Of a stretch of DNA of 64,000 nucleotides, positions 1 to 64,000 are shown one piece after another. The notes beneath the pieces were generated by a model. The model did not search any database and had not been told where the DNA came from. It worked only from the letters and a program-made list of their open reading frames with translations. Source of the DNA: Escherichia coli. GTDB lineage: Bacteria; Pseudomonadota; Gammaproteobacteria; Enterobacterales; Enterobacteriaceae. A program made the position numbers and the translations under genes. The stretch is taken from the NCBI RefSeq assembly GCF_003334385.1, contig NZ_QOWN01000024.1; one strand, written 5' to 3'. The first letter of the stretch is position 1. Each line of letters opens with the position of its first letter.

Positions 1-91
1 CCGCCGGGAGCGGATTTGAACGTTGCGAAGCAACGGCCCGGAGGGTGGCGGGCAGGACGCCCGCCATAAACTGCCAGGCATCAAATTAAGC

Positions 92-122
92 AGAAGGCCA
101 TCCTGACGGATGGCCTTTTTGC
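92..122 (+). terminator. rrn operon distal terminator hairpin (T2-like), GC stem plus T-run
   Basis: Sequence 1-122 matches from memory the rrnB T2 terminator region used in expression vectors; hairpin aaggccatcc-tgac-ggatggcctt followed by ttttt. The chromosomal context (mobB follows) suggests the rrnA operon 3' end. Confidence 0.7.
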
Positions 123-182
123 ATTGGTGCAGAAAAAAATGCCGGATGCGACGCTGGCGCGTCTTATCCAGCCTACTCTTGC

Positions 183-710
183 TTATCCGTTCTGCTTTTG
201 CATCCACTCCACCACAAAATCAGCCAGCCCCTCAACATCATTAATATCCAGTAATGCGACATCAAGATTAAGCGGCACATCACTGGCTACAGCAATAACA
301 TGCCTGTCTATCACTAATTCTTCAGGTCGATGTCCGGCTCCATCGCGAAACAGCACAATCTTTGCGATCTCTTCATGCTTAAACCCTTCGACCAGAATCA
401 AATCCAGCTTTGAGGTATCCATTCGACTTGCGAGAAACTGTAGATCCAGCTCTTCTTCGTCTGGTGTTTCCGTCATCAAGGCCCATCGTTGCTGGCTGGC
501 AACGATGGTTTGTGCCGCGCCAGCCTTGCGCAGCTCATAGCTATCTTTGCCTGGCTTATCGACATCCATATCATGGTGCGTATGCTTAATCAGCCCTGGA
601 CGGATCCCTCTGGCGCATAATGCCGGGATCAGTTTTTTCAAAAGCGTAGTTTTTCCGGTACCACTCCACGCGGCAAAGGCGAGTAACGGTATCATCGTTT
701 TTCCTGCCAT
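183..710 (-). CDS. mobB: molybdopterin-guanine dinucleotide biosynthesis adapter protein MobB
   Basis: 175 aa ORF with Walker A motif GTGKTT; overlaps the mobA stop as in a mobAB operon. Confidence 0.9.
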
Positions 711-1276
711 CGGGCAAGCTCCTCTGGCGTATTCACGTTAACAAATGCATCTTTATGATCGCTGAAATCAACCGCATGACCGCCAGCCAGACGCATAAAT
801 GCCATTACCCGGCGTTCTCCTGCTTGCAGATATTCCAGTAATAAAGGCTCAATAGCGCGGTTTACCAGAGCAATAGTCGGGTGATCGCGTTCACCGTCAT
901 GGACCCACACGACAGGCGCATCTTTGCGCTGATGATTAAGCCTTGCTGCTAAATCAGGGGGAATGTAAGGCGTATCGCACGGGCAAAACAAAAACCACTC
1001 ACCAGCTTCCTGCTGCATTACTGAAAGCATTCCTGCCAGAGGGCCTGGGTAATCCGCCAGTGAATCTTCAATCACTTTCAGACCGCCTGCCTGATAGATT
1101 TCCTGATGACGATTAGCATTAACCACGACGTGAGAGAGCTGCGTCATAAGCGCGTCAGCGACATGTTGCCATAATGGTTTGCCGTTTAATTCAAGCAATC
1201 CTTTATCTACGCCGCCCATTCGTCTGGCTTTACCGCCTGCCAGCACAACGCCTGTTATCGTCGTCATCAGATTCAC
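692..1276 (-). CDS. mobA: molybdenum cofactor guanylyltransferase MobA
   Basis: 194 aa ORF with N-terminal [11 protein letters not shown] nucleotide-binding motif; recognised sequence. Confidence 0.9.
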
Positions 1277-1345
1277 CGATATCGCCTCTTTTATTGTGGG
1301 ATTGACCCTGCTAACGTGTCTGTCTCAAGAGTAAGGAGCATCACT

Positions 1346-1615
1346 ATGAAATGTAAACGTCTGAATGAAGTTATTGAACTCCTCCAGCCAGCCTGGCAAA
1401 AAGAGCCAGACCTTAACCTGTTGCAATTTTTGCAGAAATTGGCGAAAGAGTCAGGTTTTGACGGCGAACTGGCGGATTTGACGGATGACATTCTGATCTA
1501 TCACCTGAAAATGCGTGATTCCGCGAAAGATGCGGTGATCCCGGGTTTGCAGAAAGATTATGAAGAAGACTTCAAAACGGCGCTGTTACGCGCTCGCGGC
1601 GTAATTAAAGAGTAA
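1346..1615 (+). CDS. yihD: DUF1040 family protein YihD
   Basis: 89 aa from internal Met MKCKRLNEV, preceded by aggagc RBS; position between mobA and srkA. Confidence 0.8.
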
Positions 1616-1691
1616 AAGCTTGTAAGCGGCGCCACCAAAATCATCGTGAAATGATATCCTTCATCATTCGTAATGTTTTCCGGATGATGGG

Positions 1692-2678
1692 ATGAACAAC
1701 AGCGCTTTTACTTTCCAGACACTACACCCGGATACCATCATGGACGCTCTGTTTGAGCAAGGGATCCGGGTGGATTCCGGTCTTACCCCGCTTAACAGCT
1801 ATGAAAACCGTGTCTATCAATTTCAGGACGAAGATCGTCGACGTTTTGTCGTCAAATTTTATCGTCCTGAACGTTGGACAGCCGATCAAATCCTCGAAGA
1901 ACATCAATTTGCGTTGCAGCTGGTAAATGATGAAGTTCCGGTCGCAGCACCTGTGGCTTTTAACGGTCAGACTTTATTGAATCATCAGGGATTTTATTTC
2001 GCTGTTTTTCCAAGCGTCGGTGGTCGCCAGTTCGAAGCTGATAATATCGATCAGATGGAAGCGGTTGGGCGTTATTTAGGGCGTATGCACCAGACGGGGC
2101 GCAAACAGCTTTTTATCCATCGCCCGACCATCGGTCTGAATGAATATCTCATTGAGCCACGCAAGCTGTTTGAGGACGCTACACTGATACCTTCCGGGTT
2201 GAAAGCGGCATTCCTGAAAGCGACAGATGAGCTGATCGCCGCCGTTACAGCACACTGGCGGGAAGATTTCACCGTTCTGCGGCTACATGGAGACTGCCAC
2301 GCCGGGAATATTCTCTGGCGCGATGGTCCAATGTTTGTTGATCTGGATGATGCACGTAATGGTCCAGCTATTCAGGATTTGTGGATGTTGCTCAATGGCG
2401 ATAAAGCCGAGCAGCGGATGCAACTGGAAACTATTATTGAAGCTTATGAAGAATTTAGCGAGTTCGACACCGCTGAAATCGGACTGATTGAACCTTTACG
2501 CGCCATGCGTTTGGTTTATTATCTTGCCTGGCTAATGCGGCGTTGGGCTGATCCCGCGTTCCCGAAAAATTTCCCGTGGTTAACCGGGGAAGATTACTGG
2601 CTACGACAGACGGCGACTTTTATAGAACAGGCAAAAGTTCTACAAGAACCCCCTTTGCAATTAACACCAATGTATTAA
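1692..2678 (+). CDS. srkA: stress response Ser/Thr protein kinase SrkA (YihE/RdoA)
   Basis: 328 aa ORF, kinase-like motifs (HGDCHAGNILW, DLDD); immediately upstream of dsbA as in K-12. Confidence 0.9.
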   Translation: MNNSAFTFQTLHPDTIMDALFEQGIRVDSGLTPLNSYENRVYQFQDEDRRRFVVKFYRPERWTADQILEEHQFALQLVNDEVPVAAPVAFNGQTLLNHQGFYFAVFPSVGGRQFEADNIDQMEAVGRYLGRMHQTGRKQLFIHRPTIGLNEYLIEPRKLFEDATLIPSGLKAAFLKATDELIAAVTAHWREDFTVLRLHGDCHAGNILWRDGPMFVDLDDARNGPAIQDLWMLLNGDKAEQRMQLETIIEAYEEFSEFDTAEIGLIEPLRAMRLVYYLAWLMRRWADPAFPKNFPWLTGEDYWLRQTATFIEQAKVLQEPPLQLTPMY

Positions 2679-2694
2679 TCGGAGAGAGTAGATC

Positions 2695-3321
2695 ATGAAA
2701 AAGATTTGGCTGGCGCTGGCTGGTTTAGTTTTAGCGTTTAGCGCATCGGCGGCGCAGTATGAAGATGGTAAACAGTACACTACCCTGGAAAAACCGGTAG
2801 CTGGCGCGCCGCAAGTGCTGGAGTTTTTCTCTTTCTTCTGCCCGCACTGCTATCAGTTTGAAGAAGTTCTGCATATTTCTGATAACGTGAAGAAAAAACT
2901 GCCGGAAGGCGTGAAGATGACTAAATACCACGTCAACTTCATGGGGGGGGACGTCGGCAAAGATCTGACTCAGGCATGGGCTGTGGCGATGGCGCTGGGC
3001 GTGGAAGACAAAGTCACTGTTCCGCTGTTTGAAGGCGTACAGAAAACCCAGACCATTCGTTCAGCATCTGATATCCGCGATGTATTTATCAACGCAGGTA
3101 TTAAAGGTGAAGAGTACGACGCGGCCTGGAACAGCTTCGTGGTCAAATCTCTGGTCGCTCAGCAGGAAAAAGCTGCAGCTGACGTGCAATTGCGTGGTGT
3201 TCCGGCGATGTTTGTTAACGGTAAATATCAGCTGAATCCGCAGGGTATGGATACCAGCAATATGGATGTTTTTGTTCAGCAGTATGCTAATACAGTGAAA
3301 TATCTGTCCGAGAAAAAATAA
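2695..3321 (+). CDS. dsbA: periplasmic thiol:disulfide oxidoreductase DsbA
   Basis: 208 aa ORF with signal peptide and CPHC active site (FFCPHCYQF). Confidence 0.95.
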
Positions 3322-3340
3322 TTCAATGTAAATTACATAA

Positions 3341-3369
3341 AGCCCGTGAATATTCACGGGCTTTTTTTA
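3341..3369 (+). terminator. rho-independent terminator after dsbA
   Basis: Hairpin agcccgtgaatattcacgggct followed by ttttttt. Confidence 0.75.
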
Positions 3370-3475
3370 TTATTTAATAAATATAAATACATTCTGATAA
3401 TGCATCCTGCCGCTGGACATTATTTCAGCATAAGTGGATATTCAAAGTTTTGCTGTTTTATCAGGGAATATTTAT

Positions 3476-4906
3476 ATGATACGTAAGTCAGTTACAGGTG
3501 TTATTGTTGCGTTAGCCGTAATCTGGGGTGGTGGCACATGGTACACAGGTACGCAAATTCAGCCTGGTGTCGAAAAATTTATTAAAGATTTTAACGATGC
3601 TAAAAAGAAAGGTGAACATGCCTACGATATGACGTTAAGTTATCAAAATTTTGACAAAGGCTTTTTTAATTCCCGTTTTCAAATGCAAATGACATTCGAT
3701 AACGGTGCACCCGATCTCAATATCAAGCCAGGCCAGAAAGTTGTATTTGATGTGGATGTTGAGCACGGTCCGTTGCCCATCACAATGTTAATGCATGGTA
3801 ATGTCATCCCAGCACTGGCAGCGGCAAAAGTGAACTTAGTGAATAATGAACTGACACAACCGCTATTTATCGCCGCGAAAAATAAATCGCCCGTGGAAGC
3901 GACATTGCGATTCGCGTTTGGTGGCTCATTCTCTACGACATTAGATGTTGCCCCTGCAGAGTATGGAAAGTTTTCTTTTGGTGAGGGCCAGTTTACTTTT
4001 AATGGTGATGGTAGTTCATTGTCTAACCTGGATATTGAAGGCAAAGTCGAAGATATTGTTCTGCAATTATCACCAATGAACAAAGTAACGGCAAAAAGTT
4101 TTACCATTGATTCTCTGGCGCGATTAGAAGAAAAGAAATTTCCGGTTGGTGAAAGCGAGTCGAAATTTAATCAGATTAACATTATCAATCACGGGGAAGA
4201 CGTTGCCCAAATCGATGCTTTCGTTGCAAAAACCAGGCTGGATCGCGTTAAAGACAAAGATTATATCAATGTCAATCTGACCTACGAACTTGATAAGTTA
4301 ACAAAAGGGAATCAGCAACTCGGTAGTGGTGAGTGGTCATTGATTGCTGAATCTATTGATCCCTCAGCAGTGCGCCAATTTATCATCCAGTATAACATTG
4401 CGATGCAGAAGCAGCTTGCTGCACATCCTGAGTTAGCAAACGATGAAGTTGCTCTGCAAGAAGTGAATGCTGCATTGTTCAAAGAGTATTTACCGTTATT
4501 ACAACAAAGTGAGCCGGCCATTAAACAACCGGTAAGATGGAAGAACGCACTCGGCGAACTAAATGCCAATCTGGATATCAGTATTGCCGACCCAGCCAAA
4601 TCTTCATCATCCACAAACAAAGATATCAAATCGCTCAATTTTGATGTGAAGTTACCGCTTAATGTCGCCACAGAAACCGCAAAACAGCTTAATTTATCTG
4701 AAGGAATGGATGCGGAAAAAGCGCAAAAGCAGGCTGATAAACAAATCAGCGGGATGATGACATTAGGTCAGATGTTTCAGTTAATCACGATTGACAACAA
4801 TACCGCCTCGCTGCAGCTGCGTTATACACCGGGTAAAGTTGTTTTTAACGGACAGGAGATGAGCGAAGAAGAATTTATGTCTCGTGCCGGACGTTTTGTT
4901 CATTAA
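3476..4906 (+). CDS. yihF: DUF945 family protein YihF
   Basis: 476 aa from Met MIRKSVTG with N-terminal hydrophobic segment; the six-frame ORF extends 14 codons upstream (3434). Confidence 0.8.
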   Translation: MIRKSVTGVIVALAVIWGGGTWYTGTQIQPGVEKFIKDFNDAKKKGEHAYDMTLSYQNFDKGFFNSRFQMQMTFDNGAPDLNIKPGQKVVFDVDVEHGPLPITMLMHGNVIPALAAAKVNLVNNELTQPLFIAAKNKSPVEATLRFAFGGSFSTTLDVAPAEYGKFSFGEGQFTFNGDGSSLSNLDIEGKVEDIVLQLSPMNKVTAKSFTIDSLARLEEKKFPVGESESKFNQINIINHGEDVAQIDAFVAKTRLDRVKDKDYINVNLTYELDKLTKGNQQLGSGEWSLIAESIDPSAVRQFIIQYNIAMQKQLAAHPELANDEVALQEVNAALFKEYLPLLQQSEPAIKQPVRWKNALGELNANLDISIADPAKSSSSTNKDIKSLNFDVKLPLNVATETAKQLNLSEGMDAEKAQKQADKQISGMMTLGQMFQLITIDNNTASLQLRYTPGKVVFNGQEMSEEEFMSRAGRFVH

Positions 4907-4912
4907 AATACT

Positions 4913-4940
4913 CACTCGCCTCTGCTCATTCAGAGGCGAG
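4913..4940. terminator. bidirectional terminator hairpin between convergent yihF and yihG
   Basis: Palindrome actcgcctctgctcattcagaggcgagt between two convergent stop codons. Confidence 0.6.
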
Positions 4941-4946
4941 TAAAAC

Positions 4947-5879
4947 TTACTTATTCTGACGCTGTGATGACATGAGAGACGTCAGAAGCCGGTCTTTTTC
5001 CTGCCACAATGAGTTCAGCCATTGCTGAAAATGGCGCTTAAAGCTTTTGTCATTGATGTAGTCGCCATGTAACTCATCGGCAATAGGCTGTAAATCCACA
5101 TGTACGACAATCCGCGTCAGTTTACCGCTTAACATATCGAAGAACGGCTGACGGTTATTGTCCGGATAACACAGCGTAACATTAAGCAGTTTATCGAATT
5201 GTTTACCCAGTACATTTAGCGCCATCGCAATGCCTGCCGCCTTTGGTGGCAACAAGTTTTGAAAAGTGGAGTGGGTTTGCTGATGTTTTTCTTGCGTGAA
5301 ACGGGAGCCTTCAACGAAATTGACAATGGTGGTGGGATGCAGGCGAAACTTTTCACAAGAACGCCGAGTGGTTTCAACATCTTTACCACGTCGCTCCGGA
5401 TGACGTAATAAATAAGCGTGGGAATAACGCTTCATAAACGGCATATCCAGCGCCCAGCACGCCAGGCCAAGAAATGGCACCCAGGCCAGCTGTTGCTTGA
5501 GGAAATATTTATTCATCGGAATGTGCTTACGAAACAGCACGCACAGTACGACAATATCTGCCCAACTACGGTGGTTACAAATAAGCAGATACCAGTTCTT
5601 CTTACTTAACCCTTCCAGCCCGTGAACTTCCCATTGCAGGTGTGGGTTCAGATGCAGTAATACCGCCAGACCTTCACACCAGCAATACATCATAAAATCA
5701 CAAAAACGCGAAACCTTTCGCCAAATGACTGGCACAGGTAGCAATAGTTTTACAATCCCGGCAATGATGATCGGGACGGAACAAAAAATAGTGACCAAAA
5801 TGGTCAATACGATACTCAGCAAAAGGGTTATCGCAGCGAGTATTCTCGTCATAATGAATTTATTCAAAAGGTTAGCCAT
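4947..5879 (-). CDS. yihG: PlsC-family acyltransferase YihG
   Basis: 310 aa from Met MANLLNKF (ORF extends to 5903); HxxxxD-type acyltransferase motif (CNHRSWAD) and transmembrane N-terminus. Confidence 0.85.
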
Positions 5880-6109
5880 AGACAGTGCGCTAAAGAAGCG
5901 CAAGGCGCAGATTTTAGCAGAAAACGACCCAAATAACGGATGATCCTTAAGGAGAAAAATAATTCATATCTATCCACATTAGAAAAAATCCCATTATCTC
6001 AATTATCAGGGATGGCTTTACTTTTAACTGCATGAAAAACAAAGACAAGCATCATGCTGTAAAAAGCATGATAATAAATTAAAAGCGATGTAAATAATTT
6101 ATGCACAAA

Positions 6110-6118
6110 GTTATCCAC
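6110..6118 (+). promoter_or_regulatory. DnaA box (TTATCCACA) in polA promoter region; second near-match CTATCCACA at 5970-5978
   Basis: Exact 9-mer consensus upstream of the polA start; polA is reported to be DnaA-regulated. Confidence 0.5.
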
Positions 6119-6242
6119 ATGACGATTTGCGAGCGATCCAGAAGATCTACAAAAGATTTTCACGAAAAGCGGTGAAAAACTCATGTTTTTATCCTGTCTG
6201 TGGCATCCTTTACCCATAATCTGATAAACAGGCACGGACATT

Positions 6243-9029
6243 ATGGTTCAGATCCCCCAAAATCCACTTATCCTTGTAGATGGTTCATCTTATCTTTATC
6301 GCGCATATCACGCGTTTCCTCCGCTGACTAACAGCGCAGGCGAGCCGACCGGTGCGATGTATGGTGTCCTCAACATGCTGCGCAGTCTGATCATGCAATA
6401 TAAACCGACGCATGCAGCGGTGGTCTTTGACGCCAAGGGAAAAACCTTTCGTGATGAACTGTTTGAACATTACAAATCACATCGCCCGCCAATGCCGGAC
6501 GATCTGCGTGCACAAATCGAACCCTTGCACGCGATGGTTAAAGCGATGGGACTGCCGCTGCTGGCGGTTTCTGGCGTAGAAGCGGACGACGTTATCGGTA
6601 CTCTGGCGCGCGAAGCCGAAAAAGCCGGGCGTCCGGTGCTGATCAGCACTGGCGATAAAGATATGGCGCAGCTGGTGACGCCAAATATTACGCTTATCAA
6701 TACCATGACGAATACCATCCTCGGACCGGAAGAGGTGGTGAATAAGTACGGCGTGCCGCCAGAACTGATCATCGATTTCCTGGCGCTGATGGGTGACTCC
6801 TCTGATAACATTCCTGGCGTACCGGGCGTCGGTGAAAAAACCGCGCAGGCATTGCTGCAAGGTCTTGGCGGGCTGGATACGCTGTATGCCGAGCCAGAAA
6901 AAATTGCTGGGTTGAGCTTCCGTGGCGCGAAAACAATGGCAGCGAAGCTCGAGCAAAACAAAGAAGTTGCTTATCTCTCATACCAGCTGGCGACGATTAA
7001 AACCGACGTTGAACTGGAGCTGACCTGTGAACAACTGGAAGTGCAGCAACCGGCAGCGGAAGAGTTGTTGGGGCTGTTCAAAAAGTATGAGTTCAAACGC
7101 TGGACTGCTGATGTCGAAGCGGGCAAATGGTTACAGGCCAAAGGGGCAAAACCCGCCGCGAAGCCACAGGAAACCAGTGTTGCAGACGAAGCACCAGAAG
7201 TGACGGCAACGGTGATTTCTTATGACAACTACGTCACCATCCTTGATGAAGAAACACTGAAAGCGTGGATTGCGAAGCTGGAAAAAGCGCCGGTATTTGC
7301 ATTTGATACCGAAACCGACAGCCTTGATAACATCTCTGCTAACCTGGTCGGGCTTTCTTTTGCTATCGAGCCAGGCGTAGCGGCATATATTCCGGTTGCT
7401 CATGATTATCTTGATGCGCCCGATCAAATCTCTCGCGAGCGTGCACTCGAGTTGCTAAAACCGCTGCTGGAAGATGAAAAGGCGCTGAAGGTCGGGCAAA
7501 ACCTGAAATACGATCGCGGTATTCTGGCGAATTACGGCATTGAGCTGCGTGGGATTGCGTTTGATACCATGCTGGAGTCCTACATTCTCAATAGCGTTGC
7601 CGGGCGTCACGATATGGACAGCCTCGCGGAACGTTGGTTGAAGCACAAAACCATCACTTTTGAAGAGATTGCGGGTAAAGGCAAAAATCAACTGACCTTT
7701 AACCAGATTGCCCTCGAAGAGGCCGGACGTTACGCCGCCGAAGATGCGGATGTCACCTTGCAGTTGCATCTGAAAATGTGGCCAGATCTGCAAAAACACA
7801 AAGGGCCGTTGAACGTCTTCGAGAATATCGAAATGCCGCTGGTGCCGGTGCTTTCACGCATTGAACGTAACGGTGTGAAGATCGATCCGAAAGTGCTGCA
7901 CAATCATTCTGAAGAGCTTACCTTGCGTCTGGCTGAGCTGGAAAAGAAAGCGCATGAAATTGCAGGTGAGGAATTTAACCTTTCTTCCACCAAGCAGTTA
8001 CAAACCATTCTATTTGAAAAACAGGGCATTAAACCGCTGAAGAAAACGCCGGGTGGCGCGCCGTCAACGTCGGAAGAGGTACTGGAAGAACTGGCGCTGG
8101 ACTATCCGTTGCCAAAAGTGATTCTGGAGTATCGTGGTCTGGCGAAGCTGAAATCGACCTACACCGACAAGCTGCCGCTGATGATCAACCCGAAAACCGG
8201 GCGTGTGCATACCTCTTATCACCAGGCAGTAACTGCAACGGGACGTTTATCGTCAACCGATCCTAACCTGCAAAACATTCCGGTACGTAACGAAGAAGGT
8301 CGCCGTATCCGCCAGGCGTTTATTGCGCCAGAGGATTATGTGATTGTCTCAGCGGACTACTCGCAGATTGAACTGCGCATTATGGCGCATCTCTCGCGTG
8401 ACAAAGGCTTGCTGACCGCATTCGCGGAAGGAAAAGATATCCACCGGGCAACGGCGGCAGAAGTGTTTGGTTTGCCACTGGAAACCGTCACCAGCGAGCA
8501 ACGCCGTAGCGCGAAAGCGATCAACTTTGGTCTGATTTATGGCATGAGTGCTTTCGGTCTGGCGCGGCAATTGAACATTCCACGTAAAGAAGCGCAGAAG
8601 TACATGGACCTTTACTTCGAACGCTACCCTGGCGTGCCGGAGTATATGGAACGCACCCGTGCTCAGGCGAAAGAGCAGGGCTACGTTGAAACGCTGGACG
8701 GACGCCGTCTGTATCTGCCGGATATCAAATCCAGCAATGGTGCTCGTCGTGCAGCGGCTGAACGTGCAGCCATTAACGCGCCAATGCAGGGAACCGCCGC
8801 CGACATTATCAAACGGGCGATGATTGCCGTTGATGCGTGGTTACAGGCTGAGCAACCGCGTGTACGTATGATCATGCAGGTACACGATGAACTGGTATTT
8901 GAAGTTCATAGAGATGATGTCGATGCCGTTGCGAAGCAGATTCATCAACTGATGGAAAACTGTACCCGTCTGGATGTGCCGTTGCTGGTGGAAGTGGGGA
9001 GTGGCGAAAACTGGGATCAGGCGCACTAA
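6243..9029 (+). CDS. polA: DNA polymerase I
   Basis: 928 aa ORF; 5'-3' exonuclease, 3'-5' exonuclease and polymerase domains (e.g. [23 protein letters not shown]). Confidence 0.97.
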
Positions 9030-9176
9030 GATTCGCCTGAACATGCCCTTTTTTCGTAAGTAAGCAACATAAGCTGTCACGTTTTGTGATGGCTATTAGA
9101 AATTCCTATGCAACAACTGAAAAAAAATTACAAAAAGTGCTTTCTGAACTGAACAAAAAAGAGTAAAGTTAGTCGC

Positions 9177-9285
9177 GTAGGGTACAGAGGTAAGATGTTC
9201 TATCTTTCAGACCTTTTACTTCACGTAATCGGATTTGGCTGAATATTTTAGCCGCCCCAGTCAGTAATGACTGGGGCGTTTTTTA
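9177..9285 (+). ncRNA. spf: Spot 42 small RNA
   Basis: Recognised sequence gtagggtacagaggtaagatgttctatc... ending in terminator hairpin ccccagtcagtaatgactgggg plus T-run; located between polA and engB. Confidence 0.9.
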
Positions 9286-9410
9286 TTGAGCGAAAGAAAA
9301 AATCCGCAATGCCTGATGCGCCATGTTTATCAGGCCAACGGTAGAATTGTAATCTATTGAATTTACGGGCCGGATACGCCACATCCGGCACAAGCATTAA
9401 GGCAAGAAAA

Positions 9411-10043
9411 TTATTCGCCGTCCTGCGTTTCTTCTACAGGCTGCATCTCGCTAAACCAGGTATCCAGTTTCTGCCGCAGCTTGTCCACGCCTTGTTTCTT
9501 CAACGAAGAAAACGTTTCAACCTGCACATCACCGTTAAACGCCAGTACAGCTTCACGCACCATATTCAATTGCGCTTTACGTGCGCCGCTTGCCAGTTTG
9601 TCCGCTTTGGTCAGCAACACCAGCACGGCGATATTGCTGTCTACCGCCCACTCAATCATCTGCTGATCCAAATCTTTCAGCGGATGGCGAATATCCATTA
9701 GCACCACCAGACCTTGCAGGCTCTGACGTTTTTCGAGGTACTCGCCGAGCGCGCGCTGCCATTTGCGCTTCATCTCTTCCGGGACTTCCGCATAACCGTA
9801 CCCAGGCAAGTCAACCAGACGCTTGCCGTCAGCCACTTCAAACAGGTTGATAAGCTGGGTGCGTCCAGGGGTTTTTGAGGTACGAGCCAGGCTTTTCTGG
9901 TTAGTCAGCGTGTTCAGCGCGCTGGATTTACCTGCGTTGGAACGGCCTGCAAAAGCCACTTCAATTCCGGTATCGGAAGGTAGGTGGCGAATATCAGGCG
10001 CACTCATCACAAAATGCGTCTGTTGATAATTCAAATTAGTCAA
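9411..10043 (-). CDS. engB: ribosome biogenesis GTPase EngB (YihA)
   Basis: 210 aa ORF with G1 motif GRSNAGKSS and G4 LLTKADK. Confidence 0.93.
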
Positions 10044-10313
10044 AGCGGTCGTCTCCGTCAGTCAAAGCTTTGTGGCGATTATACCTGAACCATAATAAAA
10101 GGCGGATTTTTCGGCGTGAGCGTTGTAAGTAAAAGCCATACGCTTTGTGAGACATTGCCGATAGTCTTTATGCGAAATAGCAGAGAAAATTCTGCGATGC
10201 ATGTCAAATAAGCTATATAAATCAGTGAATTGCTTTTATATAAAACTCTGAAAATGTGCAAATACTGATGGCGGTTGATTGTTTGTTTAAAGCAAAGGCG
10301 TAAAGTAACACCC

Positions 10314-10556
10314 ATAGAGCGAGGACGCTAACAGGAACAATGACTCAGGATGAGGGTCAGGAGCGCCAGGAGGCGAAGACAGAGGATTGTCAGGAAGACA
10401 AACGTCCGGAGACGTAATTAAACGGAAATGGAATCAACACGGATTGTTCCGGCTAATGGAAAAACAGGGTGTGTTGGCGGCCTGCAAGGATTGTAAGACC
10501 CGTTAAGGGTTATGAGTCAGGAAAAAAGGCGACAGAGTAATCTGTCGCCTTTTTTC
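10314..10556 (+). ncRNA. csrC: CsrC small RNA (CsrA-sequestering)
   Basis: About 245 nt non-coding stretch rich in GGA-containing motifs (aggacg, caggaa, caggat, caggag, ccagga, ggagac), ending in hairpin ggcgacagagtaatctgtcgcc plus T-run; sits between engB and yihI. Confidence 0.85.
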
Positions 10557-10624
10557 TTTGCTTGCTTTCTGTTAGATTCCGCCGCAAATCTATACTGAAT
10601 AAAACGGCTAAAAGACGAACCATT

Positions 10625-11131
10625 ATGAAACCATCTTCACCATCACGCAGCAAAGGTCATGCAAAAGCGCGTCGCAAAACGCGCGAAGAGCTGAATCAGG
10701 AAGCTCGTGACCGCAAGCGTCAGAAAAAACGTCGTGGTCATGCGCCGGGCAGCCGCGCAGCGGGCGGTAACACCACGTCAGGCAGCAAAGGCCAGAACGT
10801 ACCAAAAGATCCACGTATTGGCAGTAAAACCCCTATTCCATTGGGCGTGACTGAAAAAGTCACCAAACAGCACAAACCGAAGAGTGAGAAACCTATGCTT
10901 TCACCGCAGGCGGAGTTGGAGTTACTGGAAACGGATGAGCGTCTGGATGCGCTGCTGGAACGTCTGGAAGCAGGCGAAACCCTGAGTGCCGAAGAGCAAT
11001 CCTGGGTGGATGCTAAACTGGATCGTATTGATGAGTTGATGCAGAAACTCGGCCTCTCTTATGACGATGACGAAGAAGAGGAAGAAGACGAGAAGCAAGA
11101 AGACATGATGCGTCTGCTGCGGGGCAACTAA
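10625..11131 (+). CDS. yihI: Der GTPase-activating protein YihI
   Basis: 169 aa from Met [11 protein letters not shown]; basic N-terminus and acidic [11 protein letters not shown]-terminus. Confidence 0.88.
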
Positions 11132-11319
11132 CGGATTGCCGCCGTGGGCCTTCCCGTTCTGCTGATAACCCTTCCGGTTATATGTTATCTGGTGTGGTTA
11201 TTCGTTAAACTACAGCGGTTGTCGCGGCGACAAAAGTGGCTGCGCAACCGGCTGATGACCCGAAACGGGCATCCGCCGGTACGCCGTAGCCGCCAGAGAC
11301 GCCATCGGAAGGAGTGAGC

Positions 11320-12693
11320 ATGTCTGTACAGCAAATCGACTGGGATCTGGCCCTGATCCAGAAATATAACTATTCCGGGCCACGATACACCTCGTACCCG
11401 ACCGCGCTGGAGTTTTCAGAAGACTTCGGCGAACAGGCGTTTTTACAAGCCGTGGCGCGCTATCCTGAGCGTCCATTATCTCTCTACGTACATATCCCGT
11501 TCTGCCATAAGCTTTGTTACTTCTGCGGTTGCAATAAGATTGTTACTCGCCAGCAGCACAAGGCCGATCAGTATCTGGACGCGCTGGAGCAAGAAATCGT
11601 CCATCGTGCACCGCTGTTCGCCGGGCGTCACGTCAGCCAATTGCACTGGGGCGGCGGAACGCCGACGTATCTGAATAAAGCGCAAATCAGCCGCCTGATG
11701 AAGCTGCTGCGCGAAAACTTCCAGTTCAATGCCGATGCGGAGATTTCGATCGAAGTCGATCCGCGGGAAATCGAACTGGATGTACTCGATCATTTACGCG
11801 CCGAAGGCTTTAATCGCCTGAGCATGGGCGTGCAGGACTTCAACAAAGAAGTGCAACGTCTGGTTAACCGCGAGCAGGATGAAGAGTTCATCTTTGCACT
11901 GCTTAACCATGCGCGTGAGATTGGTTTTACCTCCACCAACATCGACCTGATTTACGGCCTGCCGAAACAGACGCCGGAGAGTTTCGCCTTTACCCTGAAA
12001 CGTGTGGCGGAGCTGAACCCCGATCGTCTGAGTGTCTTTAACTACGCGCATCTGCCGACCATTTTTGCTGCTCAGCGCAAAATCAAAGATGCTGACCTGC
12101 CGAGTCCGCAGCAAAAACTCGATATCCTGCAGGAAACCATCGCCTTCCTGACGCAATCGGGCTATCAGTTTATCGGTATGGATCACTTTGCCCGTCCGGA
12201 TGACGAGCTGGCGGTGGCCCAGCGTGAAGGCGTGCTGCATCGTAACTTCCAGGGCTACACCACTCAGGGCGATACCGATCTGCTGGGGATGGGCGTTTCC
12301 GCCATCAGCATGATTGGCGACTGCTACGCGCAGAACCAGAAAGAGTTGAAGCAGTACTATCAGCAAGTGGATGAACAAGGCAATGCGCTGTGGCGTGGTA
12401 TTGCGCTAACGCGTGATGACTGTATTCGCCGCGATGTGATTAAGTCGCTCATCTGCAACTTCCGTCTGGATTACGCCCCTATTGAGAAACAGTGGGATTT
12501 GCACTTCGCTGATTACTTTGCGGAAGATCTCAAGCTGCTCGCCCCGTTAGCAAAAGATGGGCTGGTGGATGTGGATGAGAAGGGAATACAGGTGACGGCG
12601 AAAGGTCGCTTGCTGATCCGCAACATTTGCATGTGCTTTGATACCTATCTGCGCCAGAAAGCGCGGATGCAGCAGTTCTCTCGGGTGATTTAA
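11320..12693 (+). CDS. hemN: oxygen-independent coproporphyrinogen III oxidase HemN (radical SAM)
   Basis: 457 aa; radical-SAM cysteine motif CHKLCYFCGC. Confidence 0.95.
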   Translation: MSVQQIDWDLALIQKYNYSGPRYTSYPTALEFSEDFGEQAFLQAVARYPERPLSLYVHIPFCHKLCYFCGCNKIVTRQQHKADQYLDALEQEIVHRAPLFAGRHVSQLHWGGGTPTYLNKAQISRLMKLLRENFQFNADAEISIEVDPREIELDVLDHLRAEGFNRLSMGVQDFNKEVQRLVNREQDEEFIFALLNHAREIGFTSTNIDLIYGLPKQTPESFAFTLKRVAELNPDRLSVFNYAHLPTIFAAQRKIKDADLPSPQQKLDILQETIAFLTQSGYQFIGMDHFARPDDELAVAQREGVLHRNFQGYTTQGDTDLLGMGVSAISMIGDCYAQNQKELKQYYQQVDEQGNALWRGIALTRDDCIRRDVIKSLICNFRLDYAPIEKQWDLHFADYFAEDLKLLAPLAKDGLVDVDEKGIQVTAKGRLLIRNICMCFDTYLRQKARMQQFSRVI

Positions 12694-12805
12694 ATAGTGA
12701 ATGGCGCTTCGTTTACAAAGTAGAAAACGAAAGCGCCATCAATGTGCTGAGAACAAGATTGCCTGATGCGCTGGGCAACAAAACCTGTTGAAATTATTGC
12801 TTTTG

Positions 12806-12888
12806 TAGGCCGGATAAGGCGTTTACGCCGCATCAGGCATCTGAGCATGATGCCTGATGCGGCGCTGGTCGCGTCTTATCAGGCCTAC
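12806..12888. repeat. REP/BIME palindromic element
   Basis: gccggataaggcgtttacgccgcatcaggc ... gcgtcttatcaggcctac inverted REP pair. Confidence 0.85.
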
Positions 12889-12921
12889 GACTTTCTCCGC
12901 ATCCGGCATAAACAACGAGCT

Positions 12922-13032
12922 TCAGCTAAACAGCCCAATCATCGCGGCACACAGCACGGCAGCAACGGCAGTTTGCGGTGTGTGGCTGTCAACTGCGCCA
13001 CTCGATACCAGATTAATTATTGATTCCAGCAT
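12922..13032 (-). CDS. yshB: small protein YshB (36 aa)
   Basis: Short ORF MLESIINLVSSGAVDSHTPQTAVAAVLCAAMIGLFS between hemN and glnG, below the ORF-track length cutoff; recalled as the annotated K-12 small protein. Confidence 0.6.
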   Translation of the reverse strand: MLESIINLVSSGAVDSHTPQTAVAAVLCAAMIGLFS

Positions 13033-13143
13033 AATGACTCTCCCCGTTTTCCGGGCAAGATCATACTGAACTTATCGGAACAGTAAAGCGCAAAATACCA
13101 GCAATTTGCGCTCAATAATCAATCTTTACACACAAGCCGTGAA

Positions 13144-14553
13144 TCACTCCATCCCCAGCTCTTTTAACTTACGCGTCAGAGTGTTGCGGCCCCAGCCGAG
13201 TAGCCGCGCCGCTTCCTGTTTATGCCCCTGCGTATGTCGCAACGCGGTCGTCAGTAACGTCCGCTCCAGCTCTGGCTGCGCTTCGGAAAGCAGATTTTGA
13301 TGACCGGAACGTAGCGCTCTGTCTGCCCACTGCGCAAGAAGCGTCGCCCAACTGTCCGGTTGCATTTGCGAAGTACTCTCCGCAACCGTTGATTCAAACA
13401 GTTCGCCAGGCAAATCCTGAATCAACACTTCCTGTCCGGCAGCCATTACCGTTAGCCAGCGGCAGGTGTTTTCCAGCTGGCGCACGTTGCCTGGCCACGC
13501 CAGACGCGTCAACGCGGCTTCGGTTTCCGGATGCAGCAACTTCGCTTCTACGCCCAGTTCTCGCGCGGCAACCTGTAAAAAATGGCGCGCCAGGCGGGGA
13601 ATATCTTCCCGACGCTCACGCAGCGGCGGCAGATGAACGCGGATAACGTTCAGGCGGTGGAACAGATCCTCACGGAACTTACCTTCCTGCACCCGCTGTT
13701 CGAGATTCTGGTGAGTGGCAGCGATAATCCGCACATCCACTTTCACCGGCGCATAGCCGCCAACGCGGTAAAACTGGCCGTCTGCCAGCACGCGCAGCAA
13801 ACGCGTCTGCACATCCAGCGGCATATCGCCAATTTCATCGAGAAATAATGTACCGCCATCAGCCTGTTCAAAACGCCCCTGACGAATGGTATTCGCGCCG
13901 GTAAACGCGCCTTTCTCGTGACCAAACAGTTCTGATTCGATCAAATCCTTCGGGATAGCCGCCATATTCAGAGCGATAAATGGCGCTTTGGCTCGCGGAC
14001 TGTGGCGATGCAGGGCATGAGCGACCAGTTCTTTACCGGTGCCGGATTCGCCGTTAATCAGCACGCTAATAGAAGAACGCGAAAGCCGACCGATAATACG
14101 GAACACGTCCTGCATGGCTGGCGCTTCGCCGATGATATCGGTCGTTGGGCCGTTAAGCTGAACATTACGCGGCTGCTGCTGTTCCTGGTAATGACTGATG
14201 GCGCGCTCAACCAGCGCCACGGCTTCGTCGATATCAAACGGTTTGGGCAGATAATCAAACGCCCCTTGTTGATAGGCGCTGACGGCAGCATCCAGATCGG
14301 AATGTGCGGTCATAATGATGACCGGAAGCATCGGATGGCGCTGTTTAATCTGCTTGAGCAGCGCCAGCCCGTCCATTCCCGGCATACGGATATCTGAAAG
14401 CAGCACATCCGGCGTTTTGCTCGCCAGCGCCTCCAGTACCTCCGCGCCGTTCTCAAATGTCGTACAGGTTAAACCCGCTCCAGCGAGCGCACGTTCAAGC
14501 ACCCAACGGATGGAACTATCGTCATCGACTACCCAGACTATCCCTCGTTGCAT
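13144..14553 (-). CDS. glnG: nitrogen regulation response regulator NtrC (sigma54 enhancer-binding protein)
   Basis: 469 aa from Met [12 protein letters not shown]; receiver domain, AAA+ sigma54-interaction domain ([14 protein letters not shown]), C-terminal HTH. Confidence 0.95.
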
Positions 14554-14564
14554 AAACGTCACCT

Positions 14565-15614
14565 TTATTTCCTGATAGGCAGGTAAACCGAGAACTCGGT
14601 ATGCCCTGGCCAACTGGTAAATTCAATTTTGCCTGAATGCTGATCAATCAAATTACGAGCGATGGATAAGCCAAGCCCGGTGCCACCTTCGCGGCCGCTG
14701 ACCATCGGGTAAAACAGCGTATCCTGCAAATGAGGCGGAATGCCTGGCCCGTTATCTTCCACATCAATCCGCGCCGCCAGCCGGTAGCGTTCGCCGTGTA
14801 AGGTCAGTTGAAACGCGGTGCGGGTACGCAGAATGATTTCACCGCCTTCCGGCCCCAGCGCCTGTAGCGCATTGCGCACAATATTCAGCAAGACCTGTTC
14901 AATTTGATCCGGGTCGTGCGCCAGTTCTGGCAGGCTGGGGTCGTAATCACGAATCAACCGCACGTTGTCCGGCAGTTCCATCGACACCAGCGTTACCACG
15001 CGTTCAGCCACTTTGTGAATACTTTCGGTAACGCGCGTACCGGGCAGCTGCGGCCCCAACAGACGGTCGACCAGATTTCGCAGCCGGTCCGCCTGTTCGA
15101 TAATCACTTTGGTATATTCGAGTAGTGATGGGTCAGGTAACGCTTTGCTGAGCAGCTGCGCCGCGCCACGTAAACCGCCAAGCGGATTTTTAATCTCATG
15201 TGCCAGGCCGCGCACTAAATCACGGGCAGCAACCTGCTGGGCGTGCTGTAGCTGTTCCTGACTTAAGCGGCGCTGGTTATCCATCGGAGCCATCTCCAGC
15301 AGGATCATGCCGTCCGGCATACGCTGGGCCGTCACAGAAAGGATATGCGAGCGCCCGTCGATGACCAGCGTCACTTCGTTATCGGTAAAACCTTGCCCCG
15401 CCTCCAGACTTTCTTGCATCAGCTCGATATTTAATGAGAAGTAGCTCAACAGTTCCGGTAACGGTGTACCAAACAATTTGCGGGAGCTTTGGGCGAGCAG
15501 TTGTTGCGCGGCGGGGTTGGCGTAATGGATCGCCAGGTTGTCATCGATTAACAAAATACTGTTAATCAGCGAGTTGAGGATCTGCCCAGCATCGGGCTGC
15601 GTGCCTGTTGCCAT
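14565..15614 (-). CDS. glnL: nitrogen regulation sensor histidine kinase NtrB
   Basis: 349 aa; H-box (LAHEIKNPL) and ATPase G-box motifs; upstream of glnG. Confidence 0.95.
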
Positions 15615-15701
15615 AAAGCAGTCTCCTGAACAGGTTGCACCATTTTAGTGCATTATAGCTTTTTACGGATAAAAAGCGCGAAGCATCAGAGAATTGACGG
15701 A

Positions 15702-15899
15702 GAAAAAAGCCCATGCAGAGATGGGCTACAGATAGCTGACAAACTTCACGTTGGAGAGCGACTCACCTGCTCCGGCCTACCACATCATCACCGTGTAGGC
15801 CGGATAAGACGCATTTGCGTCGCATCCGGCGTGATGTGCTTGCCACCGATCCCAGGCCTGCCAGAGACAGGCGAAAAGTTTCCACGGCAACTAAAACAC
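15702..15899 (-). ncRNA. glnZ: glnA 3' UTR (candidate GlnZ-type 3'UTR-derived sRNA) ending in rho-independent terminator
   Basis: About 200 nt between the glnA stop and hairpin gcccatctctgcatgggc plus T-run (minus strand); contains a REP element. Assignment as an sRNA is from the literature, not from the sequence. Confidence 0.4.
15773..15832. repeat. REP element within the glnA-glnL intergenic region
   Basis: gcctaccacatcatcaccgtgtaggccggataagacgcatttgcgtcgcatccggc palindromic REP. Confidence 0.8.
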
Positions 15900-17309
15900 T
15901 TAGACGCTGTAGTACAGCTCAAACTCTACCGGATGCGGAGTCATACGCACGCGGTCATCTTCTTCGCGACGCAGTGCGATGTACGCATCAATTGCTTCGT
16001 CAGTGAACACGCCACCGGCTTTCAGGAACTCGCGGTCCAGATCCAGTTCGTTCAGTGCTTCTTCCAGAGAGCCTGCAACCTGTGGGATCTCTTTCGCTTC
16101 TTCTGGCGGCAGGTCATACAGGTTTTTGTCCATGGCTTCGCCCGGATGGATCTTGTTCTTGATACCATCAAGACCGGCCATCAGCAGGGCAGCAAAGCAC
16201 AGGTACGGGTTAGCTGCCGGATCCGGGAAACGTACTTCGATACGACGTGCTTTCGGAGAAGAAACCACCGGAATACGGATAGACGCAGAACGGTTACGCG
16301 CAGAGTAAGCCAGCATTACCGGTGCTTCATAGCCCGGGACCAGACGCTTATAAGAGTTGGTGGTCGGGTTTGCCAGGGCGTTAATCGCTTTAGCGTGTTT
16401 GATTACGCCGCCAATGTAGTACAGCGCCTGCTCAGACAGACCTGCGTATTTGTCGCCTGCGAACAGGTTAACGCCGTTTTTAGACAGAGACATGTGGCAG
16501 TGCATACCGGAGCCGTTATCACCGAACATCGGTTTTGGCATAAAGGTCGCGGTTTTACCGAAGCGGTGCGCTACGTTGTGCACAACATATTTGTAGATCT
16601 GAATTTCGTCAGCTTTTTTGGTCATGGTATTGAAGCGGGTAGCCACTTCGTTCTGACCAGCAGTCGCTACTTCGTGGTGATGGGCTTCAACCACCAGGCC
16701 CATCTGTTCCATCACCAGACACATTTCAGAACGAATATCCTGAGCAGAGTCTACCGGCGGAACCGGGAAGTAACCGCCTTTCACTGCCGGACGGTGACCT
16801 TTGTTACCACCTTCATATTGGGTGGAGGAGTTCCATGCGCCTTCGATATCGTCGATAGCAACGTGAGAACCGGAGATAGATGATCCGAAACGGATGTCAT
16901 CGAACAGGAAGAATTCAGGTTCTGGCCCGAACAGTACGGTGTCGGCAATGCCAGTGGAACGCAGGTAATCTTCGGCGCGCTTCGCAATGGAGCGCGGGTC
17001 ACGGTCATAGCCTTGCAGGGTGCCAGGTTCAAGGATGTCGCAACGGATAATCAGGGTGGAGTCGGCGAAGAACGGGTCAATCACTGCGGTGGATGCGTCT
17101 GGCATCAGCACCATGTCGGACTCGTTAATGCCTTTCCAGCCGCCAATCGAGGAGCCGTCAAACATTTTGCCTTCTTCGAAGAATTCAGCATTCACCTGAT
17201 GAGCAGGGATAGTGACGTGCTGTTCTTTACCTTTAGTATCGGTGAAGCGCAAATCAACAAACTTCACTTCGTGCTCGTTCAGCATCGTCAGTACGTGTTC
17301 AGCGGACAT
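15900..17309 (-). CDS. glnA: glutamine synthetase
   Basis: 469 aa, [24 protein letters not shown]...; adenylylation-site region NLYDLP present. Confidence 0.97.
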
Positions 17310-17390
17310 ACTTTAACTCTCCTGGATTGGTCATGGTCGTCGTGGTAACGAAATCTGCAATTATTTTGGCCGTGTCGCCGTAAAAAAGAT

Positions 17391-17409
17391 AAAGCGAAAT
17401 CTGTGCCAA
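17391..17409 (-). promoter_or_regulatory. glnAp2 sigma54 promoter (-24 GG / -12 GC)
   Basis: Minus-strand TTGGCACAGATTTCGCTTT matches the TGGCAC-N5-TCGCT sigma54 consensus upstream of glnA. Confidence 0.8.
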
Positions 17410-17482
17410 CTTTTAAATTGCCCCTAAAAGGCGTTATCATGCGCACCATCGTGCAAAAGGGCTGCACCACGATGTGAACGTT

Positions 17483-17537
17483 GCACCAATATAGTGCTTC
17501 AATGGAAACATTAAGCACCATGTTGGTGCAATGACCT
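17483..17537 (-). promoter_or_regulatory. NtrC enhancer binding sites upstream of glnA
   Basis: Two dyad elements on the minus strand: tgcaccaacatggtgct and gcactatattggtgcaac (TGCACC-N5-GGTGCA type). Confidence 0.75.
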
Positions 17538-17681
17538 TTGGATAACCCTTTTTATGCTCCGTGAAAGCGATCACAAAGGGACTCTGCAATACTTGTTTGC
17601 GGAGGATGTTTGTGATCCTGTTTTGTAGTGCGATTAATCCGTGTACAATAACGCGCTATTTCTAATGCCTGAGGCAAAGTT

Positions 17682-19505
17682 GTGATCGAAAAATTGCGTA
17701 ATATCGCCATCATCGCGCACGTAGACCATGGTAAAACTACCCTGGTAGACAAGCTGCTCCAACAATCCGGTACGTTCGACTCTCGTGCCGAAACCCAAGA
17801 GCGCGTGATGGACTCCAACGATTTGGAGAAAGAGCGTGGGATTACCATCCTCGCGAAAAACACCGCTATCAAATGGAATGATTACCGTATCAACATCGTT
17901 GATACCCCGGGGCACGCCGACTTCGGTGGTGAAGTTGAACGTGTAATGTCCATGGTAGACTCAGTGCTGCTGGTGGTTGACGCATTTGACGGCCCGATGC
18001 CGCAAACGCGCTTCGTAACCAAAAAAGCGTTTGCTTACGGCCTGAAGCCGATTGTTGTTATCAACAAAGTTGACCGCCCTGGCGCGCGTCCTGATTGGGT
18101 TGTGGATCAGGTATTCGATCTGTTCGTTAACCTCGACGCGACCGACGAGCAGCTGGACTTCCCGATCGTTTACGCTTCTGCGCTGAACGGTATCGCGGGT
18201 CTGGACCACGAAGATATGGCGGAAGACATGACCCCGCTGTACCAGGCGATTGTTGACCACGTTCCTGCGCCGGACGTTGACCTTGACGGTCCGTTCCAGA
18301 TGCAGATTTCTCAGCTCGATTACAACAGCTATGTTGGCGTTATCGGCATTGGCCGCATCAAGCGCGGTAAAGTGAAGCCGAACCAGCAGGTCACTATCAT
18401 CGATAGCGAAGGCAAAACCCGCAACGCGAAAGTCGGTAAAGTGCTGGGCCACCTCGGTCTGGAACGTATCGAAACCGACCTGGCGGAAGCTGGCGATATC
18501 GTGGCGATCACGGGCCTGGGCGAACTGAACATTTCTGACACCGTTTGCGACACGCAAAACGTTGAAGCGCTGCCGGCACTCTCCGTTGATGAGCCGACCG
18601 TTTCTATGTTCTTCTGCGTTAACACCTCGCCGTTCTGCGGTAAAGAAGGTAAGTTCGTAACGTCTCGTCAGATCCTGGATCGTCTGAACAAAGAACTGGT
18701 ACACAACGTTGCGCTGCGCGTAGAAGAAACCGAAGACGCCGATGCGTTCCGCGTTTCTGGTCGTGGCGAACTGCACCTGTCTGTTCTGATCGAAAACATG
18801 CGTCGTGAAGGTTTCGAACTGGCGGTATCCCGTCCGAAAGTAATCTTCCGTGAAATCGACGGTCGTAAACAAGAGCCGTATGAAAACGTGACGCTGGACG
18901 TTGAAGAACAGCATCAGGGTTCTGTGATGCAGGCGCTGGGCGAACGTAAAGGCGACCTGAAAAACATGAATCCAGACGGTAAAGGCCGCGTACGTCTCGA
19001 CTACGTGATCCCAAGCCGTGGTCTGATTGGCTTCCGTTCTGAGTTCATGACCATGACTTCCGGTACTGGTCTGCTGTACTCCACCTTCAGCCACTACGAC
19101 GACGTACGTCCGGGTGAAGTGGGCCAGCGTCAGAACGGCGTACTGATCTCTAACGGTCAGGGTAAAGCGGTCGCGTTCGCGCTGTTCGGTCTGCAGGATC
19201 GCGGTAAGCTGTTCCTCGGTCACGGTGCAGAAGTTTACGAAGGTCAGATTATCGGTATTCATAGCCGCTCTAACGACCTGACGGTAAACTGCCTGACCGG
19301 TAAGAAACTGACCAACATGCGTGCTTCCGGTACTGACGAAGCCGTTGTTCTGGTTCCGCCTATCCGCATGACTCTGGAACAAGCTCTGGAGTTCATCGAT
19401 GATGACGAACTGGTAGAAGTGACTCCAACCTCTATCCGTATTCGTAAACGTCACCTGACGGAAAACGATCGTCGTCGCGCTAACCGCGCACCGAAAGACG
19501 ATTAA
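17682..19505 (+). CDS. typA: ribosome-dependent translational GTPase TypA/BipA
   Basis: 607 aa, GTG start; G-domain motifs [21 protein letters not shown]. Confidence 0.95.
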
Positions 19506-19526
19506 TTTCGTTTTTTAGTTATAAAA

Positions 19527-19555
19527 AACCTGCCATCGCTGGCAGGTTTTTTTTT
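19527..19555 (+). terminator. rho-independent terminator after typA
   Basis: Hairpin cctgccatcgctggcagg followed by a T-run. Confidence 0.8.
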
Positions 19556-19721
19556 ACCTGTCGTGAGCGCACACCAATGCGAGTATCTCCCTTATAAGTC
19601 TGTGATTACGTCAATAGAGAGCTTTGTCACAATTATCTGCAAAGTCATACACCGTTAATTGCTTTCTTTTTTGGCGTAAGCGTAAGATGCTTCATCTGGT
19701 TTAAACCAAAAGGATTAAACA

Positions 19722-20432
19722 ATGGCGGAGAATCAATCCACCGTAGAAAATGCAAAAGAGAAACTGGATCGGTGGTTGAAAGATGGCATCACCACGCCGG
19801 GTGGAAAACTCCCTTCAGAAAGAGAGCTGGGAGAACTGCTGGGCATTAAACGTATGACGCTGCGCCAGGCGTTGTTGAACCTCGAGGCAGAATCCAAAAT
19901 CTTCCGTAAGGATCGTAAGGGGTGGTTCGTGACCCAGCCGCGATTTAATTACAGTCCGGAGCTGTCAGCGAGCTTTCAGCGGGCCGCAATTGAGCAAGGA
20001 CGAGAGCCTTCCTGGGGGTTTACCGAGAAAAACCGTACCAGCGATATTCCCGAGACGCTCGCGCCACTGATTGCAGTGACACCATCAACTGAACTCTATC
20101 GCATCACCGGCTGGGGGGCGCTGGAAGGACATAAAGTTTTCTATCACGAAACATATATTAATCCTGAAGTTGCTCCGGGTTTTATTGAACAACTTGAAAA
20201 CCACTCATTTTCTGCAGTCTGGGAAAAGTGCTACCAAAAAGAGACGGTAGTAAAAAAATTGATTTTCAAACCCGTCAGAATGCCGGGCGATATCAGCAAG
20301 TATCTTGGCGGTTCTGCGGGTATGCCAGCGATCTTAATTGAAAAGCATCGCGCCGACCAGCAAGGCAATATTGTCCAGATAGATATTGAATATTGGCGAT
20401 TTGAGGCCGTAGACCTCATCATTAATCTGTAG
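19722..20432 (+). CDS. yihL: GntR-family transcriptional regulator YihL (HTH plus UTRA-like effector domain)
   Basis: 236 aa; N-terminal HTH region (LPSERELGELLGIKRMTLRQAL). Confidence 0.8.
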   Translation: MAENQSTVENAKEKLDRWLKDGITTPGGKLPSERELGELLGIKRMTLRQALLNLEAESKIFRKDRKGWFVTQPRFNYSPELSASFQRAAIEQGREPSWGFTEKNRTSDIPETLAPLIAVTPSTELYRITGWGALEGHKVFYHETYINPEVAPGFIEQLENHSFSAVWEKCYQKETVVKKLIFKPVRMPGDISKYLGGSAGMPAILIEKHRADQQGNIVQIDIEYWRFEAVDLIINL

Positions 20433-20439
20433 GTGTTTT

Positions 20440-21420
20440 ATGATGACAATAAATAACGCAAGAAAGATTCTACAACGTGTCGACACTCTTCCTCTTTATT
20501 TACATGCTTATGCCTTTCATTTAAATATGCGGCTGGAAAGAGTGTTGCCTGCTGATTTACTTGATATCGCAAGTGAAAATAATCTACGTGGCGTCAAAAT
20601 CCATGTTCTGGATGGCGAGCGTTTTTCTCTTGGTAATATGGACGATAAAGAACTCTCTGCCTTTGGAGATAAAGCCCGCCGTCTGAACCTTGATATTCAT
20701 ATTGAAACCAGCGCCTCAGATAAGGCATCTATTGACGAAGCCGTCGCCATCGCGTTGAAAACTGGGGCATCGTCCGTACGTTTTTATCCACGTTATGAAG
20801 GTAATTTGCGCGACGTATTATCGATTATCGCTAACGACATTGCCTATGTACGGGAAACGTATCAGGACTGCGGCCTGACTTTTACGATTGAGCAGCATGA
20901 AGATTTAAAAAGTCATGAGCTGGTGTCGCTGGTCAAAGAAAGTGAGATGGAGTCTCTTTCCTTACTGTTTGATTTTGCGAACATGATCAATGCAAATGAG
21001 CATCCCATCGACGCCTTAAAAACGATGGCACCGCATATTACCCAGGTCCATATTAAAGATGCCTTGATCGTTAAAGAACAGGGTGGCCTGGGTCATAAAG
21101 CCTGTATTTCAGGTCAGGGTGATATGCCGTTCAAAGCGTTATTAACGCACCTTATCTGCCTTGGTGATGATGAGCCGCAGGTGACGGCATATGGCCTGGA
21201 AGAAGAGGTTGATTACTATGCGCCGGCGTTCCGCTTTGAAGACGAAGATGATAATCCGTGGATCCCTTATCGCCAGATGAGTGAAACACCCCTACCAGAA
21301 AATCATTTACTGGATGCGCGGTTACGTAAAGAAAAAGAAGATGCAATTAATCAGATAAATCATGTGCGTAACGTACTACAACAAATCAAACAAGAGGCAA
21401 ACCATCTTCTGAACCACTAA
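20440..21420 (+). CDS. yihM: sugar phosphate isomerase/epimerase-like TIM-barrel protein YihM
   Basis: 326 aa ORF immediately downstream of yihL. Confidence 0.75.
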   Translation: MMTINNARKILQRVDTLPLYLHAYAFHLNMRLERVLPADLLDIASENNLRGVKIHVLDGERFSLGNMDDKELSAFGDKARRLNLDIHIETSASDKASIDEAVAIALKTGASSVRFYPRYEGNLRDVLSIIANDIAYVRETYQDCGLTFTIEQHEDLKSHELVSLVKESEMESLSLLFDFANMINANEHPIDALKTMAPHITQVHIKDALIVKEQGGLGHKACISGQGDMPFKALLTHLICLGDDEPQVTAYGLEEEVDYYAPAFRFEDEDDNPWIPYRQMSETPLPENHLLDARLRKEKEDAINQINHVRNVLQQIKQEANHLLNH

Positions 21421-21521
21421 TAAGTTTTAACTCATACGCAGTTAATAAAACCATTCTATATGAATGGTCGGTATCTTATTGCCTTTAAAACAGTGATTTT
21501 AAAAATCGCTTAGGGGATGTT

Positions 21522-22787
21522 ATGCTCACGAAAAAGAAATGGGCGTTATTTAGTCTATTAACACTGTGTGGCGGTACAATTTATAAATTACCGTCGCTGA
21601 AAGATGCGTTTTATATCCCGATGCAGGAATATTTCCATTTGACCAATGGTCAAATTGGTAATGCCATGTCGGTAAACTCATTTGTTACCACAGTGGGCTT
21701 TTTTCTGTCTATTTATTTTGCCGATAAACTACCGCGCAGATACACCATGTCATTCTCACTCATTGCGACAGGATTACTGGGTGTTTATTTGACGACAATG
21801 CCGGGGTATTGGGGCATCCTCTTTGTCTGGGCGCTATTTGGCGTTACTTGCGACATGATGAACTGGCCGGTCTTGCTCAAGTCGGTAAGTCGATTGGGCA
21901 ATAGCGAACAACAAGGTCGGTTGTTTGGCTTCTTCGAAACAGGGCGTGGCATTGTCGATACCGTGGTGGCATTTTCTGCGTTGGCAGTATTTACCTGGTT
22001 TGGCAGTGGCTTATTAGGTTTTAAAGCAGGCATCTGGTTCTATTCCCTTATTGTGATTGCCGTAGGCATTATTATTTTCTTTGTCCTGAATGACAAAGAA
22101 GAGGCACCGTCCGTTGAGGTGAAAAAAGAAGATGGGGCATCGCAACACACCAGTATGACCTCGGTGCTGAAAGACAAAACTATCTGGCTTATCGCTTTCA
22201 ACGTCTTCTTCGTTTACGCGGTTTACTGTGGCCTGACATTCTTCATTCCATTCCTGAAAAACATCTATCTATTGCCCGTTGCGCTGGTGGGGGCTTACGG
22301 CATCATTAACCAATACTGTCTGAAAATGATTGGTGGACCGATTGGTGGCATGATTTCAGATAAGATCCTGAAATCGCCGAGTAAATATCTATGCTACACC
22401 TTTATCATCAGTACCGCTGCGCTCGTACTGTTGATTATGCTGCCGCACGAAAGTATGCCGGTCTATTTAGGGATGGCATGTACGCTGGGCTTTGGCGCGA
22501 TAGTCTTTACACAGCGAGCCGTATTTTTTGCACCTATCGGCGAAGCAAAAATTGCTGAAAATAAAACAGGCGCGGCGATGGCGTTGGGTAGCTTTATTGG
22601 TTACGCCCCGGCGATGTTCTGCTTCAGTCTGTATGGCTACATTCTGGATTTAAATCCGGGGATTATTGGCTACAAAATCGTGTTTGGCATTATGGCCTGC
22701 TTCGCATTCTGTGGTGCGGTGGTTTCCGTAATGCTGGTTAAGCGTATTAGCCAACGTAAGAAAGAGATGCTGGCGGCTGAAGCTTAA
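21522..22787 (+). CDS. yihN: MFS-type transporter YihN
   Basis: 421 aa, 12 predicted hydrophobic helices. Confidence 0.8.
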   Translation: MLTKKKWALFSLLTLCGGTIYKLPSLKDAFYIPMQEYFHLTNGQIGNAMSVNSFVTTVGFFLSIYFADKLPRRYTMSFSLIATGLLGVYLTTMPGYWGILFVWALFGVTCDMMNWPVLLKSVSRLGNSEQQGRLFGFFETGRGIVDTVVAFSALAVFTWFGSGLLGFKAGIWFYSLIVIAVGIIIFFVLNDKEEAPSVEVKKEDGASQHTSMTSVLKDKTIWLIAFNVFFVYAVYCGLTFFIPFLKNIYLLPVALVGAYGIINQYCLKMIGGPIGGMISDKILKSPSKYLCYTFIISTAALVLLIMLPHESMPVYLGMACTLGFGAIVFTQRAVFFAPIGEAKIAENKTGAAMALGSFIGYAPAMFCFSLYGYILDLNPGIIGYKIVFGIMACFAFCGAVVSVMLVKRISQRKKEMLAAEA

Positions 22788-22793
22788 TTAATG

Positions 22794-22870
<77 letters not shown>

Positions 22871-22877
22871 TTTCACA

Positions 22878-23570
22878 TCAGAAGAAATACTTCGTCCCGA
22901 TACGAATCTGGTTTTGCTCGCGGTGGTACGGTTCGACATTACGATCTAACCAGCGTAATTCGAAATAAGGCAGCCAGTGTTCATTAATGCGATAACGGAA
23001 GGTGTTAGTGATTTCCCAGTGATGATCTTTTCCATTGCTGCTATTAAAGTCATTTACGCGTATAAAATAATGTGGCTCAAATGTATAGGAGAACTTATCG
23101 GTGATTTTAAAATTCCAGTAGGTACCAATTTCATAGGTGTCATTATTATCCAGTTCCCCGCTCAAATCTGTTGAACTATAGTTATTATGGTTATAGCGAT
23201 TTCGTACTGTCAGATTAAACCATGGTACAAATTTATAGTTGACGTCCAGATACACTGCACCACCCGAACCGATACTCTTATCATTAATTAAGCCACCGGG
23301 CTGGATGGTTAATTTATCGGTTGGTTTAAATAACGGATACCAACCTTCGATTTCGTTATATCCATGTTTTAGTTCATCTTCTCGCTGAAAGGTGTAGGTA
23401 TTGGTTAACATAATACCCGCGCCCATATCGAAGTTATAACCCACACGTAGCATAACCTCGCCCTGATCGGAGGCGAGATTATATGCCTCCCTGTTTTCGA
23501 CGTATGCGCCAGCGAATACTGAGGCAGAGGTCAGAGAAGATAATAAAATTATTGCATTAATATTTTTCAT
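22878..23570 (-). CDS. ompL: outer membrane porin OmpL
   Basis: 230 aa from Met MKNINAIILLSSLTSASVFA (signal peptide); beta-barrel C-terminal ...RIGTKYFF. Confidence 0.85.
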   Translation of the reverse strand: MKNINAIILLSSLTSASVFAGAYVENREAYNLASDQGEVMLRVGYNFDMGAGIMLTNTYTFQREDELKHGYNEIEGWYPLFKPTDKLTIQPGGLINDKSIGSGGAVYLDVNYKFVPWFNLTVRNRYNHNNYSSTDLSGELDNNDTYEIGTYWNFKITDKFSYTFEPHYFIRVNDFNSSNGKDHHWEITNTFRYRINEHWLPYFELRWLDRNVEPYHREQNQIRIGTKYFF

Positions 23571-23636
23571 AATAAGTCCATTTTTAAACGTAGGGAGGCC
23601 GCCACCCACCAGGATGGAAATAGCGGCTATTGACAT

Positions 23637-25040
23637 TTATAACGTTACGGAAGCCGTTTTTTCTTCTGTCTCAATTTCTTTATTTTTGCGTTGGTTGATT
23701 TCCTCAATAATCAACGCAAACCGTTTTTCATTGAGTGTGTAAAAGAATCCCATCGTCAATGCAGCAATAATTGCCAGTGCACAAGGCCAGATAAAAATGA
23801 GCTGACGCAAACCCTGTAATGTCGCATCACTTTGCGCGATGTTGGGAACATAACCGATTTGCGTCAGCATAATGCCTGGCAAGAAGCCAGCAAGTGCGGC
23901 AGAAATTTTACGAAAGAAGGTATAACCGGTATAAACAGAACCTTCGGCACGAATACCGGTTTTCCATTCACCGTAATCTACGGTATCTGGTACCAGCGCC
24001 CAGTTCAGGCTGTTTACAAAGGCCGTGCCAAAAAAGGCGACACAAGAGAACATGACGAAAGTGAAAGAGTTACTTCCCCAGAAATAATTCAGGATATCAC
24101 CAACCGCCCATAGCACCATGCCAGCTAAATAAACCTGTTTTTTACCAAAACATTTTACAGTTAATGGCACCAGTAATACGCCGACGAGGATGCATCCCAT
24201 ACTGAAGAATCCCATCCACGACAATAAATTAATATCATTCAGCACATACTGGGTGTAATAGACCTGAATCGCCAGTTTGATATTAAATGCCGCCAGGGTA
24301 CACAAGTTAGCAATGCATAAAACCAGCAATGGCGGATTCCGAAATATCGCGCAAAAAGATTTGAGAATACTGGCTTTATGTCCGGTTGGTGCTGTGTCCA
24401 CATAATGCTCTTTGACGCCTCTGTAGCACAGCATCATAAAAATAAAGCCGCCAATGGAGAACATAAGTGCCGCACAGGCATAACCGACGGTTGAGTCAGA
24501 AAAAAGCGACTGCAACGGAATAAACGCCACGGTACAAATCAATAGCCCTATGGTTGCACCACCCTGGCGGTAAGCCGCGAGCTGCGCGCGCTCATTCGGG
24601 TTTTTGGTAATTGCCGGGATCATCGCGCCATACGAGCAGTTCATCAGACTGTATGAAAGCCCAAACATCATAAACAGCGCCGTGGCAATCGTCGTTTTAA
24701 CCGGCAAACTAAAAGTGGTGGCGATAAACTGGAGCGTTGCAATTAACGCCGCCGGAACCGCTGCATATAAAATAAAGGGACGAAATTTGCCTTTAGGCCC
24801 AATATTTTTCCGCGAGTCGAGTAAAAATCCGGTGAGCATATCGGTAAACGCGGTAAAAAACTTCGCCACCAGAAAGATAATCCCGCCATAGTAAGCTGGC
24901 ATCCCTAATTCATCGGTATAAAATTTGAGGAGATACAGAGTACCGATGCTAAGCATTAAATTCGAACCAACGTCGCCCATACCATAGGCGATTTTTTCCC
25001 ACAGATTCAGTTTTAATGTCAGTGGATTATGGTCAGACAT
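23637..25040 (-). CDS. yihO: GPH-family sugar:cation symporter YihO (sulfoquinovose importer)
   Basis: 467 aa polytopic membrane protein; paralogous to the adjacent yihP. Confidence 0.88.
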   Translation of the reverse strand: MSDHNPLTLKLNLWEKIAYGMGDVGSNLMLSIGTLYLLKFYTDELGMPAYYGGIIFLVAKFFTAFTDMLTGFLLDSRKNIGPKGKFRPFILYAAVPAALIATLQFIATTFSLPVKTTIATALFMMFGLSYSLMNCSYGAMIPAITKNPNERAQLAAYRQGGATIGLLICTVAFIPLQSLFSDSTVGYACAALMFSIGGFIFMMLCYRGVKEHYVDTAPTGHKASILKSFCAIFRNPPLLVLCIANLCTLAAFNIKLAIQVYYTQYVLNDINLLSWMGFFSMGCILVGVLLVPLTVKCFGKKQVYLAGMVLWAVGDILNYFWGSNSFTFVMFSCVAFFGTAFVNSLNWALVPDTVDYGEWKTGIRAEGSVYTGYTFFRKISAALAGFLPGIMLTQIGYVPNIAQSDATLQGLRQLIFIWPCALAIIAALTMGFFYTLNEKRFALIIEEINQRKNKEIETEEKTASVTL

Positions 25041-25079
25041 AATCACTCCTTATAACGCCCCGCAGGGCGTCGTTTATTA

Positions 25080-26465
25080 TTACGCCGTGCGTTTACGGGC
25101 TTCTATTTCTTCAACAATGCGGACATACATCTTCTCGTTCAGGCTGTAGAAGCAGCCCATCGCTACAATGGTGACTACCGCCAGTGCGCTTGGGTAGATG
25201 AAGATCAGCTGGCGCAACCCTTCAATGGTGTGGTCAGCCTGTGCGACGTTCGGCACATAGCCAATTTGCGTCAGCATCCAGCCGGGGAAGAAACCTGCCA
25301 GCGCCTGAGAAACTTTGCGAAAGAAGGTGAAGCCGGTGTAGACCGTCCCTTCAGAACGGACACCGGTGCGCCACTCGCCGTACTCGACGGTGTCAGAAAC
25401 CAGCGCCCAGTTCAGGCTGTTAACAAACGCCGAACCAAAGAACGCCAGGCAGGAGAAAGCCACAAAGTTGACCGAGCCGCCGCCGAAGAAATAGTTGAGC
25501 AGATCGCCCAGCACCCAGATCAGCAGACCGCCAATATAGACCTTCTTCTTACCAAAACGCCTGACTGCACCAGGCATCAGGAACACGCCGATGAAAATAC
25601 AGCCCATGCTGAAAAATCCCATATATGACAACAGGATGGGATCGTTAAGCACGTACTGGGTGTAATAGACCTGAATGGCGAGCTTGACGTTAAACGCCCC
25701 TAAGGTACAGAGGTTGGCAATGCACAAAATGAACAGTGGGCGGTTACCGGCAATTGCGCGGAAAGATTGCAACAGGCCTGGCTTTTGCGCCGGATTGGTA
25801 GGTTGGGTTTCGACATAACGCTCTTTCACGCCCGAATAGCAGATCCACATAAACAGCAGGCCAAACAGTGAAAACAGCGTGGCGGCGAAGATATAGCCAA
25901 GTTGCTGATTACCCTCGATAAGATTCATAACCGGCACGAATCCCACCGTGCACAGCAGCAGGCCCAGCGTAGCGCTGCCCTGACGCCATGCTGCCAGCGA
26001 GGCGCGTTCGTTGGGGTTTTTGGTAATGGCGGGAACCATTGCGCCGTAGGAGCAGTTCATCATGCTGAAAAACAGTCCGTAAAGCATAAACAGAATAGTG
26101 GCCATCACCGTTTTACCGGTGACATCGAACGGTGTGCCGATAAAGTTAGCGATTGCCAATAAGGTAACCGGGAATGACGCATACAGAATAAAAGGACGGA
26201 ATTTACCTTTTGGACCGATCTTGCGTCGGGAATCCAACATGATGCCGGTTCCCATATCGGTAAAGGCGGTAAAGAATTTCGAGATCAAAAAGATAATGCC
26301 GCCATAGGTGCCAGGCAGCCCCAGAACGTCGGTATAAAACTTCAAAAGATAAAGCGTACCAATATCCAGCAGGATGTTAGAGGCCAGATCGCCGATACCG
26401 TAAGAGAGTTTCTCTTTAAAGGGCAGGCGCAAAGTTGCCGGATCTTCCGTTGTGATGTGACTCAT
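25080..26465 (-). CDS. yihP: GPH-family transporter YihP
   Basis: 461 aa from Met MSHITTED; clearly similar to YihO along its length (e.g. shared LYLLKFYTD, LCIANLCTL motifs). Confidence 0.88.
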   Translation of the reverse strand: MSHITTEDPATLRLPFKEKLSYGIGDLASNILLDIGTLYLLKFYTDVLGLPGTYGGIIFLISKFFTAFTDMGTGIMLDSRRKIGPKGKFRPFILYASFPVTLLAIANFIGTPFDVTGKTVMATILFMLYGLFFSMMNCSYGAMVPAITKNPNERASLAAWRQGSATLGLLLCTVGFVPVMNLIEGNQQLGYIFAATLFSLFGLLFMWICYSGVKERYVETQPTNPAQKPGLLQSFRAIAGNRPLFILCIANLCTLGAFNVKLAIQVYYTQYVLNDPILLSYMGFFSMGCIFIGVFLMPGAVRRFGKKKVYIGGLLIWVLGDLLNYFFGGGSVNFVAFSCLAFFGSAFVNSLNWALVSDTVEYGEWRTGVRSEGTVYTGFTFFRKVSQALAGFFPGWMLTQIGYVPNVAQADHTIEGLRQLIFIYPSALAVVTIVAMGCFYSLNEKMYVRIVEEIEARKRTA

Positions 26466-26510
26466 CGTTATTCTCCATTTGCCCGTGAGTTTCCCCACGG
26501 GCGGGCATGA

Positions 26511-28547
26511 TTAGATGTTTTTTAACGAGGCGAACAGTGCAGCCCATTCGCTGTCGGCGCGATAAAAGACCGGCGGCTTGCCGATGGGCGCTTCAACAGT
26601 TATTTCTCCACCGTGGAAGGTTTCTCCGGTCCAGGCGTGGACCCAGTTATCCTCTGGCAGATAGAGCGTCCAGTCGCTGCGACCTTCTTCGTGTACCGGA
26701 GCAACCAGAATGTCGCGACCTAACAGGTACTGATATTTCAGGGAATAGGTCTGCGCGTCGTCTTCGTAATGCAGGAACAGCGGGCGCATAACCGGCAGGC
26801 CGGACTTCGCATTCAGCGCGACGGCCTCTTTCAGGTAAGGTTTCAGGGTGGTGAAGACGGTGGTCATACGGGCGAAATGGGCGATGGTTTCCGCGTCGCC
26901 GTCAAACTGCCAGTTGTCGCCAGGACGGTTACCTTCGTGGGTGCGCATCATCGGCGTGAAGGCGCTGAAATCGCACCAGCGCAGCAGCAGCTCTTTGCTG
27001 CGCTTCATCTCAAACAGGGTGGTATAACCGCCAATGTCGCTGTGATGCAGGCCATGTCCGGTCATTGCCAGAGATAGCGCCGCCGGGACAACCGACGCCA
27101 GGCCATCGTCCAGACTCCAGTCCACGTTCTGGTCACCCGCCCACATCATGGTGGAGTATTTCTGGCTACCGGTAGAACCGGCGCGCATAAAGAAGAGGAT
27201 CTCGCCGAGCTTGCCCGTTTCTTCAAGGGCTTCGTAGTTACATTTCGCCCACAGCGCGGGCCAGGCGTTATGCATAATTTCCGCGCTGATGCCGTTATGC
27301 AGGTACGTGTCGGTGGGCAGATACTCGCCGAAGTCAGCCATCCAGCCGCCGCAGCCGAGTTCAATCATGTTCTTTTTGATAACTTCCTTGAACCAGGCGT
27401 AGGCTTCCGGATTGGTGAGATCGACAACGCCGCCGTAGAACTCGCCAAACTCCACCAGATAGTCGCCACCGGCGACATCTTTTGCCAGATAACCGCGCTT
27501 TGCCGCCTCTTCGCAGAGATCTTTATCACTGGCAACATACGGGTTGATATAGGCAAGGAACTGCACGCCCTCTTTGTTCCACTGCTTGATACGCGAATCC
27601 AGTTGCGGGTAGTTTTCGCTGTTCCACTTCCAGTTCCACATCACGCGTTTGCCAAAAGAGGTCATACGAATACCGGACCAGTCCTGCGCCCAGATGCCGT
27701 TGACCTTCACGCCCGCGTTACGCATGGTGTCCAGTTTCTTCTGGCACACTTCCGTCCCGCCCTGAATGCCGAGCGTTACTCCGTCATAAATCCAGTCGGG
27801 CAGTTCTGGCTGGCGTCCCAGCAGGGCGGTTAATTTTTCCAGCAGGGAGATGTATGTGTCAGCACATTCAAAACGCAGCGTTGCTTTGTCTTCCCACAGC
27901 GCCAGTTCATGGTATTCCGGGGCACTAAAGTCGAAGTTCATATAGCAACTGTTATCAACATGGCAGTAATACTTCTGCGTGCTGACAAACGTAGGCTGTG
28001 GGAAGAAAGTCCAGTAATAGTCGCCGCCCGCATTTTCTTTGCAGTCGGCCTGCCAGGTGACATAGGTTTGTTTATTGCGACCAACGCCTTGTTCACTGGT
28101 CCATAGCGGGAACGGTTTGCCACGCAGATCGAAGTAGGAAAACTGTTCGCCGCAGCCGTAGATATGGTCCTCTGGTTGAGCGGCAAGGCGCAGCCAGATA
28201 CGGTTGTGGTTAAGGTTGTCGTTTTGTAGTTCCAGCAATAAACGGCCCTGATCGTCGGCAGAGATATTCAGCGTGGCGCTAATGTCAGAACCACGGCTGA
28301 AATGGATTAACCAACCATCCGGCGACTGGCTGACGATGGCGTCGGTAAGCGCAATTTTCTCCTGTAGTTTATCTTTAATGCTGAAATTGCCGCGGAACAT
28401 ATCGATATCCGCAATACCTGAACCAATCCATAAACAAGGATTATCTTTGCTATGGGTTAAAATAAGACGCTGTTGAAAATGTAGGGTAAAACTGTCGTTA
28501 TTCTGATGAAACTGAAAATCTGGTAATTGTGGGCGTGGCGTATCCAT
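26511..28547 (-). CDS. yihQ: sulfoquinovosidase YihQ (glycoside hydrolase family 31)
   Basis: 678 aa; GH31 catalytic region (WMADFGEYLP). Confidence 0.92.
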   Translation of the reverse strand: MDTPRPQLPDFQFHQNNDSFTLHFQQRLILTHSKDNPCLWIGSGIADIDMFRGNFSIKDKLQEKIALTDAIVSQSPDGWLIHFSRGSDISATLNISADDQGRLLLELQNDNLNHNRIWLRLAAQPEDHIYGCGEQFSYFDLRGKPFPLWTSEQGVGRNKQTYVTWQADCKENAGGDYYWTFFPQPTFVSTQKYYCHVDNSCYMNFDFSAPEYHELALWEDKATLRFECADTYISLLEKLTALLGRQPELPDWIYDGVTLGIQGGTEVCQKKLDTMRNAGVKVNGIWAQDWSGIRMTSFGKRVMWNWKWNSENYPQLDSRIKQWNKEGVQFLAYINPYVASDKDLCEEAAKRGYLAKDVAGGDYLVEFGEFYGGVVDLTNPEAYAWFKEVIKKNMIELGCGGWMADFGEYLPTDTYLHNGISAEIMHNAWPALWAKCNYEALEETGKLGEILFFMRAGSTGSQKYSTMMWAGDQNVDWSLDDGLASVVPAALSLAMTGHGLHHSDIGGYTTLFEMKRSKELLLRWCDFSAFTPMMRTHEGNRPGDNWQFDGDAETIAHFARMTTVFTTLKPYLKEAVALNAKSGLPVMRPLFLHYEDDAQTYSLKYQYLLGRDILVAPVHEEGRSDWTLYLPEDNWVHAWTGETFHGGEITVEAPIGKPPVFYRADSEWAALFASLKNI

Positions 28548-28655
28548 AAATAATCTCCATAGAGTATAAAGCTAATATTTCATGCCATCCTGTTGTTACA
28601 GGTTTCATTAATTAAAGAATGTGGTGCTGGTATAAATTAAAACCCGCATAAGTGA

Positions 28656-29531
28656 TTATTTACTTTCTTCAGCCCGGCGGATTGCCGCCACTTTTTTACC
28701 AAATGCCAGTTGCAGTATAACTAACAAGGTAAAAGGAGGCAGAAGCGCGGCAGCAGCGGGAATTCCCAGCGCGCCTTTTATCAACATAGAACCGGAGGCA
28801 ATCAGCAACAAAAAGACCATCACACGGAACACTTTGACTGAAATGCGTTTATGCACATATTGTCCAACCAGTGAACCGAGGATCATGGTGGGAATACAAA
28901 ACAGCACCAGTTTAAAGATAGAAACAGTCAAAATTCCGCTGGTCGCCAGCCCGCCGATCACCGCGATGTTGTTTGCGGTGAAGAAAGCGTTCAGAGTGCC
29001 ACGAAATGCCGCCGGGCCTAAGTTACGCAGCATACCGTAGATAACCATCGGCGGTCCGTTGGTTGAAAACGCTGCCCCTAACGCTCCTGCCACAGCGCCG
29101 ATAGGTGCGGCGATCCAGTTGCGGTCATAAATCGGCAGGCGTGGAATAAACATACTGTAAAAGGAGTACAGGATAAGGAATCCGCCTAAGCCCACTTTCA
29201 TAAAATGGTCGGGTAAATATGACAGCGCATATAAACCGACGGGTATTCCCAGAAACGAGAAAATAATCAGTACCATTGCCGATCGCCAATCCGTTTCTTT
29301 ACGTGACAGCCAGGTGGCGTACAAGGCGGTCGCGGTGCCGACAATCACCGAGAGCGGAGTTGCCATTTTTACGGGGAGCATTAACGTGACGAGCGGCATG
29401 GTGGTTAAACCACCGCCAAATCCCGCGCATATCCCCACAAAGGTATAAAGAAACATTAACGCGATAACGATACATACCACGTTTGTTTCCAGCATGACCC
29501 CATCCGGTGAAAATAACGTAAAAAAGTCCAT
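28656..29531 (-). CDS. TauE/SafE-family (DUF81) inner membrane protein, putative sulfonate/anion exporter
   Basis: 291 aa ORF with about 8 hydrophobic helices and the family-typical glycine motif GFGGGL near the N-terminus and a second G-rich helix in the C-terminal half; RBS aggaaat 7 nt upstream; same strand and tight spacing with yihR (60 bp) and yihQ (108 bp). Not a gene I recognise at this position in K-12. Confidence 0.7.
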   Translation of the reverse strand: MDFFTLFSPDGVMLETNVVCIVIALMFLYTFVGICAGFGGGLTTMPLVTLMLPVKMATPLSVIVGTATALYATWLSRKETDWRSAMVLIIFSFLGIPVGLYALSYLPDHFMKVGLGGFLILYSFYSMFIPRLPIYDRNWIAAPIGAVAGALGAAFSTNGPPMVIYGMLRNLGPAAFRGTLNAFFTANNIAVIGGLATSGILTVSIFKLVLFCIPTMILGSLVGQYVHKRISVKVFRVMVFLLLIASGSMLIKGALGIPAAAALLPPFTLLVILQLAFGKKVAAIRRAEESK

Positions 29532-29591
29532 GATATTTCCTGTTGTGTAAATACAACCCTAAACAATGATCTCGTTCTTTTCTTAATAAAA

Positions 29592-30494
29592 TTAATTGTG
29601 CTGCCCGTAAATATTAAAAAACAGGCGGTGCGTTTTCCCTGGTTCCAGTAATAATAAGTCGAGACCTGAATTAAAGGCGTTAGGTGGGCAACTCATAGGT
29701 TCAACTGCCAGTCCCTGACGCTGTAATTTTTCGCCGCTATAAATCTGCACCCAGGGTTGATCGGAACAAAGGCTTACCGAAAGCGCCTGTTGTGGATGGG
29801 TAATGGTTATTTCCCACAGATCATTAGCGGTTTTAAAGGTGTGGTCGATTTTTGTCGCGGCTATTTTTTTCGCCTGCGTGAAATTTAAATCCAGCTCATC
29901 AACGTGGTGAAGCGTTGTCGGATTAGCGTGCTCATCGACGGCATAAACCTGGTTTGCCGGAAGCTGGAACAGATATTCATCAACAGATGTTAAGTTGCAG
30001 GTTAAATAAGGATGAATACCCACACCATAGGGTGCGGTCACAGTACCAATATTCTGACTTGCGATCTCAACGGAAAGACCCGTGCGTGCATTGAGCGAAT
30101 AAACAACCTGCGAAGCCAGCATAAACGGATAGCCGTAACTGGGTGGCAGAAAAGCTGTCAGGGTAACGCTGGTGGCGGTTAATTCGCTGATTTGCCAGTC
30201 ACGCCAGGCGAGCAGCCCATGAATAGCGGCTTTTGAACCATGTTCATTAATGGGTAACTGATATTCCTGCCCCTGATAGCGATAACAGCCGTTGGCGATC
30301 CGGTTCGGCCACGGAATAAGGACTTTGCCCAGATGTGCCAGCGGCATCTCTTCGGGTTTATGTGGAATAACTAAATGACAGCCCTGAAAGGTTAATTCAG
30401 CCAGACCTGCACCGACGGTCACAATGGTCGCGTGATAATCCCCCGCGGCAAGTGAAACGGTCTGTCCACTGCAATGCATGTTGGTGATTTGCAT
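29592..30494 (-). CDS. yihR: aldose-1-epimerase-like mutarotase YihR
   Basis: 300 aa ORF; no in-frame upstream start before a stop 21 codons upstream. Confidence 0.85.
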   Translation of the reverse strand: MQITNMHCSGQTVSLAAGDYHATIVTVGAGLAELTFQGCHLVIPHKPEEMPLAHLGKVLIPWPNRIANGCYRYQGQEYQLPINEHGSKAAIHGLLAWRDWQISELTATSVTLTAFLPPSYGYPFMLASQVVYSLNARTGLSVEIASQNIGTVTAPYGVGIHPYLTCNLTSVDEYLFQLPANQVYAVDEHANPTTLHHVDELDLNFTQAKKIAATKIDHTFKTANDLWEITITHPQQALSVSLCSDQPWVQIYSGEKLQRQGLAVEPMSCPPNAFNSGLDLLLLEPGKTHRLFFNIYGQHN

Positions 30495-30562
30495 ACGAGG
30501 TACCTTTATTGAATAACGACATACCCGGCGTGCAGCCTGATATGTCGTTTTTTTTTAGTCAG

Positions 30563-31804
30563 CTATTTCGCGTTAATATCCAGCAGACCCGCCGCAACTG
30601 CCGGAGCCAGGCCTGGCGCTAACGGGATACGCGGGATCACCAGGCAATGCAGCAGGTGATAAATATCCTGTTTACCGTCCCAGACTTTCGTGGTGACTTT
30701 ATTGTCCGCATCCAGCTCCTGCCACCAGGAACCATTTTCATAGTCCATCAGGTACTTAATGCAGTAGTCCCACCATGTCTGATACCAGGTTTCATACTGG
30801 CGATCGCCGGTGACGGTGTAGAGCGCGTAGGCCGTACCCATCGCTTCGACGATAGGCCAACGCACACGTTCGCGGACCACCGGTTTTCCTTCCCAGTCAA
30901 CGGTATAAACAATCCCGTCCGCACCATCGGGTGCCCAGGCATCACGCACGGTGGCGTTAAACAGACCTTTGGCATCTTCTAGCAGCCATGCTGGCGGTTG
31001 TTCGCAACGGGCTTCCAGGGCCGCGTGGATGTGCAGCATTAAACGGCCCCATTCGATCCAGTGGCCTGGTGTACCTCCGAACGCGCGGAAGCGGTGCGCC
31101 GGGTTATCTTTGTTGTAATCCGGCAGCGGATTCCACTGGGTATCGAAGTGTTCGTTAACGCGATAATGATTATTTCTTGCGACGTCGTGGATAATCACGG
31201 AAGCCACGCGAATCGCGCGATCCAGCCATTTTTTGTCATGCGTTACGTCATAAACAATTAAGAAAGCTTCCACTGCGTGCATATTGGCATTGCCGCCGCG
31301 GTACTCTTCGGTTTTGCTGAAGGCTTCGTCCCAGGACTCCAGGCACATCTGCTCTTCTTCGCTCCAGAAGTATTTCTCGATAATTTCAATGGTGTAATCG
31401 AGCAGCTTGCGCGCTTCCGGATGACCGGTAGTGACGGCGCTGGCAGCACCCAGCAGAGCAAAGAAATGTTGATAGCCCTGTTTGGAGGCATCCACCACGC
31501 CCTCGTCATTCACACAGGCATACCAGCCGCCATATTTTTTATCGCGCAGTGCGCCGTTCATGGCTTTAATACCGTGATCAACCAACGAGTAAGCGCCAGG
31601 TCGACCCATCGCCGCAGCAACGGAATAAACGTGCAACATCCGAGCTGTGATCCACAGATGGGTGCCCATCTCTTCTTTGATTTGCCCTTTATTGCCTAAC
31701 CAGCCAAATCCAGTCGGTACTACGGAATTTTTACCAAAATCAAAGATGCGATCGGTTTCCTGTTCCAGCCAACGGTTGTGACTTAAAGTGTTAAACCATT
31801 TCAT
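30563..31804 (-). CDS. yihS: sulfoquinovose isomerase YihS
   Basis: 413 aa. Confidence 0.9.
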
Positions 31805-31819
31805 TTTTGTATCCCCATC

Positions 31820-32698
31820 TTAACGGCGTTTAGCCATCATTTCGTCGACGATATCGCCCAGTTGTTGTAATTTCGGTGCACAAACGTCACGCAGCATCAG
31901 CTCGTTGTCTGGTAAACCGACGACCGATGCCCAGACGGCACGACCAGCCAGGAAGCCCGATGCACCCGCTGTCATTGCCACGCGTACGGCACGCGGGAAC
32001 AGTTTTTCGTCGACACCGGAAGAGAGGATCACCCACGGCATATTGATATGGTCATTCAGACGTTGTGAAGCACTGAGAAGCTCTTGTTGCGGACCTTTAC
32101 CGTAAAGCGGCATTTCAACTTTGTAGAGGTCAGCGCCACTGTCGCCCAGCTCTTTGGCAGCATCGATGATCGCTTGTTCGCGATCGAATTTATCGCCACG
32201 ACGTGGTGGGCGGACGACTGGCTCAATAATGCTTACCAGGCCGTGTGAGTGGCACAGTTCGTTAAACTCTTTCACCATATCCAGGCGTTGCTGCGCATCT
32301 TCATCACTACGCCACAGCACCAGCAGTTTTAAGGCTTTGCCACCGTCTTGTTTGATCTGTAGCGGATTGATTTTGCGGTCAATGACCACGCTATCTACCG
32401 GAATACCGTTGCCAGGAATGAACTCATCGGCGGCGACAATCATGGCGCAACTTTTGGCAATCGCGTTTTGCTCAACCACCTGGCGGTAACAGAATTGTTG
32501 ATCTACCAGAATCGCCGAGGCATAAGGCGAGAGGGTCTTCGCCGCGTTAACTTTGAAATCAGTTAAAACGCTATCGGCTACCGGAGCGGGTGCCCCAGCC
32601 GCGGCAAACATCATGCGCATGGCTTCGCGCTGATCGACCGCCAGCATGGCAAAACCGCCCGATGCGCGCGTAATGTCGTTGATGGTGTACTTATTCAT
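31820..32698 (-). CDS. yihT: 6-deoxy-6-sulfofructose-1-phosphate aldolase YihT
   Basis: 292 aa class I aldolase-like protein. Confidence 0.9.
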
Positions 32699-32721
32699 TC
32701 ATTTATTCCTTTATCCAGTCG

Positions 32722-33618
32722 TTACATTTTTACTTTGGCAGTCATCCCGGCACTGACACGGACCTGTTCCAGAATGGCGGACCAGTCCTGGCGACCGCGA
32801 CCCGCTGCGCGCGCCTGGCTATAAACCTCCCGTGAGGCGGCCCCCAGCGGCATTGGCACATGCAGCTGGTTGGCGACATCAAGGGCGATGCCAAGATCCT
32901 TATGGGCAAGATCGATCATGAAGGCGGGAGAAAGATCTCCGCTGAGGACTTTGTTTGGCCAGGAAGTGGTGAAGTGGCCTTTACCGGCGGCGGTACCGCT
33001 CATCACTTTGACGGCAACATCGAAGGGAAGATTCAGGGCTTCGCACAAAACGGCAGCTTCTGCCGAAAGCGCATTGAGCGCGATGCTCATATAGTTGTTG
33101 ATGAGCTTAACGCGGATCCCCATGCCCGGACCGCCAGCGTTAATCAACTCACTGCCCATCGCCATCAGGATCGGCGTGGCACGTTCAACTTGTTCAGCGG
33201 TGCCGCCAGCCAGCAGTAACAGAGTACCGGTAATGGCATTTGCAGAAGTACGGCCTACCGGAACATCCATCATGCTGAAGCCTTTGGCTTGCATATCGGC
33301 AATCAATTTATCGGTTTGCAGCGGATGGATGGTCGACATATCAATGAGCAGCGCATCGGTAGATAAGCTTTCGCAAACGCCGTTTTCACCGAACAACACG
33401 CTGCGCACCAGATCGCCATTCGGCAACATGGTAATGATAAATTCGGCATCTTTAGCGGCCTGCGCCGGGGTGGCGGCGGGAGTCGCGCCTTTGTCTACCA
33501 GATGCCGCACAGCCTCGGCATTCACATCAAAGACGCGAAGTTGGTGCCCTTGCTGCAATAAATTGCTCGCCATTGGCGAACCCATTTGTCCTAAACCGAT
33601 AAACGCGATTGCTGCCAT
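32722..33618 (-). CDS. yihU: 3-sulfolactaldehyde reductase YihU
   Basis: 298 aa; N-terminal Rossmann motif GLGQMG (beta-hydroxyacid dehydrogenase family). Confidence 0.9.
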
Positions 33619-33641
33619 AACCTTCTCCTGAATACAGCGAT

Positions 33642-33732
33642 GTCACTTTTTGTCATTTATGACACGCTTTGATTGTCTGTTTTTGATCGTATTTGTAATT
33701 TATAGTCAAAAAATTGACAGCCGTCACTTTTT
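33642..33732. promoter_or_regulatory. yihU/yihV divergent promoter region with repeated GTCACTTTTT operator-like motifs (candidate CsqR sites)
   Basis: gtcactttttgtcatttatgacac (33642-33668) and gtcacttttt (33723-33732) in a 161 bp divergent intergenic region. Confidence 0.5.
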
Positions 33733-42818: not shown

Positions 42819-45800
42819 TTACACCTTTTCCACATTCACAAGGAAGGACTTAAACTCCGGCGTCTGCGTGTTCGCATCACCAACGAATGGCGTTAAAGTA
42901 TTGGCAATAAAGCCTTTTTTAGCTACGCCTTCATAGCCCCAGTGAATCGGAATACCGATGGTATCGATATCTTTGCCGTTCGCTTTCAGCGTGCGAATAC
43001 GTTTGGTCACCACCGCTTTGGCTTTGATATAGCCACGGTTGGAGGAGACTTTCACGGTATCGCCCTGGGCAATGCCAAGTTTATTCGCCAGCGACTCCCC
43101 GATTTCCACAAACTGCTCTGGCTGCAAAATCGCGTTCAACAGCGCGTGTTTGGTCCAGTAGTGGAAGTGCTCGGTCAGACGATAGGTGGTTCCGACATAC
43201 GGGAACTTATCGGCTTTACCCAATGCTTCGGCGTCGTCTTTAAAGATACGTGCAGCCGGGTTCGAGATAACGTTTGGATGCAGCGGGTTAGTTCCCAGCG
43301 GCGTTTCAAACGGCTCGTAGTGTTCCGGGAACGGACCTTCCGCCATCTTATCGAGGGCAAACAGACGCCCCATGCCTTCCTGCTGCATGATAAACGGCCC
43401 GACGCCGCTACCCGGAGGCGCTGCGCTGTAGTCCGGAATATCCCAGCCGGTCCACTTAGTGCCGTCCCATTTCAGCAACTGACGCTTCGGATCCCACGGG
43501 TTACCCTGCGGATCTGCGGAGGCGCGGTTATACAGAATGCGGCGGTTAAGCGGCCATGCCCATGCCCAGCCCAGCGTGTTACCGAGGCCAGACGGATCGG
43601 CGTTATCACGGCGTGCCATCTGGTTGCCTTCCGGCGTCCAGCTACCGGCGAAAATCCAGCAGCCACAGGAGGTTGTACCGTCATCGCGCAATTGGGCGAA
43701 CGAACTAAGTTGTTGGCCTTTCTTGACGATAACCGCACCGGTTGCCGGATCGGTAATATCGGCCAGCGCCTTACCGTTGCTCTCCATCGCCACTTCTTCT
43801 GAAGATGGCTCATGCGGAATGGCGTAGTTCCATGTCATGTTCAGCACCTGGTCCGGGTTCGCGCCACCCCGTTCGGCATACATCTTGCGCAAGCGCAGGA
43901 AGATACCGGAGAGGATCTCGCCGTCAGTCAGCGCAATCCCCGGGGCGTCCGCACCTTTCCAGTGCCACTGTAACCAGCGACCTGAGTTAACGATAGAACC
44001 GTTCTCTTCCGCGAAGCAGGTCGATGGCAGACGGAACACTTCGGTCTGGATCTTCGACGAGTCAACTTCGTTCAGCTCACCGTGGTTCTGCCAGAAGTTA
44101 GAGGTTTCAGTGTTCAGTGGGTCGATGGTGACGAGGAACTTCAGTTTCGACAGACAACCGATCACTTTGTTTTTGTTCGGGAATGAGGCAACAGGGTTAA
44201 AGCCCTGGCAGATATAGCCATTGACCTTGCCCTCTTTCATCATCTCGAAGTATTGCAGGACGTCGTAGCCTTTATCCCACTTCGGCAACCAGTCAAAGCC
44301 CCAGCTATTTTCCGCCGTCGCTTTATCACCAAAGAAGGCCTTCATCATAGAGACGAAGAATTTCGGGTAGTTGCCCCAGTAGTTTACCTGGCCTTCCAGC
44401 AGCGGTTTTGGCGTGTTGGCGGTAAGGTAGGTTTGCAGATCGGTCTGCTTCTCGCTTGGCAGCGTCATGTAACCTGGCAGGCTCTGCGACAGCAGCCCCA
44501 GGTCCGTCAGCCCCTGAATATTGGAGTGACCGCGCAGGGCGTTAACGCCGCCGCCTGCCATCCCCATATTGCCGAGCAGCAGCTGGATCATCGCCATCGT
44601 ACGAATGTTTTGCGCACCAACGGAGTGTTGCGTCCAGCCGAGGGCATACAGGAACGAGGCAGTTTTATCGTGAGCACTGGTTTCTGCGATGTATTCGCAG
44701 ACTTTCAGGAACGCGTCTTTTGGCGTACCACAGATGTTTTCAACCACATCTGGCGTGTAGCGGGAAACGTGCTGTTTCAGCAAGTTCCACACGCAGCGCG
44801 GATGTTGCAGCGTGGTATCGCGTTTGGCGAAGCCGTTTTCGTCCAGTTCATAAGTCCAGGAGGATTTATCGTACTTGCGTTTTTCCGCGTCGTAGCCGGT
44901 GAACAGGCCATCTTCAAAGCCGTAATCCTCACGCACGATCAGGCTGGCGTTGGTATAGGCTTCGGTGTATTCGCGGTTGAATTTTTCATTGTTCAGCAGG
45001 TACAGCAATACGCCTGACAGGAAAGCAATGTCAGTACCGGAACGAATAGGGGCATAGTAGTCAGCTACCGCCGCCGTACGCGTAAAGCGAGGATCGATCA
45101 CAATCAGTTTCGCGCCGTTGTGAATTTTGGCTTCCATCGCCCAGCGGAACCCGACCGGGTGAGCTTCAGCGGCGTTACCGCCCATCACCACGACGAGGTT
45201 GGCGTTCTTGATGTCGACCCAGTGGTTGGTCATCGCACCGCGACCAAATGTTGGAGCAAGACTTGCTACCGTTGGTCCGTGTCAGACACGCGCCTGGTTG
45301 TCGACCGCGAGCATACCCAGCGCGCGGGAGAATTTTTGCGTTAAATAGCCGGTTTCGTTACTCGACGCGGAAGCACACAGCATCCCGGTGGAGAGCCAGC
45401 GGTTAACAGTCACGCCTTCGGCGTTTTGCGCAATGTAGTTAGCATCGCGGTCTTCTTTCATCAGTTTGGCGATGCGATCAAACGCCTCTTCCCAACTGAT
45501 TTGCTGCCATTTATCAGAACCTGGCGCACGGTATTCCGGAAACTTCAGACGGCTTTCGGAGTGGATGAAATCCACCAGGCCAGCGCCTTTCGGACAAAGT
45601 GCACCGCGGTTGACCGGGTGATCCGGATCGCCTTCGATATGGAAGATAGATGCTTTGGCGTTTTTTGCTCCGTCACCGAGGCTGTACATCAACAGCCCAC
45701 AGCCTACGGAACAATAGGTGCAGGTATTACGGGTTTCGCGGGTGCGCAGCAGTTTATACTGCCGGGTTTCCGCGAGTGCTACGCTGGGTGCAAAACCCAG

Positions 45801-45869
45801 TGCCGCTGCCGTGGTGCCTGCCATACCGCCAGCGCAGATCTTAAAGAACTGCCTTCTGCTGACCTGCAT
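42819..45869 (-). CDS. fdoG: formate dehydrogenase-O major subunit (selenoprotein, in-frame UGA = Sec at 45282-45284)
   Basis: Two ORF-track pieces (195 aa and 804 aa) in the same frame separated by a single TGA; Tat signal RRQFFK at the N-terminus; molybdopterin oxidoreductase motifs; total 1016 codons. Confidence 0.92.
45235..45281 (-). promoter_or_regulatory. SECIS stem-loop directing selenocysteine insertion in fdoG
   Basis: Sequence immediately 3' of the UGA (cacggaccaacggtagcaagtcttgctccaacatttggtcg) resembles the fdhF SECIS arrangement. Confidence 0.6.
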
Positions 45870-46062
45870 GGATTGCTCCTTGTTTCGACATTGTCACGTC
45901 CCATTTACATTCGCTTGCTGCGTGTGCAGGGAGTGGGAGTTATTTTTCTTTGCGGAAGGGGCCGCAAAGGTCCAGAATTGGCTCAATTTCCCTCCATCCA
46001 GGAAGGGTTTGTAACAGAATACCATAATGTTGGTGTGTGTGTTCTTATCTGGTTAAGAGAAA

Positions 46063-46896
46063 GTGAAAAAAACACAGCGAAAAGAAATCGAAAATGTGAC
46101 AAATATCACAGGTGTTCGTCAAATTGAGTTATGGCGGCGTGATGATTTACAACACCCACGGTTAGATGAGGTCGCGGAAGAAGTTCCCGTTGCGCTGGTC
46201 TACAACGGCATTTCGCATGTGGTGATGATGGCGTCGCCCAAAGACCTTGAGTACTTTGCGCTCGGTTTTTCGCTTTCCGAGGGGATTATCGAAAGTCCGC
46301 GCGATATCTTCGGCATGGATGTCGTTCCTTCCTGTAATGGTCTTGAAGTACAAATTGAGCTTTCCAGCCGCCGCTTTATGGGGTTGAAGGAGCGCCGCCG
46401 GGCGCTGGCGGGACGTACGGGCTGTGGCGTATGCGGCGTGGAGCAACTTAATGACATCGGAAAACCGGTGCAGCCGCTACCGTTCACCCAGACGTTTGAT
46501 CTCAACAAACTGGATGATGCATTACGTCATCTCAACGATTTTCAGCCAGTGGGGCAACTGACTGGTTGTACTCACGCCGCTGCCTGGATGTTGCCATCTG
46601 GCGAACTGGTCGGCGGGCATGAAGACGTGGGTCGCCATGTGGCGCTGGACAAACTGTTAGGCCGCCGGTCACAAGAAGGGGAAAGCTGGCAGCAAGGTGC
46701 GGTACTGGTTTCCAGTCGTGCCAGTTATGAAATGGTGCAAAAGTCGGCGATGTGCGGCGTAGAGATTTTGTTTGCGGTGTCTGCCGCGACCACGCTTGCT
46801 GTAGAAGTGGCTGAGCGCTGTAATCTGACACTGGTAGGTTTTTGTAAACCGGGTCGGGCAACGGTTTATACCCATCCGCAGCGTTTGAGCAATTAA
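46063..46896 (+). CDS. fdhD: formate dehydrogenase sulfurtransferase FdhD
   Basis: 277 aa. Confidence 0.92.
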
Positions 46897-46904
46897 TTAA
46901 AATA

Positions 46905-46945
46905 AGTCCTGCGAAATATATTAAATTGCAGGACTTATTCATTTC
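46905..46945 (+). terminator. terminator hairpin after fdhD
   Basis: aataagtcctgcgaaatatattaaattgcaggacttatt palindrome then T-rich tract. Confidence 0.7.
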
Positions 46946-47048
46946 GTGAATTTTATTATTTTATTTATAAACAAAATGCGTGTAGTGGCGTTTTCTTTTT
47001 TCATTTATTATGTTCACTCTCTTATCTATATATTTATAAGGCAATTAA

Positions 47049-48104
47049 ATGAAAAGGAATTTATTATCTTCCGCTATTATAGTCGCCATCATGTCCCTCG
47101 GTCTGACGGGTTGTGATGATAAAAAAGCCGAAACAGAAACGCTCCCGCCTGCCAATAGTCAACCTGCCGCACCAGCTCCTGAAGCGAAACCTACTGAAGC
47201 TCCCGTTGCAAAAGCAGAAGCTAAACCTGAAACACCTGCGCAACCGGTGGTCGATGAACAAGCGGTTTTCGACGAAAAAATGGATGTCTATATCAAGTGC
47301 TACAACAAGTTACAGATCCCGGTACAGCGCAGTCTGGCGCGTTATGCTGACTGGCTGAAAGATTTTAAACAGGGGCCTACCGGTGAAGAGCGTACTGTTT
47401 ATGGCATCTACGGCATTAGTGAATCCAACCTCGCTGAGTGTGAAAAAGGCGTAAAAAGTGCTGTGGCGTTAACGCCTGCGCTGCAACCAATTGATGGCGT
47501 GGCGGTGAGTTATATCGATGCTGCCGTGGCGTTGGGTAATACCATTAACGAAATGGATAAATATTACACCCAGGAAAATTATAAAGACGATGCGTTTGCG
47601 AAAGGGAAAACGCTGCACCAGACATTCTTAAAAAATCTGGAAGCCTTTGAACCTGTAGCCGAATCTTATCATGCGGCGATTCAGGAAATTAATGATAAGC
47701 GTCAGCTTGCGGAACTGAAAAATATTGAAGAAAGAGAAGGGAAAACATTCCACTACTACTCTCTGGCAGTCATGATTTCAGCGAAACAAATTAATAACCT
47801 GATATCGCAAGATAAGTTTGATGCAGAAGCGGCAATGAAGAAAGTGTCTGAACTGGAAACGCTGGTGGCGCAGGCCAAAGAAGCGGATAAAGGCGGCATG
47901 AATTTCTCGTTTATTAATTCGGCAGGCCAGTATCAACTCGAGGCTAAAAAATACGTTCGCCGCATCAGAGATAAAGTCCCGTACTCTGACTGGGATAAAG
48001 AGCAACTTCAGGACGCAAACTCAAGCTGGATGGTCGAAGACTCTTTCCCGAGAGCATTACGCGAGTACAACGAAATGGTTGATGACTATAATAGCCTGCG
48101 TTAA
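47049..48104 (+). CDS. yiiG: lipoprotein YiiG (DUF3829)
   Basis: 351 aa; lipobox LTGC after the signal peptide. Confidence 0.88.
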   Translation: MKRNLLSSAIIVAIMSLGLTGCDDKKAETETLPPANSQPAAPAPEAKPTEAPVAKAEAKPETPAQPVVDEQAVFDEKMDVYIKCYNKLQIPVQRSLARYADWLKDFKQGPTGEERTVYGIYGISESNLAECEKGVKSAVALTPALQPIDGVAVSYIDAAVALGNTINEMDKYYTQENYKDDAFAKGKTLHQTFLKNLEAFEPVAESYHAAIQEINDKRQLAELKNIEEREGKTFHYYSLAVMISAKQINNLISQDKFDAEAAMKKVSELETLVAQAKEADKGGMNFSFINSAGQYQLEAKKYVRRIRDKVPYSDWDKEQLQDANSSWMVEDSFPRALREYNEMVDDYNSLR

Positions 48105-48127
48105 ACGTTTTTGATGATAAATGCAGT

Positions 48128-48150
48128 GTCGGATGCGGCGCATCCGACAC
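48128..48150. terminator. bidirectional terminator hairpin between yiiG and the convergent frvR-derived ORF
   Basis: gtgtcggatgcggcgcatccgacac palindrome. Confidence 0.6.
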
Positions 48151-48153
48151 AGT

Positions 48154-49659
48154 TCACCCCTTGTGAAGTAACTCCATAAATGCCTCATATCCTGTTAACC
48201 CGGCAATAACCTCTGCCGGATGCTGACACAATACGCTTGCCAGATAGCTGAATATTTTCAACTCGTGACGCGCATCGGCGGCGGCGCAGGCGATCAAGAC
48301 ATGGTTAATGACTTCGTTATTCACCTCAACTGGTTGGGCGAGGGTAATAAAAAATCCACGAAAACGTCGCTCCTGTTCGCTCCAGCAATGTGGGATGGCG
48401 AGGCGATTAACAATCAGGTTTTCACCTTCGCCTTCGCGGGCGATGATCCGTTGCGCTTCATCGGCGGTAATATGGTGTTGTGCCACTAATTGCGCACAAA
48501 TTTGCCGGGTAATATGTTGCCAGCTTTCACCGCGTACATTCGAATAATGAAAACTTCCGGGGGCAGAGAAAAAACGCTCCGGTTGCTGGCGAATAAATGC
48601 CGTCGCCAGAAAATGTTTTATTTGTTCGATACCGGCAGCCGTAATGATATTTTTTACGGTGATGTAATTATTGACCGCGTCATCCAGTAAATAATGGCTG
48701 TTGTTAATGATCAATAACGGCTCAATCTCTTCGCGAATGGCAACAAGTTCGCTTAAGCTACGGGCAATAATCACCCGACAATGTAAAACATCGCGCTCAA
48801 TGGCGAGCTGATTAATGGTGGCAATCGCGTTCTGGTCCGAGAGCAAAATGATCGGCTGGCGTTCGTTTTGATGCCGCTCCAGCGCACAGGCAAAATACAA
48901 ACCGATCAGATCGCTGTCGAAAAGGGGAATATCGAGCTGTTCACGCAGTAGCGTAATAAAGTGCAGACTCATATCAAAGGCCGCAGGCCAGGCGGCTTTC
49001 AGGTTATTCATGCTGCTCTGGCGGTGCTCAGCAATCCACACTGGTGCGGCAAGGCAACGTAATAAATGCCCGGTAATATTCTCAACCAGCTGCGCATCAA
49101 TAATATTCAATGACGCGATGCCCGGCACCCTTTGCAGCAACCCCTGCACATTATCGGCTGAAATTACCTGCGCTTGCTGATGCTGTTTCTCTATCAAACC
49201 CGTCAGGGTTCTTACAGCGTTATCACCAAGAAACAGACCGCTATGTTCAACGATTTGTTTTATCTCGTCACCGGGATATTGCGGCCACTCATCGGTCAGT
49301 TGATTACGCAGGGCGTAAATCGCCAGAATCAGGCTGGAGAGATAATCACCCTGCATGAGCGGCCAGCGGTGTTGGTTGTCGCAGGCCGTGGATAAATGCT
49401 GAAGGTTGTCTCGTGTTATGCCCGCCAGCGGAATTAAAAACGGATCTTTGCGCAGCAAGTTCGCCAGCAAGATAACGCGTTTCTCTTCTTCTACCATGGC
49501 AAACAGCAGATTACGCGCTTTGTCGAGATAGATGGCGTAGTTATGCGCACCGTGAGATTTCAGCACTGCTTCCAGTTCTGGCCAGATGGGATTATGCCGA
49601 CGCTGATACTCTTCGTGGGCGTCGGGGTTTACCTGCATGACAAAGGCTTTGCGGATCAT
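48154..49659 (-). CDS. in-frame fusion ORF: RhaM (L-rhamnose mutarotase) N-terminal ~57 aa joined to the C-terminal ~444 aa of an FrvR-like PTS-operon regulator; marks a deletion of frvA-frvB-frvX
   Basis: 501 aa ORF starting [57 protein letters not shown] (RhaM N-terminus as I recall it), then continuing [12 protein letters not shown]... to a C-terminus next to yiiG, where frvR lies in K-12. Junction near 49480-49495. Confidence 0.65.
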
Positions 49660-49668
49660 GTTTGCTCC

Positions 49669-50494
49669 TTACAGCGCCAGCGCACTGGCGAGTGGCGTAA
49701 CGCCGAAACGCTTGCCGAGCGCTATCAACTCTTCACGGCTGATGGTCTGTTTCATGCCGCCCATCGAATAAACCTTCACTAATACTTGTGCTGATTTTTC
49801 TGCGGTGTCGATTAAACCGAAGATTTCATCCAGCGTCGGTCCGCTGCCGAAGACGCCGTGGAAGGGCCACAACACCAGCGAATGTTTTTGCATCTCTTGT
49901 GCGGTCGCCTGGCCGATTTCGTCCGTGCCGGGCACCATCCACGGCAAAATGCCAACGCCATCCGGGAATACCACCAGACACTCGGTGCTGCCTTCCCACA
50001 GTTGGCGAGTGAAGACCGCGGTGTCGTTTTCAAGTACATAGGTGAGGGCGGATCAGGTTGGTGGCGTGGCAGTGCATGATCACCCGATCTTTGCCGTTGG
50101 TGGCTTTAATGCGCTCGCAGTGGGAAAGGAAGTGAGCCGGAAGTTCGGAAGTGGGGACGGCTTCGTTGGTTAACCCCCAAAGAATGTGGTAGCCCGCGCC
50201 GTCGCTGTCGACTTTTACGATGCCTAAGTTAGCCGCAGGATCAAGCTGGACGTTACGGAAGAATTTGCCCGAGCCGGTGACAATAAACGGTGTATTTGCC
50301 AGTAAAGGCATGGGCTGGCTGAGCGGGATATAGCGCGGTTGTTGGTGGAAATTGTCGTGATATGGTGCGATATCGGCGTCATCCAGGCGTAGCGTCAGGT
50401 TGCCGCCGTTGCGCTCATCCCAGCCTTTCAGCCAGGCGTCGGTGGTGGCTTTGATCATTCCCTGGACAAACCAGGACTGAGTAATGTTTTGCAT
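49669..50494 (-). pseudogene. rhaD: rhamnulose-1-phosphate aldolase rhaD disrupted by a +1 frameshift
   Basis: N-terminal 211 aa ORF (true start [11 protein letters not shown] at 50494) ends NLIRPHLCT* at 50030. The C-terminal part continues in another frame ([33 protein letters not shown]...). Total 826 nt versus 825 expected; the extra base is in gggcGgatc near 50050. Confidence 0.8.
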
Positions 50495-50524
50495 GTTCTG
50501 TGTTCCTGTAAATTCGGTGTTGTC

Positions 50525-50760
50525 GGATGCACGACCCGTAGGCCGGATAAGGCGCTCGCGCCGCATCCGGCAATCAATGCCTGATGCGACGCTGTCGCGT
50601 CTTATCAGGCCTACAACTATTGCCGACCTGTAGGCCGGATAAGGCACTTGTGCCGCATCCGGCAATCAATGCCTGATGCGACGCTGTCGCGTCTTATCAG
50701 GCCTACAACTGTTGCCGACCCGTAGGCCGGATAAGGCGCTCGCGCCGCATCCGGCAGTGT
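50525..50760. repeat. tandem BIME/REP array (about 2.5 copies of a ~95 bp unit) between rhaD and rhaA
   Basis: Repeated unit gtaggccggataaggc...gccgcatccggcaatcaatgcctgatgcgacgctgtcgcgtcttatcaggcctacaact. Confidence 0.9.
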
Positions 50761-53773
<3,013 letters not shown>

Positions 53774-54610
53774 ATGACCGTATTACATAGTGTGGATTTT
53801 TTTCCGTCTGGTAACGCGTCCGTGGCGATAGAACCCCGGCTCCCGCAGGCGGATTTTCCTGAACATCATCATGATTTTCATGAAATTGTGATTGTCGAAC
53901 ATGGCACGGGTATTCATGTGTTTAATGGGCAGCCCTATACCATCACCGGTGGCACGGTCTGTTTCGTACGCGATCATGATCGGCATCTGTATGAACATAC
54001 CGATAATCTGTGTCTGACCAATGTGCTGTATCGCTCGCCGGATCGATTTCAGTTTCTCGCCGGGCTGAATCAGTTGCTGCCACAAGAGCTGGATGGGCAG
54101 TATCCGTCTCACTGGCGCGTTAACCACAGCGTATTGCAGCAGGTGCGACAGCTGGTTGCACAGATGGAACAGCAGGAAGGGGAAAATGATTTACCCTCGA
54201 CCGCCAGTCGCGAGATCTTGTTTATGCAATTACTGCTCTTGCTGCGTAAAAGCAGTTTGCAGGAGAACCTGGAAAACAGCGCATCACGTCTCAACTTGCT
54301 TCTGGCCTGGCTGGAGGACCATTTTGCCGATGAGGTGAATTGGGATGCCGTGGCGGATCAATTTTCTCTTTCACTGCGTACGCTACATCGGCAGCTTAAG
54401 CAGCAAACGGGACTGACGCCTCAGCGATACCTGAACCGCCTGCGACTGATGAAAGCCCGACATCTGCTACGCCACAGCGAGGCCAGCGTTACTGACATCG
54501 CCTATCGCTGTGGATTCAGCGACAGTAACCACTTTTCGACGCTTTTTCGCCGAGAGTTTAACTGGTCACCGCGTGATATTCGCCAGGGACGGGATGGCTT
54601 TCTGCAATAA
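53774..54610 (+). CDS. rhaS: AraC-family activator RhaS
   Basis: 278 aa. Confidence 0.95.
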
Positions 54611-54683
54611 CGCGAATCTTCTCAACGTATTTGTACGCCATATTGCGAATAATCAACTTCGTTCTCTGGCCGAGGTAGCCACG

Positions 54684-55532
54684 GTGGCGCATCAGTTAAA
54701 ACTTCTCAAAGATGATTTTTTTGCCAGCGACCAGCAGGCAGTCGCTGTGGCTGACCGTTATCCGCAAGATGTCTTTGCTGAACATACACATGATTTTTGT
54801 GAGCTGGTGATTGTCTGGCGCGGTAATGGCCTGCATGTACTCAACGATCGCCCTTATCGCATTACCCGTGGCGATCTCTTTTACATTCATGCTGACGATA
54901 AACACTCCTACGCTTCCGTTAACGATCTGGTTTTGCAGAATATTATTTATTGCCCGGAGCGTCTGAAGCTGAATCTTGACTGGCAGGGGGCGATTCCGGG
55001 ATTTAACGCCAGCGCAGGGCAACCACACTGGCGCTTAGGTAGCATGGGGATGGCGCAGGCGCGGCAGGTTATCGGTCAGCTTGAGCATGAAAGTAGTCAG
55101 CATGTGCCGTTTGCTAACGAAATGGCTGAGTTGCTGTTCGGGCAGTTGGTGATGTTGCTGAATCGCCATCGTTACACCAGTGATTCGTTGCCGCCAACAT
55201 CCAGCGAAACGTTGCTGGATAAGCTGATTACCCGGCTGGCGGCTAGCCTGAAAAGTCCCTTTGCGCTGGATAAATTTTGTGATGAGGCATCGTGCAGTGA
55301 GCGCGTTTTGCGTCAGCAATTTCGCCAGCAGACTGGAATGACCATCAATCAATATCTGCGACAGGTCAGAGTGTGTCATGCGCAATATCTTCTCCAGCAT
55401 AGCCGCCTGTTAATCAGTGATATTTCGACCGAATGTGGCTTTGAAGATAGTAACTATTTTTCGGTGGTGTTTACCCGGGAAACCGGGATGACGCCCAGCC
55501 AGTGGCGTCATCTCAATTCGCAGAAAGATTAA
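54684..55532 (+). CDS. rhaR: AraC-family activator RhaR
   Basis: 282 aa from a GTG start ([13 protein letters not shown]); the ORF is open further upstream and overlaps the rhaS 3' end. Confidence 0.85.
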
Positions 55533-56563
55533 TTCGCCATGCCGATGCCGACGATGTTAGCGGCGACAATAATCACCACACAACCGAGGCTCAACACCGT
55601 TACCGGACGGCGTCCTGCATTGTTCCACTCTTTCAGCACCAGCCCGACGATACCGCCGCACAATACATAGAAACTCATATGCAGCATCCAACTGATGTAG
55701 TCATACTGCGCCGGAATGCGGGCGTGGCCCCAGGCATAGAAAAAGAATTGCAGATACCACATCAACCCGCCCAGTGTCGAGAGTAACACATTGTGAATGA
55801 TCAGCGATTTTGCCAGCGAGAAGTCGGCTTTTAGCGACAAATCCTTCACTTTTGCCAGACGAATAAAACAGAAACCGAGGTTAATGATCGCGCCGCCGCC
55901 CATGATGACAACATAGCTTGGCAGAGCGACATACAGTGGATCGACGCCAAGTGCGGCAGCGGCTTCATGCATCGGTTTTGCGGCGTTCATCGCAAAGGAC
56001 ATCCCGGCAGAGAAAATGCCGCACATCACCGCCAGCACCAGCCCTTTTTTCAGATTGAACTCTTCGGCTTTAATGCCCATCTTGCGCTCTTTCAACTGCC
56101 CGGCGCGAGTTACAATCCCTACGCCAATCAGCGCCACCAGAACGCCGAGCAACGTCATGCGTCCGCCTTCGGTGCTAATCAACACATCGAAATTGCCGTT
56201 GATAATTGGCGTCATCAGCGTACCGACAATCAACGTAATGCCAATGGCGATGCCAATTCCCATCGACATGCCGAGATAACGCATGGTCAGGCCGTAGTTG
56301 ATATTACCGATCCCCCACATAGCGCCGAACAGAAAAACAGGCAGTAGCGTAGAGAGACTAAACGAGCTGTAATACGCCCAGAAATTCGGTAGTAACAGGG
56401 CGCTGATGGCCCACGGCAGAATAATCCACGAAACAATCCCACCGACTGACCACATGGTTTCCCATGACCATTTTTTTACTTTTTTGAACGGAGCGTAAAA
56501 ACAGGCTGCACTGGCCGCGCCGATCAAATGCCAAAATATCCCCATCGTAATCGCGTTACTCAT
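55529..56563 (-). CDS. rhaT: L-rhamnose:proton symporter
   Basis: 344 aa polytopic membrane protein. Confidence 0.95.
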
Positions 56564-56754
56564 CTTCTTATCCTCATCATTTTTCGTCGCGTCACATCTC
56601 CGACGAGATGAGTGTAAAAATCGTGCTGTCGATTAACCTTTCGCCTGTTGCCGCTGTTGTCGATTTACTGGCAATCACGGCATTAAGTGGGTGATTTGCT
56701 TCACATCTCGGGCATTTTCCTGCAAAACCATACCCTTACGAAAAGTACGGCATT

Positions 56755-56776
56755 GATAATCATTTTCAATATCATT
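56755..56776 (+). promoter_or_regulatory. Fur box in sodA promoter
   Basis: gataatcattttcaatatcatt upstream of a tataat -10 element. Confidence 0.7.
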
Positions 56777-56847
56777 TAATTAACTATAATGAACCAACTG
56801 CTTACGCGGCATTAACAATCGGCCGCCCGACAATACTGGAGATGAAT

Positions 56848-57468
56848 ATGAGCTATACCCTGCCATCCCTGCCGTATGCTTACGATGCCCTGGAACCGCA
56901 CTTCGATAAGCAGACCATGGAAATCCACCACACCAAACACCATCAGACCTACGTAAACAACGCCAACGCGGCGCTGGAAAGCCTGCCAGAATTTGCCAAC
57001 CTGCCGGTTGAAGAGCTGATCACCAAACTGGACCAGCTGCCAGCAGACAAGAAAACCGTACTGCGCAACAACGCTGGCGGTCACGCTAACCACAGCCTGT
57101 TCTGGAAAGGTCTGAAAAAAGGCACCACCCTGCAGGGTGACCTGAAAGCGGCTATCGAACGTGACTTCGGCTCCGTTGATAACTTCAAAGCAGAATTTGA
57201 AAAAGCGGCAGCTTCCCGCTTTGGTTCCGGCTGGGCATGGCTGGTGCTGAAAGGCGATAAACTGGCGGTGGTTTCTACTGCTAACCAGGATTCTCCGCTG
57301 ATGGGTGAAGCTATTTCTGGCGCTTCCGGCTTCCCGATTATGGGCCTGGATGTGTGGGAACATGCTTACTACCTGAAATTCCAGAACCGCCGTCCGGACT
57401 ACATTAAAGAGTTCTGGAACGTGGTGAACTGGGACGAAGCAGCGGCACGTTTTGCGGCGAAAAAATAA
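56848..57468 (+). CDS. sodA: manganese superoxide dismutase
   Basis: 206 aa, [32 protein letters not shown]... Confidence 0.97.
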
Positions 57469-57520
57469 TCATTTGCCGCCTGCTGCAATGAGGCGTATAG
57501 GCCGCATATCAGCTTAAAAA

Positions 57521-57552
57521 ATGAACCATCGCCAACGGCGGTGGTTTTTTTG
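57521..57552 (+). terminator. sodA rho-independent terminator
   Basis: ccatcgccaacggcggtgg followed by ttttttt. Confidence 0.8.
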
Positions 57553-57587
57553 TGAACAATTTCAAAATAAAAACAATGATCCGATAA

Positions 57588-64000: not shown

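Follow-up and report, generated by a model that had tools for sequence, protein, structure and literature searches.

Within the L-rhamnose locus of an Escherichia coli strain, the reading frame of rhaD, which encodes the aldolase acting on L-rhamnulose-1-phosphate, appeared to be split into two separate ORFs. This raised the question of whether the break is a genuine mutation, whether it abolishes the enzyme, and what it would mean for a cell in which the preceding steps of the pathway might still be operational. The stretch of DNA analysed (64,000 nucleotides, referred to as the window) carries mobB, polA, glnALG, the yih cluster, fdoGHI-fdhE, fdhD, yiiG, the rha locus, sodA, kdgT, cpxRAP, fieF and pfkA, and rhaD occupies the same operon position as in K-12 (order rhaT, rhaR, rhaS, rhaB, rhaA, rhaD). 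The features of the disrupted gene are the following.

49669–50494, minus strand: rhaD, from its ATG (50494–50492) to the native TAA (49671–49669).
50050–50051, minus strand: site of a 1-bp insertion, GG where intact alleles carry one G (alignments to K-12 MG1655, strain 210221272, SCU-104 and eight relatives sharing the deletion described below).
50030–50494, minus strand: 5′ fragment of rhaD in the ORF list, comprising RhaD residues 1–148, six out-of-frame codons (RPHLCT) and TGA, 154 aa.
49669–50029, minus strand: 3′ remainder of rhaD, out of frame with the start.
49669–49974, minus strand: ORF within the 3′ remainder, with a GTG start at codon 174, residues 174–274, 101 aa.
49823, minus strand: T224I missense mutation located past the frameshift, with a plus-strand A in place of the G of relatives.

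The gene measures 826 nt in the window, versus 825 nt in K-12 MG1655, strain 210221272 and SCU-104. At the insertion, the plus strand of the window reads GAGGGCGGATCAGG, with GG at 50050–50051, and alignment showed that the same stretch reads GAGGGCGATCAGG in these three strains; immediately around 50050/50051, the form with the extra G is GGCGGATC and the form lacking it is GGCGATC, so that the inserted base adjoins a GATC (Dam) site. On the coding strand, ATC-GCC-CTC-ACC becomes ATC-CGC-CCT-CAC-CTA-TGT-ACT-TGA, and the frame is lost after codon 148 (Ile148, the last residue of …HCHATNLI) to reach a premature TGA at 50030–50032, seven codons past the insertion. The initial annotation had described a +1 frameshift at gggcGgatc that breaks the frame after HCHATNLI and leaves 826 instead of 825 nt, a description that proved exact in the sequence, the ORFs and the reference alignments. 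The alignment to reference rhaD that it had called for yielded one extra G relative to each of K-12 MG1655, strain 210221272 and SCU-104. The rhaM′-′frvR deletion, the T224I substitution and the occurrence of the same insertion on a second haplotype, all treated below, were not part of that annotation.

The residue altered by T224I is a T in E. coli as well as in Salmonella and Klebsiella, whereas E. marmotae has A. Since the substitution follows the frameshift, it has no bearing on function. No complete genome matched a 71-mer around 49823 at 99% or more.

As is typical of a frameshift pseudogene, the frame is disrupted relative to intact orthologues and runs into a premature stop. The 5′ fragment is 100% identical to residues 1–148 of the RhaD chains in PDB (1GT7, 1OJR and others), and H141, H143 and H212, which we take from structures 1GT7 and 1OJR to be the zinc ligands of RhaD, are found at their expected positions. 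The same structures presumably assign ligand or catalytic roles to E117, E171 and E192. These residues are divided by the lesion, with E117, H141 and H143 on the 5′ fragment, H212 on the 3′ ORF, and E171 and E192 downstream of the frameshift; H141, H143, H212 and E117 do not reside on one polypeptide, and residues 149–173, including E171, are present in neither ORF of the ORF list.

The products were further compared with models of the RhaD family, namely NCBIfam NF002963 (274 positions; cut-off 170 bits) and the TIGR02624 equivalog (cut-off 400.95 bits), next to Pfam PF00596. When the frame was conceptually repaired, the translation corresponded to a full-length RhaD scoring 476.7 bits with NF002963 and 468 bits with TIGR02624, above both cut-offs. 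The 154-aa product covered only positions 1–148 of the 274 positions of the NF002963 profile, reaching 250.9 bits with this model (above its cut-off) and 236 bits with TIGR02624 (below its cut-off), and the 101-aa ORF covered profile positions 175–273 of 274 with 167.5 and 169.5 bits, both below cut-off. Neither encoded product thus gave a full-length match to the RhaD equivalog models above the curated cut-offs. Judged from its sequence, the locus is rhaD by descent, while none of the polypeptides that it encodes is a complete RhaD. A null allele is the best-supported reading of these data, and no active class II aldolase would be expected to form from the split gene.

Directly downstream of rhaD, the window deviates from its relatives in a second respect, since all of the best-matching genomes hold ca. 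3.8 kb more DNA. This difference stems from a 3,826-bp deletion with its junction at 49489/49490, corresponding to positions 16005–19830 of the K-12 locus (L003), which takes the 3′ end of rhaM, frvA, frvB, frvX and the 5′ end of frvR, and leaves the following fusion.

48154–49659, minus strand: in-frame fusion ORF joining RhaM(1–57) to FrvR(139–582), 501 aa (ORF list, alignment to K-12).

Among complete genomes, the junction was found only in SCU-104. The fusion protein was retrieved from 149 index blocks of a large protein collection, with E. coli KTE14 and an entry labelled 'Shigella boydii' among the sources named. Of nine genomic contexts of this deletion lineage that were examined, eight (including the complete genome of SCU-104) carry an intact 274-aa rhaD with neither the extra G nor an A at 49823, and this A was absent from all other members of the lineage that were examined. 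The disrupted gene is therefore a derived state among close relatives with intact rhaD. The deletion hence predates the frameshift and T224I, both of which arose afterwards in one sub-lineage. The frameshift, the rhaM-frvR deletion and T224I could in turn serve as three nested sub-lineage markers.

Across 5,426 complete E. coli genomes in RefSeq, the insertion itself did not occur once. A 71-mer spanning the insertion had no match at 99% or more among the 4,074 complete genomes in which it found a match, 3,853 of which matched with one difference, and the best whole-gene rhaD identity among 5,403 complete genomes was 99.8%. A 33-mer of the mutant sequence returned 0 matches in a JGI metagenome scan, and literature searches retrieved neither a described rhaD frameshift allele nor a mention of the run, sample or scaffold accessions. 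An allele shared with a well-known strain was ruled out on these grounds, given the 0 of 5,426 genomes with the insertion and the lack of any complete genome with the change at 49823. A laboratory derivative of K-12 was ruled out as well, as ca. 80 SNPs separate the window from K-12 between yihU and frvR despite the K-12-identical rha genes. The window is most closely related to wild isolates, SCU-104 and ERZ826796 among them.

Because the disruption hinges on one base, the possibility that the extra G is not in the DNA of the organism, which the initial annotation had kept in mind as a single-base assembly error, has to be weighed against the evidence from other assemblies. One-base indels are the commonest type of consensus error, and the inserted base abuts a GATC site, a Dam context in which nanopore base-calling can err. 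However, the change from G to GG involves no long homopolymer and its context does not favour a systematic read error. Moreover, the assembly is not indel-prone, because strain 210221272, its nearest relative with an alignment along all of the window, differs from it over all 64 kb by 33 substitutions, a reference-only IS1, one large deletion and the 1-bp indel in rhaD, with no other 1-bp indel. Over 33 kb, SCU-104 likewise shows the rhaD indel as the only one of 1 bp, next to 7 substitutions and an IS insertion and 12-bp duplication that are both in SCU-104, and K-12 MG1655 (30.5 kb aligned) adds one further 1-bp difference, inside a REP array at 50531. Together with the 35 of 35 checked genes that are uninterrupted in window 1–40 kb, these difference lists against three relatives ruled out an error-rich assembly. 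In addition, Logan contig ERR1948963_167 (5,304 nt, 7 samples/runs) is 100% identical to window 45258–50561, including the extra G, T224I and the deletion junction, and contig DABAMG010000011.1 of the separate NCBI draft GCA_012504395.1 is 100% identical to window 42154–55659, with no rhaD protein called on it; the exact 154-aa and 101-aa products are also on record in public assemblies. The window appears to derive from yet another assembly, since by coordinates it would run ca. 120 nt past the end of DABAMG010000011.1. Repeat sequencing of one isolate, or a single project, might underlie both the 7 Logan samples and the NCBI draft, but agreement among three assemblies and at least seven runs makes an assembler artefact unlikely, and we regard a sequencing or assembly error of any kind as very improbable. 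Even less credible, and in our view barely worth entertaining, is a rhaD that still works, either through a +1 ribosomal shift between the insertion and the TGA or through association of the two fragments into an active enzyme. RhaD is a tetramer of two-domain subunits, an architecture that could speak for complementing fragments, and since no more than 7 codons lead from the insertion to the stop, a shift there would alter few residues. Nonetheless, inspection by eye of AUC CGC CCU CAC CUA UGU ACU UGA revealed no slippery site and no codon at which the P-site tRNA would re-pair one base downstream, and the GTG of the C-terminal ORF lacks a Shine-Dalgarno sequence at a usable distance, the sole purine-rich stretch upstream of it by the same inspection being GGAAGG, ca. 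17 nt away. The lack of residues 149–173 from both ORFs also argues against a working gene, and the split arrangement is not conserved, occurring in no complete genome. A programmed frameshift of the prfB type (+1), for which a slippery or hungry codon at the stop would be expected, was rejected for the same lack of conservation, and because no re-pairing site was seen in that stretch. A genuine, recent and lineage-specific +1 (G) insertion, which made rhaD a null pseudogene in a natural clone of E. coli resembling phylogroup A, is the reading that we hold with high confidence.

Whether this insertion was a one-off accident, neutral or deleterious, is a further matter, as the same insertion (at rhaD coding position 444/445) was found in metagenome scaffold ERZ28647534 scaffold_1301 (L005/L016). 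This scaffold is K-12-like and originates from an infant gut, carries intact rhaM and frvA, lacks T224I and has six SNPs in rhaB; the flanks of the insertion contain no informative SNPs. Because SCU-104 has the deletion but not the insertion, explaining all three states requires recurrence, recombination or a chimeric metagenome scaffold. Recurrence could reflect an insertion hot spot, or selection for rhaD loss in the gut, and it fits in with this that both differences of the window from its nearest relatives over 13.5 kb lie in rhaD. However, a search for repeats and quasi-palindromes near the insertion uncovered only an unrelated 9-nt direct repeat, and none that accounts for a hot spot. 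The other rhaD lesions in public data are all different and scattered, which is the pattern of random decay, and in natural rhamnose-negative STEC the lesions are in rhaS, rhaR or rhaB rather than in rhaD (PMC7354573). The scaffold, being metagenomic, could be a chimera of co-resident strains, and recombination could also move the allele. The extra SNP (T224I) within 826 bp has a probability of ca. 0.1–0.2 after ascertainment (our own estimate from difference counts), and T224I was discarded as a sign of selection since it is not significant once ascertainment is allowed for. The shared insertion on two haplotypes therefore has a low probability of being biologically meaningful, and we think it improbable that it marks either a hot spot next to the Dam site or repeated selection for RhaD loss in gut E. 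coli. If it did, natural populations would be retaining, or generating time and again, an allele that is toxic under certain conditions.

With the genuine null insertion as the preferred reading, its consequence depends on the remainder of the rha locus, where no base differs from K-12 MG1655 across window 50560–56345, a stretch that comprises the end of the REP array, rhaA, rhaB, the control region, rhaS, rhaR and the greater part of rhaT.

50761–52020, minus strand: rhaA (L-rhamnose isomerase), intact, 419 aa, DNA identical to K-12 MG1655, with its ATG at 52020 (the ORF list gives 421 aa, from a TTG two codons upstream of this ATG).
52017–53486, minus strand: rhaB (rhamnulokinase), intact, 489 aa, DNA identical to K-12 MG1655.
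53487–53773, no strand assigned: divergent rhaBAD/rhaSR control region, DNA identical to K-12 MG1655.
53774–54610, plus strand: rhaS, intact activator gene, DNA identical to K-12 MG1655 (annotation of the homologous K-12 region).
54684–55532, plus strand: rhaR, intact activator gene, DNA identical to K-12 MG1655 (annotation of the homologous K-12 region).
55529–56563, minus strand: rhaT (rhamnose/H+ symporter), intact, 344 aa, one SNP relative to K-12 (56346), same allele as SCU-104.

The REP array in the rhaD-rhaA spacer (50500–50760) varies in repeat copy number, the spacer being 266 nt long in the window and in strain 210221272, and 450 nt in K-12 MG1655.

The earlier claim that rhaB and rhaA are intact was thus confirmed by ORFs of 489 and 419 aa with K-12-identical DNA. 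Because rhaA, rhaB, the control region, rhaS and rhaR equal those of K-12, the block in the pathway falls after the kinase step. Rhamnose would then enter the cell and switch on the operon, and its conversion would proceed as far as L-rhamnulose-1-phosphate, a compound that would not be cleaved further. Strains that lack the aldolase and keep the isomerase and kinase accumulate L-rhamnulose-1-phosphate, and in classical genetics rhaD mutants of E. coli are rhamnose-sensitive. A rhamnose-negative phenotype is the reasonable prediction, and the clone probably is rhamnose-sensitive as well, in that rhamnose would inhibit its growth until a second mutation arises in rhaB, rhaA, rhaS, rhaR or rhaT. 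The initial annotation had likewise pointed to the toxicity of an aldolase block with a functional kinase, in line with established knowledge and with the severe attenuation of a Salmonella rhaD mutant in the mouse gut in the presence of rhamnose, as related in PMC11784389, which cites Boulanger 2021, 2022. The same paper gives the inhibition of S. typhosa by rhamnose as the classical case (Englesberg 1960, cited in PMC11784389). The proposal of the initial annotation that the rhaBAD promoter and RhaS/RhaR stay usable for induction holds insofar as these elements are identical to K-12, but needs to be qualified because rhamnose would still be consumed to the toxic phosphate.

The lack of a second-site lesion in the locus suggests a recent event. 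More specifically, for a conditionally harmful allele to persist while rhaB, rhaA, rhaS, rhaR and rhaT are all free of second-site mutations, it must either have arisen very recently or have seldom been exposed to rhamnose. The window thus offers a small natural case of a catabolic pathway interrupted at the one step at which interruption should do harm, seemingly observed while no compensating mutation had yet arisen. In practice, an atypical biotype that is predicted to be rhamnose-negative and probably rhamnose-inhibited matters for rhamnose typing media and for rhamnose induction in this background. In itself, the split rhaD is an ordinary pseudogene that is specific to this strain and concerns a textbook gene, in a commensal-type lineage that was already without rhaM and frvABX; it holds no new mechanism or new biology, and its value is mainly practical.

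Some other observations concern the window outside of the rha genes. An in-frame TGA at 45282–45284 splits fdoG (1,016 codons in total) into ORFs of 195 and 804 aa, and is the normal selenocysteine codon of the alpha subunit of formate dehydrogenase-O rather than a lesion. Around 21500–22800, a gene that is interrupted by IS1 in strain 210221272 is free of IS1 in the window; it is annotated there as an MFS transporter, and we take it to be yihN. The internal stop that strain 210221272 carries in yihQ (26511–28547) is absent, and the sulfoquinovose cluster is intact in the window. Finally, a private A is located at 57556 in the sodA-kdgT intergenic region, where K-12, strain 210221272 and SCU-104 have T.

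Disruption of rhaD is not confined to this clone. The K-12-type 101-aa C-terminal ORF was found in 25 index blocks, and the underlying contigs carry different, independent rhaD lesions. Those in public Logan/ENA contigs (L017–L025) are the following.

Nonsense mutations in rhaD: W166 to stop (497G>A) and Y152 to stop (456T>G).
Six 1-bp deletions in rhaD: at coding positions 431, 464, 500, 511, and 317 together with 491.
A 148-bp deletion in rhaD.

These sporadic pseudogenes of other E. coli assemblies resemble the one described here in affecting the same part of rhaD (coding 317–511), with rhaM and frv downstream, but each is a different mutation, and the exact insertion of the window is shared only by the metagenome scaffold. 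Pseudogenes of rhaD arise sporadically in E. coli, and the case of the window is not very unusual among them.

Natural rhamnose-negative strains have been described among bovine STEC, with frameshifts in rhaS (O26) or rhaR (O165/O172) and lesions in rhaB, and with full-length rhaA, rhaD and rhaM in all of them (PMC7354573). As in the window, 1-nt indels in these strains split an rha gene into two ORFs, lineage by lineage, and they deprive the strains of rhamnose use (PMC7354573). However, they hit the regulators or the kinase and so avoid the toxic intermediate, whereas the insertion in the window affects the one step for which loss is predicted to do harm under certain conditions. A disadvantage of losing rhaD on its own would be expected to produce just such a pattern in STEC.

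A close functional parallel is provided by the classical rhaD mutants of E. coli and Salmonella and by the natural rhamnose sensitivity of S. Typhi (Englesberg 1960, as cited in PMC11784389), which share the block at the aldolase with the rest of the pathway functional. These aldolase-negative mutants are of laboratory origin, whereas the +1 insertion of the window arose spontaneously in an E. coli clone from the wild, with a phenotype that is predicted. The toxicity blocks in araD, mtlD and galE/galT (Boulanger 2021, likewise cited in PMC11784389) reflect the same interruption after phosphorylation, although with another sugar and another enzyme, so that they compare to the split rhaD by analogy only.

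Follow-up and report, generated by a model that had tools for sequence, protein, structure and literature searches.

The window analysed here is the whole 64,000-nt stretch of Escherichia coli contig NZ_QOWN01000024.1 (assembly GCF_003334385.1), which is collinear with positions 4,040,724-4,107,962 of the K-12 chromosome. The minus strand carries rhaA and rhaD, two genes of the rhaBAD operon, separated by a 266-nt spacer (50495-50760) that is mostly filled by a tandem array. The placement of this array between the two genes, proposed in a first-pass annotation, is confirmed by the rhaD ATG at 50494 on one side and the rhaA stop at 50763-50761 on the other. Tandem Repeats Finder reported it as the sole array, at 50532-50756, with a period of 92 nt, 2.4 copies, 93% matches, 0 indels and a score of 415, a score that at this period is far beyond chance. 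A repeat search placed in-register copies at 50532-50623 and 50624-50715 (95% identical), followed by a partial third copy from 50716. Units 1 and 2 are identical at 87/92 positions, differing at 5/92, and the partial unit 3 matches the start of unit 1 at 41/41 positions.

REP typing, in which the spacer was tokenised with REP head and tail motifs, resolved the array into five REPs in the order Y-Z2-Y-Z2-Y, with orientations -, +, -, +, -. The first-pass annotation had described three REP-containing units amounting to about 2.5 copies of ~95 bp; the tandem repeat itself is real, and its dimensions are corrected here to a period of 92 nt, 2.4 copies and five REP hairpins. The features of the locus, in order along the window, are as follows.

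49490..49492, no strand assigned: deletion junction, from inside frvR to inside rhaM, 3,822 bp relative to K-12; REP-free and outside the array.
49669..50494, minus: rhaD, with its ATG at 50494 and a one-base insertion (G) at 50050 that shifts the frame; identified by homology and outside the array.
50495..50537, minus: 43-nt leader from the last REP to the rhaD ATG, with a Shine-Dalgarno-like AGGA (sequence and typing).
50532..50756, no strand assigned: the BIME-2 as a whole (Tandem Repeats Finder and repeat search).
50538..50571, minus: rhaD-proximal Y REP, GCCGGATGCGGCGCGAGCGCCTTATCCGGCCTAC on the minus (mRNA) strand; RNA hairpin of -21.3 kcal/mol (REP typing and fold).
50572..50578, no strand assigned: S-type 7-nt linker AATCAAT, from Y to Z2 (REP typing).
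50579..50614, plus: Z2 REP, GCCTGATGCGACGCTGTCGCGTCTTATCAGGCCTAC on the plus strand; mRNA-strand hairpin of -20.5 kcal/mol (REP typing and fold).
50615..50629, no strand assigned: 15-nt linker AACTATTGCCGACCT, from Z2 to the next Y (REP typing).
50630..50663, minus: middle Y REP, a compensatory variant with an A-T for a G-C inner stem pair (typing and fold).
50664..50670, no strand assigned: second 7-nt linker AATCAAT (REP typing).
50671..50706, plus: second Z2 REP, identical to the first (REP typing).
50707..50721, no strand assigned: 15-nt linker AACTGTTGCCGACCC (REP typing).
50722..50755, minus: rhaA-proximal Y REP, which leads on the mRNA and has the same sequence as the rhaD-proximal Y (REP typing).
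50756..50760, minus: 5-nt spacer, ACACU on the mRNA, from the rhaA stop to the first REP stem, unchanged in all 15 alleles typed (sequence and typing).
50761..52020, minus: rhaA (L-rhamnose isomerase), stop TAA at 50763-50761 (homology with annotated E. coli genomes).

Two open reading frames drawn through the array (50030-50665 on the minus strand and 50676-50954 on the plus strand) were discarded as open-frame artefacts, the rhaD start being placed at 50494 by homology. Over the 64 kb of the window the REP pattern identified 13 REPs, among which the rha array forms the largest cluster. Other features of the window were recorded as well. Rfam matches at 9167-9285, 10314-10567, 17493-17600, 19490-19558 and 45229-45287 comprise Spot 42, CsrC, ES222, STnc370 and the fdoG SECIS element. 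The interval between yihQ and yihR (28566-29600) measures ~1 kb, against ~190 bp in K-12, and an ORF on the minus strand at 28656-29531 encodes a hydrophobic, membrane-protein-like product of 291 aa with no NCBIfam match. The yihR segment at 29601-30510 is 94.8% identical to K-12, compared with 98.6-99.9% elsewhere.

BIME-2 elements are defined by y and z2 REPs in inverted orientation, a short S linker, a short linker (s, l or r) on the other side and multiple tandem copies, and their unit number is known to differ between E. coli strains (Ton-Hoang et al. 2012, PMC3333891). The rha array is made up of three 34-nt Y copies (GCCGGATGCGGC...CCGGCCTAC) and two 36-nt Z2 copies (GCCTGATGCGACGC...ATCAGGCCTAC), with REPs and inverted REPs alternating (-, +, -, +, -). 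The assignment of the Z copies to Z2 instead of Z1 was made by length, partly with reference to the REP consensus sequences. The 7-nt linker AATCAAT alternates with a 15-nt linker, AACTRTTGCCGACCY, and a long L linker is absent; the 2.4 tandem copies found here correspond to a number that varies in other E. coli, and the array is wholly extragenic, lying between the rhaD start and the rhaA stop. At the level of the sequence, every BIME-2 property that could be tested is present. Our favoured reading is that the element is the rhaA-rhaD BIME-2 of E. coli, with the structure Y(Z2-Y)2, that it represents a common natural allele and that it affects the operon as proposed below, a joint interpretation to which we assign a probability of about 0.85.

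The variation in unit number at this locus was surveyed in 5,426 complete E. coli genomes, using as query only 400 nt of rhaD and 400 nt of rhaA. Genomes were sampled at regular intervals along the complete ranked list of matches, and both flanks were found together in 59 of them. One representative of each length class was typed by sequence and the other genomes were assigned by length, with the following distribution.

Spacer of 82 or 92 nt: one Y REP, n = 0; 12/59 genomes.
Spacer of 174-184 nt: n = 1; 14/59 genomes.
Spacer of 241 nt: one REP plus an unrelated insert of ~159 nt; 7/59 genomes.
Spacer of 266 or 276 nt: n = 2; 6/59 genomes.
Spacer of 358 or 368 nt: n = 3; 3/59 genomes.
Spacer of 450 or 460 nt: n = 4; 16/59 genomes.
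Spacer of 723 nt: n = 7, 15 REPs; 1/59 genomes.

In this comparison of copy number with other E. coli, which the first-pass annotation had recommended, the REP structure was always Y(Z2-Y)n, with n = 0, 1, 2, 3, 4 and 7 in the 59-genome sample and n = 2 in the window. The K-12 MG1655 spacer at this locus measures 450 nt and holds nine REPs that match those of the window in sequence; taking two 92-nt units (184 bp) out of the K-12 allele, exactly in register, yields the window allele. Strains whose flanks are 100% identical to those of the window display n = 4, 3, 2 and 0, an exact in-register series of the kind expected of slippage, unequal recombination or TnpA-REP recombination. By the mechanism that we propose, unit number most likely shifts through slippage, unequal recombination between the 92-nt repeats, or RAYT activity. 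In all the alleles typed (15/15), the stop-proximal Y is kept exactly 5 nt from the rhaA stop. At least 60 complete genomes, three E. coli HS assembly records among them, match the array of the window together with 50 nt on each side (366 nt) at 100% identity. With its identical flanks, the natural series n = 0, 2, 3 and 4 provides ready-made alleles for testing the number of REPs against operon expression.

Beyond the alleles of the series, the 241-nt spacer, found in E. coli OkiPb01708 and six other sampled genomes, contains a GC-rich, internally palindromic insert of ~159 nt (CCCTCACCCTAACCCTCTCCCC...GGGAGAGGGCCGGGGTGAGGG) that looks like another small repeat family; a search of this allele against Rfam gave weak, sub-threshold matches to REP models nearby and none over the insert. 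Outside E. coli, a scan of one-genome-per-species contigs with a 19-mer spanning the REP end and the rhaA stop matched a single cryptic-clade Escherichia, Escherichia sp. MOD1-EC7003. There, at least seven Y+Z2 units adjoin the 3' end of rhaA, again 5 nt from the stop codon, and the sequence past the array is unlike the rhaD leader of E. coli.

The array is positioned, like REP325, between two co-oriented genes (rhaA and rhaD, minus strand), and it forms stable hairpins on the mRNA strand. The intercistronic region folds on that strand with -148.2 kcal/mol (z = -7.6 against dinucleotide shuffles), single REP RNA hairpins reaching -20 to -21 kcal/mol. The inner stem pair of Y, compared in 43 copies of 34 nt from rhaA-rhaD spacers, is G-C in 11, A-T in 29 and intermediate in three, so that the hairpin is preserved by a compensatory change. 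The first stem base lies 5 nt (ACACU) from the rhaA TAA, inside the 15-nt limit after a stop codon within which a REP lowers translation of the preceding gene (Liang, Rudd and Deutscher 2015, as related in PMC12306157). Across 49400-51400 we found neither intrinsic-terminator-like sites nor, on either strand, sigma-70-like promoters; on these grounds we set aside a classical terminator as well as promoters for rhaD within the operon or for an antisense sRNA.

By analogy with characterised REP systems, three effects on the operon can be proposed. The five hairpins carried by the rhaBAD mRNA would most likely block 3'-to-5' exonucleases, stabilising the upstream rhaBA portion; the array would probably attenuate, in part, transcription into rhaD, as REP325 does between yjdM and yjdN; and the first REP, 5 nt after the rhaA stop, could reduce RhaA production by making ribosomes stall as they terminate. 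A search of the literature for REPs in rhaBAD returned, within the searchable library, no relevant paper and no mRNA or protein experiment on the rha array. In the window itself, rhaD is frameshifted, so tuning of rhaD expression no longer matters there.

The alternative that survives best holds that the array is neutral or selfish DNA, amplified by RAYT or by slippage, with no host function at this locus. Unit number ranges from 0 to 7 between otherwise near-identical flanks, and ~20% of the sampled genomes have just one REP (n = 0) and lack the unrelated insert; with about one fifth of the sample at n = 0, the extra units are dispensable and may be neutral or selfish. Furthermore, TnpA-REP cleaves and recombines BIMEs in vitro, its substrates being marked by a GTAG tetranucleotide 5' of the stem and by C|T cleavage in the inverted REP (PMC3333891). 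The rha array carries the corresponding motifs, with GTAGGCC flanking every REP and TGCCTGAT and GGCCTAC present in the Z2 copies, which thereby contain the cleavage motifs TGCC|TGAT and GCC|TAC. Against an entirely functionless array, however, the stop-proximal Y is retained at exactly 5 nt in every allele examined, cryptic-clade Escherichia included, the compensatory change preserves hairpin pairing, and the REP325 array alters the expression of neighbouring genes 3- to 10-fold at its endogenous locus. We regard the absence of any host function as a real but distinctly less probable possibility.

Another reading would make unit number at rhaA-rhaD a fast-mutating, selected dial for the ratio of RhaB and RhaA to RhaD, with the in-register series reflecting adaptive tuning and not neutral slippage. 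Were this so, the number of units would control the flux of rhamnulose-1-phosphate and lactaldehyde. We consider such a selected function unlikely, and retain as our preferred reading a common BIME-2 allele with the operon effects proposed above.

A further question is whether n = 2 is the true number of units in the window, or an artefact produced by a short-read assembler collapsing a longer array, for instance a K-12-like one with n = 3 or 4. The difference from K-12 is exactly 184 bp and can be placed at 78 equivalent positions, as the collapse of identical repeats would give. Among drafts of the lineage that shares the frv-rhaM deletion of the window (described below), one scaffold (GCA_000407805.1) has an N run within the array and two contigs stop precisely where its first Y+Z2 unit ends, and metagenome assemblies of the same lineage give n = 0, 1 and 2. 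The assemblies of K-12 substr. GM4792 and of the laboratory strain MC1061 have n = 2 against n = 4 in MG1655, the result either of units lost during laboratory propagation or of collapse by the assembler. For short-read assembly the array is both a breakpoint and a trap, and the earlier caution on copy-number ambiguity was well placed, since drafts break or carry N-gaps inside it. Collapse is nevertheless opposed by the occurrence of the identical 266-nt allele in at least 60 complete genomes and of the same allele, with one substitution, in the complete genome of SCU-104, a strain of the deletion lineage. The n = 2 allele, present in all three E. coli HS assembly records, certainly exists in nature and is plausible for the window; an artefactual n = 2 appears quite improbable. 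As assemblies break or collapse at the array, unit number obtained without long reads is not to be over-interpreted.

Two lesions lie close to the array, and their proximity had led to the suggestion that the array is a recombination hotspot behind, or mechanistically linked to, both of them. Both lesions and their approximate distances from the array, given in the first-pass annotation as ~500 bp and ~1 kb, are real. In rhaD, one extra G at 50050 relative to strain H2 (GAGGGCGATC to GAGGGCGGATC) produces a frameshift in unique sequence, 482 bp from the array. At the deletion junction, ~1.04 kb from the array, the 5' part of frvR, frvX, frvB, frvA and the 3' part of rhaM are missing compared with K-12, and the two sides share ~3 bp of microhomology. 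The junction creates an in-frame fusion ORF (48154-49659, minus strand) of 501 aa, which joins ~56 N-terminal residues of RhaM to the C-terminal part of FrvR, covers FrvR profile positions 136-586 with loss of the N-terminal part, and immediately follows rhaD in the rhamnose operon. An exact copy of the fusion protein appears in 149 blocks of the assembly collection, which makes it a widespread natural lineage allele, and a 34-mer across the junction had no match in one-genome-per-species contigs.

The distribution of these lesions separates them from the array. The frameshift is shared by a single one of eight sampled members of the deletion lineage, GCA_012504395.1, and is therefore younger than the deletion; that genome is also the only one sampled to have the array of the window together with its frameshift. 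In deletion-lineage genomes rhaD is mostly intact, with arrays of n = 0, 1 and 2. Conversely, the array is found unchanged in at least 60 complete genomes, and rhaD, rhaM, frvA, frvB and frvX are all intact in the three whose genes were inspected (3/3), namely strain H2, E. coli HS and MC1061. Identical arrays beside an intact frv-rha region were the very outcome that the first-pass annotation had named as refuting functional relevance. A REP-mediated origin of the frv-rhaM deletion is rejected, as neither endpoint lies in a REP: the K-12 interval 4,088,000-4,094,300 contains no REP besides the array itself. With proximity as the sole argument in its favour, and against it these REP-free endpoints, a microhomology junction, a single G inserted in unique sequence, identical arrays beside intact genes and deletion-lineage genomes with mostly intact rhaD, a hotspot role in these lesions is very improbable. 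The array is unrelated to the rhaD frameshift and to the frv deletion, and the tie between them does not hold.

It is likewise hardly credible that the units encode naRNA4-like nucleoid-associated RNAs acting with HU in chromosome condensation, as originally claimed for REP325 (Qian 2015, PMC4550694). The Rfam model RF02564 (naRNA4), built on REP325, which is the source of naRNA4, recognises the two full units on the plus strand: 50541-50611 scores 77 bits and 50633-50703 scores 76.6 bits, both exceeding the gathering score of 59.5. This strand is, however, antisense to the rhaBAD operon and has no promoter-like site there, whereas on the rhaBAD mRNA strand the matches reach 56.5 and 53.2 bits, below 59.5. 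The model also matches, at the gathering score, unrelated REP pairs at 12808-12885 (plus) and 59548-59625 (minus), and consequently behaves as a generic REP-pair model; its matches, rejected as proof of a specific sRNA gene, mark the repeat class only. Moreover, a 2026 preprint, one of whose authors also signed the original report, saw no compaction of the nucleoid by either REP325 or naRNA4 (bioRxiv 10.64898/2026.03.23.713779).

The remaining candidate class differs from the rha array in its basic architecture. BIME-1, or RIP, elements combine Y with Z1, occur as single copies and have a long conserved L linker that carries an IHF site. The rha array shares with them inverted-orientation REPs and an intergenic position, but there is virtually no chance that it is an IHF-binding BIME-1 (RIP/RIB) element, a reading suggested by the general reputation of BIMEs and nothing more, given its 7- and 15-nt linkers with no long L linker, its long, Z2-type Z copies, a K-12 locus catalogued as BIME-2, and the absence from the array of the IHF consensus WATCAANNNNTTR, which the 64 kb contain once, at 3641. 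As both the L linker and the consensus are lacking, binding by IHF is not a property of this array; among the roles listed in the first-pass annotation it is the one to be removed, those of mRNA stabiliser, gyrase site and recombination-prone sequence being in keeping with the BIME class.

The closest known counterpart of the element is the K-12 rhaA-rhaD BIME-2, which has the same locus, flanks, Y and Z2 sequences and linkers as the window allele, and differs from it in size (nine REPs in 450 nt against five in 266 nt) and in being followed by a rhaD that is not frameshifted as it is in the window. This element is catalogued as 'BIMEs2 rhaA>-rhaD>', of 401 bp, in a gyrase map of K-12 (Sutormin et al. 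2018, PMC6379681), with four cleavage sites under ciprofloxacin (Cfx), two under rifampicin plus ciprofloxacin (RifCfx), one under microcin (Micro) and none under oxolinic acid (Oxo). Gyrase prefers the y REPs of BIME-2, and the K-12 rha allele is a documented site of transcription-independent gyrase cleavage in vivo (PMC6379681). By extension from K-12, the window allele, which has three of the five y REPs preferred by gyrase, probably binds gyrase too. The element class, the K-12 locus, its gyrase cleavage and the variation of unit number among strains are all already documented, and with everything central on record the array carries little weight as a discovery.

As regards expression, two other REP systems offer a comparison. 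The single or paired REPs of cases such as malE-malF reportedly act as mRNA stabilisers (Newbury et al. 1987, Cell 48:297, as cited in PMC12306157). The rha array would resemble them in having intercistronic REP hairpins that shield the upstream mRNA from 3' exonucleases and allow differential expression within an operon, and it differs in its tandem series of five REPs as opposed to one or two.

REP325, between yjdM and yjdN, is closer in structure and mechanistically the best tested; its Y+Z2 units are repeated in tandem between genes that share an operon and an orientation, and it differs in having six units (against 2.4 in rha) and in the operon to which it belongs. At the native locus, its deletion raised expression of the downstream yjdN ~8- to 10-fold and lowered that of the upstream yjdM ~3-fold; it functions as a partly Rho-dependent attenuator and as a stabiliser of the upstream mRNA (Harris 2026, bioRxiv 10.64898/2026.03.23.713779). 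According to the same study, REP effects depend on context and half-lives are not uniformly lengthened, and, genome-wide, tandem gene pairs with an intervening REP are biased toward expression of the upstream gene.
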